From IMG/VR virus record IMGVR_UViG_3300028048_000060, positions 1 to 64,000 of that record: a stretch of DNA of 64,000 nt; one strand, written 5' to 3'. The notes beneath the pieces are model-generated. The model made no database searches. It was not told the origin of the DNA and worked only from the letters and a program-made list of their open reading frames with translations. Positions 1 through 64,000 of the stretch are shown here, piece after piece. This DNA comes from a virus (taxonomy: Duplodnaviria; Caudoviricetes). The translations under genes were made by a program, and so were the position numbers. Positions within the stretch are counted from its first letter, which is position 1, and the number at the start of each line of letters is the position of its first letter.

Positions 1-24
1 TAAATATTTAAAAGGAGAAGAAAA

Positions 25-483
25 GTGCGATATCAAAAAATAACTAACAAAGAGGTTTTTGAGAGGTTTAAGGAAAATGAAGAATGTCTTCAGAATTTCC
101 TTGATTCTACAGAAATCCCTGAGTTAGCTAATCTAAAAGACCTTGGATGTATTGATTTCTGTGAGTCTGGAATCGTTCAGAGTATCAATGCTGGAAATAT
201 TGAAGGTTTTATCATTGGAAACAAAGAGATAGAAGTCTTCATCATAAATCCAAGTCTTGACTATATCAGATTCTGGGGATTCAGGAATTTCTTTACTTAC
301 AGATTAGCTAAGAAGCACTCTAATATGAATGACGGAGTTTTAAGATACGTCATTAATATACATAACAAAGAAGAAAACAACAGGGTTGATGAATTCAATC
401 TTATAAAGAATTTTAAAATTCATAACATTTACAGAGTACCTGAGAACTTGATGGAATGGATAAAGGCTCTGTTTGTGTTCTGA
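25..483 (+). CDS. hypothetical protein
   Basis: 152-aa ORF, GTG start after AAGGAG RBS; no recognisable motif. Confidence 0.6.
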   Translation: MRYQKITNKEVFERFKENEECLQNFLDSTEIPELANLKDLGCIDFCESGIVQSINAGNIEGFIIGNKEIEVFIINPSLDYIRFWGFRNFFTYRLAKKHSNMNDGVLRYVINIHNKEENNRVDEFNLIKNFKIHNIYRVPENLMEWIKALFVF

Positions 484-510
484 AGGGGTTAAAAGGAGAA
501 AAGCGAAAAG

Positions 511-1527
511 ATGTTAGACCCAGTAGATATAAGATATTTCAAGTTAGCAGTGGGCTCTAATGTTAAGTATGAAACTCCAGGTGATATTTGTGTAAGATGT
601 CCTATTTGCGGAGACTCTAAGTACTCCAAGAATAAAGCACGCCTACACTTATATACTAAAGGAGACTTAACATTAGTAAACTGTTTCAATGAATGCTCAT
701 GTAGAAACAAAACTGTTTATAAGTTCTTAAAAGATTATTATCCAAGTCTCTTAGACTCTTATAAACAAGAGAAATTTAGAGATTCTTTTAATAAACTGAA
801 GCAAGACGTAAATTTTGATGGATTTGACTTAGTAGGAGACTTAGACCTTTCTTCAAAAACAAAGGTTAACTCTTCAGACAGTCTGACTGAGTCAAATATT
901 CCAAAACCTCCAGTTCTGTTTGACATGAACTTTTTTTCTAAGAGTCCTAAGGTCTATGACTACATAGAATCAAGAGGACTTGAGTGGAGTCCATGTTTTG
1001 GAGACTTTTTCCTTGGAAAAAGAATTCAGATAGACTCTAAGACCTTTCCTATTGACGGCTTTATAGTGATTCCATTTTATTGTGGTGATAAGTGCTATGG
1101 TTTCTACTCAAGAAGCCTTAGGGAACACAGGTTCTATACATATATGCCTGAGAAGAACTCAGACTTCAAACTTTGGAATTATTATAACATAGACAGAACT
1201 AAACCTGTGTATGTCTTAGAAGGTATCTTCGATGCTATGAGTCTTTGGAAGTCAGGAATAACCAATGTCGTAGCATGTTGTGGTGCTACTCCTCCTGAGA
1301 AACTCTTAGAAGGTTTAGACTGTATCATGTGTTTTGATAATGACCCAACAGGAAAGAAGAATGCTATTAAGTATGCTAAGAAAGGTTTTAAGGTCTTAGT
1401 CTATCCTGATGATTTAGCATTTAAAGATTTCAATGAAATGCTCTTGAATAATATAGATATTAATAATATAATTAAGAATGTCTTTGAAGGCATTCAAGCA
1501 CAAGTAAAAATACAAAAACAATTATAA
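511..1527 (+). CDS. gp61: DNA primase (T4 gp61-like)
   Basis: N-terminal Zn ribbon RCPICGDS...KAR...CFNECSC; TOPRIM motifs VYVLEGIFDAMS and CFDNDPTG; KDFNEM. Confidence 0.92.
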   Translation: MLDPVDIRYFKLAVGSNVKYETPGDICVRCPICGDSKYSKNKARLHLYTKGDLTLVNCFNECSCRNKTVYKFLKDYYPSLLDSYKQEKFRDSFNKLKQDVNFDGFDLVGDLDLSSKTKVNSSDSLTESNIPKPPVLFDMNFFSKSPKVYDYIESRGLEWSPCFGDFFLGKRIQIDSKTFPIDGFIVIPFYCGDKCYGFYSRSLREHRFYTYMPEKNSDFKLWNYYNIDRTKPVYVLEGIFDAMSLWKSGITNVVACCGATPPEKLLEGLDCIMCFDNDPTGKKNAIKYAKKGFKVLVYPDDLAFKDFNEMLLNNIDINNIIKNVFEGIQAQVKIQKQL

Positions 1528-1541
1528 AAGGAGAACAGAAA

Positions 1542-1946
1542 ATGACACTGGAAAGCCTAAAAAATTTAACTAATTTTGTAAAGATTAAAGACTACACAGT
1601 AAACTTAGACAATGTTTGTTCTATCAAGTTTGAAGATAAGATTATTATCAATATGGCTTATACAACTCAGACTAAGGCAGGGTTTAAACCTGACTTTATC
1701 TTTGTTGAAGACTATACAGATGAAGATGTAAAGAATATCTTAGAAAATCCTGTGTTCAAAGAAAAGTTCATTAAGGTCTTTAATGGCAACACAGATGCTT
1801 ATATTAACATAGACAGTATTGGTTCTTTTAAGTATGAACCACAGAAGAAACGCTATATTATCAACTTTAACTCAGTCCATACTTATAACTTTGATGGCAA
1901 GCAAAGAGTATTAGCTGAGTTTATGTATGCTTATGATTGTGAATAG
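1542..1946 (+). CDS. hypothetical protein with two-fold internal repeat
   Basis: RBS AAGGAG; repeated F(V/I)K...(V/I)N(L/I)D.(V/I).S.K.E...IIN unit. Confidence 0.65.
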   Translation: MTLESLKNLTNFVKIKDYTVNLDNVCSIKFEDKIIINMAYTTQTKAGFKPDFIFVEDYTDEDVKNILENPVFKEKFIKVFNGNTDAYINIDSIGSFKYEPQKKRYIINFNSVHTYNFDGKQRVLAEFMYAYDCE

Positions 1947-1955
1947 GAGTTTAGA

Positions 1956-2276
1956 ATGACAGAAATGACTGATATCGAAAGTGATGATTTAGGATGTTTT
2001 ATCGAACCTGAAAGTCTTGAAATGGCTTTGGAATTTTCTAAGCGTTATACAAGACTTCTTCTGAACAGAAAGAGCGTAAATGCTGATATCAAGGAACTCA
2101 AAAAGGAATTTAACGAACAGGGTCTTCCAACTAATGTAGTTGTTAAAGCATTTTCTCTGTTAAGAAATGAGAAGAAGGAAGACCACAGAAGTGAGATTGA
2201 AGGCTTTAAGGAATACATCCAGAAGAACAATGAACTTCTTAATTTAATCAAGGAATTAGACTCTAAGGAGTCTTAA
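1956..2276 (+). CDS. dsDNA-binding protein, T4 DsbA/GapR-like
   Basis: RLL..RKSVNADIKELKKEF..QGL....V.KAF..LR pattern typical of the DsbA/GapR family. Confidence 0.6.
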   Translation: MTEMTDIESDDLGCFIEPESLEMALEFSKRYTRLLLNRKSVNADIKELKKEFNEQGLPTNVVVKAFSLLRNEKKEDHRSEIEGFKEYIQKNNELLNLIKELDSKES

Positions 2277-2296
2277 CATCTTATTTTTAACTCTTT

Positions 2297-2329
2297 AAAA
2301 GGTCTCTGAAATGAGACCTTTTCTTTTTT
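2297..2329. terminator. bidirectional intrinsic terminator
   Basis: AAAAGGTCTC-TGAAAT-GAGACCTTTT plus T tract, between convergent genes. Confidence 0.8.
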
Positions 2330-2372
2330 AAAAATCTATATCTCTATATAATAAAACAAGATTTAAATACTT

Positions 2373-4400
2373 TTAATACTTTCCAACTGACCTTAGAAGT
2401 TGTTTTCTCTTTTGTTTTAAGACTTCCAATGGATTTTCAATAGGAATAGAATCAGGAATACTCTTTAAGTCTTTTTCTACTCTATTCAAAGTAGTAACAA
2501 CAGTATCAACTTGGTCTTTAGTTGACTGAACTGCTTTCAGTACATTTTCTATTTTCTCAATTCCAGAATCCAGGTTAATCACAGCATCGTCTTTGTTTGT
2601 AGACTTAGAGTCAAGTTGCTCAATTATTACTTGTCCATTCTCAATAGTGTTATAAACAGCATTTGAAATGTTGGTAACAGTTGATTTTGCTCTTGATGTT
2701 AAGAAGTCAACAGTTCCTGTTACTTGGTTAAGAACAGTATCCTTTACAAACGACTCAGGATTCAGAACTTCCTTAGCATTATTCAGAGAATTGATAATAC
2801 TCATACTCCTAAAGTCTTTTGAATTCTTAGATAAGATTTCACTGGCTAGAGTTAAAGTTCTTCTGTTGTTTCTTAATATAGAATCATATGTTTTACTTAA
2901 AGAACTCTGATTAACTGAGTTAGTGAACTTTTTAATAGGAGCAGTTAAAGCACTTATACTTTGGTCTGAGAACTGTTTAAGTTTGTTTATCTGTGCTGAC
3001 ATATCGACCATTTTCTTAGCAAACTGTTCTGTGTCTCTGATAGAAGACTGGATTTCATCTAAGGCAGAAGAAACTTCTGTTACAAAGGTTCTTTCTTTCT
3101 TAGGTAAAGGAGGTTTAGAACTGTAAGAGTAGTTGTCTCCTTCCTCAGATAAAACTTCTGAAACAGTGTCTATCTTTGGACTGTCAAACCTACAAAGTCC
3201 AAGTCTTATAAACATATGTCTATTAACTAAAGCAAATGAAGAACTCCCAATAAACCAGTTCCCTGAGAATCTTTCATCGCCTCTTTGTGCTTCATCAATG
3301 TATCTAAATGGAAGATTAAGTCTAACAGAAGTCTTAGTTCCTGGATTACATTCTTCCAAAGGTCCTGAAACATAGATAGCTAAGTTAGAATATCTTATAA
3401 ACAGTCTTGAGTAGTCAAAGACTAATGCCTTCTTCCCATTAGTTCCTGAAGACTCAGTTGCTTCTCTTGTATCAAAAGTATTAGCAAATTCTCTTGAGTT
3501 GTTGTTTAAGTCAATAATATCTAGAATTTCATTAAAGTCTAAGTCTTCTAAGGTCTGAGTTTTTCCTTGTGAGTTTAAAGATATCTTTAGTCTTGGAATT
3601 GAGTTTATATTATAAGACTTAAACTGTTTCTTCTTATCGAAGATACTGTAAGGATATCTGTCTGGGACTTTGTCACACCATAACTCAGAATCGTCTTCGT
3701 TCCTGTGGTCTTCTAAGTCATGGAAATTAAAATTTTCTATAACTCTAATACCTTTAAAGTCCTGGAATAAAGTGATATTGTACTTTGAGCAAAGTAGGTT
3801 TAGGTCATCTAAGGCACTTCTGTTCTGAGTATGTTTCCATGTCAAAGAGTCATTGTCTTCTAAAAAAGAAAAAGTATTGTTTTCTATATAAAGATCTAAA
3901 GTTTTTAAATTGTAACTTCTAAGAATTTCATCAGGGGTTTTGATGGAATCAGTTAAAATTTGTTCTACAACAGACAAAGGACTTCCCTTGTAACTCTTAA
4001 CTTGTAAATCAGGAGTCTTTTGGTTTAAGTAATAAGAGTAGATGTCTAAGAGATTAAGTTTGACCATTTCTCCTGATTTGTCATTTTGGAACTTAGCCAT
4101 CTCAGTTCCAGTACACACAAATGTTTTGTCTAAGATAAACCCATAGGAGTCTTCGAAAACAACTCTGATAACATTCTTAGCAGTGAGATGGTCTGAGTCT
4201 TTGCCTATTGAGTTTCTTATTAGGTCTTGATTAACTACTAAAGACCCTACTATCCCAAAAGTAAAAAATTTGAAGTTTAACTCAAACTTTTGGACATACT
4301 CCTCAACGAAACCTAGACTCACTTGTCTTAGTTCCTGGTTATCATTTGCTATATAAAGACTAAAGGATTTAAATGATGTTCCTAAAAACTGATTAAACAT
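2373..4400 (-). CDS. putative baseplate hub protein (gp27-like N-terminal part) with coiled-coil C-terminus
   Basis: Follows gp48-like and gp53-like genes; FSGNWFI...IRLGLCR resembles the end of hub proteins; start placed at ATG 4400 after a GAGGA RBS. Confidence 0.5.
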   Translation of the reverse strand: MFNQFLGTSFKSFSLYIANDNQELRQVSLGFVEEYVQKFELNFKFFTFGIVGSLVVNQDLIRNSIGKDSDHLTAKNVIRVVFEDSYGFILDKTFVCTGTEMAKFQNDKSGEMVKLNLLDIYSYYLNQKTPDLQVKSYKGSPLSVVEQILTDSIKTPDEILRSYNLKTLDLYIENNTFSFLEDNDSLTWKHTQNRSALDDLNLLCSKYNITLFQDFKGIRVIENFNFHDLEDHRNEDDSELWCDKVPDRYPYSIFDKKKQFKSYNINSIPRLKISLNSQGKTQTLEDLDFNEILDIIDLNNNSREFANTFDTREATESSGTNGKKALVFDYSRLFIRYSNLAIYVSGPLEECNPGTKTSVRLNLPFRYIDEAQRGDERFSGNWFIGSSSFALVNRHMFIRLGLCRFDSPKIDTVSEVLSEEGDNYSYSSKPPLPKKERTFVTEVSSALDEIQSSIRDTEQFAKKMVDMSAQINKLKQFSDQSISALTAPIKKFTNSVNQSSLSKTYDSILRNNRRTLTLASEILSKNSKDFRSMSIINSLNNAKEVLNPESFVKDTVLNQVTGTVDFLTSRAKSTVTNISNAVYNTIENGQVIIEQLDSKSTNKDDAVINLDSGIEKIENVLKAVQSTKDQVDTVVTTLNRVEKDLKSIPDSIPIENPLEVLKQKRKQLLRSVGKY

Positions 4401-4914
4401 TGTTATCCTCCACATTTTGTTCTAAGTCTAAGAGGTTGTACATATCCTTCTGTGTTTCTAAGATTTGTTTAATCTTAGAGTTCACCTTAGACACATATAA
4501 TGGATGGATAAGGATAATATAAGAATTATCTTGATTTTGTTTTTCTAGGTCTTCTCTAACAGTTTCATCTAATTTAAGATTTAAATTTTGCTTAAAAGGA
4601 TAAAGACTGTCTCCAAATGCCTTAAAGTAATATTCTTCTAAGTTTCTGTCACCAAGTTCTGAGACTACGTCAAAGAGATGAAAATAGTCAAAGAGATAGT
4701 CCTTGTCATTTAAGAACATTATAAGGTCATTGTAGTTCTGAGAACTGTAGAAGTCTTGGCAAACTTTCTCTAAGGTAGTTCCTTCTGAGATTTTAACCTT
4801 TATAAGCCAGTCAGAACTTAGTGAGTCTAAGTATTCTCTTACCTCAGATAAGTCTATACTGTTGTAGTTGAAAAATTTAAAGTTCTTATATATAAGAGTA
4901 TCAAAGTCAAACAT
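4393..4914 (-). CDS. gp53: baseplate wedge protein (gp53-like, LysM-like)
   Basis: I.EG.TLEKVCQDFY.S..Y..LIMFLND motif; adjacent to gp48-like gene. Confidence 0.7.
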   Translation of the reverse strand: MFDFDTLIYKNFKFFNYNSIDLSEVREYLDSLSSDWLIKVKISEGTTLEKVCQDFYSSQNYNDLIMFLNDKDYLFDYFHLFDVVSELGDRNLEEYYFKAFGDSLYPFKQNLNLKLDETVREDLEKQNQDNSYIILIHPLYVSKVNSKIKQILETQKDMYNLLDLEQNVEDNNV

Positions 4915-4917
4915 ATC

Positions 4918-6000
4918 TTAATCCTCAGGAGTGTGTGATTTAGCATTTTCAGGAAGAGTTTCTTCGCTTTCTTCACTTTCATCACTTCTAAGACCGAAAA
5001 ATTCCAAAGTACTATTCCATGCATCTTCTGCGGTATTCTTCATAAACTTTCCGACTTCAGTAATAATATCAGACCATTCTTCTGTGTCTCCATAAGACCT
5101 GGAAGTTTGAAGTTCACACTCAGAAAATGACAGACCCAGTGTTATTTGCTTTACCATTCCATCTTTAAACATAGCTACTTTCTCAGAATCACCATACTTA
5201 ACACTAACCTTAGTACAAACACACTTATGAAATGATAACAAGTCATTAACAGTTTTGTTACAGACAAACACTTCCCATGTCATTGGTGCTAGCATCACCA
5301 TTCTTGAAGAGATACTGTTGGCCTCAGTGTTTTCTGTCCACTTAGGAACACTTGGAGAACTACATCTCTTGAAGAACTTAATGATGTTGATAACCTGGTC
5401 TCTTTCACTCTCACTCTCAGGAATAAATGTAAAATCAAAACTAAATGACCTAAGGCCCGAACCTGAGTAGTTCTGGAATTGCCCAGGGTTTAGCATAGGT
5501 TTTCTTACACCAAAGGCATCTGAGAGTGCACCTAATTTCTCAGATGAATCTCCTATGAAACTCAGTGTACTCGACACTCCTCCGAAGAATCTTCCTACTT
5601 TTCCTTTTAAACCCTTAACAAGATCTCCTCCCTTCGACCAACCCGCCATGTTATTTGATGCTCCAGTTATAGCTGACAAATAGGAACTCTCAGTCCATGT
5701 ATGACTTTGGTCGTCACTAATTGCGGCAGTTAAAGGCAAAACTGCCATTCCTATAACTTCATCTAAAGATGGCTTACTTTCTCCTTTTTTGAAGTTTTCT
5801 AGATTAGCAAGTTTTTCGTCTCCTAGACTTTTTCCTTTCATAGCCATAAAGATGACAGTCTTGTTGACCATTTCATCTGTCATTATGTTATTAGGATAGT
5901 AGTAAGTTTCTAAACCTTTTCCATTAGAAGGTTTGTACTCTTTTATCTGTGTTATAAAAGTCTTTTCTTTCTTAGGTTTAATTTTTGTATCTTCAGCCAT
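4918..6000 (-). CDS. gp48: baseplate tail-tube cap (gp48-like)
   Basis: NP..FQNYSGSGLRSFSFDFTFIPESESE...I..IIKFFK; C.CTKVSVKY; ITLGLSFSE. Confidence 0.8.
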   Translation of the reverse strand: MAEDTKIKPKKEKTFITQIKEYKPSNGKGLETYYYPNNIMTDEMVNKTVIFMAMKGKSLGDEKLANLENFKKGESKPSLDEVIGMAVLPLTAAISDDQSHTWTESSYLSAITGASNNMAGWSKGGDLVKGLKGKVGRFFGGVSSTLSFIGDSSEKLGALSDAFGVRKPMLNPGQFQNYSGSGLRSFSFDFTFIPESESERDQVINIIKFFKRCSSPSVPKWTENTEANSISSRMVMLAPMTWEVFVCNKTVNDLLSFHKCVCTKVSVKYGDSEKVAMFKDGMVKQITLGLSFSECELQTSRSYGDTEEWSDIITEVGKFMKNTAEDAWNSTLEFFGLRSDESEESEETLPENAKSHTPED

Positions 6001-6037
6001 AATATTCCCTCTTCAATATTTATTTAAAAAATATTTC

Positions 6038-6066
6038 TTGATTTTAATTATAATGTTCTTTATAAT
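6038..6066 (+). promoter_or_regulatory. sigma70-type promoter
   Basis: TTGATT-17 bp-TATAAT. Confidence 0.75.
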
Positions 6067-7555
6067 ATACAAATAGATAAAACATGAGCTTTAGGTTCAT
6101 ATATACAGGCATTGAAATTTTATAGATAAATTATATAAAACGTAAAGGAAAGATTCGTTTTAAAACGAAGTTTTCTAACTCTTAAAATATAAACAAACGT
6201 ATAATAGGATAAAATAGATGAACAAGACAACTTCTGAGAAAGAAATCAAAGGTCTAGTGTTAACACTAAGACCTGATTATGCTCAGAAACTTCTTCTTGA
6301 TAAACATTTAAATGATACAAGGTTCATCTATAATAAATATGTAGAAGAATATTTAAACTCTATTAAAGAAAATAGACTTCCTAATTATAAGGATTATAAA
6401 GACTTACGTGCTGAGCATGCATTCTTGGAAGGTTCTTATTCTTGGACACTTAATCAGGTCAAATTTAAATTTTTACATACTAATAAAATCAATAGAAATA
6501 AAAGATTAAAAGGTCAGTCCGTAGGACTAATTCATTTTAGGTCTAAGAAAAGTCATTCTGATAAATTCTATACCCAATATTTGAAACTTTCGTATAATCC
6601 TGACTGTAAATCAAAATCTTACGTAAAGATTCCAAAGGTGGGAAATGTTCAATTCAAATTTAAAAATATTAAATCTGAATTCTTAAATGGAAAGATTAAA
6701 TCTGGAGTTGTATCAAGAACTAAGACAGGAGAATACAAAATTTCGTTATTTGTTGAGGTTAACAAAGTTTACGAAAATCGTGTAGATAATGGTCATGTAG
6801 GTTTAGATTTCTCTTTAAGAGATTTCTTTGTTGATAGTTTTGGTGCGAAGGCACCAGAGTTCTCAACAAAGAGGTCTAAGATGGAATCACTTCAGAAAAG
6901 AATTAATTCCTACAATGAAACAGTTTCAAAGATGAGAACCAAATCTGAGAAAAAGTCTCGTACCTCCGTTAAACTTCATCGTTTAACGATGAAACGTAAC
7001 AAACTCTTCGAAAGAATTCATAACATTCAGAAGGACTATCTCAACAAGTTATCAAGAGAATTGTGTTTACACAATGAATTGATAGTTGTTGAGAATTTGG
7101 ACCTTAAAGAAATGTCTGAACATACATCTTACTTAGATGCCAAAACTTCCACCAAAGGTGGTAATCATGGCAAGTCAGTAGGTTTGTTACAATGGAGTTA
7201 TTTCCTTAAAAAGTTAGAAGAAAATGCTGAGAAATTTGGGTGCCATCTTGTCCTCGCAGACAAATATTACCCAAGTTCTCAAATTTGTTCTAAGTGTGGT
7301 AAAATCCATTCTGAAATGAAAGATGTTTCCAAACGCACACTTGAGTGTGAATGTGGAAACGTTATTGATAGGGATTATAATTCGGCTATCAACTTATTAA
7401 AATTCGGTGAGTCTGTTGTTTACAACAAATCTCACCAAACTCTTGGGAAGGAACTCTCGGAGTATAAAGCTTTTAAGTGTTTAGATTTTTCAAGAACAAA
7501 GCACTTAAACTAGAATCAGAGATCTGATTCTAAATAGAAGTCGATGACAGTTCAC
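6064..7555 (+). mobile_element. tnpB-only (IS1341-like) IS200/IS605 element, no tnpA
   Basis: Right end ...CAGTTCAC at 7548-7555; imperfect hairpin at ~6148-6175; left boundary is inferred and uncertain. Confidence 0.6.
6218..7513 (+). CDS. tnpB: TnpB RNA-guided endonuclease (IS200/IS605 family)
   Basis: N-terminal HTH (RFIYN), RuvC-I GLDFSLRDF, RuvC-II IVVENL, YPSSQICSKCG...CECG Zn finger, RuvC-III DRDYNSAINL; all three catalytic acidic residues present. Confidence 0.93.
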   Translation: MNKTTSEKEIKGLVLTLRPDYAQKLLLDKHLNDTRFIYNKYVEEYLNSIKENRLPNYKDYKDLRAEHAFLEGSYSWTLNQVKFKFLHTNKINRNKRLKGQSVGLIHFRSKKSHSDKFYTQYLKLSYNPDCKSKSYVKIPKVGNVQFKFKNIKSEFLNGKIKSGVVSRTKTGEYKISLFVEVNKVYENRVDNGHVGLDFSLRDFFVDSFGAKAPEFSTKRSKMESLQKRINSYNETVSKMRTKSEKKSRTSVKLHRLTMKRNKLFERIHNIQKDYLNKLSRELCLHNELIVVENLDLKEMSEHTSYLDAKTSTKGGNHGKSVGLLQWSYFLKKLEENAEKFGCHLVLADKYYPSSQICSKCGKIHSEMKDVSKRTLECECGNVIDRDYNSAINLLKFGESVVYNKSHQTLGKELSEYKAFKCLDFSRTKHLN

Positions 7556-7575
7556 AATAAAAGATATTTTAAAAG
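7445..7575 (+). ncRNA. TnpB omegaRNA (reRNA) scaffold plus guide
   Basis: Overlaps the tnpB 3' end; GAACT (7451-7455) is complementary to AGTTC (7549-7553); hairpins TTTAAGTG..CACTTAAA and TAGAATCAGA-GA-TCTGATTCTA; predicted guide from 7556, AATAAAAGATATTTTAAAAG. Confidence 0.6.
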
Positions 7576-7585
7576 AGGGTTTGAG

Positions 7586-8200
7586 ATGAACATTTGGTAC
7601 GAAAAGTACAGTCCTAAGACTGTTGAAGATGTTATTCTTCCAAAGAATATCAAGGAAAGAATTTTAAAGTGTATAGAGGAACAAAAGATTCCTAATTTTG
7701 GGTTTTGGTCACATCAACCAGGACTAGGAAAGTCATGTACATCTAAGGCTATTATTAGAAGTTCAGGAGCAGACGCATTGTTCCTTAATGCTTCCTTAGA
7801 AAAGGGCATAGACACAATTAGAAACAAAGTAATGCAGTTTGCTAGTTCTGTGAGTTTAAGTGATGCTCCAAAGATAGTGGTATTCGATGAGTGTCTTGAA
7901 GAGAATGAAGAGGTTATTCTTATAAAAGATGGAAAAGAGGTTACTGTTAAACTCAAAGACCTCGATAAAAACACAGTTTATGAGTGCTTATCATATAATC
8001 TTGAAACTAGCGAATTTGAACATGATACTTGTACTGTTATCAGTGACAAGGAAGACGATATCTACGAGGTGGAACTTGAAGATGGACGAACAATTCTTGT
8101 AACTGATAATCACCCATTTATTGTAAGTGTAAATGGAAAAAATGAGGAGAAATCAATTAAAGATGGACTATCAGAAGAAGATTTTGTCGTATGTAGATAA
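7586..8200 (+). CDS. gp44: clamp loader subunit (gp44-like), N-extein fused to split-intein N-fragment
   Basis: WYEKYSPK, Walker A PGLGKS, NAS..GIDTIR, Walker B IVVFDE, then intein block A (CLEENEEV) and block B (VTDNHPF); stop at 8198-8200. Confidence 0.92.
   Translation: MNIWYEKYSPKTVEDVILPKNIKERILKCIEEQKIPNFGFWSHQPGLGKSCTSKAIIRSSGADALFLNASLEKGIDTIRNKVMQFASSVSLSDAPKIVVFDECLEENEEVILIKDGKEVTVKLKDLDKNTVYECLSYNLETSEFEHDTCTVISDKEDDIYEVELEDGRTILVTDNHPFIVSVNGKNEEKSIKDGLSEEDFVVCR
7892..8197 (+). mobile_element. split intein N-fragment (102 aa)
   Basis: Starts with Cys right after VFDE; TxxH motif; strongly acidic (28 D/E vs 11 K/R). Confidence 0.9.
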
Positions 8201-9632
8201 AATCATAAAAGGAGAGAGTCTTTCCTCAGAGGAACGTGATGAACTCCTTAAAGATATTAAGACAACAAGAGTCCCAAATTTTTTAGTAAAATACAAACTT
8301 AAAATAAAACCTGAAGAGTTGTATCTAAGAATAAACGGACTCAAAGAACCACCAAAATGTATTTTTTGCGGAGAAAATTGTAAGTTTATATCTTTATTTA
8401 AGGGATATAAGAATCATTGTAATTCAACAGATTGTAAACGAATTGCTATAGAAAAATCATTCGAAACTAAGGAAGAAAACGCTAAGAAATACGATGAGTT
8501 TATGTCAGCGCATAAGGATTTCTACAATAACGTAGAGTTTCCATTTACTGATATTTGCAGAATTTTTAGAGCAAAAGTCGTTAAAAATCTCGACCACTTT
8601 AAGCATAGGTCGTTTTCCAGTTTAAGATGTTTAGATGAAGTTAGAGAATGTATATTTTGTAAAAAGCCATTTGTCTATAATAGGTTTTACAATAATAATC
8701 TTAGATGTAATTCAAAGAGTTGTAGAAACGTATCATATAATAAACTGTTAGATGAATATAAGCTATACTCTGAGATTCCTATTAAAATATTTGTGAATAA
8801 CAAAAAATATAATCTTCTAAGTAATGATGAACTTCTTAGACTTTTTAGAAAGTACGACTTAAAAACATTAGACAGTTTTATAAAAGGAAAATGTATAGAA
8901 TTCAATGGATATGTCCTTAAAAGAACATGTACGTCAAACAAGTTTTCATACATTAAAAATGGTATCATAGAAGATGATATGATGGCTACGTGTAAATGTT
9001 GTGGAAAGAAGTACGTAAAATTTGACAAGCAACTATTTGACGGAAAGTTTGAAACTGTTAGAATTGGTGCTGAGCATTCATGCGGAAGTAGAGAATGCTA
9101 CTATAAGTGTGCTTGTTATTATCCATGTGGTGACGAAGAAAGAAAAAGGCGTTCTGAGAGATTAAAACTAAAAATCAAAAATGGTGAGTTTAAACCAAAC
9201 GTAACAAATTCATGGTGTCATTCAAGAGTCTTAATAGGGCAGAATGCTTTTCGTTCATCTTGGGAAGCATACTTCTACATCTTTATGACATTTGTTAAAA
9301 AGAAAGATATTAAATACGAAGATTTGAGAATTTCGTATTTTGATAGTATTAAGAAGGAAACTAGAAACTACGTTGTTGATTTTGTTGACTGGAATAACAA
9401 AGTTCTTTTTGAGATTAAACCTCTTTCTGAACGCTCTAGTCAAAATGTAAAGGATAAAGAAAAGTTTGCTAAGGAGTGGTGTATTAAAAATAATTTTGAA
9501 TTTAAGTATATTTCTAATGAATGGTTTGAAAAAAATTATAATTCAATTATAATAAGAGATAATATAAGAGATAAAGAAACGATTGAAAAACTCCTTAGGA
9601 ATCTTAGAGGATTTGAACATGCAAGCAGTTAA
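8133..9632 (+). CDS. free-standing putative homing endonuclease (several CxxC Zn motifs, C-terminal PD-(D/E)XK domain of TnsA-N/gp4 type)
   Basis: CIFC, CKCC and other Cys clusters; FRSSWE...YE...Y....RNYVVDF...LFEIKP; overlaps both split-intein genes; start may be 8163. Confidence 0.8.
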   Translation: MEKMRRNQLKMDYQKKILSYVDKIIKGESLSSEERDELLKDIKTTRVPNFLVKYKLKIKPEELYLRINGLKEPPKCIFCGENCKFISLFKGYKNHCNSTDCKRIAIEKSFETKEENAKKYDEFMSAHKDFYNNVEFPFTDICRIFRAKVVKNLDHFKHRSFSSLRCLDEVRECIFCKKPFVYNRFYNNNLRCNSKSCRNVSYNKLLDEYKLYSEIPIKIFVNNKKYNLLSNDELLRLFRKYDLKTLDSFIKGKCIEFNGYVLKRTCTSNKFSYIKNGIIEDDMMATCKCCGKKYVKFDKQLFDGKFETVRIGAEHSCGSRECYYKCACYYPCGDEERKRRSERLKLKIKNGEFKPNVTNSWCHSRVLIGQNAFRSSWEAYFYIFMTFVKKKDIKYEDLRISYFDSIKKETRNYVVDFVDWNNKVLFEIKPLSERSSQNVKDKEKFAKEWCIKNNFEFKYISNEWFEKNYNSIIIRDNIRDKETIEKLLRNLRGFEHASS

Positions 9633-9732
9633 AGTAAAGTCAATTAAAAAAATAGGGAAAAGACGAGTTATAAATCTCAATGTTAAAAAGAATCACACGT
9701 TTGTTACAAAAAATGGAATTGTGACTCACAAT
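9619..9732 (+). mobile_element. split intein C-fragment (38 aa)
   Basis: MQAVKVKSIKKIGKRRVINLNVKKNHTFVTKNGIVTHN|C; blocks F/G, His-Asn, Cys+1; 10 K/R and no D/E. Confidence 0.9.
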
Positions 9733-10323
9733 TGTGACAATATGTCTGTAGATGCACAATCTTCTCTGAGGTCGTTTCTTGACGAGTTTAGTCTAAATTG
9801 TTCCTTTATTTTTACTGGAAACTTTAAGTCTAAGATAATTGAACCTTTGTTAGACAGATTAGAGAACTATGATTTCTCAGAGTTTCCGAAGGAAGAAATG
9901 GTCAAGCCTATCTTTGAAAAACTCAAGTTTATTGTTCAAAACGAAGGATTTGATTTTGACTCTGAGAAGCAACAGTTAGTTCTTAGTATAATTCAAAATT
10001 CGTATCCTAAGATACGAAACATGATAGGTAATCTTCAAAGAGCACTCTGTACTAACAGTTCTCAGATTGAAAATTCAGTTTCTTCTTATGAAGAAATATT
10101 TGAGTCTTTAAAGAAAAAAGATTATTATAAGATAATAGAGCAAACAAACTCATTAACCAATCCTGATGGGATGTTTGAATTTTTATATGCTAGAATTAAG
10201 GATTTTACAAAGATTCCTGGTGCTATCCAGTCCTTAGCAAAAGGACAGTATCAAAGTGCCTTTGTAAGAGACAAAAACTTAAACTTAGCTTCTACTTTAT
10301 GTGAATTGATGAATTTTATTTAA
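9619..10323 (+). CDS. gp44: split-intein C-fragment fused to clamp loader (gp44-like) C-extein
   Basis: Own RBS AGAGGA and ATG 9619; 38-aa IntC ends NGIVTHN, followed by CDNMSVDAQSSLRSFLDEFS.NCSFIFTGN...IIEPLLDR (RFC box region). Confidence 0.92.
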   Translation: MQAVKVKSIKKIGKRRVINLNVKKNHTFVTKNGIVTHNCDNMSVDAQSSLRSFLDEFSLNCSFIFTGNFKSKIIEPLLDRLENYDFSEFPKEEMVKPIFEKLKFIVQNEGFDFDSEKQQLVLSIIQNSYPKIRNMIGNLQRALCTNSSQIENSVSSYEEIFESLKKKDYYKIIEQTNSLTNPDGMFEFLYARIKDFTKIPGAIQSLAKGQYQSAFVRDKNLNLASTLCELMNFI

Positions 10324-10332
10324 GGAAAGATA

Positions 10333-11388
10333 ATGATCGATTTTTACCCTGATTCTTCTGTTGAATACTTACACTGTACAAATGGTCTTTTATATAAGTT
10401 CAATGGTAAGAACTTAAAATACAAAGAAAGTATAGAAAAACTTGTAGATAACATTTTAAAAAGATATCCTGATACTAAGAAAACAACTATAGACAAAGAT
10501 ATTATCTTAGAACACAATGACTTTGTTGTTTCTTTATGTCGAGCATACACTGAATTTAATGTTTCAGGAAGTGTTAGAGACATTGAGACTTTAAAAGTGT
10601 TAGTTGAACTTAACACTGGAATATATGACCACGAAAACGAAGACAAAAACGTAGTATCCTATGACTTCTACGTAGATAGAGGAGATGTTTGTTACAAAGA
10701 CCAGTTCTTAAAGGTAGACGATAATCTTTCTAAACTTTATATTCCTTATATAGACACAGACGATTTATTTGAAAAGTTCTTTGGGTCAAGAGAAAAGATT
10801 TTGTTACTAACTGGAAAGTCAGGAATTGGTAAGTCTAAGTTATCTGCCTTAGCAACACAGTATCTTAGTAAGCACTCTAAGAAAAATGTTAGTAGTGTAG
10901 CTACAGCAAGTGATATTGATGTTTTAAGTGATGATAACTTTTGGAGTTACTTAGATATCCAAGGAATTGACTTAGTTATCTTAGATGACTTAGACTATCT
11001 TTTAACCCCAAGAACAGAAGAACAGAGTCCATCTGATATTGCTAAGAATAAGTTTATTTCTAACTTCCTTAGCTTTACAGATGGATTTAAGCATAACAAT
11101 GTCAAGTTCATTATTACAACCAACCAGGAAGTTTCTACTATAGATAAGTCTCTTCTTAGACGAGGAAGAATGTTTGATATCTTAGAACTAAGAAAGTTAA
11201 CTAACTCAGAAGCAAAGGAGATTTGGGAACAGTTAACAGACAAGCCATTTAAATTAAAGGGTGAAATCTTAGCATGTGACTTAGCCTTCGAGATTGAAAA
11301 CTCTAAGAGAACTAAGAACGATAAGTCTTACTTAAAGGATAAGACAGTTTCTAAGTTAAAGAAAACAGAAACTAAGATTGGATTTTAG
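10333..11388 (+). CDS. AAA+ ATPase
   Basis: Walker A LLLTGKSGIGKS, Walker B LVILDDLD, FIITTN..IDKSLLRRGRMFD (second region of homology). Confidence 0.85.
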   Translation: MIDFYPDSSVEYLHCTNGLLYKFNGKNLKYKESIEKLVDNILKRYPDTKKTTIDKDIILEHNDFVVSLCRAYTEFNVSGSVRDIETLKVLVELNTGIYDHENEDKNVVSYDFYVDRGDVCYKDQFLKVDDNLSKLYIPYIDTDDLFEKFFGSREKILLLTGKSGIGKSKLSALATQYLSKHSKKNVSSVATASDIDVLSDDNFWSYLDIQGIDLVILDDLDYLLTPRTEEQSPSDIAKNKFISNFLSFTDGFKHNNVKFIITTNQEVSTIDKSLLRRGRMFDILELRKLTNSEAKEIWEQLTDKPFKLKGEILACDLAFEIENSKRTKNDKSYLKDKTVSKLKKTETKIGF

Positions 11389-11448
11389 TCTTTAACATCT
11401 TTTAATGCTCTTCCAAGAGCATTTCCAAAAATATTTCAGTGTTCTTAA

Positions 11449-11456
11449 TATAAATA
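11449..11456 (+). promoter_or_regulatory. T4-type late promoter
   Basis: TATAAATA just upstream of a fibre-like gene. Confidence 0.75.
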
Positions 11457-11482
11457 AGTAAAAATGTTTATAAGGAATATAA

Positions 11483-12736
11483 ATGAACACTGAAATTTCA
11501 AGATACTTAGTTGATGCTAATGGTAACTCATTTTCATCAGACACAGACCTTCAAAGTCTTTCTAATAACTCAAAAGTAAAGAACACCAACTCAGGAGTTT
11601 CTTACAAGAAAGTCCAAGGAACAACCTCAGGAGTTCCTGTGTTTGACAAGGTTCCTTTCCAAGAAGGACAACCTGACGCAGTTCTTTATTCACCACAGTC
11701 TTTAACAACAGCACAAAAACAGCAGGCAAGAACTAATATAGGAGCATCAAGTGACGATGCTGTCCTTTATTCTCAACAGACCTTGACTTCTTCTCAGAAA
11801 GAGCAAGCACGTGCTAATATTGGAGTAGACAAAGCCGTTCTTTATTCTCAGCAGGAACTAACTAGTGATGAAATATCTACTGTTATGAATAATCTAGGAA
11901 TCGATAAGGTTGGCGGAATTTTTAACGAGACCTGGCATAATTTTTATCTTAGATTCGGTGATACTCAAGTATGCTTTGGTTCATCTACTAAGGTTGATAA
12001 TTCGAACGCACCTCAAGCTGTAGCATGTTTCAAATTCCCGTTCTTAGAAAGACCTTGGGTTTCAGTTTCTCCATTAATTTCGAAACCTGGATTAACCGAT
12101 GCTACAGCAGGATTAATTGCAGAATCCGTCGGTCCTAGAACAGCTCTTTTAGGTTTTGGTAGAGGTTCTCAACTATCTAGAGGAATCTTCATAGCCATTG
12201 GGAAGAGATTTAACTACGACAACTTAAGATTCATCGAACTTCACGGATCATCTAACAAGCGAATACCTATTGAAACGTCCGGAACATATAATTATTATCT
12301 TAATAAGTCATTAGTTAAAGTTCCTGATACAAGTAAAGTTTATTTCTTAGTTGATATGTTTTTATCACGAGATGCGTCTGAGTCTGACTATATAGAACTG
12401 GGAGTTGATCAACATACTTATACTGTGTTTGGAAAATACAGGGTAGACACTTCTGTAACAGATGACTCTTCGTCTTATGTTAGAGGATGGGACGTGGATT
12501 TAGGTTTAAATTGTGCTGAAAACGATAATATAAAATTCATTGGATACAGTGACAGAACAGATATGATGCTTTTCCAGGACAGCGAATTTAGCCAGTATAA
12601 GATGTCAAGTTTTGTTATTAGTTTTGATAAGATTAACTTCTTTAATGGAGTATCTGAACACTCCTTTAATTTTAATTGTTCATTATCTGGAAGTTCAAAG
12701 GGAAGAATTAGAATTTTTTATATAGCACAGGATTAA
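11483..12736 (+). CDS. putative tail fibre / virion structural protein
   Basis: Three AVLYS.Q.LT..Q..QAR.NIG repeats, then a fibre-type beta domain (YLRFGDTQVCFG...F.FPF...P.V); late promoter upstream. Confidence 0.65.
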   Translation: MNTEISRYLVDANGNSFSSDTDLQSLSNNSKVKNTNSGVSYKKVQGTTSGVPVFDKVPFQEGQPDAVLYSPQSLTTAQKQQARTNIGASSDDAVLYSQQTLTSSQKEQARANIGVDKAVLYSQQELTSDEISTVMNNLGIDKVGGIFNETWHNFYLRFGDTQVCFGSSTKVDNSNAPQAVACFKFPFLERPWVSVSPLISKPGLTDATAGLIAESVGPRTALLGFGRGSQLSRGIFIAIGKRFNYDNLRFIELHGSSNKRIPIETSGTYNYYLNKSLVKVPDTSKVYFLVDMFLSRDASESDYIELGVDQHTYTVFGKYRVDTSVTDDSSSYVRGWDVDLGLNCAENDNIKFIGYSDRTDMMLFQDSEFSQYKMSSFVISFDKINFFNGVSEHSFNFNCSLSGSSKGRIRIFYIAQD

Positions 12737-12789
12737 ATAACATAACTTATAACTCAGGAAATATCTAAGTCTTTATATAAGGAATTAAA

Positions 12790-13332
12790 ATGAAATTTAA
12801 ACTAATCGTAGAATCAGAAATGATTAACGAACTTTCCAACGATGGAAAATGGGTCACTTTTAAGAATGGTCAGCACACATACATTGGTAAGGGTGGTGAG
12901 ATTGAAACAGGAACTCTTAAAGGTTACAATGTAAACAACACTAAGGCTATTAAGGGAAAGTACAAGCAACTCCAGGACCAAGCCAAAAAGAAGAAGAAAC
13001 AGGAACAAAAAGCTAAGAGTCGTGAAGACAGTAAGTTAACTGATGACCAGAAGAAAGGCGCTAAACAGGTTTTAAGCGGAATTGCTTTAGATGCTAATGC
13101 TCGAAGTGGAGGGAACTTTGAAAGAGGAAAGCAAATGTTTAAGAAAGGAAAAGAAGCAATGGCTGATGCTCTGAGAAAGAACAAAGACTCAAGAGACACG
13201 TCTAAGGCAACCGACAAGCAATATGATTCCTTTGCTAACATGGTTCAACACTACGGAGATTACAACGAAAAGTCTAAGAAGACTCAGAGGAAGAAAGCTA
13301 TAAAGAGAGCAGTCAAGTCAATGAATCGTTAA
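12790..13332 (+). CDS. basic protein, candidate internal head protein
   Basis: MKFKLIVESEMINE leader; GKWVTFKNGQHTYIGKGGEI motif; Lys-rich. Confidence 0.55.
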   Translation: MKFKLIVESEMINELSNDGKWVTFKNGQHTYIGKGGEIETGTLKGYNVNNTKAIKGKYKQLQDQAKKKKKQEQKAKSREDSKLTDDQKKGAKQVLSGIALDANARSGGNFERGKQMFKKGKEAMADALRKNKDSRDTSKATDKQYDSFANMVQHYGDYNEKSKKTQRKKAIKRAVKSMNR

Positions 13333-13431
13333 AGCATTAAAATAACAAGTGATTTAGTAAGAGAATTTAAGGCAAACTTTTGTTTGCCTTTGCCTAAGAC
13401 AAATAAATTTGCCTTTAACTAAAATTTTTAC

Positions 13432-13460
13432 TTGATATTTAACCCAAAATACATTATAAT
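13432..13460 (+). promoter_or_regulatory. early sigma70-type promoter
   Basis: TTGATA-17-TATAAT then AATAACATAG; upstream palindrome-like site 13408-13424. Confidence 0.8.
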
Positions 13461-13492
13461 AATAACATAGATAAGAGATTCGGAGAAAAGAC

Positions 13493-14017
13493 ATGATAAA
13501 GGTAACTATTTCAGACCCAGGATTATATGCTGTATATGTTGGTGAGATGATTGGGCAGTTCAGTGATGGTTACTGGGAAAATTCCAGAGCACACAGATAT
13601 GACTGGAAGTATTTCAGCTATGATAATGCTTTCCTCGTAGAAAAGGAAGAGATAACTAGGCTTCCAATTATCAGTTACAGCATCTTAAACTTCTTCAGGT
13701 TTGTTAAAAGAGAAAATCTAAAAGATATCATTGTAAGAGTTTTGATGCTTTACCGAAATGGAGATAAGGTCAAGGAAGCCTATAAAGATGGAGATGCTGG
13801 AGCCTTAATCAGTGCACTGTCATATGTGGATTATGCTGACAGGTTAGAAGAATGGGGTCATTTCGAGAGACAGTTAGAGGCTATCTCTAAGTATTTTGGA
13901 ACACTGGAGAATTTCAAGTCAATGAAACCAGTGATAAATAAAGAATCCATTAAAGAGTTTATGAAGATTGGAAAGGAACTTCACAACAGTTTCGAACATG
14001 TAAGGAGTATTTTTTGA
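13493..14017 (+). CDS. hypothetical protein
   Basis: GQFSDGYWENS motif; RBS GGAG. Confidence 0.65.
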   Translation: MIKVTISDPGLYAVYVGEMIGQFSDGYWENSRAHRYDWKYFSYDNAFLVEKEEITRLPIISYSILNFFRFVKRENLKDIIVRVLMLYRNGDKVKEAYKDGDAGALISALSYVDYADRLEEWGHFERQLEAISKYFGTLENFKSMKPVINKESIKEFMKIGKELHNSFEHVRSIF

Positions 14018-14487
14018 AATTTAAACTTATCTTAGAAAAAGATTATAAAGGGAAACTAGGACATCAACCTCCTAGTCCTGATGAGTATCCTAATGAAATA
14101 GCTAGAGGGGAATACATCTTCGACCCTTCGTTTGGCGGTCCTGATGACTTATTTCAGCATGCTTATGAGTACTATTTAAACACAGACTTAGTTTCAAAGG
14201 CAGACTGTAAGGTGTTTATGGATTTTTTAAAGAAAAATCAAAATAAACCAAATGCTGAGTTAACAATTTATAGAGGGCAACCTGACTCTGAGTTAGACTA
14301 TGGAATGTGGGTTACACCATTTAAGTCCTATGCTATGGCATATGCCTATGATGGTGCTTATGCAGGAGAAGGAAGTAAGGTATTCCAGTACAAAGTAAAA
14401 CTTCATGACCTATCCTGTGACTTTAATAGTCTTGCTGAATGGGGTTATTTTGGAAAACCTATAAAAGGAAAAGAAGTTAAATCTTAG
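14014..14487 (+). CDS. putative ADP-ribosyltransferase-fold protein, candidate internal head protein
   Basis: TTG start after AAGGAG; MKFKLILE leader; LTIYRG...WVT....YA..YA...V....V...D......EWGYF resembles ART-like domains. Confidence 0.5.
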   Translation: MKFKLILEKDYKGKLGHQPPSPDEYPNEIARGEYIFDPSFGGPDDLFQHAYEYYLNTDLVSKADCKVFMDFLKKNQNKPNAELTIYRGQPDSELDYGMWVTPFKSYAMAYAYDGAYAGEGSKVFQYKVKLHDLSCDFNSLAEWGYFGKPIKGKEVKS

Positions 14488-14520
14488 TTCTTATATAAAG
14501 ACATAGATATTTTAAAAGGA
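14477..14520. repeat. 44-bp direct repeat, copy 1
   Basis: TTAAATCTTAGTTCTTATATAAAGACATAGATATTTTAAAAGGA, identical to 14804-14847. Confidence 0.95.
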
Positions 14521-14527
14521 TAATAAA

Positions 14528-14797
14528 ATGAAATTTAGAGAACTAAAACTTTGCGAATCCCATATAGAAAAATGGATGGTCGATTTTATAAAAGATTACT
14601 TTCTGAATGGAGATATCAGAGGTGATTATGTAGATTTTTACTTCACAGATGAAGATGGAGATTTTTCTGAGGAACTCAGAAAAATGGAACGTTCAGGTGT
14701 AATTTACCTTGACGATGATACTTGGCATGTTGAGGAAAGCGCCATTGAAAGCAATTCTGTTCTTAAAAAACTAAATGATAAGTTTTTAAGCATCTAA
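14528..14797 (+). CDS. small acidic protein between the 44-bp repeats
   Basis: MKFRELKLCES leader; RBS AAGGA supplied by the repeat. Confidence 0.65.
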   Translation: MKFRELKLCESHIEKWMVDFIKDYFLNGDIRGDYVDFYFTDEDGDFSEELRKMERSGVIYLDDDTWHVEESAIESNSVLKKLNDKFLSI

Positions 14798-14803
14798 AAT
14801 AAT

Positions 14804-14847
14804 TTAAATCTTAGTTCTTATATAAAGACATAGATATTTTAAAAGGA
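14804..14847. repeat. 44-bp direct repeat, copy 2
   Basis: Identical to 14477-14520. Confidence 0.95.
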
Positions 14848-14885
14848 CTTTCATAGTCCTTTAATAACTTAGAAGGAGAACAAAA

Positions 14886-15050
14886 ATGAAAAATGGAAAT
14901 TTTGTCGCTAAATTCGACCACTTAGTTAACAAAGCAAAAACTTTCAAGGACAGAAAGAAAGCATTTAAGAAAGGCTATATGAAGCACAAGAACAAGTTTA
15001 AGAATTTTAAAGGGGACTATGTCCCCTTTTATGTTATTTTTCCTTCTTAG
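14886..15050 (+). CDS. small basic ArfA-like protein (absent from the ORF track)
   Basis: RBS AGAAGGAG; MKNGNFVAKFDHLVNKAKTFKDRKKAFKKGYMKHKNKFKNFKGDYVPFYVIFPS*; N.VAK...DRKK...KG..KHK pattern. Confidence 0.6.
   Translation: MKNGNFVAKFDHLVNKAKTFKDRKKAFKKGYMKHKNKFKNFKGDYVPFYVIFPS
15009..15040. terminator. intrinsic terminator inside the ArfA-like ORF, also usable by the convergent operon
   Basis: AAAGGGGAC-TAT-GTCCCCTTTT followed by ATGTTATTTTT. Confidence 0.8.
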
Positions 15051-15354
15051 ATGTAGAAGCAGATTTTTTTCTTGGCTTAGGTTCTGGCTTCTCGATCTTT
15101 TGTTCTAACTGAGTTATCTTTAAGTCTATACTCTTCAAAAAGTCTTCTACACACTTCTGTGAGACTTCAACTGATTCAGAATATACCCGAATATCCTTAG
15201 ATGTTTTGTTTATTTCTCTCTGCATTCGTCTACATTTAAAAAAGCATGTATAGATGGAAATAATAAACGTTAATACTGTTAATATTAAAGACACAATCAA
15301 AATACTACTATATTGGCACAGTGTTTCATTCACTGAGCATAAAAACTCTATCAT
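15034..15354 (-). CDS. single-TM membrane protein in lysis cluster (holin/antiholin candidate)
   Basis: Hydrophobic SSILIVSLILTVLTFIISIYTCFF, coiled coil, basic tail; late promoter at 15392-15399 (minus strand); next to the spanins. Confidence 0.45.
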   Translation of the reverse strand: MIEFLCSVNETLCQYSSILIVSLILTVLTFIISIYTCFFKCRRMQREINKTSKDIRVYSESVEVSQKCVEDFLKSIDLKITQLEQKIEKPEPKPRKKSASTSKKEK

Positions 15355-15680
15355 TTAAGGTCCTCCTTTAGAAACTGTTTTGAGTTCTTATTATTTATAT
15401 CATTTTTATAATAATATTTATACATTTCTATTATTTTATTCTGAATGATTATAAAATTCTTAATGTCGTCTGTATTTAGTGATAGATTTGAGTACTGTTC
15501 AGGACTTAGGCATATCATGGAGTTCTTTATTTCCCACTGGACTGGTCGCATCTTAACCTCAGGACTTTTTGGAAGCACTAAAGGTGGTCTCTCATTCTGA
15601 ATCTGTGACTGAGTAGAACATCCTAAACAAACAGGGACAAATAATATTAAAAATAATAATGTCTTTATATAAGAAAGCAT
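15351..15680 (-). CDS. outer-membrane spanin (o-spanin) lipoprotein
   Basis: Signal peptide with lipobox CLGC, Pro-rich segment, CLS...Y..L..N..DI..FI motif. Confidence 0.75.
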   Translation of the reverse strand: MLSYIKTLLFLILFVPVCLGCSTQSQIQNERPPLVLPKSPEVKMRPVQWEIKNSMICLSPEQYSNLSLNTDDIKNFIIIQNKIIEMYKYYYKNDINNKNSKQFLKEDLK

Positions 15681-15683
15681 ATT

Positions 15684-16097
15684 TTAATTCTCCATTTTAC
15701 ACTCTTTATGCTTAGACAGTTCTTCAAAACACTTAGATGTCTTTTCTTGGCCTTTGTTGATTATATTCTCAACCATCTTAGGGTGCTTCTTTACTAAGTC
15801 AGAGAAACTAAAATTCAACTTTTGGAGTTTCTTCTGAAGTTCCTGTTGTTGAAGTCTTAGACTATTTGAAGTTTCCTGAAGTTCTATGTTATATCTAATA
15901 ACATCATTATAATCTTCTTTAAGACTCTTTATGTAGACTTCTGTTTGTTTTATTTTTTCATTGAGTTCAGTGTTCTGTGTTTCTAAAGAGTCTATCTTAG
16001 AATTAAGAACCTTAATGTAAACAGAAGTTCCAAGAATTGTTAAAAGTACTGTTATTATAATAAAAGACTTAAAATTTAAATTTAATAATGAAAACAT
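15684..16097 (-). CDS. inner-membrane spanin (i-spanin)
   Basis: N-terminal TM, long coiled coil, KHPKMVENIINKG; directly upstream of the o-spanin. Confidence 0.75.
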   Translation of the reverse strand: MFSLLNLNFKSFIIITVLLTILGTSVYIKVLNSKIDSLETQNTELNEKIKQTEVYIKSLKEDYNDVIRYNIELQETSNSLRLQQQELQKKLQKLNFSFSDLVKKHPKMVENIINKGQEKTSKCFEELSKHKECKMEN

Positions 16098-16108
16098 CTT
16101 TAAATCCC

Positions 16109-16591
16109 CTATATCTTTAACTGTTTTTCAGTTAAAACAATAAACTTAAATCCTCTTTGTTCAGCAAACTGTTTTGCTTGAGTCCATTTTGCTTGATTAG
16201 TCATAAACGTTTCTAGTGCTTCCTGATACCTTATCATAGAGTTAGCATTTTTAATTTTAGGAGGCTTAGGAGGAATTGTCTCTCCATAGGATTTAATCTC
16301 CACTAAGAACTTCTCTCCTGTCTCAAAGACTAAAAGCATATCAATGAAATACCTATGTACTTTGTTATCTGTTGGCTTAACATATGGAATATTAAAAGGT
16401 TCTATACTGAACTTTGTTACTCTTGGATTTAAGTCAGCATAACAAAATGCTATTCTTTCTAAACTCGACTTATACTGGATATAACAGTCATTGTCCTTCA
16501 TCTTAGTGGACTGCATATATTCATCCAACGGTTTTATAAATTTCCCTGGATTAAGAATTTTATACCATCCTCTCTTAGAGTTATATCTCAT
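16109..16591 (-). CDS. gp4: head completion nuclease (gp4-like)
   Basis: NPGKF...YKSSLE...IPYVKPTDNKVHRYFIDM...LVEIK...NQAKW..A..FA...G.KFIVLTE. Confidence 0.9.
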   Translation of the reverse strand: MRYNSKRGWYKILNPGKFIKPLDEYMQSTKMKDNDCYIQYKSSLERIAFCYADLNPRVTKFSIEPFNIPYVKPTDNKVHRYFIDMLLVFETGEKFLVEIKSYGETIPPKPPKIKNANSMIRYQEALETFMTNQAKWTQAKQFAEQRGFKFIVLTEKQLKI

Positions 16592-16610
16592 TCTATAAGA
16601 CCTCCACCAC

Positions 16611-17162
16611 CTACAGAACTTCTGTTATAAACGTCGAGTATGTAAAACTACAGTCATAGGAAATTGCACTTGTATCCTTGTCACTTAGACTAATAGAACC
16701 CAGTTCGTTCAGGAAGACCCCATAGAATGTAGTCTTTAAAGTTGGCTTCCCATAAGTATCTAGGTGATAAAGATAAACCTCGTCTATCTTATAATCTTCA
16801 TTAGACTGTTCTGTGTTCTTTATAGTATCACAGAGGTCCATCCATCTTTCTAAGGCTTTTCTAACTAAGAAATGCCCTGTGTCCTGAACTGTTATCTTAA
16901 ATGATGTGTCATAAGTCATTTGACCTTTAAGGTTTAAAGGTCTTCCTCTGTACCACACTGTTTGGGTCTTAATTGTTTCCTTTGGAATTTCTGCGCTCTG
17001 ACATGCTATATCCAGTGTGTCAGACATTGATGGAGCCAATGAACTAATTTTCTGAGGAAAACTAAGTTCTAATCTGTACTTACTAGAGAATGGAACTCCA
17101 TCTTTATAGAGATTCTTTAGGTCTGTTATTGTCCTAACAGGATACCCAGTATCGTTTCTCAT
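16611..17162 (-). CDS. tail tube protein paralogue (gp19/gp54-like)
   Basis: ACQSAEIP...YRGRPLNLKG...F.IT.QD...R..LERW...F..ELGSI.LS...F.Y. Confidence 0.75.
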   Translation of the reverse strand: MRNDTGYPVRTITDLKNLYKDGVPFSSKYRLELSFPQKISSLAPSMSDTLDIACQSAEIPKETIKTQTVWYRGRPLNLKGQMTYDTSFKITVQDTGHFLVRKALERWMDLCDTIKNTEQSNEDYKIDEVYLYHLDTYGKPTLKTTFYGVFLNELGSISLSDKDTSAISYDCSFTYSTFITEVL

Positions 17163-17726
17163 TTATGCCTCCCTTTGATAATATATACAGGAAAATGAAA
17201 CTTTTAAGTCCAAGATAGCCTCATTATCATTGTTATAACTAAACTCACTTATATGTTTTGGAAAGCATCCATAAAGAACATACTTCGCAGTCGGTTGGAT
17301 ATTTGATGTTGGGTCAACCTCAGAATCAAATGAATATTGTAATAAAGTTATGTCTCTATATAAAGAACTCTCATTTGAAATATTTCTTTTAAGTTCATTT
17401 TCATACTGTTTGTCTATCATAGAAGTTCCTGAACCTCTAGCATCAAAACTAAGCATCCAGTCTTCAAAATATTTTCTTATAAAATGGTCTTGGTCGACTG
17501 TAAAGGTAACACTAAAATCATTTGACTGGTCGACCTGTCCTGCTATAGGAATTGACCTCCCTTTGTATTTCATTGTAATAGGTTTAAGGTCTAAGGCAGG
17601 CAATGAGACATCCTTAGCCATCACAGACAGTCTTTGAGAGTTCTTAGAATCAGGTAAGATAATATCCCACTTAGTGCTTCTTGCACCCTGTTTTAAAGCA
17701 TTTTCTAAAAATATTCTATAGTTCAT
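17163..17726 (-). CDS. tail tube protein paralogue (gp19-like)
   Basis: GARSTKW..LP...YKGRSIPIAG...VTF..D...R.YFEDW...GCFPK.ISE; start placed at 17726 after GAGGAA. Confidence 0.8.
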   Translation of the reverse strand: MNYRIFLENALKQGARSTKWDIILPDSKNSQRLSVMAKDVSLPALDLKPITMKYKGRSIPIAGQVDQSNDFSVTFTVDQDHFIRKYFEDWMLSFDARGSGTSMIDKQYENELKRNISNESSLYRDITLLQYSFDSEVDPTSNIQPTAKYVLYGCFPKHISEFSYNNDNEAILDLKVSFSCIYYQREA

Positions 17727-20700
17727 TAAAAGCATTCCTCAATAGCAAAACTGAAAATTCCCTCAGTAGCACCTTCCATTACAGATGGTTTAGAGGCATT
17801 AAGACCAAAGTCACTTATAACATCCTGTTGAGTCTGCGATGGCGTTTCAACAGGACTCCAAGACTCAGAACTGTCATAGTTTTCCATCTGAGTGTCGATA
17901 GCTACATCAGGACCTCCGTATCTGTAGAAGTACAACGGACCAGGACCATCTGAGTATGGACTTGGATTTCTCTGTACAAAGTCAGATATCCAGTTTCTTC
18001 CATCATAGATACATATATGTCCATGCTTGTGATTATTAAACCTTCCTACAACACAGACATCTCCAGGTTGAGGACTATATCCTGAAAGTGAAGTTGATAC
18101 TAGACCAAATCCTGCCTTCTTTAATATACCATTGGTATGATACATGTATGCTGAAGGCTGTCTTTGGAATTTTATCCCAGCATACTGGAGAGCATTAGCT
18201 ACAAACCTTGCACAGTATCCTGATGACTTAGACTTAGCATGTTGTCTAGCAAATCTCATAGCATTAAGCATTGGATTTCCCATTCCAGTCTCAGAACCCT
18301 GAGAACTAGGAACATAAGATGGAATGCTTCCAGCACTGGAACTTTCAGCTAAGTGTTCACTGTATCCCTCAGGTGAGTATGGGGCACTAAATCCTGACAT
18401 ATCAGGAGCTGAACTTGAAGTATCAGCATTAAAACTTGTACTCTCAGTTCCTGAACCTGGAACATAGGATGGGACCTGACTTAGAGATGGAATATTAGCT
18501 GAAGACCCCATAAGTTTAGCAATGTCATTAGCCCAGTTTGTATACCATGCTTGTGGACTTGTAAATTTGTGTCCGTGAGTATTTCCTGCCATTGTTCCAA
18601 TCAGGTTCTGGCTGACAGACTTAGCCTTTCCAGTTATGAAGTTGTAAATCTTACAAAAACCTCCTGAACCCTGTTGGTGACAAAGATATACATTTACAGG
18701 ATTTACAGGAATTCCATTTTTTCTAAGTGAGTTTATATTAGAAAATACATAATTTTTAAATGCCTCAAAGGACTTCATTGGATCTAGTCTGTCTTGAAGA
18801 GTTCTTAGACCAAATGCTTCTCCTGTTGATCTTATAAACTGGAACAATCCTGACGCAGATGAAGTCTTTGCTTTAGCATTAGCATTTCTTCGTGACTCTA
18901 TTTGAATCACAGCATCTATAAACGGATTATCTGAGTACCACTTTCCATTTCTTTGGAAGATTCTAGCTTTCTTAATTGCTTCAATGCTTGTATAGTCTGT
19001 TCCTGTATAAGAAGGAGTATTAAGAGTTGGAATTTCAGGGACATCTGTACTACTAAGACTCTGAGTATTTGCTTGGAGTCCAATTCCAGGAACATAAGAT
19101 GGGATATTTTCACTCCCAAGGGAATTAGACCCATAATTATTAGAATTCCCTGAGTCGTCAGTATATGAACTCTGAGTCATAGCTAAGTGACTAGGAAGAC
19201 TGGATTTTAATACACCATCAACTAAGGAAGATGAAATCTCTTTTGTCTCAGAATTACTGGATGTTAAAGTCTTATCGAAGATTAAGTTCTTATTAGATAT
19301 AGTAACAAATTTCTTCTTAGTGCCACCATCGATGAGTGCTTTAACTATTATATCCTTAGGGTTTACTTTGTCAGGATGGTATCCATAATCACTGTCTATG
19401 TAGCCTAAAATTTGAGTACACAGAACTTCATTAGGGTCATAATTTAAAAAAGTTTCCTTTTTCTTTTGATTATGAACACTTATTAAAGAACCAAACACAG
19501 TGAAGTACAGATACTCGTCAATAGAGGCAATTTGACTCAAACCCAACCAATTTGCTTTTGACTTAAACTTCTCAAATAGTAAAGCAAACATTGTTTCTGA
19601 TATGGTCTCATTTCTGAACCATCCAGGAGTTTCTCTGCCTCCAAAGTTATTGGTTCCTGTCTTCAAGTGAGTTATCTGCTTTGTCTTTCTGTTGAACTTA
19701 ATTCCAATAAATCCTGAAGACAAAACAAACGCCTCTGTCTGAAATCTAACAGAGTCGATAAAGTCGTGCCAGTAAGTTCCAAATAAGTCTTTTCCTCTTA
19801 GACGTTCTAAGAGGTTATCTAAATACTCATTATTATAATTAGACTGAACTTTTTCATCTGTGATATGATGTTCTTCTTTGTACTTTAAAGCACCTTCTAA
19901 CAGTGTCTTAGTTGAGTCATCCACATCATCGTGTTTTAAGATTTCATTTATTTCTGATGTTGTAAGTTTCTCTGCTATTTCATGTTTAAACTGAAATCTG
20001 TTTAGGGTTGAATGGCCAACTACATTCCATGTATAGATACCTTTTCTCTGTAAGTCAGCTAAAATCTTATTTTCACCCATTAACAGTTCCCATGTTGTAT
20101 CGTTTGGGACTAAGTTAGAAACAAAAGAAGCAACATCAGACCAGTGTGCTCTAAGAATATTAACTGCTTCAAGTCCGCAAGCATCCCCTGTCTTAGCGCC
20201 TGTCACTATCTTAAAGGCCTTTACAATTCCAGTCACTAAGTCAACTAAGAGTTTTTCTACAACTGCTTTAATAGCAACTAGACCAAAGGTCATTACAGGT
20301 TTAAATGCTTGTATAAAAGCATTATCTCCGTCGTCTATTTCTTCCCAGTTAGAGATTAAAGTATCTAACAATTCACTTATCATTTTTCCGAGGTCAGGAA
20401 TAGACATAAAGAAGTCCTCAGTCCACTGGGTCAGTCCAGCAACAACTGAGTACACAAAACGTTCTAAGATTCCAAACTGTTTGTAGTGTTCATTAGAAAA
20501 CCCCCAGAAGTCATAGATATTCTTAGGTAAGAAGAAGAATACCTCGATTGCGGCTAAAGCAGTTCCTGCTAACTTTCCAGCAGTTTTTAGAAACGGTCCA
20601 AGTTTCTTCGCTATCTTAGCAAAGATCTTTCTAATTCCACTTTCTCCCTTTGGTGGCTTAGGTGCTTTTGGTTTTACTTTAGAACCCGAACTCTGAGGTT

Positions 20701-21607
20701 TCCCTGTTTTAAGTTCCTTTTGTTTATTCTTTAAGTCTTCTAAGTGTTGGTCTGATTTTACTTTCTTTGCTTTTTCAGCATCTGCTTTCTTTTTAGCCTC
20801 TTCTGCTTTCTTTTTAGCTTCTTCAGTCTTTTGTTTCTTTGCTTGTCTTTCTGCTTCTTTCTTAGCTTTTTCTGCTTCTTTAGCTCTTTTTGCTCGTTCC
20901 TTGGCTATCTTTTCTGCCTTAGAAATTTTCTCTTTCATTGCTTTAATCTGAGTTCTGTTCTTTATTCTGTTCCAAACGTTTCTAAACATCCAAGAAGCGC
21001 CACCTGAGCCTCCAAGTCCTAAGGCTATATTTAAGATAGTATCTAAGATAGAACCATCATCATTTCCATTTCCATTTCCATTTCCACTGCCTTGGTTTCT
21101 CTCGATTTCTTTTAAACGTTTTTCAAAGTCTTTCTTATATAAGTCTAAGAGTTTTTTAAATTCATTAAAGTTAGAATCTTTGTTTTTAATTGAAGTATCC
21201 TGCTCGTCTATTAAGTCCTCTTCAATCTTAAACAATATTTTGTAGATTTTGTTTTGAGTCTCAGAAATCTTTCTAAGTTCTTTTCTTGTGAACTCAGGAG
21301 CAGTGTCATCTTTTAGGAGTTCTAAGTTTCCTCTGTCTATAGTAACCATAAGGTTATTAAACAGAGAAGCAGACAAGACAGGAATTTCTTCCTTTTGAAC
21401 TCCTATCTTCATTAAGTTTGTAAAGGAAGACTTTATGTCGTTGTTTATTCGTGCTATTTCACTTCTGAAGTTAGCATTGGTGAACATTCTGTCAAAGACA
21501 GGTTTAACTCCAATCTTCTCAGGAGAGAAGTTTGTTTTGTTAAAAACTATCTTTGACTTCTTGTCAATTCCTAAAATCTTTTGAAGCTTCTCTACTTCAG
21601 AATCCAT
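17726..21607 (-). CDS. tape-measure/baseplate hub protein with lytic transglycosylase and CHAP/NlpC-type amidase domains
   Basis: 1293 aa; KA/KE-rich coil and amphipathic helices; SLT-like IQIES..NANAK...SASGLFQF; GYCARFVANAL...PGDVCV...HGHICIYDG..WISDF. Confidence 0.8.
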   Translation of the reverse strand: MDSEVEKLQKILGIDKKSKIVFNKTNFSPEKIGVKPVFDRMFTNANFRSEIARINNDIKSSFTNLMKIGVQKEEIPVLSASLFNNLMVTIDRGNLELLKDDTAPEFTRKELRKISETQNKIYKILFKIEEDLIDEQDTSIKNKDSNFNEFKKLLDLYKKDFEKRLKEIERNQGSGNGNGNGNDDGSILDTILNIALGLGGSGGASWMFRNVWNRIKNRTQIKAMKEKISKAEKIAKERAKRAKEAEKAKKEAERQAKKQKTEEAKKKAEEAKKKADAEKAKKVKSDQHLEDLKNKQKELKTGKPQSSGSKVKPKAPKPPKGESGIRKIFAKIAKKLGPFLKTAGKLAGTALAAIEVFFFLPKNIYDFWGFSNEHYKQFGILERFVYSVVAGLTQWTEDFFMSIPDLGKMISELLDTLISNWEEIDDGDNAFIQAFKPVMTFGLVAIKAVVEKLLVDLVTGIVKAFKIVTGAKTGDACGLEAVNILRAHWSDVASFVSNLVPNDTTWELLMGENKILADLQRKGIYTWNVVGHSTLNRFQFKHEIAEKLTTSEINEILKHDDVDDSTKTLLEGALKYKEEHHITDEKVQSNYNNEYLDNLLERLRGKDLFGTYWHDFIDSVRFQTEAFVLSSGFIGIKFNRKTKQITHLKTGTNNFGGRETPGWFRNETISETMFALLFEKFKSKANWLGLSQIASIDEYLYFTVFGSLISVHNQKKKETFLNYDPNEVLCTQILGYIDSDYGYHPDKVNPKDIIVKALIDGGTKKKFVTISNKNLIFDKTLTSSNSETKEISSSLVDGVLKSSLPSHLAMTQSSYTDDSGNSNNYGSNSLGSENIPSYVPGIGLQANTQSLSSTDVPEIPTLNTPSYTGTDYTSIEAIKKARIFQRNGKWYSDNPFIDAVIQIESRRNANAKAKTSSASGLFQFIRSTGEAFGLRTLQDRLDPMKSFEAFKNYVFSNINSLRKNGIPVNPVNVYLCHQQGSGGFCKIYNFITGKAKSVSQNLIGTMAGNTHGHKFTSPQAWYTNWANDIAKLMGSSANIPSLSQVPSYVPGSGTESTSFNADTSSSAPDMSGFSAPYSPEGYSEHLAESSSAGSIPSYVPSSQGSETGMGNPMLNAMRFARQHAKSKSSGYCARFVANALQYAGIKFQRQPSAYMYHTNGILKKAGFGLVSTSLSGYSPQPGDVCVVGRFNNHKHGHICIYDGRNWISDFVQRNPSPYSDGPGPLYFYRYGGPDVAIDTQMENYDSSESWSPVETPSQTQQDVISDFGLNASKPSVMEGATEGIFSFAIEECF

Positions 21608-22328
21608 TTGAGTCTTGCTCCTTGGCTTTTATCTTTTTAAATAGGTTTATCTCCAACATTCTCTGAATAGGAGACATATTAAGAATATCTTGACGAGTAA
21701 AATTCCCATAGTAAACTAAGACATTTATCCATTCTACTAACTTGTCAAACTTATCTTCTGAGATGAACTTTAAACATCCTTTAAAGGTTAAAAGATTATC
21801 AAAGGACTTAGTCTTACACTTAGAACAATTTAAAACTACTTTATTATTATAGACAATAAAGAATTTTTTAGGGTCTGAGATTAACTCACTATAAAGGTCA
21901 AAGTCTAAGTCTTCGATATCAATATCTGAGAAGTCGTTTTCTGAGAGTCGTTCAAGTTCTTCCTTAGATATAAGTTTCTTGTAGAATGTGTTTCTGTCTA
22001 CTTCCTCTCCAGTACAACAAAGGTCTTCAACTGATATTGTTTGCTGACATGGACAACCACAACTTGGACACTTATAGACTATGTTAATATCGTCTCCTAA
22101 AGTAAGTTCTCTTATCTTCCAGACTAAAATTATCTTTTCTATCTTAGATAACTTAGAAATATCAAAAGTTGTTAATCTTGATAAGGAGTCGTCAACTAAG
22201 ACTTCAAAAATGTTTTCATCCTCAGTTTCAGAAGAGCAAAACAATTCTTCTAAGACTTCCAGTTCAAGTCCAGTATTAAAGGTATCAACTAAAACTTTAA
22301 ATCTTCCAAGATTAACTAAGTGTTTCAT
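21597..22328 (-). CDS. baseplate hub assembly protein (gp26/gp51-like)
   Basis: KIRELTLGD....YKCPSCG; CSKC; C-terminal DILNMSPIQR. Confidence 0.65.
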   Translation of the reverse strand: MKHLVNLGRFKVLVDTFNTGLELEVLEELFCSSETEDENIFEVLVDDSLSRLTTFDISKLSKIEKIILVWKIRELTLGDDINIVYKCPSCGCPCQQTISVEDLCCTGEEVDRNTFYKKLISKEELERLSENDFSDIDIEDLDFDLYSELISDPKKFFIVYNNKVVLNCSKCKTKSFDNLLTFKGCLKFISEDKFDKLVEWINVLVYYGNFTRQDILNMSPIQRMLEINLFKKIKAKEQDSNGF

Positions 22329-23006
22329 TTAGATATTCCATGACTTAGGGAAGAATGAGGAGATGTTTTCAAACTCAAAGTGTAATTCCTGGCCACACTC
22401 AGGACAGGTTAACGTCTTTGAAAATGAACAAGATGCTCTTTGGTCACAAAACGCATCGAACAGTTCCTGGAACACATCTACATCTAGTTCCTGGAATAAG
22501 TCTAATGCTTCTTCAACTGAGACTTTCTTTCCATTTAATTCTTCTATATGATAGACTAAGTCTAAGAGATATCTCTCAGAACTGGAAATAGAATTCAAAA
22601 TGTCTCTGTCATAATTAGAGTCCTGGATGTTCCCAAACTTTATCTTCATCCCTCTAATATCAACTTCTTTATAATCTGAGTCTTTAAACTGTACGATTTC
22701 AGGAGTCTTAAAGGTTCTTAAAAACTGATGTTTACACTTTTCACACTCTAAGGAAAATTCCAGGTCACTATGAAGACTAAACTCTCTTATAAGACTTAAA
22801 ACATAATTATATTGTTCTATATCTAAGAGAACAGGGTCTTTTAAACAGTTATAAACAAACACTTGTCTCTTTTTTAGACTTTTTTCTAAAGGACTTAGAG
22901 ATGTGTCTAAGTCAATTTGGTCAAGTAATGTCTTGTCTTTGACCTTCCATTTTCTAAACTGAATTTCTAATCCTGAGATATTAACTGTGTTATATTCTAA
23001 TTCCAT
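22329..23006 (-). CDS. gp26: baseplate hub assembly protein (gp26-like)
   Basis: FRKWKVKD, IRE.S....F.LECEKC, CPECG......ISSFF. Confidence 0.75.
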   Translation of the reverse strand: MELEYNTVNISGLEIQFRKWKVKDKTLLDQIDLDTSLSPLEKSLKKRQVFVYNCLKDPVLLDIEQYNYVLSLIREFSLHSDLEFSLECEKCKHQFLRTFKTPEIVQFKDSDYKEVDIRGMKIKFGNIQDSNYDRDILNSISSSERYLLDLVYHIEELNGKKVSVEEALDLFQELDVDVFQELFDAFCDQRASCSFSKTLTCPECGQELHFEFENISSFFPKSWNI

Positions 23007-23015
23007 TTCTAATCC

Positions 23016-23543
23016 TTATACTATTATAGGGTCAACAGATGTAGCACTCTTAACCTGGACATCAAACTCTAAGACTTGTGCTTCTGAGTCATTTGAGAAC
23101 TTTAATGCTGATACTGTTGTTATATAACAGTTATCTATTTGAAGAACTAACTTTTCTTCCTCGTCATCTATGTGGTCTGCTAACTTATAGAGACTTATCT
23201 TGAACTTATAATCATCAAAGTATGCCTCTCTTTCTCCTGACACGTACTTCACAAACTTGTTATAAAGTTCTAAGTTGTTGAAGTCTCTAAAGTTAAAAGT
23301 AAACACAACAGGTTCCCAAATACCCATAGCAACCCTGTGTCTATCTAAGACATAGTGCTCTATAAAAGAACTCACACCAACCTGAGGAACTTCAAAACCT
23401 TTTATATAAAGATTAACATCTAAGTTTCTAAGTCCACACTCTGAAGCTAACGGACTCTCCATTTCCAGTCTTACATCAAAGTTGTTGTTAAAAGTCCACT
23501 TAGTTCGTTGAATCTCAGAAACCGCATCATGGAGACTTTTCAT
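23016..23543 (-). CDS. tail tube protein paralogue (gp19/gp54-like)
   Basis: NNFDV...F.FNFRD...YITTVSALKFSND....LEFDV; structural operon context. Confidence 0.6.
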   Translation of the reverse strand: MKSLHDAVSEIQRTKWTFNNNFDVRLEMESPLASECGLRNLDVNLYIKGFEVPQVGVSSFIEHYVLDRHRVAMGIWEPVVFTFNFRDFNNLELYNKFVKYVSGEREAYFDDYKFKISLYKLADHIDDEEEKLVLQIDNCYITTVSALKFSNDSEAQVLEFDVQVKSATSVDPIIV

Positions 23544-23555
23544 TATCTAACTCCT

Positions 23556-23900
23556 TTATGACAGTCTCTGTTCTAATGCTTCTATTCTTCTAAGAAGTTC
23601 TTTAAGTGAGACAATTTGAACTAAAGACCACTGATTGGATACACCTGGTGTCTGGTCGTTGTTTCCATCTATGAGACTTCTGTAGATTTTTCCATTATAC
23701 TGGACATACTCATCCAGTTCATAGTTCTTAGAAGGGTTCCATTCTTCCAGGTCATTTCCAATAACAACATCACTTAGAGATTTCAGTTCCCTGATTTCTC
23801 TTTTGAGTCTAAAAGGACCTCTATTAAGAACTGTCTCAGAAGGGACTTGGTTATTTTTAACCCTGTAGTTTTCAAAATATTGTTCTAAAGTACAAAACAT
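23556..23900 (-). CDS. small virion protein with CBM5/12-like carbohydrate-binding module
   Basis: EWNPSKNY...EYVQYNGKIYRS....N...PG....W; C-terminal coiled coil. Confidence 0.65.
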   Translation of the reverse strand: MFCTLEQYFENYRVKNNQVPSETVLNRGPFRLKREIRELKSLSDVVIGNDLEEWNPSKNYELDEYVQYNGKIYRSLIDGNNDQTPGVSNQWSLVQIVSLKELLRRIEALEQRLS

Positions 23901-23971
23901 AATAAATCCTTATTTTATTGTTATTTATTTAAATATATAATAATAAACACCTAAACACTAAGGAGAAAACT

Positions 23972-24166
23972 ATGAAACATGTAGATGTGATCAAAAAGGT
24001 TATCTTTTCAGGATTAGCTAAAGGACTGGAAACATTTGAGTTTAATGCAGATGGATATGACTATTTCTTTGACTTTTCATATGGAAAGACATCTGTTAAC
24101 GTCTCAAAGAATGGTCTTAGTCTGTTTGACTTAGTCTTTGACAATGTAGAAGCACTGGATTTTTGA
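23972..24166 (+). CDS. hypothetical protein
   Basis: RBS AAGGAG; 64 aa. Confidence 0.55.
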   Translation: MKHVDVIKKVIFSGLAKGLETFEFNADGYDYFFDFSYGKTSVNVSKNGLSLFDLVFDNVEALDF

Positions 24167-24211
24167 GTCTGCTTAAGTCAAACAAAAGTTTGACTTTAAT
24201 TCAAAAAAATC

Positions 24212-24240
24212 TTGAAACTGAGAGTGAAATGAGTTATAAT
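24212..24240 (+). promoter_or_regulatory. sigma70-type promoter
   Basis: TTGAAA-17-TATAAT; upstream palindrome-like site 24189-24205. Confidence 0.75.
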
Positions 24241-24253
24241 ATTATTAGAGGTA

Positions 24254-25003
24254 ATGAAAATGGGAAAAGAATCTAAAGCGCAAAATGCACTCTCAGTATC
24301 AAGGATACAGTGCTTCAATCAATGTAAGTACAAGTTTAGACTTTCTTATATAGACAAAGTCGAACAGGAAAGATTTGACTTTTTCAAGAAAGGTTCCAAG
24401 ATTCACTCTGAGTTCGAGAAACTTACAAGAGAGAACATAGACTCTGTTAAGACTTCTCCAGACTCTTCTTCAGTTGTTAAAAACTTCTTAGTATCCACAA
24501 CAGGAAGGAAACACTTAGAAACTATCTTAGACTCTCAAAGGGAAGTGAGAGTGGGTCTCAAAATCGAAGATAACAAGGTAATCCCTTGTGACTACAATGA
24601 CAAAGACTGTTTCTTCCATGGAATTATAGACGTCCTTAATCTTAAAGAGAAGACAATCTTAGATTACAAGACAGGTTCCAGGAAGACTTATAAAGACCAG
24701 GATTGGACTCAGTTAGAGTATTATAGTGCATGGTTATTTCTTAACTCAGATTTTGACGAGATTAAAATCTCCTATCTCTATGTAGAACACAATCATGAAA
24801 ATTCTAAGGTTATTAAAAGAGAAGAATTAAATGGAATCTTAAAGAGGATTTTAACTAATGCTATTGAGATAAAGAAATTTAATGAAAATCCTTCAGAAGA
24901 ACACAATGTCTCCTGGATGTGTGAGTATTGCTCTTGCAGAAAACACTGTAAGTTCTTTCAGGAAAATAAAGGTTTGGAAAATATCGAATTTGAAACGTTT
25001 TAA
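24254..25003 (+). CDS. Cas4/RecB-like PD-(D/E)XK exonuclease with Fe-S cysteines
   Basis: S.SRI.CF.QC; G..IH; GIIDV...ILDYKTG; QL..Y; C-terminal CEYCSCRKHC. Confidence 0.85.
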   Translation: MKMGKESKAQNALSVSRIQCFNQCKYKFRLSYIDKVEQERFDFFKKGSKIHSEFEKLTRENIDSVKTSPDSSSVVKNFLVSTTGRKHLETILDSQREVRVGLKIEDNKVIPCDYNDKDCFFHGIIDVLNLKEKTILDYKTGSRKTYKDQDWTQLEYYSAWLFLNSDFDEIKISYLYVEHNHENSKVIKREELNGILKRILTNAIEIKKFNENPSEEHNVSWMCEYCSCRKHCKFFQENKGLENIEFETF

Positions 25004-25021
25004 GAATCATGGAGTTTATAA

Positions 25022-25300
25022 ATGAAGACTAAGAAAAAGATTAAGAAGATTTTAAAGCATTTTGATTTTGAAAAGGTCCATAATGTGATGGAGCATTTAA
25101 ACTGGGGTTGGAAAGATACTGATGGAAAAGTTCCAAATATAGACCAACTCAAGGAATTAGCAGAAAAACTTCTTTATGAAGTCTCAGAAAAGGATGAGTT
25201 TTATAACATATCAACTGGAGGATTTAGAGCCTTTAAGTATGAAAATGGGTCTTTGGAATTGGAATTCGTTGTAACGGATTGGATGATTGAGGAAGACTAA
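25022..25300 (+). CDS. hypothetical protein
   Basis: FDFEKVH.VM..LNW.W...STGGF motif; RBS GGAG. Confidence 0.65.
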   Translation: MKTKKKIKKILKHFDFEKVHNVMEHLNWGWKDTDGKVPNIDQLKELAEKLLYEVSEKDEFYNISTGGFRAFKYENGSLELEFVVTDWMIEED

Positions 25301-25432
25301 TTCATATCATTTTAATATGGTTTAATTCATATCACTTTGATATGATTTAATTCATATTGGTTTAATATGTTTTAAAATGATTAAATTCATATCACTTTGA
25401 TATGTTTTAATTCATATCACTTTGATATGATT
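25298..25432. repeat. tandem array of five ~25-bp palindrome-containing repeats
   Basis: Consensus TAATTCATATCACTTTGATATGATT (CATATCA/TGATATG inverted arms); one 10-bp interruption. Confidence 0.92.
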
Positions 25433-25476
25433 TAAAAATAATTTAAAAAAATTTACTTAAATTAAAAAAAAAATCC

Positions 25477-25505
25477 TTGATTTTTATTTTAAGATATCCT
25501 ATAAT
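25477..25505 (+). promoter_or_regulatory. early sigma70-type promoter
   Basis: TTGATT-17-TATAAT-AATAAACATAAAG. Confidence 0.8.
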
Positions 25506-25550
25506 AATAAACATAAAGAGATAGGCAATATGCAAATAGGAGAAACGTTT

Positions 25551-25799
25551 ATGAATGAAACTTTATTAACTTGCAATCACTTAACCGTTGATCATCTTAT
25601 CAAAATCCTTGAAGCAGTTAAGGCTCAGTCAGGTGGAAAGACTCGCGTAGTTTTTGAGGAACCAGTTAAGTTTCAGGTTTGTGATGTTAAGGGGGCTTCC
25701 TTAAAGATGGCATCAGGTTCAGGTCGCGATGTAGTTATCCACGAAGATGATGTTCCTGAGGATGCTTATCCAGTTGTTTGCTTCTACAACTATGACTAG
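25551..25799 (+). CDS. hypothetical protein (TV..LI..L family)
   Basis: RBS AGGAG before ATG 25551. Confidence 0.6.
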   Translation: MNETLLTCNHLTVDHLIKILEAVKAQSGGKTRVVFEEPVKFQVCDVKGASLKMASGSGRDVVIHEDDVPEDAYPVVCFYNYD

Positions 25800-25916
25800 T
25801 CACTAAGTCTTCCTTAAATCCAAAATGCTCCTAAAAAGGAGCATTTTTTATACTTAAGTAATCCTAAAACTCATAATCCCAGAATAATACGACCCATAAT
25901 TTTTTAAAATCCTCTT

Positions 25917-25924
25917 TATAAATA
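25917..25924 (+). promoter_or_regulatory. late promoter
   Basis: TATAAATA upstream of the capsid paralogue. Confidence 0.8.
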
Positions 25925-25943
25925 AGATTAAAGAGGATTTTTT

Positions 25944-26804
25944 ATGAGTAAAATAAGATTAAACGAAGACCAGTGGGCGCCTAACATTGCCACAACTGAT
26001 GAAAACCTATCAATAAATGGACTCTACCAGGAAGCATCTTTACCTTCTTTAGGAAGAGTTATTTTCACTGTAGCACCTATACACGGTCCTACTGCCGCAC
26101 TTTTTAATGTAAAGACTAAAGCAGACCAATCAGGAATAGAAGTTATTCGAAGAGAAGTAGAAGTCTTTGAGACTAGTCCTAAGAGGACAACCATTTCTGC
26201 TGAGTCTTTACAGGATATTATTAAGCAGTTTGGAGAAGATGGTCTTAAAATGGTAGCCAAATACCTTAGAGGTGTAGCCAATCAGGAGGAAAACCAAAAG
26301 ACTATTGAGTTCCTTCAGAATAATGCTGTCAGTGCTGGAAGCATCACTATTTCAGACCCAAAGATAGTAGATGCTTGTTGGAGAGAAATCTCAATGAAAG
26401 TTCAAGACTGTGTTTTAAAGATGAATTCTAAACACAGAAGAACATACAAAGCATTCGTAGTAATGCCTTATAAGTATGGAGCATCTTTAATGTCTTTGTT
26501 TGCTGATATGAATAATGCTGAGTATGCTGACATAGAGTCTTTGTTTATTGGAAGTTCAGGTCTAACAGACTGGTTTGTAAATCCTGATGTTGAAGATGAA
26601 AAGATTTATGTTGGTCTTATGGACAAAGATGGTCTTGGAAAAGAATGCGCTGTATTCAGCCCTTATACAGATGAAATTAAAAAGACTTATGACCCTAAGA
26701 CAGGAAATCCAGGATATTTTATCCATAACAGATTTGCCATTACAATAAGTCCTTTACATTCTTCAACTGACCCATTATTGATGTATTTTACTATCACAGA
26801 ATAA
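25944..26804 (+). CDS. gp24: capsid vertex protein / major capsid paralogue (gp24-like)
   Basis: IF.V.PIHGPTAALF, FSPY, DPKTGNP....NRFAIT..P resemble the gp23 fold; LNE cleavage site; late promoter. Confidence 0.7.
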   Translation: MSKIRLNEDQWAPNIATTDENLSINGLYQEASLPSLGRVIFTVAPIHGPTAALFNVKTKADQSGIEVIRREVEVFETSPKRTTISAESLQDIIKQFGEDGLKMVAKYLRGVANQEENQKTIEFLQNNAVSAGSITISDPKIVDACWREISMKVQDCVLKMNSKHRRTYKAFVVMPYKYGASLMSLFADMNNAEYADIESLFIGSSGLTDWFVNPDVEDEKIYVGLMDKDGLGKECAVFSPYTDEIKKTYDPKTGNPGYFIHNRFAITISPLHSSTDPLLMYFTITE

Positions 26805-26805
26805 A

Positions 26806-27057
26806 ATGTTTAAAGAGTACATTTTAAAAAAGAAACATTTAAAAATGCCTTCTAAGACCAAAAAGACTCTTATTTCTGAGTCTTTAGACCCTTTAAAGAC
26901 TCTTAGAGACGTTGGTATTAGAATTAAGAAATCAGTCCCTCATAAAGAGGGATATGAAATCTCTTTGTTTGTGAATCCAAATGACTTAGACTTAAAAAGA
27001 ATTTTGAAAGATTTTGATTTTTTTGTAAAAGACGATAAAATATTTGTTAAATTTTAA
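26806..27057 (+). CDS. small late protein
   Basis: Directly follows the gp24-like gene; MFKEY...LISES. Confidence 0.55.
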   Translation: MFKEYILKKKHLKMPSKTKKTLISESLDPLKTLRDVGIRIKKSVPHKEGYEISLFVNPNDLDLKRILKDFDFFVKDDKIFVKF

Positions 27058-27139
27058 TCTTTATATTATAATAACATTAAAATAACATTTTAGAGGTATC
27101 CAAAAGATACCTCTTTTTTATGAGAAAGGAAATTAAAAT

Positions 27140-27706
27140 ATGTTTAATCCAGTAATTATTGAAAAATTTGCTAAGAATGTTCATACTTTTGATATTGATA
27201 CTAAGTTATTCCAAAACAGAATTATCTACTTTAATGGTGAGGTTAATTCCTTAACATCTAAGGAGACTGTTACTCAGTTACTTTACTTAGACTCTGTTAG
27301 TAATGAAGATATCAATATCTACATCAACTCCGAAGGTGGAAGTATTAGTGATGGTTTAGCTATCATAGACACTATTAACTCTTTGAATTCTAAGGTTAAT
27401 ACTTTTGGTCTTGGAATGTGTGCTAGTATGGGAAGTGTTCTGTTAGTCTCAGGAACAGGAATCAGAAAGTGTACTAAGAACTGTCAGATTTTACTTCATA
27501 GTGCTTCATCTTATAATGGAGTTTCAAATGTTCATGAGGCAAAAGTAGACTTTGAGCACTTAAAGAAAATGAATGAACTTACAATGGATATTATCTGTAA
27601 CAGAAGTAATTTCTCTAAGGAAGAACTCGAGACTTTAACTAAGTTTGATTACTGGATTGGTGCTGAGGAAGCATTATCAAAAGGAATTGTTGATGAAATA
27701 ATATAA
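27140..27706 (+). CDS. clpP: ClpP-family serine protease
   Basis: LFQNRIIYFNG, YINSEGG, GMCASMG (Ser), ILLH (His), DYWIGAEEA (Asp); TTGTTA-17-TATAAT promoter at 27044-27072. Confidence 0.9.
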   Translation: MFNPVIIEKFAKNVHTFDIDTKLFQNRIIYFNGEVNSLTSKETVTQLLYLDSVSNEDINIYINSEGGSISDGLAIIDTINSLNSKVNTFGLGMCASMGSVLLVSGTGIRKCTKNCQILLHSASSYNGVSNVHEAKVDFEHLKKMNELTMDIICNRSNFSKEELETLTKFDYWIGAEEALSKGIVDEII

Positions 27707-27709
27707 ATA
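27702..27709 (+). promoter_or_regulatory. late promoter
   Basis: TATAAATA. Confidence 0.75.
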
Positions 27710-27736
27710 TCAACAAAACTAATATAAGGAAGAAAC

Positions 27737-30403
27737 ATGCGTAAATTTAGAGATTACTTATCCGAACAGTCTGAAAAGTCTAATCTTCAGACTGGATTTG
27801 GGAGAACAGGGCTTTTAACAGAAGCATCTTTTAAGATTGAAGACTTAAAGAAAGTAGCCAGTAACATTGGTTCACTCTTAGGAAAGGGTCTTGGAGGAGC
27901 ATTTAAGGTTTGGACCACTGAAAACTTTGAACGAGACAATGAAAGAGGACAGGGTGTAAGACTCTTAAATGCTAAGGGATATGGTCTAAGACTTAACTTT
28001 AGCGATAAAATCAATGGCTTTGCTAATAATAAGTCAGTAGTTTTAAGTTCCGTTGACTTCTGGGAAGCAGGTAATGTCGACTTAGAGTGTCCAGATGTAA
28101 CTTGTAGATTTAATCAGGAAGTTAACATCATCCAGATTTGGAACAAGTTAAGTGATATTATCTTCAATAAGAAATATGGAAAATACACTGCAAACGAACT
28201 TGGTGCAACTCCTGTTAATGAAGATATCGCCAAAGGCTCTATTCGAACCAGAAAGGATTTCTTAGCGTCTAAGGGAATCGCTCAATGGAGAGGTGAAAGC
28301 CCTGATAAGTTTAATTCAGCTATTGCTCAGGGTGGATACGAAGCAGAATGGAATGCTTATGTAGCACAAGTAGAACCAGGAAGACCTGAAACTAACTCTA
28401 CTGAAGAAAGAATGAAGAGAGCAGAAACTAAGTTAAAAGAAACTAAGTTTGCTGACCCTGATGTTATCTTCAAAGACTTAGTTACTTTGACTAAGATGTT
28501 TAAGTCAGGAAAGAGAAAACTTTTAACAGTTTGTGGCCAAGGTGGATTGGGTAAGTGCATAGACGTTGATACTTTGATTGCTACTCCAAATGGGTATTTA
28601 AGAGCAGGTGATATCAAGGTAGGAGACACAGTATTCACCCATAAGAACACTGTAGCCAATGTGTTAGAAGTTTATCCACAGTCTCAGAAGAAGGAATGTT
28701 ATAAGGTCACTCTGAGTGATGGAAGAAGCGTTATCGCAGATGAAGAACAGTTATTCAATGTTAAGATTAACAAATTGAACCAGGATTCAAATGCAGGTAA
28801 GTTTAAAAATGTTATGTTAAAGGATATCATTGAAGCCTTTAATGAACAGAAGAATCAACTTATCTCTGAAGGTAAGTGGGATTGTAATAATCCTAAATCA
28901 ACTCATATCTTCTTCCCAGTTCCTGAAGCAGTTGAGTATGAAAAGAAAGATGTTGAGATCGACCCATATATGTTAGGTCTCCTTATCGGTGATGGTGGAA
29001 TGACCGCAGGAGTTTCTTTCTCAAACAATGATGAAAATACAATCAACTGGTTAAAGGAACATATCGAAAAGGAATATCCTGGATTTTCTTTAAAGTATGC
29101 TTCAGGAGTAGATTATAATATCACTCGTGATAACTATAATCCTAAGGGAAAGACAATGGATGAAAACAGAAACATCATTAAGTCAAAGTTAAACTCACTT
29201 GGCTTAATGGGTTCAAACTCATTCACTAAGTTTATTCCTGATGTTTATAAGTTCAATGATATTGAAACCCGAATGGAACTCGTAAGAGGTTTGATGGATA
29301 CAGATGGTTACATTGCATCAAAAGGAAATTCATCATATTGCACTGCTTCAGAAAGATTAGCAAATGACTTTGCTGAAATCATTCGTTCATTAGGCGGAAA
29401 GGCTAGAATCTTTGTTAAAAATATAACTTATAAAGACTCAGTTAAGCATTATTTTGATGTAAATTTTGTCCTTCCATTTAAGATGGGTTCTGTTGTTAAG
29501 AACAATGCTCTTAAAGTAGAACGTTATAATAAGAGATTATCAGGAAAGGAATTCTTTAAGAAACTCACTGTTGCTGATATCCAGCCAGTTGGATTAAGAG
29601 ACACAGTATGCTTCCTTATTGATGACCCAGACCACTTATTTGTAACTTCCGAGTTTATGGTTGTTCACAATACGTACGAGATTTATCACACCTTGAGTGA
29701 CATGTTTGGTGCAAGTCCTAATAAGGAATGGATTTATATTCCTGCAGGAAAGTTCACAACCTTACAGTTCTATCAAGAAGTGTTTATGGCACGTGACAGA
29801 ATTATCTGTTTTGATGAAGCAGATAACTTAGTTAAGAATGACCAAATTGTTACTATGTTAAAACCTGCACTCGATACTTCAGGAGACAATCAGTTCACTT
29901 ACAACACTGGAACTAAGCGTATGACTGATATGTCTAAGAAACAGGTTGAAGAGTATTGTGAGCTTTGTGATGATGCTTTAGACCAGGGCGTTCCATTTGC
30001 AGTTGGTAAGCGTTTCGGAAGAAAGGATAACATCATTGGCTATGAAGGATTTAGCGAAGACGATCCTGCTACTGGCGTATGGTTACCAAGTAGATTCTTC
30101 TTCACTGGTAAGATGATTTTAATATCTAATCTTCCATTAAAGGAAATTGATAGTGCTCTTAGAACAAGAGGTCCTGCTATGGATATTACTCTTACACTCC
30201 AGGGTAAGATTAAGAGAATTGAAACAGTACTCAAGAATATGGGTCATAGTCCTGATACTGTCGCTGAAATTATCGAGCAATTAGAAAAACAGGATGACCC
30301 TGAACTGATTTCAATCAGAACAGCAGTAGCTTATATTGACTTTATGTCCAGTGGATTTGTAACTAGACAGGAAGCCGCAAGACTTTCTGCTTGCTATGGT
30401 TAA
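27737..30403 (+). CDS. late P-loop ATPase containing an intein
   Basis: Walker A GQGGLGK|T interrupted by an intein; Walker B IICFDEAD; FFFTGKMILISN...ALRTR; MRKFRDYLSE leader. Confidence 0.85.
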   Translation: MRKFRDYLSEQSEKSNLQTGFGRTGLLTEASFKIEDLKKVASNIGSLLGKGLGGAFKVWTTENFERDNERGQGVRLLNAKGYGLRLNFSDKINGFANNKSVVLSSVDFWEAGNVDLECPDVTCRFNQEVNIIQIWNKLSDIIFNKKYGKYTANELGATPVNEDIAKGSIRTRKDFLASKGIAQWRGESPDKFNSAIAQGGYEAEWNAYVAQVEPGRPETNSTEERMKRAETKLKETKFADPDVIFKDLVTLTKMFKSGKRKLLTVCGQGGLGKCIDVDTLIATPNGYLRAGDIKVGDTVFTHKNTVANVLEVYPQSQKKECYKVTLSDGRSVIADEEQLFNVKINKLNQDSNAGKFKNVMLKDIIEAFNEQKNQLISEGKWDCNNPKSTHIFFPVPEAVEYEKKDVEIDPYMLGLLIGDGGMTAGVSFSNNDENTINWLKEHIEKEYPGFSLKYASGVDYNITRDNYNPKGKTMDENRNIIKSKLNSLGLMGSNSFTKFIPDVYKFNDIETRMELVRGLMDTDGYIASKGNSSYCTASERLANDFAEIIRSLGGKARIFVKNITYKDSVKHYFDVNFVLPFKMGSVVKNNALKVERYNKRLSGKEFFKKLTVADIQPVGLRDTVCFLIDDPDHLFVTSEFMVVHNTYEIYHTLSDMFGASPNKEWIYIPAGKFTTLQFYQEVFMARDRIICFDEADNLVKNDQIVTMLKPALDTSGDNQFTYNTGTKRMTDMSKKQVEEYCELCDDALDQGVPFAVGKRFGRKDNIIGYEGFSEDDPATGVWLPSRFFFTGKMILISNLPLKEIDSALRTRGPAMDITLTLQGKIKRIETVLKNMGHSPDTVAEIIEQLEKQDDPELISIRTAVAYIDFMSSGFVTRQEAARLSACYG
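28556..29671 (+). mobile_element. cis-splicing intein with LAGLIDADG homing endonuclease (372 aa)
   Basis: Starts CIDVDT, ends FMVVHN, Thr+1; LAGLIDADG motifs PYMLGLLIGDG and LVRGLMDTDG. Confidence 0.93.
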
Positions 30404-30431
30404 TTTAAAATCTTAAAATCTTTATAGAATT

Positions 30432-30458
30432 AAAAGTCCTCCTTGAGAGGACTTTTTT
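30432..30458 (+). terminator. intrinsic terminator
   Basis: AAAAGTCCTC-CTTGA-GAGGACTTTTTT. Confidence 0.8.
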
Positions 30459-30519
30459 ATTGAAAAATAAAATAATATATCTTATTATATAAAGATATAA
30501 TATTAAAAGAGGAATTTAG

Positions 30520-30894
30520 ATGGAAACAGAAATCAGACAAAAGATGAATGCTTTAAACTTAGAAATAGAAGAAGTTAGAGCAAAGATGTCTAAACTCTCA
30601 GATGACTTAACTAGACTGACATATGGGGATGCGGGGTTTGAGGAACTTTCACATGAGAAAGTGATGAAACTTTTAAATGATGGAAAGGTCTTAGAGACTC
30701 CTTGGGATAATTTTATCTTTAAAGACTTTAGTACTCAGAAAATAAGAGAAATAAATATTCACAAAGAACAGGATAGTTTTGAAGTAAGACTCTATAACTC
30801 ACAAAAAGACATAAAGGAAACAAACTGGATTAAAGAAGCTAAAAATCCTGAAATGATAAAATTACTTTATTCTATAAGAGAATTAGAAATTTAA
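30520..30894 (+). CDS. hypothetical protein
   Basis: RBS GAGG; N-terminal coiled coil. Confidence 0.6.
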   Translation: METEIRQKMNALNLEIEEVRAKMSKLSDDLTRLTYGDAGFEELSHEKVMKLLNDGKVLETPWDNFIFKDFSTQKIREINIHKEQDSFEVRLYNSQKDIKETNWIKEAKNPEMIKLLYSIRELEI

Positions 30895-30944
30895 ACTTAG
30901 ATAGGGAGACTTTAAAGTCTCCCAATTTTATTTTGTTTAAAAAA

Positions 30945-30997
30945 TTTGAGTTAAACTCAAAAAAATCCTTGATTTTCTTTCTAAGATACATTATAAT
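30945..30997 (+). promoter_or_regulatory. early promoter with upstream palindrome
   Basis: TTTGAGTT-A-AACTCAAA, then TTGATT-17-TATAAT-AATAAACATAG. Confidence 0.85.
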
Positions 30998-31032
30998 AAT
31001 AAACATAGATAAGAGATTTGGAGAGAAAAGAT

Positions 31033-31251
31033 ATGAAGTACACAGTTGAATTTGATATTAAAGACTTTGAGTTTTGGTCAGGTGGTAAAGATACTTTTGA
31101 GGAGTATGTGCGTCAGGACAGATTATCAGAACTCGAACAGATGATCGAAGAAAGATTTTACATGACCACACCAACAAAGACAGAAATCAATGACTTTGTA
31201 TGGTTTGATGAAAGAGTAAATTCTATTTTTGACGAAGAAGACGAAGAATAA
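31033..31251 (+). CDS. hypothetical acidic protein
   Basis: FEFWSGGKDT...PTKTEINDFVWFD; RBS GGAG. Confidence 0.65.
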   Translation: MKYTVEFDIKDFEFWSGGKDTFEEYVRQDRLSELEQMIEERFYMTTPTKTEINDFVWFDERVNSIFDEEDEE

Positions 31252-31268
31252 TTTAAGGAGAAAAGATT

Positions 31269-31535
31269 ATGGCAAAGGTTAAAGCACCAAAGGTTTACAA
31301 AGTAAAGATTTCAAAGTGCTCAATTTCAAGAAGTTCAGAACGTTTCACCGAAGGAACCTTAGAAGAACTTACTAAGTACTTTGGATACACACTGGAAGTT
31401 GGTAATTCCTGGAACTCTAAGATTAACACTAAGCCAAAGACCATTAAGTCTTTAATTTCAAACGTTCAGAAGTCAGTTGATGTTATCAATGGTAACACTT
31501 ACACTTCTGAAACAGTTGAACTTGTATCTGAGTGA
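31269..31535 (+). CDS. hypothetical protein
   Basis: EGTLEEL..YFGYTLEVG.SW...IN..PKTIKSL; strong RBS. Confidence 0.7.
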   Translation: MAKVKAPKVYKVKISKCSISRSSERFTEGTLEELTKYFGYTLEVGNSWNSKINTKPKTIKSLISNVQKSVDVINGNTYTSETVELVSE

Positions 31536-31801
31536 GGACTAAGATGAGAGATTTAACTTTAAGTTTTATTAAAAGACATTGTTTAGAAGATTCCTCAGAT
31601 GCTTTTAAGGAAGGTTTAGACTGTTTCTTTGAAAACTTAGAGACTAACCTTCCAAGACTGAGTATTAAAGAACTTTCAGAACATATTAAAGACCGAATGG
31701 AAAGGGCAAGACAAAACTTTTTTAATGCTCCTTTAGGAAGTGGCGAGCGAGAATTCCAGAGAGGATTTATCGTCGCTTGCTGTTTTTATCTTGGCATTTA
31801 G
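31532..31801 (+). CDS. hypothetical protein
   Basis: GTGA overlap with upstream gene. Confidence 0.5.
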   Translation: MRTKMRDLTLSFIKRHCLEDSSDAFKEGLDCFFENLETNLPRLSIKELSEHIKDRMERARQNFFNAPLGSGEREFQRGFIVACCFYLGI

Positions 31802-31843
31802 TTAAACTCAAGGAGACTTATAAATACATTAAAAAGTCTCCTT

Positions 31844-32047
31844 ATGCTCATAAAGAAAACCTTTACCTTTAAGGGAAAGACATTTATTTGCTCTAAAATG
31901 TCCTTAGAATACTATAATAACTGTTATGGTATTATCGAATTAAAGAATCCTAGAGAGGATTCTTCCATCGTATTCTTAGACTATGATTCTAAGAGTATTA
32001 CAGAATGCATTAAAAAATTCAAAACAACCAAACGTTCTCAGTCCTAA
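31844..32047 (+). CDS. hypothetical protein
   Basis: Short ORF, no clear RBS, follows a hairpin whose loop contains TATAAATA. Confidence 0.3.
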   Translation: MLIKKTFTFKGKTFICSKMSLEYYNNCYGIIELKNPREDSSIVFLDYDSKSITECIKKFKTTKRSQS

Positions 32048-32108
32048 ACTGCATAACTGACCAGTTCCACTTAAATACATAAATAGACTTAAAAGAAAGG
32101 ATTTATTT

Positions 32109-32465
32109 ATGTCATTTTCATCTAATAAATTATACGAAGACTTTGAGACGCCATCTAAGACTGTCTTCGATATAGAAGCGATAAGGAACTCAATTAAGAA
32201 CATTTTACTAACTCCTGTTGGGACAATGCCCGGAAAGCCAACATTTGGTTCAAGACTGTTGGAAGTTCCATTTAGCCAAAATGACTTAGCTACAAGAGTC
32301 TTGGTGTCTAGAATTATTTGGGAAGCCTTAGCAGAAAATGAACCAAGAGTAACAGTGTCAAATGTGAGTTTTACACAGAAAGGAAATACTTTTGTTGCTA
32401 AGATAATTTTTAAGTTTAAAGACTCTTCCCTTTCAGGGTCTGTTTCTGTTGATTTAAACTCTTAG
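32109..32465 (+). CDS. gp25: baseplate wedge protein (gp25-like)
   Basis: AIRNSIKNILLTPVG..PGKPTFGS.L...F...EPRV. Confidence 0.9.
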   Translation: MSFSSNKLYEDFETPSKTVFDIEAIRNSIKNILLTPVGTMPGKPTFGSRLLEVPFSQNDLATRVLVSRIIWEALAENEPRVTVSNVSFTQKGNTFVAKIIFKFKDSSLSGSVSVDLNS

Positions 32466-32483
32466 TTTAAGAAAGGATTACAA

Positions 32484-35400
32484 ATGCAAACAATTCCATT
32501 TAACTTTGATGACCTTTATTCCAATGCTAAAGAACTTTTAAAGCAAACAGGGTTTGATGTAAATGAAGGGTCTAATACATCTCAGTTGTGTGCTATCATG
32601 GCATACATAGCATCCTGTTTGAATTCTAATACATCTTTTAATATAAACGAGACTTTATTGCCTTTTGCTACTAAGAGAAAGAATATTTTACAAGATGCAA
32701 GGGTCTTAGGATACGAACCAGTCCATAAACTGAGTTACATCTACACAGCAGAAATTACTCTTAGTGATAAGTTCATTGGCTTTGGAACTTTAACCATTCC
32801 TAAACTGAGCTATATCACAGCTAATGGATTAAAATACTACCTTTGGGATTACACTAAGGATGTAGTAGTCAACCTTGGAAGCATAGTAGTTGATGATAAT
32901 ACTTTAAATCCTGATTTAATTTCAACAAAACAGAATGAACTCAAAGTCTTAGACTTTAATGATATAGACTCTTATAGTACATTTTATTATTTCTCAAACA
33001 ATGTTCCTGTTCTTCAGATTCCTAAGGCTAAGTTGAAGAGTGCATGGAATTTAGCTAAAAATTCCTTTGAAAAGACCTTTTCTCTTAGAGTTACTGAAGG
33101 AAATGTATTTAAGTATTATAGCGATGAAAATGAAAATGCTCTTAAAAGAACACTAAGAACAGTTCAGGAAGGAGAGAACACTGTTGTTTATCAGTACATC
33201 GATATCCCTTATACTGATATCGAAGATAATGGTATCCAGTGCTTTGTAGATTATTATGATGAAGAAGGAAATCTGAATAATGATGTTCCTTTTACAAGAA
33301 CAGAAGACTACTTCTTTGAAGATGATGGGAACAGTGTCCTTAGTAATCATTTTCTAAGATTAGATGATATTGAAATGAATACTCCAAGAGTATACTTCCA
33401 GTATGCAGGAATGGGAAAAGGATTACCTTCTGATTCTGTTGTGAAGTTTAATGTCTTAGAGTCTTCAGGTTCTAATGGAAGTGCAAATGGAGCAAAAGGA
33501 ACTTTAACTGGGCCTGAGGGAGAAGTCTTAGGAGACACCAGGAACTGGAGAAGTGATGTCTTAGCAGAGTCTTCTATAACTATGTCCTTAGAAAGAACAG
33601 GAAGAGACTCAGAATCTAATGAAAGTATAAAAGCATCTGCATCTAGAACATTTAATAGTGCTAGAAGACTTATTACTAACTTAGACTTTCAAAGTGCTTG
33701 TAATAGACATCCAGGAGTCGAAGAAAGTTCTGTTTGGGGAGGAGAAGACGAGTTTCCGAGAGCCCCAGGCCATGTTTGGTTCAGTTTACTTAAACCAAAT
33801 GACTCAGGTTTCTTAGAGTCAAACTCAGGAGACTGTTATATCAGAGAGAACACTGAACTTCCAGTTAGTGAAGTAGATTTCTTTAATGATTATGAAACAA
33901 GAAAAGAATATTACTCTAAGAATTATCTTACAAGCGATTTTGTGAATAATGATGTTTTAAAGAGTCTTAAAAATAAATTTGTCCCTGGAATTACATTCCA
34001 TCACAGACAACCTTTATTTTTAGATTTCTATTATAAGATTAAACTCTTAAAGTATGACATGAGACAGGACGAAAAGTCTTTTCATTCTTTGATGTTTAAA
34101 GTCTTAGATAACTGTTTTAGAGGAAATGACTTAACTTTAGAGAAGTTCAATACAGAATACTTTAATTCTAATATCATAAAGAGACTGGATTATGCTATCT
34201 CAGATAAGTGTGGTTTTGAGAGTTCATTGGAAACTAAGTTAGTCTTAAATGAAAGGACCTTAGTAACTGAGAACTGGGACAGAAGATACAAGGATATCTA
34301 TGTTCCTTTGTGTGTTCCATTTGAGACCTATTTTGATAGTTTTGGATTCTTAGACTATACAAGACTCCCTAACATCGACACAGAGAACTTTGTTAAGTTT
34401 AGTTTTGAGACTGTTGTCAAGAATAAGACTAAGACTTTTGACTTATTGAAGGGGGACTTATTCACAGACTGGTCTTATATTCAGGAAGACCAGGACATTA
34501 GACGAGAAGTGATGAAGAGGTCTACTACATCTGTAAGTTACTCAGATTCTAATACAAGAATGTTCATGGCTCCAGTTAAAGTAAGAATGAAGTACACCTA
34601 TAAGATTAATTCCAGTGTTGACAAGTTAAAGTTAGGATTTATGTTAAGTCCTGACAATACTAAAGACCAAAGTTTTAATAACATTCAAGTCTTAGTCTTT
34701 AAGAACAAAAGAACAGTTAATGGAGTAACTAAGAAGTTTGATGGATACAGTAATAACTTAACTGCTAATTATGACTTACTGAAGAACATTTATGCTAATT
34801 CTAAGATTAAAAACTTAGATTCTTATATAAGAACATCAGATTCTGAGTTTATTTCTGTTATTGAACCAATTGTAAGTTCTTTTAATCAACAGATAGACAA
34901 CAACGAAGAACCATTCTCAGACAATTTCTTCTATGAACAGGATTCTAGAAATATTCTAAGACTGAGAACTGACTTAGTTGAATTTAATGAAGGAGATATT
35001 GTAGAAGTTAGATTTGAACGAACCTGTGGTTATTACTATCTGTTTAATGGAAACGAAAAGAAAATCTTAGTCCATCTGTTTGTTAATGGAGATTATGAAG
35101 GATTTAAGGTCTCAGGTTCAGGAATGACCTACAATGACGAGTATGATATTCTTCCTAAGGAAGTCTATGAAGCATGGAAAACTCATGAAGCAGACATCCA
35201 GGATGACACTATGTTCAATGATATCACTTTCAGTGACCCAAGGTCTTACTTAGTTACTGGTGACAGAAAATACATGGTGACTATAGAGCCAACTGGGACT
35301 GAGATGGAAACAGAACCGCATTATATGGCTTATAATGCAGATGGAACTATAACTGAAGTTTCAAGACTTATCAGAGAACTTTTGAAACAGGGCCAGACAT

Positions 35401-35744
35401 TTGACCAAATTTTTGAGGAACATCCTGAATACTTACAAGAATTAGAAGAATTAGAAACCCAGATTCCTGAAGGAAGAGATGATGAGTCTAATGAAAAGGT
35501 TTCATTCGGTCATTACTTAACAACAGAAGGTTACTTAGCTGATGATGACGAAGACATTTACAGTGGTCCAAAGGTAAGAGAATATAATGAAGCAATGTAT
35601 CTCTACAGTCCTTTAACAACTGATATGTTCAAAAGAAATGTTCTTCTTAATATAAAATACAATAGTTTAAACTTTAAACTTAGACAGAATGTCATTCCAA
35701 GACTTAGAAAGGTTGAGTTTATAAATGGAACTTCTGAATACTAA
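32484..35744 (+). CDS. gp6: baseplate wedge protein (gp6-like)
   Basis: EGSN..L...AY, NET.L..AT.R.NI...AR.LGY.P; ES.ESIK..A...R.IT..DF; WGGEDE. Confidence 0.88.
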   Translation: MQTIPFNFDDLYSNAKELLKQTGFDVNEGSNTSQLCAIMAYIASCLNSNTSFNINETLLPFATKRKNILQDARVLGYEPVHKLSYIYTAEITLSDKFIGFGTLTIPKLSYITANGLKYYLWDYTKDVVVNLGSIVVDDNTLNPDLISTKQNELKVLDFNDIDSYSTFYYFSNNVPVLQIPKAKLKSAWNLAKNSFEKTFSLRVTEGNVFKYYSDENENALKRTLRTVQEGENTVVYQYIDIPYTDIEDNGIQCFVDYYDEEGNLNNDVPFTRTEDYFFEDDGNSVLSNHFLRLDDIEMNTPRVYFQYAGMGKGLPSDSVVKFNVLESSGSNGSANGAKGTLTGPEGEVLGDTRNWRSDVLAESSITMSLERTGRDSESNESIKASASRTFNSARRLITNLDFQSACNRHPGVEESSVWGGEDEFPRAPGHVWFSLLKPNDSGFLESNSGDCYIRENTELPVSEVDFFNDYETRKEYYSKNYLTSDFVNNDVLKSLKNKFVPGITFHHRQPLFLDFYYKIKLLKYDMRQDEKSFHSLMFKVLDNCFRGNDLTLEKFNTEYFNSNIIKRLDYAISDKCGFESSLETKLVLNERTLVTENWDRRYKDIYVPLCVPFETYFDSFGFLDYTRLPNIDTENFVKFSFETVVKNKTKTFDLLKGDLFTDWSYIQEDQDIRREVMKRSTTSVSYSDSNTRMFMAPVKVRMKYTYKINSSVDKLKLGFMLSPDNTKDQSFNNIQVLVFKNKRTVNGVTKKFDGYSNNLTANYDLLKNIYANSKIKNLDSYIRTSDSEFISVIEPIVSSFNQQIDNNEEPFSDNFFYEQDSRNILRLRTDLVEFNEGDIVEVRFERTCGYYYLFNGNEKKILVHLFVNGDYEGFKVSGSGMTYNDEYDILPKEVYEAWKTHEADIQDDTMFNDITFSDPRSYLVTGDRKYMVTIEPTGTEMETEPHYMAYNADGTITEVSRLIRELLKQGQTFDQIFEEHPEYLQELEELETQIPEGRDDESNEKVSFGHYLTTEGYLADDDEDIYSGPKVREYNEAMYLYSPLTTDMFKRNVLLNIKYNSLNFKLRQNVIPRLRKVEFINGTSEY

Positions 35745-35755
35745 GGAAATTAAAA

Positions 35756-38119
35756 ATGCTAGATGAAATTATCCAGTCTATTATTCCTGATAACATTAAG
35801 AGGATCCCTGTTGTTGAAACAGTGTCCAAAGCATTCTCAGAGATGTTGTCTAAAAACTCTCAGATAGCTATCAGGATAAGACAACTGTTTGACATAGACT
35901 CAAAGGGATATTTTAGGAGAGACTCTAATGGAAACTTAGAGTTTGTTCCTGACAAAAAGGACAGTCTAAAAGACATAGACTATTACTTAGAAGTTTTGTC
36001 TCCAGGAAAAATTGAAAAATTACTTAGTTATATTAAAGAACAATATAATTTAAGTATTAACAAAGAAGACTTAAAAGACTTCTCAGTTCAGTATCCTGAG
36101 ATAATCGCTAAGTGTGAAGAACTGTTATCAGATTACATCACTAAGTGTAAGAATAACTTAAAGACTGGGTTGTTCCAAACATATCTTAGTGTGATGTATT
36201 CTTTAATAGATGACCTGTGTAAAAACAAAGAAATAGTTAACTTAGTCTATAAAAGAAACTTCTCAGACAAGTCTTTGTTAGTTAAAAATTCTGAGGAGTT
36301 CCTTGACTCTGAGTACCTAGGAGCATTTAGATTCTTTCAGGAAAGTTCTGGAACTGAACAAGCAATAAGATACATCTATCAGTTTTCAAGATATTTAGAA
36401 ACAGGAAAGTTAGACTCTAACTTAGAACTGGAACTAGGAGCACCATTCTTTATTGGGTACAGAGGTGAACTCCACAGAAGCATATTCAATGAGTTCAACA
36501 AACCAATGGCACACCCTTGTGGTTGGTGTTATTTCTATGACACAATAATGAACTTAGTCTTAGAAGACTACTATGGAATTAAGTTTACCTATGACATAGA
36601 CTATGTTTGTATTAGTTCAGGTCCTAAGAAAATCTATTTTGGAAAACTTCCTGAAGGTATAAGTGCTAAAAATATTAAAGAAAATAAGATGTCTTTGATA
36701 TACAGTACCTTAGCTAACTATGATATTGTCCATGTTATTTCTAACAACGGGGACTTAGTTATCCAGGATGTTGAGTTCTCAGAAGATACTTTAATCAATT
36801 TTGGAGATAACAGTCTTTTAGTTTGTAATTCAGGAGTGTTTGGAAGTTCTCAGACTATAGCATTTGGCCCAAGTAGGTTTATCTATTCTAAGGAAAAGTT
36901 TGACGAAGCCAAAGAGTCAGGAAGAACCTGTTCTTACATTGTCTTTGATAACAGTTTTGTCCTTAATCCAATAAAGATTAATAAGACAGACTATATCTTT
37001 CTGTACAAAGATGAAATGATAATGGATGACAGTATAGAAATTTCTAAGTCTAATGCTTATTACTATAAAGACTTCTTTGATAACTCATTTAAATTAAAGG
37101 GTTCTGAGTATCCATACTTCTCAGGTGTAGATGAAAGCAGACATAAGGTAGTTTCAGACTCAAACATCTTAGATGCCTTTACTTTGACTGTAGATTACTG
37201 TTCTGCCAATTTGACTTATCTAAGACTCAGAGATGATTTTGGAAACTCTAAAGCACTAGTAAGGGAAACAGGAAATCAGTTTAAAGTCAATACTCATGGG
37301 TTTAAGGGTGAAAATCTTATCTTTGAAGCATTTGATGGAAAAGCATACAACAATGATTTCTATATAAAGACTAATTATTTAAACCAAAGAGACTTGAGTG
37401 TGAAGGTCTCCCAGTTTAGTTTGTTAGATAAAAAGATTAAGTTCAAAGCACAGACAACAAACAGAAGAATGGTTATAACTGCTAATATAGATGGAACTTC
37501 TGTTTCTAGAACTTACAACAGTTCTGTTGACTTTGAAATTGACACATCTTCTTATCCATTTTGGTGTAATTATAAGATTACTATAAACGATTATAATGAT
37601 GTTATAACAATTGAAGGAAATGGTATAAACAACGTAAATCAGGGATTTGTGTTTGGCCTCCCTCATTATCCTGAAGAGGAAGTTGTCTATCCAGTATTTC
37701 AGAACTGTACTCCTGACACTATGTCAGGTTCTCAAGCATCAGGAAAGACTATAAAACAACTAAACAACAGTCTTCCAGGAATGACCTTAACTAATGAAGA
37801 CCCTGAAATAAGCAATATCTATGGGACATTTAATGTATCTGAACTAAGACACACAAACTATGACAATGAGTGTCTTATTAACAAAGGATTTAAAAAGTTA
37901 GAATCTGAGACCTCAGATAATGTCATAATGGACTCTTCAAAGTATGTTGAAGACTGTTTCCTTATTGAAAGTTCAGGATATTCTTTATGGTTAGAATTTG
38001 ACAAAGATGAAGAAGATGGTTCTTTAGGAAAATATCTAGTTTGTAGATATCAAAGGGACGATCAAACTTCAGTTGTTAGAAGTTTCCTTAGAGGAAACAT
38101 CCTGATGTTTAGAGATTAA
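35756..38119 (+). CDS. baseplate wedge protein (gp7-like)
   Basis: Follows gp6; F....GTEQAI.YI and MAHPCGW motifs. Confidence 0.6.
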   Translation: MLDEIIQSIIPDNIKRIPVVETVSKAFSEMLSKNSQIAIRIRQLFDIDSKGYFRRDSNGNLEFVPDKKDSLKDIDYYLEVLSPGKIEKLLSYIKEQYNLSINKEDLKDFSVQYPEIIAKCEELLSDYITKCKNNLKTGLFQTYLSVMYSLIDDLCKNKEIVNLVYKRNFSDKSLLVKNSEEFLDSEYLGAFRFFQESSGTEQAIRYIYQFSRYLETGKLDSNLELELGAPFFIGYRGELHRSIFNEFNKPMAHPCGWCYFYDTIMNLVLEDYYGIKFTYDIDYVCISSGPKKIYFGKLPEGISAKNIKENKMSLIYSTLANYDIVHVISNNGDLVIQDVEFSEDTLINFGDNSLLVCNSGVFGSSQTIAFGPSRFIYSKEKFDEAKESGRTCSYIVFDNSFVLNPIKINKTDYIFLYKDEMIMDDSIEISKSNAYYYKDFFDNSFKLKGSEYPYFSGVDESRHKVVSDSNILDAFTLTVDYCSANLTYLRLRDDFGNSKALVRETGNQFKVNTHGFKGENLIFEAFDGKAYNNDFYIKTNYLNQRDLSVKVSQFSLLDKKIKFKAQTTNRRMVITANIDGTSVSRTYNSSVDFEIDTSSYPFWCNYKITINDYNDVITIEGNGINNVNQGFVFGLPHYPEEEVVYPVFQNCTPDTMSGSQASGKTIKQLNNSLPGMTLTNEDPEISNIYGTFNVSELRHTNYDNECLINKGFKKLESETSDNVIMDSSKYVEDCFLIESSGYSLWLEFDKDEEDGSLGKYLVCRYQRDDQTSVVRSFLRGNILMFRD

Positions 38120-38130
38120 TAAATATCCAA

Positions 38131-38138
38131 TATAAATA
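38131..38138 (+). promoter_or_regulatory. late promoter
   Basis: TATAAATA. Confidence 0.8.
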
Positions 38139-38163
38139 AGTTAAAACATTTAAAGGTTATTAT

Positions 38164-38763
38164 ATGACAAACAGAATAACAAAATTAAAAAATGCTCTAG
38201 GAATTGGAGCAAGAAGTAACAGGTTCAGAGTTTACATCACCTTCCCACAGGGATTAGACCTTAGTTCAACAGGATTAAGTGAAACCTGTGATATTCTGTG
38301 TTCTAAGTGTGATGGCTTCCCTGAATTTGGTGCAGATGCTACGGAAGTCCATACCCAAGGAAGAAAATTGTTTATCCCTAAACAGGGTGACAATGGAGGA
38401 GACTGGACGGCTACATTCTATAACTCTGAGACTCACGACCTAAAGAGAGCATTTATTGCTTGGGCAAAGGCAGTTGACCATCCTATTTCAAACACTACAA
38501 CAGGAAGTCCTTCAGATGTTTCTGTTACTCTTAAAGTTGCTCAGTTAGACTCAGCAGAGAACGAGACTGTTGTTGGATGTTTCTATGAAGCATTTGTTAC
38601 TAAGGTAGCAGGACAGGACTTTGATGGCGGAAGTGCTCAGGATGTAGAAGAGTTCACTGTGACATGGAAGTATAGTTGGTTCAACTATGGTGAAGACTCA
38701 GAAAACATGAGACCTGAACAGTATACTCCTGCTACTAAGAATAAGACTGCTTATAACAACTAA
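38164..38763 (+). CDS. gp19: tail tube protein (gp19-like)
   Basis: GARSNRFRV...GRKL.IP......W..TFYN...F.AW...QLD...EEFTVTWKYSW. Confidence 0.85.
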   Translation: MTNRITKLKNALGIGARSNRFRVYITFPQGLDLSSTGLSETCDILCSKCDGFPEFGADATEVHTQGRKLFIPKQGDNGGDWTATFYNSETHDLKRAFIAWAKAVDHPISNTTTGSPSDVSVTLKVAQLDSAENETVVGCFYEAFVTKVAGQDFDGGSAQDVEEFTVTWKYSWFNYGEDSENMRPEQYTPATKNKTAYNN

Positions 38764-38774
38764 AGGACATAATA

Positions 38775-39314
38775 ATGGGGATTTTAGACTCTGTTAAGAA
38801 GATTGTAAAGAAAATAAATCCCTTTAGTAAAAAAGATGGAAAGGAAGTAATCAAAAGGCTTCTTGAAACTAAAATTGATATAAATAAAGAAATAAAAAAG
38901 AAGAATATCGATGATGGAACAATCCTTTTCTTTGAGTATGAAGCAAAGGACCAAACAATGATATTCGACCAGAAGCCTTTGATTATTGTTTTCGGAATAT
39001 CAAATGGATATGTCTTAGGACTCAATTTCCACTGGATTCCAATGAAAGCAAGAAAGACTTTAATTGAATATATTATTAAAATAAATATAAAAAACAATTC
39101 CATTAAAGTCCCTTTGGAATTTAAATATAAGGATTTTAAGAAAATGCTTAAAATTCCTGATTTTAGATTAGCAACAAGGATTTATATCAGAAACAGGATG
39201 TCTAAGAATGGAGTTATCATAGACCCCAAATATCTCCTAGACATAGCACAACTTAGTATTGAGCACTTTTCTGATAAAATTGACATTGATAGAATTGTTA
39301 AGGATTTGAAATGA
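38775..39314 (+). CDS. gp2: DNA end protector protein (gp2-like)
   Basis: FFEYEAK....FDQKPL......GLNFHWIP...R; R.YI..R. Confidence 0.8.
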   Translation: MGILDSVKKIVKKINPFSKKDGKEVIKRLLETKIDINKEIKKKNIDDGTILFFEYEAKDQTMIFDQKPLIIVFGISNGYVLGLNFHWIPMKARKTLIEYIIKINIKNNSIKVPLEFKYKDFKKMLKIPDFRLATRIYIRNRMSKNGVIIDPKYLLDIAQLSIEHFSDKIDIDRIVKDLK

Positions 39315-40462
39315 ATACCAAACAGTTAAAAAGTGTGTTGACCAATCCTGATATTTTTGCCAAAGCTCTTAATGAAGACTTGGAAAACGCACTTAAAAAT
39401 TCAAATATCATCAAAGGAGAAATAATGATGGCAAAACGCTATGGTAGAGTTAACACTCTTTCAAAGTATATTAAGAACTTAATCAACGAAGCAGAAGAAG
39501 TTGAAGTAACCGATAACGAAATCGAAGGTTCAACTGATGATGTAACTGAGTCTTTCCGTAAGGTTCGTAGAGCACTTAAGGAAGCAGAAGATGCATTAGA
39601 AGTAGCAGAAGAAGAAGGTCAGGATGTTTCTGATATTCAGGATGCTATTGACGATGCTCAGGATGCAGTTGCTGAAGGTGATGAAGAAGAAGTAGTAGAA
39701 TCTTTAAAGAAAATCTATAAGAAGTTAAAGGAAGCAGAAGAAGTCCTTGACAATACTGATGTAGATGAAGACGAAGAAGAAATCGTTGAATCTTTAAAGA
39801 AGGTTTCACGCAAGCTTTCTAAGGCTAAGAGAATTGTTGAAGAAACTGAAATCACTGACCCTGAAGATGGTGGTTCTGAAGGTGTTCAGGGTATTGTTGA
39901 ATCTCGTTATCGTAGACTTAGAGGTCGAAAGAACAGACTTTCAGAATCTCGTCGTTTAGCAAGACGTTCTCGTATGGTTGAATCTGAACCAGGAATCCCT
40001 GACGAAGCAGATGAAATCGAAGGAAGTACTGATGATGTAACTGAATCCTTTAAGAGAATTAAACGTGCTCTTAAAGAAGCAGAAGATGAAATCGCTGATG
40101 TAGATGTTCAGGAAGATGATGCTGAAGAAATTCAGGAGTCATTCAAGAAAGCATTGAGAAAGACTTCCAAGGCTCTGAGACTCATGGAAGAAACTGAAGA
40201 TGCAGAAGATATCCAGGATGAAGTTTCTGAATCTTTAAAGCGTGCTAAGAAGTTAGTCGAAGATGCGGAAAACCAGGATGTAGATGAAGACGATGCAGAA
40301 GAAATCCAGGAAGCATGTCGTAAGTTTGCTCGTAACATCAAACGCGCTCGTAAACTTGTAGAAGATGCTGAAAATACTGACACTTGTGACGAAGAAGATG
40401 AAGATGATGGAACTGAAGAAGTTTCTGAAAACTTCAAGAGACGCATTCGTAGAAGTATCTAA
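39311..40462 (+). CDS. acidic repetitive prohead core/scaffold protein
   Basis: Repeats of ES(F/L)KK..R.LKEAE with many [ILV]xE sites; lies between gp2 and gp21; second in-frame start at 39425 with strong RBS. Confidence 0.7.
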   Translation: MNTKQLKSVLTNPDIFAKALNEDLENALKNSNIIKGEIMMAKRYGRVNTLSKYIKNLINEAEEVEVTDNEIEGSTDDVTESFRKVRRALKEAEDALEVAEEEGQDVSDIQDAIDDAQDAVAEGDEEEVVESLKKIYKKLKEAEEVLDNTDVDEDEEEIVESLKKVSRKLSKAKRIVEETEITDPEDGGSEGVQGIVESRYRRLRGRKNRLSESRRLARRSRMVESEPGIPDEADEIEGSTDDVTESFKRIKRALKEAEDEIADVDVQEDDAEEIQESFKKALRKTSKALRLMEETEDAEDIQDEVSESLKRAKKLVEDAENQDVDEDDAEEIQEACRKFARNIKRARKLVEDAENTDTCDEEDEDDGTEEVSENFKRRIRRSI

Positions 40463-40472
40463 GTAATCTTAG

Positions 40473-40505
40473 AAGAAAGACTGGGATTCGTTCCAGTCTT
40501 TTCTT
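40473..40505 (+). terminator. intrinsic terminator
   Basis: AAGACTGGGA-TTCG-TTCCAGTCTTTT (UUCG loop). Confidence 0.75.
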
Positions 40506-40506
40506 A

Positions 40507-40635
40507 AATATTAATTTCATTATAGGTGAGGAACTCACCGAATTTAAGCATGTGGAGATTGAATTTCAATCTATGAAGCATGAAGCTATCACCCTTTAGG
40601 GTGATAGCAGTTCACATAAATACCTTAGAGATTAT
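40507..40635 (+). ncRNA. orphan TnpB omegaRNA / IS200-IS605 right-end relic
   Basis: GGTGAG-GAA-CTCACC hairpin; reads NINFIIGEELTEFKHVE...SMKHEAITL* like a TnpB tail; perfect hairpin GCTATCACCCT-TT-AGGGTGATAGC, then AGTTCAC, the same terminus as the tnpB element. Confidence 0.7.
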
Positions 40636-40651
40636 ATAAGGAAACATTTAA

Positions 40652-41347
40652 ATGAGCGGAGCTAATTTAATATTTGAAATTGATGGTCAGAACTTAGACA
40701 TTGAGAGTGCTGAAATTCTCAATGAAGCAACTGGTCAGAAAGAAAAAACTTATAAACTCAAGGGTATCTTTTCTACAATCGGAGAGAAAAACCGAAACGG
40801 TCGAGTATATCCAAGAGAACTTTGGGAACGAGAAGTAAAAGCATATCAGACTGAAATTGAATCAGGCTCTATTAACACTTTGATGGAATTTGAACATCCT
40901 CCAAGAACTGAAGTTGATATGATGCAAGCAGTTGCTAAGATTAACAGACTCTATATCAAGGGAAACTTTGTGATGGGCGAGGCGGTTATTCTTAATAATG
41001 AAAAATCAAAACAACTAAAGTGCTTAATAGATAATGGAGTAAAGATCTCTGTTTCATCTCGAGGTGTTGGAACTGTTGAAAATGGCGTCGTAACAGACTT
41101 TAAGTTGATTACTTATGACATTGTTCCTAATCCAAGTGATTTTAATGCTACGATGAATGGTATCTGTGAGTCCCATGAAAATGGAATCCATGAGATGTAC
41201 CAGTTAAATGAAGGCATTCTCCAGGGTAAGACTTTTGGAATTGACAAAGCAGGAAACATTATTCCTCAGTTAACAGAGTCAGTTTCCAAGGAAGAATTAA
41301 AAGCAAGTCTTAAAAAAGCATTATGTTCTTTAATAAGTGAGATGTAA
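40652..41347 (+). CDS. gp21: prohead core protease
   Basis: KGIF....KNRNGRVYP, EFEHP, VSSRGVG, DF.LITYDIV.NPS. Confidence 0.95.
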   Translation: MSGANLIFEIDGQNLDIESAEILNEATGQKEKTYKLKGIFSTIGEKNRNGRVYPRELWEREVKAYQTEIESGSINTLMEFEHPPRTEVDMMQAVAKINRLYIKGNFVMGEAVILNNEKSKQLKCLIDNGVKISVSSRGVGTVENGVVTDFKLITYDIVPNPSDFNATMNGICESHENGIHEMYQLNEGILQGKTFGIDKAGNIIPQLTESVSKEELKASLKKALCSLISEM

Positions 41348-41356
41348 GGATTAAAA

Positions 41357-42595
41357 ATGGATTTAGATAAAACAATAAATGAAGCGCTTAATGATTCTGA
41401 AATCAAAGATGCTATTAAAGAGCAAATTGACCTTGTAACTGAAGCTAAGTCTCAGGAGCGAGTTAAGGTTCTCTTAGAAGATGAAATCTCAAAGCTAGAC
41501 ACACAGTGTGATGAGTTCAAACAGGAATTAAAGAAAGAAAATGAAGAAATCCTTAATTCTAAGATAGATGAATTAGAAAAACACTGTGAAGACTACAAAG
41601 AAGAAGTTAGAAAAGAACTTGAAGAGCACTATAAGGCAGAACAAAAGAAATTCACTAAGGAACTGACTGAAAAGGTTTCTGAGTACGTTGATAAGGTTGT
41701 TGAAAACTTCCTTAATAAACACAGAGAAACATTTGTTCAGAACAGAAACTCAATGAAAGTTGAGTCTATCTTAGAAGCATTAAGTGCTGTTTGTGCTGTT
41801 GCAGGAGTAAGGTCTCAGCAGATTACTGAGGGAACTAAATACTTAGCAAATAAAGATGCTATTGTTTATAAGCAAAGAGCAGAAAATCTTAAAGCTAAAC
41901 TTTTAGAGTCACAACAGGAAGTAATTGATACTCAGAACGAAATGGAATCTGAGTTAAATGATGAAAAGGCTAAGACTTCAGAACTTGAAGAAGCCCTGAA
42001 GATGACGGTCAGAGAGAACAAACTTAACGAACAGAAGATTCAAGACCTAAAAGAAAAATTACAACAGAACTTGGATTCATTCAATGAATTAAAGTCTTCT
42101 AGTAAGAAACTTTTAGAAGAAGTTGAAAATCTCACTGAGTCTAATAAAGAACTTAAAGAAAAGAATAATTCTTTAACTGAGTCTATTAAGACTTTAAAGA
42201 CTGACTTTAGGTCTCTTAACTCAAAGAACATTCAACTCTCAGAATCAGTTAAGAGTTTGTCACAGGAAAATAAAAACTTAAATTCTGAGAACGCTAAAAT
42301 CCTCAAGATGGGTGTTATCTCAGAAATGAAGCAGGGAATGACTCTAACTGAAGCTAAGAGATTTGAACAAATAGCTGACCAAATTCCATTTGAACAAACT
42401 AAAGATTATTTTGATAAGCTAGAAGTTTTAAAAGAAGAACTTCTTAACAATCCTAAATATAAGAAGTTGAATGAAGTTACAGATGAACCAGAAACAGAAG
42501 ACACAGAATCTTCAGAATTTGGTTTAGATGACTTAGACCTAGACTCAGAACAGAACTTAGATGATGAAAGTTCACGTTGGGATAGGTTGATTTAA
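41357..42595 (+). CDS. gp22: prohead core scaffold protein
   Basis: Coiled coil between gp21 and gp23; KVSEYVDKVVENF; GMT..EAKRF. Confidence 0.8.
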   Translation: MDLDKTINEALNDSEIKDAIKEQIDLVTEAKSQERVKVLLEDEISKLDTQCDEFKQELKKENEEILNSKIDELEKHCEDYKEEVRKELEEHYKAEQKKFTKELTEKVSEYVDKVVENFLNKHRETFVQNRNSMKVESILEALSAVCAVAGVRSQQITEGTKYLANKDAIVYKQRAENLKAKLLESQQEVIDTQNEMESELNDEKAKTSELEEALKMTVRENKLNEQKIQDLKEKLQQNLDSFNELKSSSKKLLEEVENLTESNKELKEKNNSLTESIKTLKTDFRSLNSKNIQLSESVKSLSQENKNLNSENAKILKMGVISEMKQGMTLTEAKRFEQIADQIPFEQTKDYFDKLEVLKEELLNNPKYKKLNEVTDEPETEDTESSEFGLDDLDLDSEQNLDDESSRWDRLI

Positions 42596-42621
42596 CCGTT
42601 TAACGATTTTTAGAGTTCAAA

Positions 42622-42629
42622 TATAAATA
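42622..42629 (+). promoter_or_regulatory. late promoter
   Basis: TATAAATA before the major capsid gene. Confidence 0.85.
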
Positions 42630-42659
42630 AATTAAAACTAATAAAAAGGAGAAGCCAAT

Positions 42660-44042
42660 ATGGCAGATATTTTAACCGAAGCAAGAAATTATGCACAGGA
42701 TAAGGGAAAGGCTCGCGATGTGCTTAACTCAACTAAGTATAAGCCACTTACTGAGTCACAGCGCGCAGATATGTCTCTTATGTTACGAAACACACAGTCA
42801 GAACTGAAGAACATGCTGAATGAAGGCACAATGAGTTCAGATATTGCACAGTTTACTCCTATCATTCTTCCAATGGTAAGACGTGTATATCCAAACTTAA
42901 TTGCCAACGAACTCTTAGGTGTTCAACCAATGGCAATGCCAACTGGTTACATCTATGCGTTAGTTAATCAGTATATTGGTGATGGTGTAAACTTCACTGA
43001 TGAAGGAACTTCTCCAACTGGTGTAATCTATGAAGTTGAAGATGGTTCTGCTTTAACTGTTTCAGTTGGTGATGTAGCAGGTGATGGTAAGGTTCTCTAT
43101 ATTGAAGACAACAAGGTTTTATGTAGTTTTACTACTACTAAACTTCCTGTCGGTGATACTTCATTAGGTTCTGCTATCACTGGTAAGTACACTAACGAAG
43201 CCGCATTTGGTAAGATTCTGAAGAACTTCACCGGTCCTTATACCACTTGGGACGCTGAACGTAAGGGCGACGATATGTCCGAAATCGGTTTCAGCATTGC
43301 CAAGAAAATGGTAGAAGTTGAAAACAGAGCTTTAAAGGGTCGTTACACTGTTGAAATGTATCAGGACTTAAAGGCACAGCACGGTTTAGCCGCTGATGAT
43401 GAACTTATGTCCTTAATGCAGTATGAAATCCAGGCTGAAATGGACAGACAGGTTGTAGACTTTGTTAACTCAAATGCTACCCAGTTACCTGATACCAACT
43501 TTGGTATTCCAGCAACTCAGGCTGATATCATTATTCCTGATGGTCGTTGGGAAATTGAACGTTATCGTGCTCAAACTGTTCGTATTGCTAAGGAAGCTAC
43601 TTTAATTGGTATCGACACCAAGCGTGGACAGGGTAATTTCTTACTCGTATCTCCACTTGTAGCTACTATGTTAGAACAGGTTGGTTCATTCCAGGCCGCT
43701 CCTGTTGCTAGTGGTGTAAATGCTCCAGTATCAGGTGGTATTGCAGGTACATTTGATAATCGTTATAAGGTTGTAATTGACCAGTATGCTACAAATGATT
43801 ATTGTACAGTTCTTTACAAGGGTACTGACAGACGTGACTCAATGGGATTCTTTGCTCCATATGTTCCACTTGCATTTACTCGTGTAACTAACTTCGAATC
43901 AGGTCAGCCTGCTATCATTGCTAAGACTCGTTATGCCTTAACAACTATTCCAGGTATTGAATCTCCTGATTCAAATGACCGCGCTAAGGCTTACGCTCGT
44001 AGCTTTGGTATCGATTTTGCGAACACAATCCTTGCTAGATAA
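42660..44042 (+). CDS. gp23: major capsid protein
   Basis: PMVRRVYPNLIANELLGVQPM..PTG; RALKGRYTVE..QDLKAQHG; FFAPYVPL; QPAIIAKTRYAL. Confidence 0.97.
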   Translation: MADILTEARNYAQDKGKARDVLNSTKYKPLTESQRADMSLMLRNTQSELKNMLNEGTMSSDIAQFTPIILPMVRRVYPNLIANELLGVQPMAMPTGYIYALVNQYIGDGVNFTDEGTSPTGVIYEVEDGSALTVSVGDVAGDGKVLYIEDNKVLCSFTTTKLPVGDTSLGSAITGKYTNEAAFGKILKNFTGPYTTWDAERKGDDMSEIGFSIAKKMVEVENRALKGRYTVEMYQDLKAQHGLAADDELMSLMQYEIQAEMDRQVVDFVNSNATQLPDTNFGIPATQADIIIPDGRWEIERYRAQTVRIAKEATLIGIDTKRGQGNFLLVSPLVATMLEQVGSFQAAPVASGVNAPVSGGIAGTFDNRYKVVIDQYATNDYCTVLYKGTDRRDSMGFFAPYVPLAFTRVTNFESGQPAIIAKTRYALTTIPGIESPDSNDRAKAYARSFGIDFANTILAR

Positions 44043-44086
44043 TTTTAGGTATTTTAAGTAACTAGATTATCTTATAAACAACGTTT

Positions 44087-44114
44087 AAATACCCTCTTAA
44101 TTGAGGGTATTTTT
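44087..44114 (+). terminator. intrinsic terminator after gp23
   Basis: AAATACCCTC-TTAATT-GAGGGTATTTTT. Confidence 0.85.
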
Positions 44115-44177
44115 ATGTCTTGAAAGTCTCCATAAAATCATATATAATTACAATAATATAAACTAATAGGATAATAT

Positions 44178-45896
44178 ATGATAAACGAAGAATATCTAAA
44201 CACTCCCTCACGTAAACTTCCCAAAGATAAACGCTCGTTCAACGAGTTTATATACACTGAAGTCTTTAAACAGAATGATATCTCATTGTCTGATTTTCTT
44301 TATAAAGTAAGCACCTTATGGAAGACTGAGAAGTTTAACTGTTTTCTAAAATACATTCAAACAGTTGAAGATTTAGAGTATAAGAACACTGACTTTAGAT
44401 TTGTAAGTGCGTATTATCGTAAGTGCCTTTATATCTGCCCAGGTTGTGGAAAAGAATCACTCACAAGGTATTGTAGTCAGAAGTGTTCTAATGTAGACCC
44501 TGAAGTTAAGAAAAAGAAAGCACAGACATCACTAAAACACTTTGGAGTTCCTAATCCAGGTCAGTCTGAACAAGTAAGGGAGAAAATTAAAGAAACATCA
44601 ATAAAACACTTTGGGGTTCAGTGTTCGTTTCAAGCAGAGTCTGTTAAAAATAAAATGAAGGAAACGAGTCTTCGAAAGTTCGGTGTAGAACATCCTATGA
44701 AGTCGGATATCGTTAAAGAGCATCAAAAAGAATCTATAAGAGAACGATTAGGTGTAGATTATCCTATGCATTCTAAGGAGGTTCGTGAAAAATCGAAGAA
44801 GACTTGTTTAGGAAAATACGGAGAAGAGAATGTCGCTAAGTCAGATTACTTTAAAGAAAAGCTATTTAATACTAACTTTAATAAGCATCACAAGAATATT
44901 CAAGACTTTAACCATGAGTTTATAAGAGAGAACTTCATAGAAGACTGTAAGTTCAAGATTCAAGAGTTTGAGGATTACTTCGGGATAAACTCACGTGTAG
45001 TAGCTAATCGTTTTAAAAGAAAACTTGGAATCCTTGAGCAGAATAATGATAGTTATATAGACCAGGGATATTCAAAAGAAGAAAAGGAACTCTTCGAATG
45101 GATTCCAACAGAAAATAAAGTATGTAATATAAGGTCTATTATAAATCCGTTGGAATTGGATATGTATCTTCCTGATTATAAACTTGCGATAGAATATGAT
45201 GGTGCCTATTATCACTCAGAACAGTTTAAACCCGAAGGCTATCATATTTTTAAGACATCAGAGTGTGAGAAACATGGAATTCAGCTATTACACATCTTCG
45301 ATTTTGAAGATATCGAGATATGGAAGTCTATAATATCAGGAAAGTTAAAGAAGAATACTAAAATCTTTGCAAGAAAATGCACAGTAAAGGAATTATCCTT
45401 CAATGAAGCAAAAATGTTCTTAGAGGAAAATCACCTACAAGGTTCCTGTCCTTCAAAGTACAGATATGGATTATTCTATAACGGAGAATTAGTCCAAGTA
45501 ATGACGTTTGGAGTTCCTAGGTTTAATAAACGGTATGACTTCGAGTTATTAAGATTAGCTTCTAAGAAGTTTACCTCCGTAGTAGGTGGCGCGTCAAAAC
45601 TCTTGAAATTCTTTAGAGATTCTCACACTGGGTCTATTATATCCTATGCCAATCGAAGGTTCTCTTTAGGTGATGTTTATAGAAAACTAGGGTTTAGACA
45701 ACTCGGGATAACTAATGTAAACTATTTTTATGCAGGGCATAACGAGGTTCTTACTCGATACCAGTGTCAAAAACATAAACTCAAAGACCTTTTAGAGAAC
45801 TTTGACCCGTCTAAGACAGAGTCAGAGAATATGAGACTAAACGGATATTTTAAAGTCTTCGATTGTGGAAATCTTATATTCTCGCTAATAGCATAA
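44178..45896 (+). CDS. Hef-like homing endonuclease (repeat region, Vsr-like nuclease, GNAT/Mom-like C-terminal domain)
   Basis: CPGC..YCS..C; five (T/S)....(F/Y)G...P..S..V.E repeats; ELDMYLP..KLAIEYDG.YYH; C-terminal HLQG...ELLRLAS...GGASKLL...ISYANRR....YRKLGF; own promoter TTGAAA-17-TATAAT at 44120-44148. Confidence 0.8.
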   Translation: MINEEYLNTPSRKLPKDKRSFNEFIYTEVFKQNDISLSDFLYKVSTLWKTEKFNCFLKYIQTVEDLEYKNTDFRFVSAYYRKCLYICPGCGKESLTRYCSQKCSNVDPEVKKKKAQTSLKHFGVPNPGQSEQVREKIKETSIKHFGVQCSFQAESVKNKMKETSLRKFGVEHPMKSDIVKEHQKESIRERLGVDYPMHSKEVREKSKKTCLGKYGEENVAKSDYFKEKLFNTNFNKHHKNIQDFNHEFIRENFIEDCKFKIQEFEDYFGINSRVVANRFKRKLGILEQNNDSYIDQGYSKEEKELFEWIPTENKVCNIRSIINPLELDMYLPDYKLAIEYDGAYYHSEQFKPEGYHIFKTSECEKHGIQLLHIFDFEDIEIWKSIISGKLKKNTKIFARKCTVKELSFNEAKMFLEENHLQGSCPSKYRYGLFYNGELVQVMTFGVPRFNKRYDFELLRLASKKFTSVVGGASKLLKFFRDSHTGSIISYANRRFSLGDVYRKLGFRQLGITNVNYFYAGHNEVLTRYQCQKHKLKDLLENFDPSKTESENMRLNGYFKVFDCGNLIFSLIA

Positions 45897-46107
45897 TAGT
45901 CTAGTAGCATAATCAAATAAATTTAAGCCCTTAGTTTTCTAAGGGCTTTTATTTTCTCTCAGAATATCTAAAATTTTTATTCTGTATCTTTATATAAAGA
46001 ACTAAGATTTAAACTTTAATGTCTTTAAAACATCTTTTGTCTTTAAACAAAAATCCTTTGAAGTTCTAAGATATATAAAATATAATAAATAAAACGATTT
46101 AAATGAA

Positions 46108-47031
46108 ATGGAGAATATAATGAATTTTTTAAACTACCCTGAAGTTGATATTGCACGAAGAAACCTAGACAAAGAAATTGAGTTAATTTGGACTGGATTT
46201 AGAACCTGTTACTCTAACAAAGTTAACTATGACGATATGTATCCATTTAAACTTGATTTCTCAACAACTGAATTAAAAGAAAAATCTTATTCTATTATTA
46301 AAGACATAAAGAATTTTTACATAAAAGAACTTTGTAAGACCTTTGGTGAACTCAAAGAAATTTCTAAAAGGTTCAACTACAGTGTTCCTGGATATATTGA
46401 ACATTTTACACAGGAAAACCTAGAACTGTTCTTCGACTCAGAAGTGTCTGCATTAGGACAGGCAATCTCAGAAGGGACTGTGTGTCTTAATGAAAAGGCT
46501 AAAGAAGGATATGAGTTTCTTAGAAGTATCTTAGCATGTAAGTGGGTCTATCCAAAGTTAAGAATAGGTCATGGAAGTCCTTTAGAACATGGTGTTATTT
46601 CATTTAAGGTTAAGAATTGTTCCAGAAGTCTCACACATCAGTTGGTAAGACACAGAGTAGCTTCCTATTCACAGTCATCACAAAGATATATCTCAGAGGA
46701 CCCTGATAACTTAGAGTTTGTTATTCCTAAGGAAATCCAGGGTAATCCAGAAGCACTAAAGATTGTAGAAGAATACCTGGAAAATCTAAGTTCCTCTATA
46801 AAGAAATTAAAAGAATTAAAAGTAAGAAATGAGGATATAAGATGTATTTATCCAAATGCTATTACAACTGATATCCAAGTCACAATGAACTTCAGAGAAC
46901 TAAGACACTTTATTGGTCTTAGATTGTCTAAACATGCACAGGATGAAATCAGAAAAGTTGCTTTTGACTTATTGTGTTATATGTGTCTAAGTGTTCCTTT
47001 TGTATTTGCTGACCTAACAGAAGTAGAATAA
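46108..47031 (+). CDS. thyX: FAD-dependent thymidylate synthase
   Basis: GHGSPLEH, SRSLTHQLVRHRVASYSQSSQRY, MNFRELRHFI.LR...HAQ.EIR. Confidence 0.95.
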   Translation: MENIMNFLNYPEVDIARRNLDKEIELIWTGFRTCYSNKVNYDDMYPFKLDFSTTELKEKSYSIIKDIKNFYIKELCKTFGELKEISKRFNYSVPGYIEHFTQENLELFFDSEVSALGQAISEGTVCLNEKAKEGYEFLRSILACKWVYPKLRIGHGSPLEHGVISFKVKNCSRSLTHQLVRHRVASYSQSSQRYISEDPDNLEFVIPKEIQGNPEALKIVEEYLENLSSSIKKLKELKVRNEDIRCIYPNAITTDIQVTMNFRELRHFIGLRLSKHAQDEIRKVAFDLLCYMCLSVPFVFADLTEVE

Positions 47032-47223
47032 TCTATTAATCTATATCCCTAAAGGTCTCCTAAATGGAGGCCTTTTCTTTATTAATCAATTTAAAGCATT
47101 TTAAAATCATTATCTTTATATAATAAACCAAGATTTAAATGCTTAAATGCTCTAAAGCCCCAAGCCTGTTCTGAATGTTATATAAAGTTTGTCCATCCAG
47201 TGTGCTCAAATAGTATAGATAAA

Positions 47224-47275
47224 TTTGGGTTAAACCCAAAAATATCTTGATATTAAACTCAAAATATATTATAAT
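47224..47275 (+). promoter_or_regulatory. early promoter with upstream palindrome
   Basis: TTTGGGTT-A-AACCCAAA, then TTGATA-17-TATAAT. Confidence 0.85.
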
Positions 47276-47307
47276 ATTAAACATAAAGAGATTAAGGAGT
47301 AAAGACT

Positions 47308-47526
47308 ATGAGAGCAAAAATAGTTAGAGACTGGCTTAACGAAACAGCATTTACAAGATGTTTAAAGGCTAAATTTTTCCGTATAGTTAGGTCTGATGGT
47401 AAACAGTTGTATGACCAACTTGAAGCAAGGAAGTATCCCGAATTTATACATATTACACCTGTTCTAAGAATGGAAGTAACAAATATCGAAGAAATAGAGG
47501 AATATTTTATTGTCACTGTAAAGTGA
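47308..47526 (+). CDS. hypothetical protein
   Basis: RBS AAGGAG; first gene after an early promoter. Confidence 0.6.
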   Translation: MRAKIVRDWLNETAFTRCLKAKFFRIVRSDGKQLYDQLEARKYPEFIHITPVLRMEVTNIEEIEEYFIVTVK

Positions 47527-47552
47527 TTTATAGGATTACAGGAGTAAAGACT

Positions 47553-47900
47553 ATGAGAAACGATAATTACAAGAGTTTTATCCCAACCAGAATGCCTAAT
47601 GGCTTACCTTATGAGTTTAAGTTCCATCACCTGCTTGACTTCGCAGACTATGGTGGTAAAATCAAGAACATCAAAGAATGCTTCAATAACATCTTAGAAG
47701 ACAACAAGTTTGACATTAAAGCACTCGCAGAACTGTATGTAGCTCTAAATGTCAGAATATGGTTCCACTATGAGAATGGTAACGAAAGATTTGCTAGACT
47801 TTACAACGAGTTCTTCTGCAAAGTAAAGAGATACGTTTACTCTAAGAAAGCCAATTTCTCACAGGAAGACTTAGATTATTTCTTTGATTTCACAGATTAG
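47553..47900 (+). CDS. hypothetical protein
   Basis: Start at ATG 47553 with the same 19-bp RBS/start block as 47308; ELY.ALN.RIW.HY motif. Confidence 0.65.
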   Translation: MRNDNYKSFIPTRMPNGLPYEFKFHHLLDFADYGGKIKNIKECFNNILEDNKFDIKALAELYVALNVRIWFHYENGNERFARLYNEFFCKVKRYVYSKKANFSQEDLDYFFDFTD

Positions 47901-47950
47901 TGATTAACAATACAAGAGGGACTCTCAGAGCCCCTCTAAAAGGAGATTTT

Positions 47951-48484
47951 ATGTGCAAAATAGACAAAACTAAGATTTACTCAGTTATTGATATTATTAA
48001 AGGAAATTTCGACACAGACTCTGATGCCTTTTCAAAAGGATACTTTACAAACGACCTAGAGTCACTTAGTGGAGATCCTGCCGAATTCGTAGCAAAAGCA
48101 CAATTCCGCAAATTAGAGAACACAACCCTTTGTGATTATGCTTTTAGAGCATCAGATGGAAAATGGTACAAGTACTTTGTTCCTGAGGATGGCGTAGAGT
48201 TAGAAAACACTCCTAAGTCTAAGGACTTTATTACTCTTAGAGACTTTCTAAGAATCTTTGATTCGAACCTAAGGTCTAAGAGACGAATAGAAGTCTTTGT
48301 TTGGGATGACAAAGAATACGATGGTCTCATCTCAGACATTCCTGAGGATTCCACATACTTAGATGGTGAAGTGATAAATTTCAGCACTTACATAGATGAT
48401 GGATTCTCCGAATGTGGAGAAAGGAACTATGACAAAAGAACACTTACACTTGAGCCAGTGTTGACAGTATTCATAGAAGACTAA
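47951..48484 (+). CDS. hypothetical two-domain protein
   Basis: RBS AGGAG; N-half resembles the 53572 ORF, C-half belongs to the TL.DFL family. Confidence 0.6.
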   Translation: MCKIDKTKIYSVIDIIKGNFDTDSDAFSKGYFTNDLESLSGDPAEFVAKAQFRKLENTTLCDYAFRASDGKWYKYFVPEDGVELENTPKSKDFITLRDFLRIFDSNLRSKRRIEVFVWDDKEYDGLISDIPEDSTYLDGEVINFSTYIDDGFSECGERNYDKRTLTLEPVLTVFIED

Positions 48485-48529
48485 CAGAGAACTATTTAGG
48501 GAAAATATGAAATAGGCTATTAGGTTATT

Positions 48530-48730
48530 ATGACATTAGATGATTTTTTAAAGACTAAAATGTTATCTGTTTTTAACGATATAAACATTTACTTAAATGG
48601 TGAACTTGTATTATCAGGCGTAGATGTTTATACTGTCTCACTGAATTCTAAGTATGATATCTATAAAAGCTATGTTGTTATAACAGCACAAGAAAACTTC
48701 AGTGAACTTTCAATCTTTTTGAGTTTTTAG
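48530..48730 (+). CDS. hypothetical protein (TL.DFL family)
   Basis: MTLDDFL...INIY...Y.V......L.I. Confidence 0.55.
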   Translation: MTLDDFLKTKMLSVFNDINIYLNGELVLSGVDVYTVSLNSKYDIYKSYVVITAQENFSELSIFLSF

Positions 48731-48767
48731 TGGTAAATAAAAATTTGTCTTTAACTAAAATTTTTCC

Positions 48768-48796
48768 TTGAATTTAACCCCAAAATACATTATAAT
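48768..48796 (+). promoter_or_regulatory. early promoter
   Basis: TTGAAT-17-TATAAT-AATAAACATAAAG; palindrome-like site 48744-48760. Confidence 0.8.
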
Positions 48797-48830
48797 AATA
48801 AACATAAAGAGATAGCAATGGAGAACAGAT

Positions 48831-50138
48831 ATGATTTTAGAAATCTTAGAACAACTCAGAAATACAACCTCTACTAAAGAGAAGTTTAATATCCTTTTAA
48901 GTCATAAAGACAACAAGGAATTAGAAAAGGTCTTAAAGTACACCTACGACAAGGTAAACTTTACTTATGGTGTAACTTCAAAGACTGTCTTGGACTTTGA
49001 TTCCAACGAATACTCAGACAAAGAAATGTTCGAAGTCTTAGATATTCTTAACAGAAGAGAAGTAACAGGTCATAGTGCATTAGCATTAGCAAAGAACTTC
49101 TATGTTTCATGTGATAAGACAATTAAGGATTTATTCCTTAAAATCTTAGACAGAGACTTAAAGATTGGTGTCAATGAAAAGACTTTGAATAAGGTCTTTA
49201 AGGGAATTGTTCCAAAACCTTTCTACTGCAGATGTGGCCTACTCTCAGAAAAGACTTTAAAGAAGTTTGTATTTCCTGGATATATCCAGTTAAAGTGTGA
49301 TGGTACTTACAGAGAAGCATACGTCCACAATGGCATTGTAGAGTTTAAGACTCGTTCAGGTGAGTCTTACAAGAACCCAGTCTTAGAAGAAATTCTGAAG
49401 ACTCTTCCTGATGGATACTACTTAGGTGAGTTTACCTTAGGAAGGGCGGATAATCCTGATGCTAACAGAGCAGAAGGAAACGGAAACATTAACTCAGATA
49501 ATCCTGACTATAACAACATCCACTTCACAGTTTGGGACTGTCTAACTGAAGATGAATACGCCTTAAAGGATTCTAAGAGAAACTATGACGAACGTCTTAT
49601 TGATATGCGTTTAAATATCGAAAGACTCAATTCACCATTAGTCCAGGTCGTCCCAAGTCTTAAGGTTTACGACATTGAAGATGCTTTAAAGGCTACTTCA
49701 GACTGGATGAACAAAGGACTTGAAGGTGGTGTTCTTAAGTCATTTAACATGAAGTTCAAGAATGGAACTTCTAAAGAACAGTTAAAGATTAAGTTAAAAG
49801 TCGATGTTGAAGTTAGATGTACTGGATTCTTAGAAGGAACTAAGGGAACTAAGTACGAGGGAAAGAACAAGGTTATTACTTTCGAAAATGACGAAGGAAC
49901 TATCAAAGGACAGTGTTCAGGAATGACTGACTCTATGGTAGATGAGGTCACTAAGAATCCTGAAAAGTATATTGGTAAGGTTCTGAGTGTTCAGTTTAAT
50001 GACTTGACCAAAGCAGAAGGCCACGAATTCTATGCATTAAGCCATCCAAGATTTATGGAGTGGAGGGACGATAAGGACGAAACTGACACTCTTGAAAAGG
50101 CTATTCAGTTAAGAGATATGGCGAGAGGATTAAAGTAA
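48831..50138 (+). CDS. gp30: ATP-dependent DNA ligase
   Basis: Motif I IQLKCDG; LGEF; VWD; EGGVLK; KIK; OB fold SG..D...IGK...V.FN...SHPRF..WRDDK. Confidence 0.93.
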   Translation: MILEILEQLRNTTSTKEKFNILLSHKDNKELEKVLKYTYDKVNFTYGVTSKTVLDFDSNEYSDKEMFEVLDILNRREVTGHSALALAKNFYVSCDKTIKDLFLKILDRDLKIGVNEKTLNKVFKGIVPKPFYCRCGLLSEKTLKKFVFPGYIQLKCDGTYREAYVHNGIVEFKTRSGESYKNPVLEEILKTLPDGYYLGEFTLGRADNPDANRAEGNGNINSDNPDYNNIHFTVWDCLTEDEYALKDSKRNYDERLIDMRLNIERLNSPLVQVVPSLKVYDIEDALKATSDWMNKGLEGGVLKSFNMKFKNGTSKEQLKIKLKVDVEVRCTGFLEGTKGTKYEGKNKVITFENDEGTIKGQCSGMTDSMVDEVTKNPEKYIGKVLSVQFNDLTKAEGHEFYALSHPRFMEWRDDKDETDTLEKAIQLRDMARGLK

Positions 50139-50191
50139 TAAGAACTTAAAGAGGATTTTTTAAATCCTCTTTTATTATAATAGGACAATAA

Positions 50192-50686
50192 ATGAAAATT
50201 GAAGAATTATCCAAGATTGTTAGTATGTTTCAGGAAGAGACAGAAAAGGAATTTTCGAGAGTTCTGAAAGAAAAAGAAAAGGTGATTGGATGGAAGGAAG
50301 CCCTGTGTATTCTGTCTACAATGAAGAAAATGCTTGACTTTATCAAGGCACTAATTGACGAGCCAAATGATGAAGACCCTGATTCCTTAACTGTCTCTGT
50401 TAATCCTGAAAGCAAAGTAGCAACAATTAGGACTCCTGGAAGATACAAAGACCAAGATACTACCCTTATAGTTCGTGTCTCAGAGGCTCCTGTCCCTGCT
50501 CCTGGTGAATTTAAGTTTGATTTTAAGATAGAATACCTCCACACTGAAGGTCAAGAAGAAGTGCTTCAGGAGACATTTTTCTGTTGTAAACCTTTCTGGT
50601 ATCTAGTACAACACGAGCAAGATAAACTGAAAAGATTTAAAGAAGACAACGCTGAGAACCCTTTAGAATGGAGTAACAGATTATGA
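50192..50686 (+). CDS. hypothetical protein
   Basis: RBS AGGA; 164 aa. Confidence 0.6.
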   Translation: MKIEELSKIVSMFQEETEKEFSRVLKEKEKVIGWKEALCILSTMKKMLDFIKALIDEPNDEDPDSLTVSVNPESKVATIRTPGRYKDQDTTLIVRVSEAPVPAPGEFKFDFKIEYLHTEGQEEVLQETFFCCKPFWYLVQHEQDKLKRFKEDNAENPLEWSNRL

Positions 50687-50868
50687 TAGTAGCAGAAGTT
50701 TTAGCCAAGTCATCACCTAGAAAGGTGATTCATATTATCGACGATAGTGGTGAAAGTTTCTTTTGCGGAATGGTAAAGGACTGCCCGGTTGAACTCTATG
50801 GTCTAGAAGTCTACGACACTGCTAGATGGTTTGTAAGAGTTAAGTCAGTAAAGCATGAGGGATTTTAA
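50683..50868 (+). CDS. hypothetical protein
   Basis: ATGA overlap; RBS GGAG. Confidence 0.55.
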   Translation: MIVAEVLAKSSPRKVIHIIDDSGESFFCGMVKDCPVELYGLEVYDTARWFVRVKSVKHEGF

Positions 50869-50952
50869 CACTGACATCATTCAAATGTTCTCAAAAAGAG
50901 TTAAAGCATTAAAGATTATTTGTTTAATTATTATAAGACATAAGGATTTAAA

Positions 50953-51204
50953 ATGAATCTTGAAGGAACTCTTAATACACTTTCTCAGTTACAGTGCAGA
51001 ACAAATATCTATTCTATTTGTGTCCAGGAGATAATTGGCTTTGGAAAGTTCAGGACTGTCTTAGAAGAAAAGTTTATTAAGAGCATTAAAGAAAACAAAG
51101 ACTTTAATAAGTATAAGTCTTATCATACTAAAGAAATTCAGTTTTTATCTGGGAAGTGTTATATCTATATTATAGACAGATCAAATCTGTTTAAATTTGA
51201 ATAA
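50953..51204 (+). CDS. hypothetical protein
   Basis: RBS AAGGA. Confidence 0.55.
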   Translation: MNLEGTLNTLSQLQCRTNIYSICVQEIIGFGKFRTVLEEKFIKSIKENKDFNKYKSYHTKEIQFLSGKCYIYIIDRSNLFKFE

Positions 51205-51222
51205 TTAAGGAGTCAAACCTAG

Positions 51223-51444
51223 ATGACTGTTGAAGAACTTATCAAAGAGTTACAAAAGATTGAAAATAAGAAAAGTTGTGTTAAGGTAGCTATTAATCCT
51301 TATGGCTTCCTAAAATACGAGGCTATTCGTGATGTAAGAGTAGCTGATGATAAGGAAAAGGAGACAGTCATTCACCAACAGAATTTACGACACTTTACAG
51401 ATAATGGCTATGTAGTCATTGAAGGTGGAGGAAGGGGCGAATGA
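51223..51444 (+). CDS. hypothetical protein (MTV.ELI..L family)
   Basis: RBS AAGGAG. Confidence 0.6.
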   Translation: MTVEELIKELQKIENKKSCVKVAINPYGFLKYEAIRDVRVADDKEKETVIHQQNLRHFTDNGYVVIEGGGRGE

Positions 51445-51752
51445 AAGAACTGAAAGACCTTATTATAAGCAAAGACATAACACAAAAAATGTCAGTATCA
51501 GAAATGAAGAAACTTGATAACCAATATGGTTGGTTTGCTGACGACACTAAAGAATTTGAAGACTTAGGTTTGTGCCCGTATGATTCGCTCGATATTTCAG
51601 TACATGATGGGTCTCTAAGACTCTACTCGACCCATAATGAGTGGAAATATTTTCTTCCTGTTAAGAACTTACAGAGGTACCTAAATATGCTTGTAGGATT
51701 AAAGGAAGTCCAAAATATACAGATTAACGCTTTAATGTCAGGGAGGTTATAA
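51441..51752 (+). CDS. hypothetical protein
   Basis: ATGA overlap with upstream gene. Confidence 0.55.
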   Translation: MKELKDLIISKDITQKMSVSEMKKLDNQYGWFADDTKEFEDLGLCPYDSLDISVHDGSLRLYSTHNEWKYFLPVKNLQRYLNMLVGLKEVQNIQINALMSGRL

Positions 51753-51753
51753 G

Positions 51754-51996
51754 GTGTATTATTTTTATGAAATATCTGAAGAAGAATATAAAGAACTTTT
51801 AAGAGACTCTAAGATATTAGAAGTTCTAAAAGAACGAGGTGTTGAGAACTGGGATGGCTATGAAGATGCCATAAAGGAAAATGAGGAATACATTAACGAC
51901 TATGATGACATCCTGGATGAAATGCCAATAAGAATAGGTTATGATATTAACTTAGAATGGATAAAGAATACAGAAGCTATGAAAAATACTAGATAA
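51754..51996 (+). CDS. hypothetical acidic protein
   Basis: I...EY..LL.DS..L..L...GV.NWDGY..A motif; GGAGG RBS, GTG start. Confidence 0.65.
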   Translation: MYYFYEISEEEYKELLRDSKILEVLKERGVENWDGYEDAIKENEEYINDYDDILDEMPIRIGYDINLEWIKNTEAMKNTR

Positions 51997-52008
51997 CGAG
52001 GTATAATA

Positions 52009-52293
52009 ATGTTTTTATTCAAGAAAAAGCAGAACAGTGTTAAAATTGTTAATGAGGATAGGATGACTCTTGATGAGTGGTTAAAGAGTAACATGAACGT
52101 CCCTCATTATCTGTATGTCTTTACTAGAGTTGAAGAAAAGGATACATATGAGTTTAAGTTTAGAAGTTTACCATCTTCAATTTCGTTAGAAGACTACTTA
52201 AAGTATAAAGATTATATTATAGATAATTGCTATGTTATATTGAGATACGGTGATTCAACTGAGATTAACATGTTTTTATCAGATAAAGTTTAG
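52009..52293 (+). CDS. hypothetical protein (TL.(D/E) family)
   Basis: RBS GAGG. Confidence 0.55.
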   Translation: MFLFKKKQNSVKIVNEDRMTLDEWLKSNMNVPHYLYVFTRVEEKDTYEFKFRSLPSSISLEDYLKYKDYIIDNCYVILRYGDSTEINMFLSDKV

Positions 52294-52405
52294 AGTCCTA
52301 ATATAGGCCTAAAAATTATACAAGCAACAAATAATTTTTATATTCATAAGAGAAGACTTTGTCTTCTCTTCCAAAAATTTTTTGACTTTAACTCAAAAAA
52401 AATCC

Positions 52406-52434
52406 TTGATTTTTCTTTTAAAGTCCTTTATAAT
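52406..52434 (+). promoter_or_regulatory. early promoter of the rtcB-NAD cluster
   Basis: TTGATT-17-TATAAT-AATAAACATAAAG; palindrome-like site 52381-52397. Confidence 0.8.
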
Positions 52435-52461
52435 AATAAACATAAAGAAAGGAGCAAAGAT

Positions 52462-53556
52462 ATGATTTTAAAAGGAAAGTTCAATCAAGCATTTATTCAT
52501 GCTGAAACTATAGAACCTCAGGTTATCAACCAAATCAAGGAATTCTTAAACACTGATTTATCAGAAGGTTCTACTATCCACATTATGCCTGACACACACT
52601 CAGGGAAGGGTTGTGTAGTAGGTTTCACAATGACTATCTTAGATAAGTTATGCCCTAACTTAGTGGGTGTTGACGTGGGTTGTAACATGACTTGTATCAA
52701 GCTTCCAAAGGACACTAAGGTTCTTCCTGAAGTCTTCTTAGAAGCATGTAAGAAGATTCCAAATGGCGTTGGTTCAAATGCTGGAAGACCTCCTAAGTTT
52801 GTAGATGTAGATTCTATAGGTTTAGATAAACTGACTTTTGAACTTAATCATACTGAAACTGTGATTAACTCAATAGGTTCACTGGGTTCAGGAAACCATT
52901 TCATTGAACTTAATGAAGATAAGGAAACTGGAGACCATTATATTGTTGTTCATACAGGTTCTCGTAACTTAGGACAACAGGTTTGTGGTTATCATATGCG
53001 AGTAGCAAAGACTGACCACTCACGTGGAGACCTGTCTTATCTTACAGGACTCAACTTAGATAACTACTTACATGATATGAAGATATGTCAAAACTATGCG
53101 TTGTCTAACCACAAGGAGATTTACTCTAAGTTATTAGAACTTTTAGGTGTGAGACTCTGTAAGACAGAAGTTTTTACTACTATGCACAACTACATAGACT
53201 TCAATGACCATATTCTTCGTAAAGGTGCTATCTCTTGTCAAGAAGGGAAGAAAGTTTTAATTCCTTTTAACATGCGAGATGGTTCTGTGATTGGTGTAGG
53301 TAAGGGAAATCCTGAATGGAACTTCTCAGGTCCTCACGGTGCAGGTCGTATTCTGTCAAGAACTCAAGCAAAGCAGTTAATCACCTTAGAAGACTTTAAG
53401 GAGTCAATGAAGGGAATAACAGGAACTATTTGTCAAGAAACTATTGATGAAGCACCAATGGTTTATAAGAAAGCAGAAGAAATTGAACGCTTAATCTCAG
53501 AAACTGTAGAAGTGACTAATCACTTAAAGGTATTAGCTAACTTTAAGGGATTTTAG
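52462..53556 (+). CDS. rtcB: RtcB RNA 2',3'-cyclic-phosphate/5'-OH ligase
   Basis: MPDTHSG, GVDVGC, GSGNHFIE, HTGSR, HNY, RKGA, HGAGR, DEAPMVYK. Confidence 0.95.
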   Translation: MILKGKFNQAFIHAETIEPQVINQIKEFLNTDLSEGSTIHIMPDTHSGKGCVVGFTMTILDKLCPNLVGVDVGCNMTCIKLPKDTKVLPEVFLEACKKIPNGVGSNAGRPPKFVDVDSIGLDKLTFELNHTETVINSIGSLGSGNHFIELNEDKETGDHYIVVHTGSRNLGQQVCGYHMRVAKTDHSRGDLSYLTGLNLDNYLHDMKICQNYALSNHKEIYSKLLELLGVRLCKTEVFTTMHNYIDFNDHILRKGAISCQEGKKVLIPFNMRDGSVIGVGKGNPEWNFSGPHGAGRILSRTQAKQLITLEDFKESMKGITGTICQETIDEAPMVYKKAEEIERLISETVEVTNHLKVLANFKGF

Positions 53557-53571
53557 GAGAAGACAGGCGGT

Positions 53572-54093
53572 ATGATATTAGATAAGAGAATTTTGAAAGG
53601 AAAGACTTACTTAGACTGTTTTGACACAGAAGAAGCAAAACAGTTCATTGGGAAGAAGTGTTATTTCACTAGAGACTTATCAAGGTTTGAAAATCTGGAT
53701 GGTCCAGGAGTGTATAAAGTCACTTTAACTGATATTTCGGACCACTATGAAGTGTGTTATGGTTCTGATGAACTCGGGATTCAGCAGTGGGACTATGCAC
53801 GCTTTATTATCCCTTGTGAATGGGTAAAGGGGGCGATTGAAAAGAAGTACAGACCTTACAAAGATGTAGAAGAATTCTTTGATGATGTAGGATGTACTCT
53901 AGGCGATGTTATTCGTTTTAGGAAAAGGGATACTACCGAAGAGGAATACCACACTTTATTGACCGGCTTCAAAGGAAATGCAAGAGTCAATATAGGTCTA
54001 GGTGATGGAGGTTATTATAGTTTAAATGACTTATTCAGCTTATTTGAGTTATATACAGCAGATGGTTGGAAACCTTTTGGAATTGAGGAGTAA
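53572..54093 (+). CDS. hypothetical protein
   Basis: IGKKCYF; KYRPY; C-terminal GWKPFG.E. Confidence 0.65.
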   Translation: MILDKRILKGKTYLDCFDTEEAKQFIGKKCYFTRDLSRFENLDGPGVYKVTLTDISDHYEVCYGSDELGIQQWDYARFIIPCEWVKGAIEKKYRPYKDVEEFFDDVGCTLGDVIRFRKRDTTEEEYHTLLTGFKGNARVNIGLGDGGYYSLNDLFSLFELYTADGWKPFGIEE

Positions 54094-54109
54094 AGGGTGA
54101 AATACGAAG

Positions 54110-54355
54110 ATGCTAGAACAGGATATTAAATATTGTACAGAGAGTCTCCCTGTAAGAGTAGGTGATTTACTCTATCTTTTCAGTGACGGATATGGTCACG
54201 TAAATTATAATGTAGAAATAACCGATGGAGATGCTACTGTAACGTTTGAGGATTTTCCTGAGTTATCTGAGGAAATATCTAATTATGATAACTGTATTGT
54301 TACACATGCTTATTTTGAAGATTGTTGGCTATGTATACATGTTAAGGAACTGTAA
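54110..54355 (+). CDS. hypothetical acidic protein
   Basis: Operonic spacing; V.DLL family-like. Confidence 0.55.
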   Translation: MLEQDIKYCTESLPVRVGDLLYLFSDGYGHVNYNVEITDGDATVTFEDFPELSEEISNYDNCIVTHAYFEDCWLCIHVKEL

Positions 54356-54529
54356 ATGACTATTAGTGAAATGATTGAAGAACTTGAGAAAATCAAAGAA
54401 GAGCATGGAGACTTACCTGTTAAGACTTGGGAATATGACTCGTTGTATGAGGAATATTATTTAGATGAAGCGAATTATCCTGAATATTATAGCTCCAGTG
54501 ATGAAGAATGTGTTGTAATAGGACAATAA
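54356..54529 (+). CDS. small protein (MT..E.I..L....HGD..V family; absent from the ORF track)
   Basis: RBS AAGGA; MTISEMIEELEKIKEEHGDLPV...VIGQ*; abuts both neighbours; resembles the 59598 ORF. Confidence 0.7.
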   Translation: MTISEMIEELEKIKEEHGDLPVKTWEYDSLYEEYYLDEANYPEYYSSSDEECVVIGQ

Positions 54530-55123
54530 ATGAAACTCAATTATATTAAAGAACTTTTTAAAGGCAAATTTTTAGGTCTTTATATAGCAAACTATACTTC
54601 AAATGAAGGAAGAAACAAGGATTATGAGATTATTTCTAGACCCTTAGAGTCTAAAGATGACTTAATGGAAAATGCAAATCCTGACGCAGTAACTATTATA
54701 TGCTATAACAAAGACAGAACTAAGATGCTCATTCAGAAGGAATTTAGAATGACTATCAACGACTTTGTTTGGGACTTTCCTTCAGGTCTTATTGACGAAG
54801 GCGAAACTCCTGATGAAACAGCCATCAGGGAACTCAAGGAAGAGACAGGTCTTGACCTAGTCAAATTTGAAGCTATCTTACCTCCTTGCTATACAAGTGT
54901 AGGGATGTCAAATGAAACAGTAGTCCCAGTTTACTGTATAGCAGAGGGGCAGATTACAGGTTCAGATAGTGACCTGGAAGAAACAGAACCTGTTTGGATT
55001 TCTAAGGAAGAAGCAAGAGCACTTCTTGAAAAGAGTGTTCTTTCAGCTAAGAAGGGAAGACCTTTTATCAGATTTTCAAACAGGGTTTCATCTGAAATTT
55101 ATAGATGGGTATTTGAAGATTAG
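54530..55123 (+). CDS. Nudix hydrolase, ADP-ribose pyrophosphatase-like
   Basis: Nudix box FPSGLIDEGETPDETAIRELKEETG; YTSVGMSNE. Confidence 0.88.
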   Translation: MKLNYIKELFKGKFLGLYIANYTSNEGRNKDYEIISRPLESKDDLMENANPDAVTIICYNKDRTKMLIQKEFRMTINDFVWDFPSGLIDEGETPDETAIRELKEETGLDLVKFEAILPPCYTSVGMSNETVVPVYCIAEGQITGSDSDLEETEPVWISKEEARALLEKSVLSAKKGRPFIRFSNRVSSEIYRWVFED

Positions 55124-55133
55124 GAGAATAACA

Positions 55134-55715
55134 GTGGTTAAGAAAGATATTTTGATTGTTGTTGATATGCAGAATGATTTTATCGACGGAGCACTTGGAA
55201 CTCCTGAGGCTAAGATGATTGTTCCAAATGTCATTGAAAAGATTAAGTCTTATAATAATGTTGATAGTTTCGTATTCGCTACTAGGGATACTCATGATGA
55301 AAATTATTTAGAGACTGAAGAAGGCAAGAATCTTCCTGTTAAGCACTGTGTTCCGTCTCTTTCTGGTTGGTGTATTCATGACGATGTTTATGATGCCCTC
55401 CTGGGATTGGACGAGGAAGTTTATACTTATTATATAAACAAACCTACATTTGGTGCACTCGAGTTAAGTGCAAAACTCAGACAATTAAGTATACTCTATG
55501 ATATTGAAAACATAGAAGTTATTGGTCTTTGTACTGATATCTGTGTTATTAGTAATGCTATAATTGCTAAGTCTGCTCTTCCAAATGCCCATATCAAAGT
55601 AGATGCTTCCTGTTGTGCAGGTGTAACTCCTGAGTCTCACAATAGAGCATTAGATTCAATGCAGACCCTTCAGATAGAGATTGTAAACAGAGGAAAGGAA
55701 CCTTGGATAAAGTAG
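55134..55715 (+). CDS. pncA: nicotinamidase
   Basis: VVDMQNDF, TRDTH, HC, K, GLCTDICV; GTG start after AGGAG; clustered with pncB and nadE. Confidence 0.85.
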   Translation: MVKKDILIVVDMQNDFIDGALGTPEAKMIVPNVIEKIKSYNNVDSFVFATRDTHDENYLETEEGKNLPVKHCVPSLSGWCIHDDVYDALLGLDEEVYTYYINKPTFGALELSAKLRQLSILYDIENIEVIGLCTDICVISNAIIAKSALPNAHIKVDASCCAGVTPESHNRALDSMQTLQIEIVNRGKEPWIK

Positions 55716-56203
55716 GGATAGTATTTGGATGCTTTATTCCACTTCATAAAGGACATCTAAGTCTTGTAGATAAAGCACTTAAAAATGACAAAGTCATCAT
55801 TGGAGTTTGTGGTTATGACTTAGACAGAGGTAAGGATTTTATTCCATTTAAAGACAGAGTAGAACTTATCAAAGAAATCTTTAACGATTTAACTGTTGTC
55901 TCTGTAGATGACCACAAAATTGGACTCACAGGAAAGTTTGACTTAGAATCCTGGAAAGTATGGTGTAATGAACTGTTTAAGAATGCAGATTTAGACCCAT
56001 TAGAAAATGAAATTGCATGGTATCTAGGAGAACAGAGTTATCTTGAAATGCTCAAAACGATATATCCTAAGCATACTTTTGAGTTAGTCGAAAGAGCAGT
56101 TATTCCAGTTTCAGGAACTATGATAAGAGAAAATCCAAAGGAAAATATCAAAGAAATTCATCCAGTGTTTATAGAATATCTAAAAGAAAAGAATATTATC
56201 TAA
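55703..56203 (+). CDS. NMN/NaMN adenylyltransferase (NadR-N/NadM-like)
   Basis: FGCFIPLHKGH (HxGH) and VSGTMIRENP motifs. Confidence 0.8.
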   Translation: MDKVGIVFGCFIPLHKGHLSLVDKALKNDKVIIGVCGYDLDRGKDFIPFKDRVELIKEIFNDLTVVSVDDHKIGLTGKFDLESWKVWCNELFKNADLDPLENEIAWYLGEQSYLEMLKTIYPKHTFELVERAVIPVSGTMIRENPKENIKEIHPVFIEYLKEKNII

Positions 56204-56219
56204 GGAAAAGGAGAAGGGA

Positions 56220-57449
56220 ATGAAATTTGAACCTATTATTAAGTCACTTTTAGAAACTGACCTCTACAAGTTCTCAATGGGTCAGGCAATTTTCCATAAT
56301 GCATCTAAGTACAAGACTACTTGGTCTTTTAAGTGCAGAAACAAAGACGTAAAGTTCACCTTAGAGATGGTCCAGGAAATCAAAGAGCAGATTAAAGCAT
56401 TTTGTAATCTTAGATTTACTGAAGATGAACTGAACTATCTTAAAAGTATCTCATGGTTAGATGAATCTTATATAGACTATCTTCATAACTTTGCCCCTAA
56501 TTTTAAGCATATCTTTATTGGAATGGACTCAGAGTGTGGCCTGTCAGTTGAGACAAAAGGAACTTGGTTAGAGACATCAATGTATGAAATTCCAATCTTA
56601 GCTATTGTAAATGAAGTGTACTTCAGGTCTCAGGATAACTTTGACGAGTTACTTAAAGAGTCTAAGAGAAGAACAGACCAGAAGTTTGAGGACTTAGTAA
56701 GCAACAAGTATTATCTATCAGCATTCTCTGAATTTGGTCTTAGAAGAAGACTTTGTGCAGAAGCACAGGAGTATGTTGTTAAGAAGTTTATCTATCTTAA
56801 TAAGACTATGTCTAAGTCAACTTTTGTTGGAACTTCAAATGTATACTTAGCTAAGAAGTACTCTGAGTTTGGTGTAAGACCAGTTGGCACAATGGCACAT
56901 GAGTGGATTATGTGTATGGGACAGGGGACATTTGGAGTAGACCCTTTAACATCAAATGACTATGCTTTAAAGGTTTGGGTTAAGGAGTATGGGAAGAAGA
57001 ATGGTATTGCTCTGACTGATACTTTAGGGACTAAGTTGTTTAATTTAGACTTTAGTGATGCTTTAGCTTCAGTGTTTGATGGAGTAAGACATGACTCAGG
57101 AGACCCTATCAAGTGGGGTGAAATGGAAATTGAACATTTTAAGAGTCTTGGAATAGACCCATTAACTAAGACTTTGCTGTTCTCAGACTCACTCGACTTT
57201 GAACGAGCAGATATGATAGCTAATCACTTTGAGAACAAAGCAAAGGTAGCATTTGGGATTGGAACATTTTTATCAAATGATACATGCATGAAACCTCTTA
57301 ATATTGTAATGAAGGTAACAGAATGTAATGGTAAGGATGTAGCTAAGATATCAGATTCTGAAGGAAAGGGAATGTGTAAGAATCCTGAGTATGTAGACTG
57401 GTTGAAGAAAGGAATTAGCCTTAGACTAATGTACTCTGAGAAGGATTAG
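56220..57449 (+). CDS. pncB: nicotinate phosphoribosyltransferase
   Basis: ETDLYKFSM, SEFGLRRR, GTSNV, GTMAHEW, GVRHDSGDP, FSDSL, FGIGT, K.SD..GK. Confidence 0.95.
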   Translation: MKFEPIIKSLLETDLYKFSMGQAIFHNASKYKTTWSFKCRNKDVKFTLEMVQEIKEQIKAFCNLRFTEDELNYLKSISWLDESYIDYLHNFAPNFKHIFIGMDSECGLSVETKGTWLETSMYEIPILAIVNEVYFRSQDNFDELLKESKRRTDQKFEDLVSNKYYLSAFSEFGLRRRLCAEAQEYVVKKFIYLNKTMSKSTFVGTSNVYLAKKYSEFGVRPVGTMAHEWIMCMGQGTFGVDPLTSNDYALKVWVKEYGKKNGIALTDTLGTKLFNLDFSDALASVFDGVRHDSGDPIKWGEMEIEHFKSLGIDPLTKTLLFSDSLDFERADMIANHFENKAKVAFGIGTFLSNDTCMKPLNIVMKVTECNGKDVAKISDSEGKGMCKNPEYVDWLKKGISLRLMYSEKD

Positions 57450-57542
57450 AACATCTTTAAATGTTTTAAAATATCTTAAATCTTATATATAAACATCATT
57501 TTAATCCAGTCATTTTTAGACTGGATTTTTTAAGGAGTAACT

Positions 57543-58313
57543 ATGAATACATTTAATCCAAAAGAAGAAAAAGAACGAATCATTAACTTTATCAGAGACT
57601 GGTTCAGTGAAAATGGTCCTAAGGCAAGTGCTGTTATAGGAATCTCAGGAGGAAAGGACTCTACCATAGCAAGTACCCTGTGTGTAGAAGCATTGGGAAA
57701 AGACAGGGTGATTGGAGTCTTAATGCCTAATGGAGTTCAGAAAGACATTGAAGATGCTCTGAGAGTAGTAAAGCATCTTGGTATTAGATATAAAGTAGTT
57801 AATATCAATAATCCTTATAATGAGATGTTAAATGCTCTGACTGCCAACAGTTCTTTTGACTTTGAAATCACAGATGCTTTAAAACAGAATCTTGCTCCAA
57901 GACTCAGAATGGCTACACTGTATGCTGTGGCGCAGGGAGTTCCAGAAGGTGGAAGAGTAATCAATACTTGCAATGCTTCTGAAGACTATGTGGGATACAG
58001 TACTAAGTTTGGTGACAGTGCTGGAGACATTGGTCCTTTAGCTTCATATACTGTTGGCGAAGTAATTCAGATTGGAGACTTACTGGATATCCCTAAGGAC
58101 TTGGTCCATAAGACTCCATCAGATGGATTATGCGGTAAAACAGACGAAGATAACTTGGGATTTACATACAGTGTCTTAGACAAGTACATTATGACTGGAG
58201 TATGCGAAGACCCTAAGGTAAAGGAAAACATAGACAGAAGACACAGACTGAATCTGCATAAGGTTTGTCCGCTTCCAGTTATTGAAAGAATATTTGAAAG
58301 AACACTAATTTAA
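57543..58313 (+). CDS. nadE: NH3-dependent NAD+ synthetase
   Basis: GISGGKDS, N..PRLRM..LY, E.YVGYSTKFGD, PSDGL..TDED.LG; no glutaminase domain. Confidence 0.95.
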   Translation: MNTFNPKEEKERIINFIRDWFSENGPKASAVIGISGGKDSTIASTLCVEALGKDRVIGVLMPNGVQKDIEDALRVVKHLGIRYKVVNINNPYNEMLNALTANSSFDFEITDALKQNLAPRLRMATLYAVAQGVPEGGRVINTCNASEDYVGYSTKFGDSAGDIGPLASYTVGEVIQIGDLLDIPKDLVHKTPSDGLCGKTDEDNLGFTYSVLDKYIMTGVCEDPKVKENIDRRHRLNLHKVCPLPVIERIFERTLI

Positions 58314-58456
58314 ATTATATTATATAAGAGACAATGATTTTTTTATGTCTCTTTTTCATCTAAGGGGTCATTTTGGCCCCTTTCTTAATTTCCAAAATCC
58401 AAGCAAGCACTTAAAAGAGTCTCATCTTCGAATTATATTAAACTATCAAAAGGAAA

Positions 58457-58464
58457 TATAAATA
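58457..58464 (+). promoter_or_regulatory. late promoter
   Basis: TATAAATA. Confidence 0.75.
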
Positions 58465-58505
58465 GTATTAGCATACTAGTATATTAAAACAGAAGGAAAA
58501 CTTAA

Positions 58506-59414
58506 ATGAAATTCAAACAAATCATCAACGAAGGTTCTGAGTCTAAGACAGAACTTCCTGAAAGAGTAAAGCCTAAGAACAACGAAGAGTTCAAGAAAAT
58601 GGTCAGAAACTACATTTCTGTATACAACAAACAGGTAGGGCCTACAGGAAACTTAAACTTCATCGACACGTCTGATATTACTGATATGAGTGGCCTTTTC
58701 GAAGACTGTGACAGGTTCTGGGGCGATATTTCTGAATGGGATACATCTAAAGTAACAGATATGCATAACATGTTCAACTGTTGTTCATTTAATGGTGATA
58801 TCTCTAAGTGGGATGTAAGCAATGTAAGAGATATGAGTTTAATGTTCGCATATGGCTCTTTTAATGGTGATATCTCTAAGTGGAATGTTTCTAAAGTAGA
58901 TAATATGGGTGGAATGTTTAAGAGAAGCAAATTTAATGGAGACCTGAGTCGGTGGAATGTGTCTAAAGTAACGAATATGCACCAGATGTTCCAGAAGTCC
59001 AAGTTTAATGGTGATATCTCCAAGTGGAATGTTTCTAGAGTGGAAAATATGGGCGGAATGTTCGAAGAATCAGCCTTTGCAGGTGATATCTCTAAGTGGG
59101 ATGTTTCTAATGTAGAGAATATGGCTTTTATGTTTAGGAGAAGTCCATTTAATGGAGACCTTAGTAAGTGGGATGTAAGTAATGTCACAAGCATGACCTA
59201 TATGTTTGAAAGATCTGCATTTACAGGCTCTAAGGGCGACATCACTAACTGGGATACTTCCAGTGTGACAGATGTATCCTGTATGTTTGCTTATACTAAG
59301 TTTAATCAGGATGTGTCAAATTGGGATGTATCTAAGGTAAAGGGAGATGATGCTTTGTGGGCCTTTGAAGGATGTCCATTAGAAGGTAAAATCACATTTA
59401 TGAGATTTAAGTGA
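58506..59414 (+). CDS. BspA/DUF285-type repeat protein
   Basis: About 9-10 tandem 22-aa repeats FNGDISKW(D/N)VS.V..M..MF; MKFKQIINE leader; no signal peptide. Confidence 0.9.
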   Translation: MKFKQIINEGSESKTELPERVKPKNNEEFKKMVRNYISVYNKQVGPTGNLNFIDTSDITDMSGLFEDCDRFWGDISEWDTSKVTDMHNMFNCCSFNGDISKWDVSNVRDMSLMFAYGSFNGDISKWNVSKVDNMGGMFKRSKFNGDLSRWNVSKVTNMHQMFQKSKFNGDISKWNVSRVENMGGMFEESAFAGDISKWDVSNVENMAFMFRRSPFNGDLSKWDVSNVTSMTYMFERSAFTGSKGDITNWDTSSVTDVSCMFAYTKFNQDVSNWDVSKVKGDDALWAFEGCPLEGKITFMRFK

Positions 59415-59502
59415 TTTTAAGATTTTAATTCTTTATATCTTATATAAGAGACAATGCTTTATGCTTGTCTCTTTTTTAAAGGAGTTTCAAGACTTCTTTC
59501 TT

Positions 59503-59561
59503 AAAAAGTTTGGGTTTAACCCAAACTTTTTCTTGATTTTTCTCCTTATTTATATTATAAT
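59503..59561 (+). promoter_or_regulatory. early promoter with perfect 14-bp-arm palindrome
   Basis: AAAAAGTTTGGGTT-T-AACCCAAACTTTTT, then TTGATT-17-TATAAT. Confidence 0.85.
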
Positions 59562-59597
59562 ATTATTGTAGACAACATTTATAGTAAGGAGTTCCAA

Positions 59598-59801
59598 ATG
59601 ACCGAAATGAGAATTGACGACCTGATTAGAGAGTTACAGGAAATTAAGAAAAAGCATGGCAACATCAGAGTAGAAGTTCAGTATAGAGATGATGGTGGAG
59701 ACTATTTTGGAACTGATGAAGTACGTTTACATGTCGAAAATGATATTGTAGACTTTGACAAAGACGGAGAAGTTAAAGAAGGAAAGGTTTTAATTTTATA
59801 A
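59598..59801 (+). CDS. hypothetical protein (..LI.EL....HG family)
   Basis: RBS AAGGAG. Confidence 0.6.
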   Translation: MTEMRIDDLIRELQEIKKKHGNIRVEVQYRDDGGDYFGTDEVRLHVENDIVDFDKDGEVKEGKVLIL

Positions 59802-59847
59802 ATACTTTTGTCCTTCTATAACGCACAAAAATTTTAAGGAGATAAAA

Positions 59848-60201
59848 ATGAACGTTGAAAAGGAAATGATTAAGGATATCAAGGAGACTTGCCCATTTTA
59901 CAATGTAGACTTTCCAAAGACTATTTCATGTTCTGAAGTAGAACCTTCTGAGGATGGATATGATTATTATGAAAATGATAACGATAGTGCTGATGGAATG
60001 TTTTGGGATCATGCTTCATTCGAAGGAGATTTTATCTCTGCAGGGTTTACTTGTAAACCTAGCAGACGTGTAATGGGTTATGATATCAAACTGGATGACT
60101 TTGAAATTACTGATGACCCTGATAGCCCAGAAGAATTTGATGTTCTTATTAAAGAATTAGACTTCGTTAAGCAGGTTCTTTTACAATCTGATTATATCTA
60201 G
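59848..60201 (+). CDS. hypothetical acidic protein
   Basis: RBS AAGGAG. Confidence 0.6.
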   Translation: MNVEKEMIKDIKETCPFYNVDFPKTISCSEVEPSEDGYDYYENDNDSADGMFWDHASFEGDFISAGFTCKPSRRVMGYDIKLDDFEITDDPDSPEEFDVLIKELDFVKQVLLQSDYI

Positions 60202-60231
60202 TAAACTCTTTTATTGTAATAGGAGAAAAGA

Positions 60232-60510
60232 ATGAGAATATTTGGAGTTTTTCACAAGTACGATACAGATGGAGGTTTTGGAGATGCTATTTCTCAGAAA
60301 GACCTTATCTGTATCTTTGATTCCTTAGAAAAAGCAGAAGAATTTAAAAAGAAATACGAAAACCCTCATATTTACGAGTGCCCGTACGACGATTTAGAGT
60401 GTGGTGAGTTAGTCATTGAAGAACTTCCTACTTCGTATGACGAGTCTGAGTTTTGGTGGGTTAGAGGTGCTGTTAGGGATGAAGATGAGGATTTCGAAGA
60501 TGAAGATTAA
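60232..60510 (+). CDS. hypothetical acidic protein
   Basis: RBS AGGAG; DGGFGDA motif. Confidence 0.6.
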   Translation: MRIFGVFHKYDTDGGFGDAISQKDLICIFDSLEKAEEFKKKYENPHIYECPYDDLECGELVIEELPTSYDESEFWWVRGAVRDEDEDFEDED

Positions 60511-60949
60511 AGAACTGTTAGAATCATTAAGTAAAATTTCAATTTCAGAAATTAGAATAAATGGATATCATTTTAAGAGTATTGTAGAAGTTTGTAATTC
60601 TATTCTTAAATGGTTAGAAGATTTAGACGTAATGACTTGGGGATTCACTTCTGAAAATGGTGGTTTGGTCTTAATTATTCATACCGAAGAATCCCAAGAC
60701 TCTGAAGAGGACTCTGAAGATGAAGAAAACGAAGAGAAAGAACTTACTGTATCAGATGTTTTAGAAAACATCCATTTTGATGATGAAAATACTATAGTCA
60801 TCTATGATAAAACTGATGGCAAAGTATATGACTCAGATGAAGATGATGTATTTGTCCTATGCGAGTTTTTGTGCTTAGATGTTAAAGAGTACGTTCAGAT
60901 TCATAGAGGTAAACATCAAATTATTGAAATCCATCTAAAGTGTTATTAA
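60500..60949 (+). CDS. hypothetical protein with two copies of the small family domain
   Basis: ATG 60500 after GAGGA; MKIKELL and LTVSDVL units. Confidence 0.6.
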   Translation: MKIKELLESLSKISISEIRINGYHFKSIVEVCNSILKWLEDLDVMTWGFTSENGGLVLIIHTEESQDSEEDSEDEENEEKELTVSDVLENIHFDDENTIVIYDKTDGKVYDSDEDDVFVLCEFLCLDVKEYVQIHRGKHQIIEIHLKCY

Positions 60950-60984
60950 AAATGTGTTTTGTTATAGAGAGAAAGGAGATTTAA

Positions 60985-61455
60985 ATGATTGTTAGCGAAC
61001 TTATTAAAACTATGGCTGAGGATTTTAGAGAAAGTCTTTGGGATATCTTTATTGACGACTTAGAAATCGAGGAAGTTGAAGAATCTAAGAATGGTTATGA
61101 TGGACTCTTAAACGAAGAAGTTCATGACTGGTACATTGAACCTCCTTATACTAATGGTAAGTTCTTCGTAATGAAGATGTGTATCTATACTAAGAAATAC
61201 CACAAGGATACTTGGGACGAAGATACCGAAACTGTAAAGGAGTTTTTAAGAAGAACAAAAGACTCGCATGATGGTTTCAAAGCGATAGTTTATGACCCTG
61301 ATGAAAACGAATGTTTAAGTTTTACTATTTCTAAGGAATCATATCTTGAATTTGAAAAGACAGTTTCTGAAAAGATATTAGAAAGAATTGTTTCTTCTGA
61401 ACATTTTGATTTTTGTGAGCATGTTATACATATCTATTCTAAAGAGGAAGAGTAA
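60985..61455 (+). CDS. hypothetical protein with two copies of the small family domain
   Basis: RBS AAGGAG; MIVSELI and TVKEFL units. Confidence 0.6.
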   Translation: MIVSELIKTMAEDFRESLWDIFIDDLEIEEVEESKNGYDGLLNEEVHDWYIEPPYTNGKFFVMKMCIYTKKYHKDTWDEDTETVKEFLRRTKDSHDGFKAIVYDPDENECLSFTISKESYLEFEKTVSEKILERIVSSEHFDFCEHVIHIYSKEEE

Positions 61456-61457
61456 TT

Positions 61458-61748
61458 ATGCGAAATATCGAGTTTGTTAGCTACACTGGAGAATATCCAT
61501 GTCTATGTATGGGAACTCTTACTTTAAAGATAGATGGAAAGGAAATGTCTTTTAAGGGTGGATTCCATTCAGGAGGAACCTGTTTCTTCGATGAAGACTG
61601 GAATGACCATGTCACTGAAGGTGACTGGGAGATAGATTTTGACTATCCTGAATGGGAAGAATTAAATCTCACAGATGAAGAAAAGGAAGAAATTACATTT
61701 TTATTTAATGTAAACGTTGAGCATGGATGTTGCGGAGGATGTTTATAG
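61458..61748 (+). CDS. hypothetical Cys-rich protein
   Basis: YPCLCMG...SGG...GCCGGCL C-terminus. Confidence 0.65.
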   Translation: MRNIEFVSYTGEYPCLCMGTLTLKIDGKEMSFKGGFHSGGTCFFDEDWNDHVTEGDWEIDFDYPEWEELNLTDEEKEEITFLFNVNVEHGCCGGCL

Positions 61749-61776
61749 ACAAACAGTCTGTATAGGAGATTAAAGA

Positions 61777-62685
61777 ATGAAATTCAATGAAACATTAGAA
61801 AAAGAACAGAACTGGAAAGAATTTAAACTCACAGACAAGTGGACAACTGTGTTCGTAGAGTCTCCTGATACTATTTCCCACGAAGACACTGTGTCTATGA
61901 TAATGAGAAATGAGTCTATGTTTTACTGGGGTTCAGGAAATGATGATGAATTTAGAAACTTCTGTCGTGACTATGTGAGAGTCCCTAAGAAAATCCCTGA
62001 CTGGATTCAATCGTCTTTAAGAGACAATCCCGACAACTCTGAAGTCTTAGAATTCTTAGAAAATACATATGAGTCTAAACTTAAAGAGTTTAGAACTAAG
62101 TGGAATCAGAATCCAAATCCTGGTATCTTCGAAGTAGAACTGTTTGGAAGTTCATTTGTAGGTGGTCCTTACTCATTTGTTAATTACAAGACTAACAAAG
62201 TGGGGAAAGTTGAGTCCATTGGGAAGTGGGTAGAGTCCTTAGAAGAGTGTGAAGAAGAACTGTTATGGTTTGCAAAGACTTATCCACAGTATAAGTTCTT
62301 TGTCACATTTATGACTTCTGAAGATGGATATGGTTATGAAAATCATCATAATGCTTTTACACTTAGACTGTTTAATGGAAAAGTAGAAGTAGTTAAGACT
62401 AGAACAGAGAAAGAAACTGAGTATCTTTATAAGATAAACCATCTTAAAGGCTCTACTTGTGCCAAGAAACTTTCTTGGATAACAGATGTCTTATATAGAC
62501 TAAGATATTATAGACTTAGAAACTTCGTTGTTTCTTTGTCTGATAAGATTCTTAACAAGGAAGAGGAAAATGAGTATATCCGAATGGAGAGATTTTTCGA
62601 GCATAGAGATGAAAAGTATTTTGACAAAGCACATGCTCGTATGGTTATGGACGAATGGCTCTATATGTTAAGAAATAAGTCTTAG
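61777..62685 (+). CDS. hypothetical protein
   Basis: 302-aa ORF; RBS AGGAG. Confidence 0.7.
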   Translation: MKFNETLEKEQNWKEFKLTDKWTTVFVESPDTISHEDTVSMIMRNESMFYWGSGNDDEFRNFCRDYVRVPKKIPDWIQSSLRDNPDNSEVLEFLENTYESKLKEFRTKWNQNPNPGIFEVELFGSSFVGGPYSFVNYKTNKVGKVESIGKWVESLEECEEELLWFAKTYPQYKFFVTFMTSEDGYGYENHHNAFTLRLFNGKVEVVKTRTEKETEYLYKINHLKGSTCAKKLSWITDVLYRLRYYRLRNFVVSLSDKILNKEEENEYIRMERFFEHRDEKYFDKAHARMVMDEWLYMLRNKS

Positions 62686-62736
62686 AGAATCTCCCAAGGA
62701 CTGATAAATAAAAAATAATCATGCTTTAGAGGTATA

Positions 62737-63189
62737 ATGATGAAATTTAAGAACTTAAACGAAGCAAACACCAAACTGTATATGATGCTATCATGTGAAG
62801 ATGGAATTTTTGCAGGAAGTGGCAAGATAAGTGACCTGTGGTCCTTTGCGATGGAAAAAGTAGATAGATGCGGATTAATGGGAAGCAGTATCTATTATAT
62901 GCGTGTAGTATATGAAGATGGCACTTCATTTGTAACAGATAAGCAACTGGCATTATTTAAGTTTATAAGAGACTTTAAGACTGAAACTGTGATGAATAGG
63001 TTTAAACAGTCTGTTGAGAGAGACAGTCCTCTATATATCGAGTTTGTTACAGATTCCATTTGCTTTAGAATTGGAACACAAGACAAGTTTGAAGTATTTG
63101 ACGAAGACGATGAGCCATGTGATATATCAAAAATAGCAAAGGGCTCTGTCAAAAAACTCAATGGTTTCTTTTTTGACCAAATCATCTAA
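62737..63189 (+). CDS. hypothetical protein, candidate internal head protein
   Basis: MMKFKNLNEA leader; GATAAATA late-promoter variant at 62703-62710. Confidence 0.55.
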   Translation: MMKFKNLNEANTKLYMMLSCEDGIFAGSGKISDLWSFAMEKVDRCGLMGSSIYYMRVVYEDGTSFVTDKQLALFKFIRDFKTETVMNRFKQSVERDSPLYIEFVTDSICFRIGTQDKFEVFDEDDEPCDISKIAKGSVKKLNGFFFDQII

Positions 63190-63301
63190 ACTTCTGGATC
63201 ACAAGACGCTGAAGTCTGGGATTAATCCATAAATCACATTCAAGAAAATTCTATGTCACAAATAAGCCAACAAAAAGTTTGTTGGCTTTTTCATTATCAT
63301 C

Positions 63302-63365
63302 GCATTAAAGCATTTAAGCATTTAAGCATTTAAGCATTTAAGCATTAAAGCATTAAAGCATTTAA
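63302..63365. repeat. 8 x 8-bp tandem repeat GCATT(T/A)AA
   Basis: Read directly from the sequence. Confidence 0.95.
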
Positions 63366-63482
63366 GAGCTTCTAAGTGATGCCTTTAAAAACATCTAAAA
63401 TATTTTAAAATCTTATATCTATATAATAAACATGATTTAAATGCTTTGATGCTTTTTCAGAAACATCTAAACTTCGAATATT

Positions 63483-63535
63483 TTTGACTTAAACCCAAAA
63501 TATGTCTTGATTTTTCTTTTAAAATACATTATAAT
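63483..63535 (+). promoter_or_regulatory. early promoter with upstream palindrome-like site
   Basis: TTTGACTT-A-AACCCAAA; TTGATT-17-TATAAT-AATAAACATAAAG. Confidence 0.8.
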
Positions 63536-63575
63536 AATAAACATAAAGCAAAGATATCAGAGAAAGGACATAACA

Positions 63576-63803
63576 ATGAAATTCAAAGAACTTTTCAAGA
63601 CACTTAGAATTTGTAAAGTAGAACTCTATAATCAAAAGTCTCAGACGGGAACACCATTCTTTAAAGGAAGACCAAATGACCTTCATCTTTCAACATATCT
63701 TGATATCGAAGAAGTAGAAGTAATTTCCATAGATGCTGTTTATGAGAATGGTGACTGTATCATGCTTATCGTTCTTAAAGGAACTTGGGGAGAAAGAGAA
63801 TGA
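63576..63803 (+). CDS. hypothetical protein (small family domain)
   Basis: ATG 63576 after AAAGGA. Confidence 0.6.
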   Translation: MKFKELFKTLRICKVELYNQKSQTGTPFFKGRPNDLHLSTYLDIEEVEVISIDAVYENGDCIMLIVLKGTWGERE

Positions 63804-63988
63804 CAGTTTCAGATATGGAAATTTACGAACCCCAGAGACAGTATTTGGAGTCTTTGGGTTTACTGAGTTGCAGTGTTATTTATTACGAACAGTTATGTGA
63901 CTCGTTTATAGTCGCTGTAGAGAGCGTGTTTAGTGACGCAACTGAAGAAGCCAAAGAAGGGAACGAAAAGAATGCCTGCTGTTTTTAA
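63800..63988 (+). CDS. hypothetical protein
   Basis: ATGA overlap; RBS GGGGAG. Confidence 0.5.
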   Translation: MTVSDMEIYEPQRQYLESLGLLSCSVIYYEQLCDSFIVAVESVFSDATEEAKEGNEKNACCF

Positions 63989-64000
63989 TACTGTTGACGA

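Follow-up and report, generated by a model that had tools for sequence, protein, structure and literature searches.

A DUF7230 gene of a T4-like phage that reads through its own terminator, and its possible part in ribosome rescue

A short open reading frame (ORF) in the genome of a distant T4-like myovirus, predicted to encode a DUF7230 mini-protein of ~40 conserved, very basic residues, passes through an intrinsic terminator hairpin before reaching its only in-frame stop codon. This ORF (14886..15050) is a real gene under purifying selection, and its stop-less design is probably functional. By analogy with the bacterial ribosome-rescue factors ArfA and BrfA, the activity of the protein may be ribosome rescue, a proposal to which slightly less than even confidence is attached. 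The combined reading, that a real DUF7230 gene is gated by tmRNA through a stop-less mRNA and that its product is likely to rescue ribosomes, is regarded as evenly balanced. The stretch of DNA analyzed, referred to here as the window, comprises the first 64 kb (64,000 nucleotides) of a 154.7-kb IMG/VR viral contig; its GC content is ~30–36% across 12–18 kb, and the tail tube of the source phage shares ~33% identity with its counterparts in cyanophages and Campylobacter phages. The features in and around the gene are listed in Table 1.

Table 1. Coordinates of the DUF7230 gene and adjacent features in the window.
Feature	Position	Strand	Remarks
Exact 44-bp direct repeat, copy 2	14804..14847	+	Just 5′ of the DUF7230 gene
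Weak 8-bp leader hairpin between repeat and RBS	14842..14862	+	−9.6 kcal/mol, z = −1.7
RBS GAAGGAGA	14872..14879	+	Conserved in relatives
DUF7230 ORF	14886..15050	+	54 codons; first in-frame stop TAG 15048–15050
Conserved DUF7230 core, codons 1–38	14886..14999	+	PF23876, phrog_1359, synonymous variants, family alignment
Variable linker KNF between core and hairpin	15000..15008	+	In-frame indels of 12 and 21 nt in relatives
Terminator stem-loop, codons 42–48 (KGDYVPF)	15009..15029	+	Terminator scan, folding, conservation in relatives
T-rich tract 3′ of the stem	15030..15041	+	Terminated, stop-less mRNA is expected to end here; predicted position
Last read-through codons and sole in-frame stop, TAG 15048–15050	15042..15050	+	Tail not conserved as protein
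Convergent 106-aa membrane-protein gene	15034..15354	−	Overlaps the read-through tail by 17 nt; same gene called in relatives

The DUF7230 ORF closes a block of rightward genes. It was initially proposed in a first-pass annotation of the window, and the translation given there agrees exactly with that obtained here; the strong ribosome-binding site (RBS) that it described is likewise present as GAAGGAGA, with GGAG at 14875–14878, 7 nt 5′ of the ATG. The hairpin, AAAGGGGAC-TAT-GTCCCCTTT, occupies 15009–15029 and contains 9 bp, including five G–C pairs, and a T-rich run, TTTTATGTTATTTTT, overlaps the last bases of the stem and reaches 15041. A pattern scan for terminator-like sites called a terminator at this hairpin on the plus strand, the T-tract being found on that side only. 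The predicted fold has a free energy of −13.7 kcal/mol (z = −3.3), which was equaled by none of 200 shuffled sequences (0/200), and the hairpin sequence is unique within the 64-kb window. Two further claims, that the terminator precedes the only in-frame stop and that the read-through tail is hydrophobic, were borne out: no stop occurs 5′ of the TAG at 15048–15050, which lies 19 nt past the stem, and the residues encoded 3′ of the hairpin are YVIFPS. A transcript ending 7–12 nt past the stem would therefore have no stop codon.

Both the protein and the pattern of nucleotide variation identify the ORF as a gene. Residues 1–39 match Pfam DUF7230 (PF23876; 41.3 bits, cut-off 27, E = 1.7e-10), the PHROG match is phrog_1359 (E = 5.5e-07), and nine metagenome proteins are 85–96% identical to the window protein. 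Across the six close relatives whose DNA was fetched, codons 1–38 encode an identical peptide and all variable codons (11/11) differ synonymously, whereas the expected synonymous share of possible single-base changes in the core is 16%. Past the hairpin, one-base indels shift the frame, yielding ORFs of 50–73 codons with unrelated, mostly hydrophobic ends. The hairpin itself is read through in all ten close relatives, and within the clade its stem is preserved despite 3 nt inserted into the loop and an A-to-G substitution that leaves a G·U pair; no stop 5′ of the hairpin has been gained in the clade, despite the in-frame 12- and 21-nt indels immediately upstream. In another viral copy (L055), whose protein is 56% identical, a hairpin is found at the same site, before the stop of that ORF, and its stem reads GGGGGT/ACCCCC as compared with GGGGAC/GTCCCC in the window, corresponding to two compensatory pair changes. 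The synonymous core, the kept hairpin and the frame-shifting tails indicate selection on the core peptide and the RNA hairpin, and not on the tail. A tblastn search of a phage collection with the 54-aa protein gave no match, probably owing to low-complexity filtering and the short length of the query.

The convergent 106-aa membrane-protein gene on the minus strand ends at 15034, 5 nt from the terminator stem, so that the hairpin also sits where two convergent blocks meet. This gene is the first of a leftward lysis and structural block that includes spanin-like, head-closure and tail-tube genes, and the hairpin could, in this genome, be an ordinary operon terminator overlapped by the ORF. According to the corresponding explanation, the product is a commonplace small, basic phage protein, such as one binding nucleic acids, that is made by read-through or coupled translation without any role for tmRNA; the hairpin is a plain terminator between convergent blocks, and the overlap results from genome compactness. 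The 5-nt spacing counts in favor of this explanation, which leaves unaccounted for the compensatory stem changes and the maintenance of an open frame up to the hairpin throughout a clade in which adjacent indels occur and tails frameshift freely; together with the family-wide evidence given below, these features render it unlikely. A leader-peptide (attenuation) reading, in which translation of the ORF controls read-through of the terminator into downstream genes, was also considered since a short ORF overlaps a terminator. It was rejected because the downstream genes are convergent (in the window and at the L005, L008 and L094 loci); the whole core is, moreover, conserved across phyla, unlike leader peptides, and the reading is rated as highly improbable.

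Several other features of this region were recorded. The probable lysis cassette (15034–16097, minus strand) comprises the 106-aa membrane protein and spanin candidates, namely a 109-aa lipoprotein-like Rz1/o-spanin candidate (phrog_812) and a 137-aa Rz-like i-spanin (phrog_739), and is followed by a head-closure-like gene and the tail-tube gene. On the plus strand, a 157-aa protein (14014–14487) matches only the C-terminal part of phrog_2579, annotated as “ParB C-terminal domain” (E = 2e-15), and its neighbors of 174, 180 and 89 aa match no family. An exact 44-bp direct repeat is located at 14477–14520 and 14804–14847, 327 bp apart, for which 0.01 copies are expected by chance. The two copies precede the 89-aa gene and the DUF7230 gene, contain a TATATAAAG motif, and may represent a repeated promoter/leader module; the first copy ends in the RBS of the 89-aa gene.

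A HMMER search of 1.8 billion representatives identified 25 relatives of the window protein, and the corresponding DNA was taken from genomes, metagenomes and viral contigs. All 26 aligned members match PF23876 and share the core N.VAK..NKA..F.DRKK..KKGY.KHK, with F-rich tails in many relatives; a full-text literature search for “DUF7230” found no paper. Terminators were scored as a hairpin with a dG of ≤−10 kcal/mol followed by a T-run, and ORFs in the same DNA that were 150 aa or longer served as controls. A terminator located wholly before the stop was found in 12 of 27 distinct free-standing members, which are not phylogenetically independent and whose hairpins differ in sequence, vs. 5 of 125 control ORFs. 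The first-pass annotation had regarded homologues that normally stop before the hairpin as evidence against its proposal; among the family members, the frame continues through the hairpin in the copies that possess one, and hairpins are missing from the copies that end in a plain stop. Judged from these comparisons, the terminator-before-stop layout is real and conserved by selection across the family. The 4% of control ORFs that also have a terminator before the stop can be cited for an ordinary protein overlapping an ordinary terminator, but unrelated hairpins recur in many bacterial contexts at ~10 times the control rate.

Five types of 3′ end were distinguished in the DUF7230 family. In the first, the hairpin and T-run lie wholly in frame, directly after the KHK core and 10–80 nt before the stop. 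This type was found in about a dozen divergent bacterial lineages, with mutually unrelated hairpin sequences (L005, L007, L008/L015, L013, L019, L021, L022, L094, L099/L106, L105, L108, and L109), as well as in the phage-like L095, the window clade and L055. In the second type, the stop codon falls within a long hairpin with a near-perfect stem (L012, L014, L017, L112, and L115). The folded 3′ regions of three of these copies, hosted by Oleiphilaceae and another gammaproteobacterium, range from −44 to −63 kcal/mol (L012:2501–2700; L014:2501–2700, at −63; and L017, minus strand), and structures of this type resemble the RNase III substrate of arfA. The third type is represented by a phage ORF (L075, 1486–1614, plus strand) that has no stop of its own and runs into a tRNA-Ala gene (1597–1672). 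The tRNA starts exactly after the ..KHR core and supplies the last five codons and the stop; cleavage by RNase P at the 5′ end of the tRNA would consequently leave a stop-less message.

The fourth type, found in several Succinivibrionaceae and other copies, has no hairpin and terminates in ..LPLAA, ..LPIAA, ..SPAA, ..IAA or similar. Ends in ..AA, which include LPLAA, LPIAA, SPAA, IAA and LWAA, and several of which belong to copies without an internal terminator, were counted by hand in ~12 of ~62 lineages, as compared with 3 of 96 control ORFs (L098, L100–L102, L108–L110, L119, L012, L014, L019, and L097; P0021, P0026, and P0031). They recall the last residues of the SsrA tag, and may constitute an encoded degron that takes the place of the stop-less design. 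A bona fide ArfA ORF from the order sample described below (L049) ends in ..SYSIAA, near-identical to the ..GYSIAA of the DUF7230 protein P0021; this likeness hints at convergence or at 3′ modules shared between ArfA and DUF7230.

The fifth type has a plain short tail with an ordinary stop and is found mostly in phage copies (L003, L056–L062, and L070–L077). The majority of phage copies, including that of T4, have a plain stop and no internal hairpin. The T4 copy (L092) is an unannotated 39-codon DUF7230 ORF on the minus strand of NC_000866 (~161580–161699), situated between arn.1 and arn and overlapping both annotations, and its plain TGA overlaps the start of arn. The stop-less design is thus not needed for the role of the protein in phages, and these plain stops count in favor of an ordinary phage protein. 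DUF7230 also occurs as the N-terminal module of phage proteins of 336–459 aa (L063:1501–2724, L066:1501–2877, and L076:1465–2472), one of which (L066) carries a weak HNH_3 match, and downstream of a cytidylyltransferase-like domain with which it shares an open frame (L069:628–1854). Such fusions to large phage proteins fit a general nucleic-acid-binding peptide, and likewise favor the ordinary-protein explanation.

The preferred reading, in which the message is stop-less by design, can be stated as a model. Transcripts of the rightward block would end at the intrinsic terminator, ~10 nt short of the TAG, and because no stop precedes this terminator, the last cistron would be a non-stop message. 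Ribosomes stalled at its 3′ end would be resolved by the host tmRNA-SmpB, and the ~50-residue product would be tagged for degradation; as a consequence of tagging and proteolysis, the protein would accumulate only if trans-translation were saturated or disabled, following the logic demonstrated experimentally for arfA and brfA. In infected cells, the untagged peptide would then bind to stalled or non-stop ribosomes and assist in releasing them, for instance if host RNase toxins or phage-induced mRNA decay generated truncated messages in bulk. The transcript end, tmRNA tagging, ribosome binding and rescue are steps that we infer by analogy with these genes. Since the stop lies only 19 nt past the stem, modest read-through or late termination would restore it.

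Circumstantial evidence for ribosome rescue was obtained from the distribution and genomic context of the family. Of 98 Succinivibrionaceae species genomes, none contained ArfA (0/98) and 36 contained DUF7230; of 251 genomes sampled from the order to which this family belongs, 84 contained ArfA and 6 DUF7230, with ArfA in none of those six (0/6). A single bacterial family contributes most of this phyletic pattern, and the genomes include many incomplete metagenome-assembled genomes. The RF-1-domain proteins of 10 of 12 DUF7230 genomes belong only to the RF1 and RF2 classes, with no ArfB-like third copy. The DUF7230 gene lies inside tRNA clusters at 3 of ~21 distinct phage loci. Rescue activity is thus suggested jointly by the design, by the occurrence of DUF7230 in the ArfA-less Succinivibrionaceae and by the links to phage tRNA clusters. 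The RtcB reported in the first-pass annotation is encoded at ~52,300–53,560 (plus strand; PF01139, E = 1e-45; 420-aa open frame), and from this match the phage is predicted to have RNA-repair capacity beside the DUF7230 gene. A complex prediction for Succinivibrio RF2 and the DUF7230 core of the same genome, with alignments for both, scored 0.00 and weighs neither way.

The same design evidence, including the rate of the layout and the compensatory pairs, also fits a protein that is gated via trans-translation and ClpXP but is not a release-type rescue factor; it might instead modulate or inhibit tmRNA-SmpB, silence ribosomes or hold them in hibernation, or serve as an RNA chaperone whose usefulness is confined to translation stress. 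Homology to ArfA or BrfA was not found, and the 54-aa product was predicted by AlphaFold2 to form only short helices (residues 6–14 and 23–39; mean pLDDT 69, pTM 0.26), values too weak for a fold search. However, the design is otherwise known only from RF2-dependent rescue factors (PMC6881298) and DUF7230 is common in a bacterial family without ArfA, and a non-release function is accordingly held to be an unlikely, though credible, alternative.

Returning to ribosome rescue as the preferred function, a broader reading is advanced tentatively, with less confidence than the individual proposals for this gene. DUF7230 would represent a new, non-homologous class of alternative rescue factors that senses the failure of trans-translation in bacteria and in this phage clade, and that occurs in a great number of T4-like phages, mostly in unregulated form, and sporadically in bacteria without ArfA. 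Stop-less messages would arise in at least three ways, namely through termination inside the frame, through a long hairpin that encloses the stop and through tRNA processing, and some copies would use an encoded ssrA-like ..AA end instead. To our knowledge, arfA and brfA are the only gene families that self-regulate by stop-less transcription, and both encode back-up ribosome-rescue factors; a third, unrelated family built in this way would suggest that another rescue system exists. Recurrent versions of the design involve different hairpins, tRNA processing and degron-like ends, and the family occurs in phages and in bacteria without ArfA. If the model is true, this phage would be the first virus found to gauge the tmRNA load of its host and to turn on a ribosome-rescue factor of its own in response. 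Should the proposed function hold, phages would interfere with, or get around, the quality control of host translation, a point of relevance to RNA-cutting defense systems.

The likeness to ArfA noted at first pass did not hold up as homology. Pfam ArfA (PF03889) was matched by none of the 26 DUF7230 members at E ≤ 10 (0/26), a profile of the 26-member family matched none of the PDB chain sequences at E ≤ 10, and a HMMER search of NCBIfam gave no match. The hhalign comparison of DUF7230 with an alignment of 28 ArfA proteins, which were drawn from 27 genome loci of one GTDB order only plus Escherichia coli, yielded P = 0.33 and a score of 8.1, with no signal in local, global or low-mact modes. 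Column-shuffled ArfA controls (n = 150) gave a mean score of 8.7, and 88 of the 150 scored at least as high as the real alignment. The by-eye match of F..R....KKG...Y.+K to ArfA residues 25–42 is therefore explained by composition. The KGKGS motif of ArfA is absent from the family consensus, which has KKGY instead. A very divergent but true member of the ArfA family, related by common ancestry, would have the similar length and charge, could be discerned in the by-eye match, and might account for a cluster with 12% ArfA members ranked seventh in the ESM Atlas (score 0.80), a weak lead only; given the profile searches, the shuffled controls and the missing motif, common ancestry is improbable. 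With no support from profiles or scores, DUF7230 is treated as a design analogue and not as a member of the ArfA, BrfA or ArfT families: as far as these sequence searches reach, it resembles ArfA and BrfA in design and composition and is not a detectable homologue.

The closest parallel in design is brfA. BrfA (YqkK) of Bacillus subtilis is an RF2-dependent alternative ribosome-rescue factor whose complex with the ribosome is in the PDB; the gene has 71 codons, of which ~62 are transcribed owing to an intrinsic terminator inside the coding region, and the product is SsrA-tagged and accumulates only in the absence of trans-translation (PMC6881298). [quoted passage not shown] The window gene shares with brfA a small basic product and an intrinsic terminator in the coding region upstream of the stop, which lies 9 codons past the terminator in brfA and 6 codons past the stem in the window gene; a non-stop terminated mRNA would also be shared, and SsrA-tagging of the window product is expected by analogy. 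It differs from brfA in that the PDB chain profile search revealed no sequence similarity and in that it is borne by a phage.

Like ArfA (YhdL, PF03889) of beta- and gammaproteobacteria, the window protein is a short lysine-rich peptide with a predicted stop-less message, and its hydrophobic tail is dispensable and lies beyond an RNA hairpin in the coding sequence. However, DUF7230 has KKGY.KHK where ArfA has KGKGSY.RK.KH, and the window gene would rely on an intrinsic terminator rather than on the RNase III cleavage used by arfA. ArfT of Francisella tularensis, a back-up to tmRNA, resembles the window protein in being basic and ~40 residues long; it is reportedly not controlled by mRNA truncation (PMC6299226) and belongs to the KGG-repeat family (PMC6514570), and, judging by the family description, its KKGGSTNKK tail has no counterpart in the window protein or the DUF7230 consensus, just as the DUF7230 motif is not seen in ArfT. 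The DUF7230/PHROG 1359 copies of T4-like phages are of the same family as the window gene and are likewise small genes situated among other small accessory genes, that of T4 being in the arn-asiA region; unlike T4 and most other phage copies, the window clade has the terminator-in-frame layout that is otherwise typical of bacterial copies.

Follow-up and report, generated by a model that had tools for sequence, protein, structure and literature searches.

A phage gene cluster predicted to rebuild NAD+ from nicotinamide via nicotinate

Why would a phage carry a set of genes for making NAD+, and which route would their products take? The question is raised by positions 54530-58313 of the window, by which we mean the whole 64,000-nucleotide stretch analysed (positions 1 to 64,000 of the IMG/VR virus record IMGVR_UViG_3300028048_000060, from a large uncultured phage). 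The + strand of this interval holds five intact, adjoining, co-oriented genes in the order Nudix hydrolase, PncA, adenylyltransferase, PncB, and NadE, and the five neighbouring same-strand NAD genes of a preliminary description were borne out by Pfam and NCBIfam profile matches. Catalytic residues were invariant in all five proteins (17-75 distinct phage homologues per family). A survey of gene co-occurrence, as had been suggested earlier, showed that the same NAD set recurs on many viral contigs. With five enzymes of a single pathway packed into 3.8 kb, the grouping is not due to chance. The cluster is probably a phage-encoded salvage operon leading from nicotinamide to NAD+ via nicotinate, and this degree of confidence is meant jointly for the origin, chemistry, timing, and purpose set out below.

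The first step would be the deamidation of nicotinamide to nicotinate by PncA (55134..55715, + strand, 193 aa, GTG start), which matched the isochorismatase family PF00857 (1e-20) and had the P. horikoshii pyrazinamidase/nicotinamidase 1ILW (5.7e-16) as its best PDB match. Residues D11, K103, and C137 and the metal site D52/H54/H71 were invariant in 60 phage homologues. The family named earlier was thus retained, but the listed start, GTG 54969, was not. The ORF read from 54969 overlaps the Nudix gene by 155 nt and its homology begins at residue 59, and an in-frame GTG at 55134 sits 7 nt 3' of an AGGAG (55122-55126), so the start was moved to 55134 on the basis of homology start, AGGAG spacing, and reading frame. 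PncB (56220..57449, + strand, 409 aa) would then convert nicotinate and host PRPP, with ATP, to NaMN. This nicotinate phosphoribosyltransferase scored 453 bits against PRK05321 (cut-off 379) and 392 bits against TIGR01514 (cut-off 269.55), matched the Pfam families NAPRTase (5e-61) and NAPRTase_N (4e-32) as well as P. aeruginosa PncB 1YIR (6.9e-83), and had a His227 (in GTMAHEW) invariant across 75 homologues. At the end of the route, NadE (57543..58313, + strand, 256 aa) would make NAD+ from NaAD, NH3, and ATP; it matched TIGR00552 (169 bits, cut-off 63.65) and NAD_synthase PF02540 (6e-53), its SGGKDS P-loop was invariant across 70 homologues, and no glutaminase domain was found in it, as in the NH3-dependent type.

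The proposed recycling of nicotinamide therefore kept a complete-looking route via nicotinate, but its NaMN-to-NaAD step became uncertain because the enzyme is NadR-type. This adenylyltransferase (55703..56203, + strand, 166 aa, TTG start, 13 nt overlap with the end of PncA) is a stand-alone NMN adenylyltransferase that matched TIGR01526 (1.6e-21), CTP_transf_like PF01467 (3e-9), phrog_3462 NMNAT (3.9e-24), and L. lactis NadR 6GYE (3.6e-22), with no RNK domain. The HxGH motif reported earlier (H15, G17, H18) was present and, like S137/G138/R142, invariant in 27 family members, with T139 nearly so. An identity as NadD was rejected: NadD models matched at just 1e-4 to 1e-6, and there was no NadD structure among the PDB matches. 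The relative with a solved structure that stands closest is L. lactis NadR, which turns NMN into NAD and whose kinetics were assayed with NMN and not NaMN; the NadR enzymes of E. coli and H. influenzae strongly prefer NMN. With a NadR-type enzyme, the middle step needs dual specificity, a host NadD, or a reversed, Francisella-type order. We favour conversion of NaMN to NaAD by the phage enzyme, which predicts NaMN acceptance or dual specificity. In Acinetobacter, a bifunctional NadM works alongside a conventional NAD synthetase (PMC3376133).

In the Francisella-type order (Route II), NadE would act as an NMN synthetase on NaMN, and the NadR-type enzyme would then take NMN to NAD+ without passing through NaAD. 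The likeness is that F. tularensis also combines an NH3-type NadE with a non-NadD NMNAT downstream of PncB, that its NMN synthetase 3FIU was the top PDB match of the window NadE (9.5e-38), and that in Francisella NadM in place of NadD accompanies the same change of NadE function (PMC3376133). However, Francisella uses NadM and the phage a NadR-type enzyme, P. horikoshii 2E18 scored nearly as well (1.3e-35), and the archaeal NadE of M. jannaschii is an NaAD-using NAD synthetase (PMC3376133). In the tree, the window NadE grouped within Selenomonas NadEs (SH-aLRT 95), which are of housekeeping type and come from an operon without NMNAT, so that it sits with ordinary bacterial NadEs, unlike Francisella NadE*. 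NadE clades mostly followed the type of partner adenylyltransferase, with 3-4 changes on the tree, and the NadEs of most NadR-type loci had a 2-residue insertion right after the residue aligned to F. tularensis Gln133; both observations favour Route II, but NadR-type partners also occurred with the other NadE clade (L035, L087, L089). A NadD::NadE fusion (P0203), whose NadE half was 63% identical to the window NadE, belonged to the clade of the latter, an argument for NaAD as the substrate of these NadEs. At Tyr27, Gln133, and Arg236, which we take to be the specificity determinants of F. tularensis NadE, the window NadE has Gly, Gln, and Leu. Just one of three matches, and this Gln is uninformative for specificity because every phage NadE has it, the 49 with a NadD partner among them. 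We consider Route II improbable for this phage.

The phage might also leave the NaMN-to-NaAD step to host NadD and use its NadR-type enzyme only to recapture NMN, which would come from NAD-dependent ligase or from nicotinamide riboside uptake in the host. Such a split would fit the activity of L. lactis NadR on NMN, the Selenomonas operon described below, which works without its own adenylyltransferase, and the occurrence of the same NMNAT family beside PnuC and a kinase (an NR-to-NMN arm) in related phages. But the genome encodes no NMN source, since neither PnuC, RNK, an NAD-dependent ligase, nor a second NAPRTase/Nampt-family gene was found in the 155-kb record, and the adenylyltransferase gene sits inside the operon, its ends overlapping or nearly touching the flanking pncA and pncB. 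NadD and a PRPS-like Adps (NARP1 type) were likewise not found in the record, and the earlier statement that the window has no prs gene was correct and extends to the whole record, which is about 68% complete, so prs, nadD, and pnuC may sit in the missing part.

Related phage loci bear on the same choice. At least 148 IMG/VR contigs had related PncB genes, and in the 80 viral loci examined, PncB/NadE occurred with NadD in 48 and with a NadR-type enzyme in 11, the two types being mutually exclusive in otherwise homologous clusters. In 14 of the 80 loci there was no adenylyltransferase nearby, and a NadM-type gene was present elsewhere in all five genomes sampled from these 14. This exclusivity, together with the NadM-type genes elsewhere, indicates that three families fill one slot. 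That a NaMN-type NadD occupies the corresponding cluster of related phages points to selection for owning the NaMN adenylation step, which speaks against the use of host NadD. In three superclusters (L086, L100, and L101), PnuC and the kinase already have a NadR-like paralogue of their own next to them, separate and deeply divergent; this suggests that the adenylyltransferase embedded between pncA and pncB serves the deamidated arm. A division of the pathway between host and phage thus seems rather unlikely, and we keep to NaMN adenylation by the phage enzyme.

The Nudix hydrolase (54530..55123, + strand, 197 aa, PF00293 6e-18) is ADP-ribose/ADP-sugar pyrophosphatase-like and would split ADP-ribose to AMP and ribose-5-phosphate, from which host Prs would regenerate PRPP. 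Its Nudix box G86-x5-E92-x7-R100-E101-x2-E104-E105-x-G107 was intact and invariant in 17 homologues, and its best PDB matches (4e-11 to 4e-7) were NUDT5 and ADPR pyrophosphatases from bacteria. The Pro of the DPG segment is a hallmark of ADPR pyrophosphatases, and the alignment has Val in place of this Pro of NUDT5, so the substrate is not certain. Scores against ADPRase equivalog models were also far under the cut-offs, with 40 bits for NudE (cut-off 169) and 29 bits for the YffH/AdpP family (cut-off 79.55), and a preprint reports that enzymes of phages break down ADPR-based signals and supply NAD+ synthesis (bioRxiv 10.64898/2026.05.28.727677). These points would allow NADH, NAD-capped RNA, or cyclic ADPR-type immune signals as substrates, which we regard as doubtful. 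The top 13 PDB matches were all ADP-ribose/ADP-sugar pyrophosphatases, bar one named 'methanol dehydrogenase activator' by its depositors, and the alignment spans the N-terminal domain of the ADPR pyrophosphatase family. Moreover, a similar Nudix was found within the NAD clusters of 15 of the first 80 loci and in L087 and L089, and an annotated ADPRase lies close to pncB in Atu_ph07.

The core genes probably stem from an operon like the bacterial one, NrtR-PncA-PncB-NadE, on plasmid pSRC1 of Selenomonas ruminantium TAM6421 (NC_017078.1, 137437-140871). It shares with the phage the order Nudix-family protein, PncA, PncB, NadE, and the phage PncA, PncB, and NadE were 46%, 64%, and 69% identical to its proteins, although GC content was 52% in the pSRC1 operon and 36% in the phage. 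The first pSRC1 gene encodes a 265-aa regulator (Nudix plus NrtR winged helix), whereas the phage has the 197-aa ADPRase-like enzyme, in which a Pfam search found no NrtR winged-helix domain and in which similarity to the pSRC1 NrtR was limited to a 29-aa Nudix-box region. The pSRC1 operon also has no adenylyltransferase, while the phage has its NadR-type one between pncA and pncB. The NrtR family senses ADP-ribose, and sister phage clusters retain an NrtR-like regulator with both Nudix and winged-helix parts. The PncA-PncB-NadE core is thus probably an old copy of an NrtR-regulated salvage operon of the Selenomonas ruminantium kind, now adapted to phage base composition. In the phage version, a catalytic-looking Nudix would occupy the place of the ADP-ribose-sensing repressor, and the stand-alone NadR-type adenylyltransferase would have been inserted between pncA and pncB.

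The NAD genes appear to belong to a longer transcription unit. A terminator-like hairpin (52348..52370, + strand, 10-bp stem; -15.1 kcal/mol, z = -3.5, fold of 52335-52400) closes the upstream unit, and a sigma-70-like promoter TTGATT-17-TATAAT (52406..52434, + strand, 10/12 matches in a consensus scan) is the likely start of an RtcB-to-NadE unit. The first gene of this block encodes an RtcB RNA ligase (52462..53556, + strand; PF01139 7.5e-54; phrog_1075, annotated as tRNA splicing ligase, 3.9e-114), and three small ORFs of 173, 81, and 57 aa (53572..54529, + strand), with no Pfam or NCBIfam match, fill the interval between RtcB and Nudix. Five paralogues of the 173-aa ORF lie further along the genome, at 64-73 kb. 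Intergenic gaps in the block are 0-16 nt, or the genes overlap, and directly 5' of the NadE ribosome-binding site there is an intercistronic hairpin with a 9-bp stem and a trailing U-run (57503..57527, + strand; fold of 57450-57545, -16.5 kcal/mol, z = -2.95), which may be a leaky terminator or an RNA-stability element. The unit closes with a tandem pair of terminator-like hairpins (58326-58353 and 58362-58382, + strand; fold of 58314-58400, -22.4 kcal/mol, z = -4.4), and the second was called by the terminator scan as well. The T4-type late motif TATAAATA was found ahead of structural genes in the same genome, and a separate TATAAATA at 58457 precedes the next downstream gene, DUF285 (58506), but there was none between the sigma-70-like promoter and 58400. 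The sigma-70-like promoter and the absence of the late motif suggest that the NAD operon is probably expressed early or in mid-infection, the promoter and terminator calls being purely consensus matches.

Most likely, the operon would keep NAD+ available in infection, also when SIR2/TIR-type defences cleave NAD+. A counter-defence role is plausible, and the deamidated intermediates may resist NADases; if so, the phage could withstand NAD-destroying bacterial immunity. A general auxiliary metabolic module, giving a larger NAD+ pool in niacin-rich, NAD-limited gut/rumen hosts and having no specific counter-defence role, is a serious alternative, though not the one we favour. The core probably derives from an ordinary housekeeping salvage operon of bacteria, the phage operon has no linked gene of known anti-defence function, RtcB was not seen beside NAD genes in the 80 related loci, and Li et al. 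read such clusters mainly as support complementing host pathways (PMC11662467). However, NARP1-3, in which NAD+ rebuilding defeats NAD-depleting defences (PMC13464706), show the same logic as counter-defence, and nicotinamide and probably ADP-ribose, which the operon would consume, are exactly the two NADase products. The regulator kept in sister clusters and the promoter pattern also speak for more than metabolic support. The two roles are compatible and not mutually exclusive.

Judged from its genes, the route is distinct from NARP1-3, since there is no Adps, no Nampt-family second gene, and no PnuC or RNK. It cannot be called a third type of phage NAD reconstitution, as had been proposed, because NARP3 already names a PnuC-like transporter with a NadR-like RNK/NMNAT (Bas30_87/86; Sci Adv 2026, PMC13464706). 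NARP3 likewise uses a NadR-family NMNAT domain for adenylyl transfer, but the window is without PnuC and RNK, and its NMNAT is the 166-aa stand-alone domain; in the related L100 and L101 phages, this cluster type occurs together with a NARP3-like arm in split form. Nicotinamide and PRPP are likewise the starting compounds of NARP2 (Nampt plus Nmnat) and of NadV/NatV from Vibrio phage KVP40, an NMNAT-family enzyme again stands at the end, and a Nudix ADPRase activity is included, which in KVP40 NatV is fused to the NMNAT. Both use Nampt, whereas the only NAPRTase-family gene of the window is a bona fide PncB, and the window route would take two extra steps (deamidation and re-amidation) at a higher ATP cost. 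NARP2 is a proven counter-defence (PMC13464706).

Nor is such a gene set new to phages, because a sequence-based study of 2024 had already described Preiss-Handler clusters of the type pncB-nadD-nadE and also mentioned phage pncA (PMC11662467). These 'NAD-jumbo phages' (for example Kuafu_71) likewise have pncB, nadE, and an adenylyltransferase in a cluster, which was proposed, by sequence analysis only, to make NAD+ independently of the host (PMC11662467). However, the Kuafu_71 adenylyltransferase is NadD, while the window has a NadR-type NMNAT together with in-operon PncA and ADPRase-like Nudix, and the hosts of the Kuafu clade are Bacteroidota (PMC11662467), while the core genes of the window resemble those of Selenomonas/Lachnospiraceae. 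In a cultured jumbo phage, Sinorhizobium phage Phosso (PV764938), some 6 kb are annotated with PncB, an NH3-dependent NadE, an NMN adenylyltransferase, a MutT-like Nudix, and a 'hydrolase' resembling PncA, with only 30-34% identity to the window proteins, another gene order, and unrelated small genes interspersed.

The five adjacent plus-strand genes of the NAD+ salvage operon (54530-58313) were found as the preliminary description had them, and all five family assignments held. The first gene matched the Nudix family (PF00293, 6e-18), PncA (55134-55715, 193 aa) matched the isochorismatase family (PF00857, 1e-20), and the adenylyltransferase (NMNAT; 55703-56203, 166 aa) matched the cytidylyltransferase-like family (PF01467, 3e-9). 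PncB, the fourth gene, carried the NAPRTase domain together with its N-terminal domain and scored 453 bits with PRK05321 against a cut-off of 379 bits, and NadE (57543-58313) was a single-domain NAD synthase (TIGR00552, 169 bits against a cut-off of 63.65 bits). The PncA frame had been listed from GTG 54969, with a 155-nt overlap with the Nudix gene; homology to nicotinamidases of solved structure began only at residue 59 of that frame, and the start was corrected to the in-frame GTG 55134, which lies 7 nt past AGGAG. The HxGH motif reported for the adenylyltransferase was present, but the enzyme was of NadR type and not NadD: its top NCBIfam model was the NadR-type NMN adenylyltransferase domain (TIGR01526, 1.6e-21), and the fit to NadD models was weaker (1e-4 to 1e-6). 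Among solved structures it came closest to L. lactis NadR (6GYE, 3.6e-22), with no NadD structure among its PDB matches, and it is a stand-alone domain of 166 aa without the ribosylnicotinamide kinase half. The sole other cytidylyltransferase-like match in the genome (124642-124938, minus strand) lies outside the window within a 650-aa open frame and probably does not represent a pyridine-nucleotide enzyme.

PncA aligned with the P. horikoshii nicotinamidase 1ILW (5.7e-16) at Asp11, Lys103 and Cys137, which we take to be the catalytic triad, and at Asp52, His54 and His71, presumably the metal site. The top PDB matches of the Nudix protein were NUDT5 and bacterial ADP-ribose pyrophosphatases (4e-11 to 4e-7), with the N-terminal domain aligned, and its Nudix box was intact and invariant across 17 homologues. 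It had Val at the position of Pro in the NUDT5 "DPG" segment, a residue which we assume to be an ADPRase hallmark, and it scored under the ADPRase equivalog cut-offs of NCBIfam. PncB matched P. aeruginosa PncB (1YIR, 6.9e-83) with the GTMAHEW segment included, and NadE carried the SGGKDS P-loop. The catalytic residues were invariant in all distinct phage homologues collected (60 PncA, 17 Nudix, 70 NadE and 75 PncB), and the HxGH motif and S137, G138 and R142 were invariant in the 27 members of the NMNAT family, with T139 nearly so. By these residues, all five enzymes look active.

The genes from RtcB (52462) to PncB were spaced by 0-16 nt or overlapped, and NadE sits 93 nt downstream of pncB, with a 9-bp hairpin and U-run between the two. 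A sigma-70-like promoter identified by consensus match (TTGATT-17-TATAAT, 52406-52434) was preceded by a stable hairpin (52348-52370), and two hairpins (58326-58353 and 58362-58382; -22.4 kcal/mol, z = -4.4) followed NadE. The T4-type late motif TATAAATA immediately precedes the head gene (42622), the terminase-like gene (27702) and, downstream of the operon, the DUF285 gene (58457), and no copy was found in 52300-58400. All three structural genes checked (27702, 38131 and 42622) had it directly upstream; the sites in the window were 11449, 25917, 27702, 31819, 38131, 42622, 58457 and 59797, and the total of 12 matches was not beyond chance, as 7 of 100 shuffles reached 12. The motif could help to map the late units of this phage. 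From these consensus matches we infer that the operon is expressed early or middle, from a host-type promoter.

The RtcB RNA ligase gene (52462-53556) heads the tightly packed block that contains the NAD genes. A conserved "repair island" of RtcB and NAD genes was considered and rejected, with RtcB found within 6 kb in 0 of 80 related loci; because of this absence the pairing appears to be specific to the lineage of the window phage. Just downstream of RtcB, a 173-aa ORF (53572-54093) without a family match had five diverged paralogues (26-38% identity) in the genome, clustered 10-20 kb beyond it at 64594-73701.

The window covers the opening 64 kb of a 154,736-bp IMG/VR virus record, whose completeness CheckV estimates at about 68%. 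The record encodes a major head protein, a terminase-like protein and baseplate proteins alongside the operon, and its GC content is uniform (30-38%). Megablast gave no match of the region to GenBank phages, and thus there is no close cultured relative. No NAD-dependent ligase was found in the 155-kb record.

We then compared the operon with the published phage systems. NARP1 and NARP2 date from 2024; in 2026 a pair of PnuC and NadR was named NARP3, in a paper whose discussion counts three pathways (PMC13464706). NARP1 consists of a PRPS-like Adps and Namat, whereas the window genome has no Adps and its sole NAPRTase-family gene is PncB, above the equivalog cut-off. The search for a PRPS-like Adps or prs gene found no Pribosyltran_N domain (PF13793) in the 155-kb record (about 68% complete), and the control was matched in 14 of 14 genomes; the statement of the preliminary description that the window lacks a prs gene thus extends to the whole record, and PRPP must therefore come from the host. 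With NARP2 (Nampt/NadV and Nmnat) the operon has the NMNAT in common but not Nampt, since the single PF04095 match in the genome is PncB. NARP3 is made up of a PnuC-like nicotinamide riboside transporter and a bifunctional RNK-NMNAT NadR, whereas the genome has no PF04973 match and its NMNAT lacks the kinase domain. As prs/Adps, PnuC and a second NAPRTase or Nampt gene are missing from the record, the operon is not NARP1, NARP2 or NARP3.

Complete salvage or Preiss-Handler pathways are encoded by 174 of 668 gut jumbo phages, with clustered pncB-nadD-nadE noted and phage pncA mentioned, and according to the authors none of these phage pathways has been validated experimentally (Li et al., Microbiome 2024, PMC11662467). 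The window shares with that Preiss-Handler cluster a phage-borne PncB (453 bits with PRK05321, on a 155-kb virus record) and a NadE clustered with pncB, but has the NadR-type enzyme in the slot of NadD. No NadD was found elsewhere in the 155-kb record, which is about 68% complete. That the middle step is performed by a host NadD, with the phage relying on its host, is unlikely in our judgment. The proposal of a "third" reconstitution system could not be upheld, since NARP3 is already the PnuC and NadR pair and Preiss-Handler clusters have been published (PMC11662467). PncA, PncB and NadE are mentioned neither in the NARP1/2 paper nor in the NARP3 paper (PMC13464706), and we found no report in the literature that tested the deamidating route as a counter-defence. 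PHROGs has families for phage NadE and for NMNAT, and also a PncA-like one that carries the label "unknown function". In GenBank, a stretch of about 6 kb in Sinorhizobium phage Phosso has annotated NadE, PncB, MutT-like Nudix, NMNAT and PncA-like hydrolase genes, Agrobacterium phage Atu_ph07 has PncB and an ADPRase, and PncB and NadE are adjacent in 735-kb "huge phages". Judged from its sequence, the operon is a real, well-preserved phage nicotinamide-to-NAD+ salvage operon, and it is a variant of the published kind of cluster and not a new category, with a NadR-type adenylyltransferase for NadD and a catalytic-looking Nudix for the NrtR regulator.

The closest named relatives of NadE were from Selenomonas ruminantium and Lachnospiraceae (65-69% identity). 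On plasmid pSRC1 of S. ruminantium TAM6421 the order is Nudix-domain protein, isochorismatase-family hydrolase, pncB and nadE, so that pncA-pncB-nadE is common to both, with PncA, PncB and NadE 46, 64 and 69% identical. The idea that the Selenomonas operon was the template held in this comparison. However, the pSRC1 operon starts with an NrtR-type regulator, in which a Nudix domain is combined with the NrtR winged helix, whereas the window Nudix has PF00293 only, without NrtR_WHD, and resembles the pSRC1 Nudix over just 29 aa around the Nudix box. The pSRC1 operon also has no adenylyltransferase, whereas the window operon has one. In the NadE tree, the window NadE fell in a clade with three Selenomonas and four phage NadEs (SH-aLRT 95). 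GC content was 36% in the window cluster, 34% in the phage and 52% in the Selenomonas operon; the cluster is near the phage and far from the Selenomonas operon, and therefore the capture is old. S. ruminantium was not accepted as the present host, as GC differs by about 18 points despite the high protein similarity, and it is probably not the host itself.

The survey of pncA-pncB-nadE co-occurrence, which had been proposed together with the pathway, placed PncB relatives on at least 148 IMG/VR contigs, and the gene sets recurred. Among the best 80 loci kept from this PncB scan (63-67% identical), 48 had PncA-(DUF5662)-PncB-NadD-NadE, 14 had PncB-NadE-Nudix, and 11 had a NadR-type enzyme, seven of them in the window order PncA-NMNAT-PncB-NadE and one also with a Nudix gene. 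The NadD-type gene of the majority is a genuine NadD relative (TIGR00482, 1.4e-29), and an NadM-type (archaeal-type) NMNAT is encoded at another place in all five genomes checked from the PncB-NadE-Nudix group. The DUF5662 protein (PF18907, 3.7e-32) lies between PncA and PncB, for example at 5430-5996 of the related locus L049 and in the equivalent spot of about 48 NadD-type loci; we know of no link of DUF5662 to NAD metabolism.

Scanning the viral contigs with a single NMNAT sequence found nothing, and scanning them with a profile of the NMNAT family alignment found 17 loci. PncA and NadE were in every one not truncated by the contig end, and PncB was in all but one, where it lies just beyond the fetched range (compare loci L005 and L102). 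Two of the related loci (L100 and L101) had a nine-gene block of NrtR-like gene, radical SAM, second NadR-like transferase, PnuC, AAA_33 kinase, PncA, NMNAT, PncB and NadE, and the 8.6-kb contig L086, binned as a Bacilli MAG, had the same type of block, ending before NadE. The extra genes (radical SAM, NadR-like, PnuC and AAA_33 kinase) lie at 2903-6019 of L086 and about 5100-7500 of L100 and L101, and the second NadR-like transferase is deeply divergent. By its gene content this supercluster resembles a NARP3-like nicotinamide riboside arm, in split form, combined with a deamidating arm. No homologues of the L086 kinase or the L086 PnuC were found in the 155-kb record. In the adenylyltransferase tree, the NadD-type, NadM-type, PnuC-adjacent and pncA/pncB-embedded enzymes formed four separate groups. 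Many sister clusters keep an NrtR-like gene (Nudix and NrtR winged helix): in L091-L094 and L098-L101 it precedes the NMNAT (at 8001) by about 1.3-3.6 kb, and in L086 it lies at 2139-2897. NrtR is de-repressed by ADP-ribose, and in a phage such a gene would let a product of NADase defences induce the salvage operon.

The order of the last two steps had been proposed as NaMN to NaAD to NAD+. The NadR type of the adenylyltransferase and the closest NadE structure, 3FIU, raise the alternative of a Francisella-type order, in which NadE makes NMN from NaMN and NMN is then converted to NAD+; 3FIU is the NMN synthetase of F. tularensis (Ft; PMC12143786), and the pathway logic comes from PMC3376133. 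The NadE tree had two supported clades that mostly tracked the type of the partner adenylyltransferase, and the clade of the window NadE contains a NadD::NadE fusion whose NadE half is 63% identical, which argues against the Francisella-type order. Three NadR-type loci fell in the other clade, and strict co-evolution of NadE with the adenylyltransferase was rejected on tree exceptions in both directions. In the fusion protein (P0203, 443 aa), encoded on a metagenomic contig of 1.5 kb, an NadD-type adenylyltransferase is joined to NadE; this would link the two steps in Rosetta-stone fashion, provided that the fusion is not an artefact of read-through on so short a contig. The Ft determinants, which we take to be Tyr27, Gln133 and Arg236 with identities cross-checked only in the 3FIU alignment, corresponded to Gly, Gln and Leu in the window NadE, and this Gln is universal in phage NadEs whichever adenylyltransferase is the partner, so these positions do not discriminate. 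Against the Francisella-type order it also counts that the nearest bacterial NadE relatives come from an operon relying on a housekeeping NadD, and that any NR/NMN arm comes with a divergent NadR-like paralogue of its own. We therefore regard the Francisella-type order as improbable; because of the specificity positions, the NadE tree, the bacterial relatives and the second paralogue taken together, we favour the classical order, with a NadR-type enzyme that would accept NaMN or have dual specificity. The kinetics of L. lactis NadR were measured with NMN only, and there is a precedent in Acinetobacter, where a bifunctional NadM works with a conventional NAD synthetase (PMC3376133).

The operon would start from nicotinamide and also, provided that the Nudix gene is correctly assigned, from ADP-ribose; these two compounds are exactly what SIR2/TIR NADases release. 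NAD+ depletion is among the commonest effector strategies of bacterial immunity, and the operon could plausibly act against immunity of this NAD-depleting kind. Three features fit selection for rapid NAD+ rebuilding by the phage's own means: the operon is predicted to be expressed early, sister phages keep an NrtR-like regulator, and an adenylyltransferase appears to have been added repeatedly and independently. The evidence does not tell counter-defence apart from a general role in supporting the NAD+ pool, and we give the latter a substantial chance, somewhat short of even. The three validated phage routes for rebuilding NAD+ avoid deamidated intermediates, and a nicotinamidase-based route would, if true, be a fourth; it would matter particularly in Firmicutes of the gut and rumen, which natively use PncA/PncB salvage. 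It is only tentatively that we propose a fourth phage system for NAD+ reconstitution, biochemically distinct and directed against SIR2/TIR-type defences, and we rather doubt it; in it the NadR-type enzyme would have NaMN or dual specificity (or NadE would be an NMN synthetase), and the step missing from the captured host operon would have been filled at least three times independently, by NadD-, NadR- and NadM-type enzymes. The value of the finding is limited because the general idea has already been published from sequence (Li et al. 2024, PMC11662467). In related phages one PncB/NadE core partners three adenylyltransferase families while the bacterial template operon has none, and some phages keep the NrtR-type regulator while the window phage carries a catalytic-looking Nudix instead; thus the adenylyltransferase step and the handling of ADP-ribose are the points where phages modified the host pathway.
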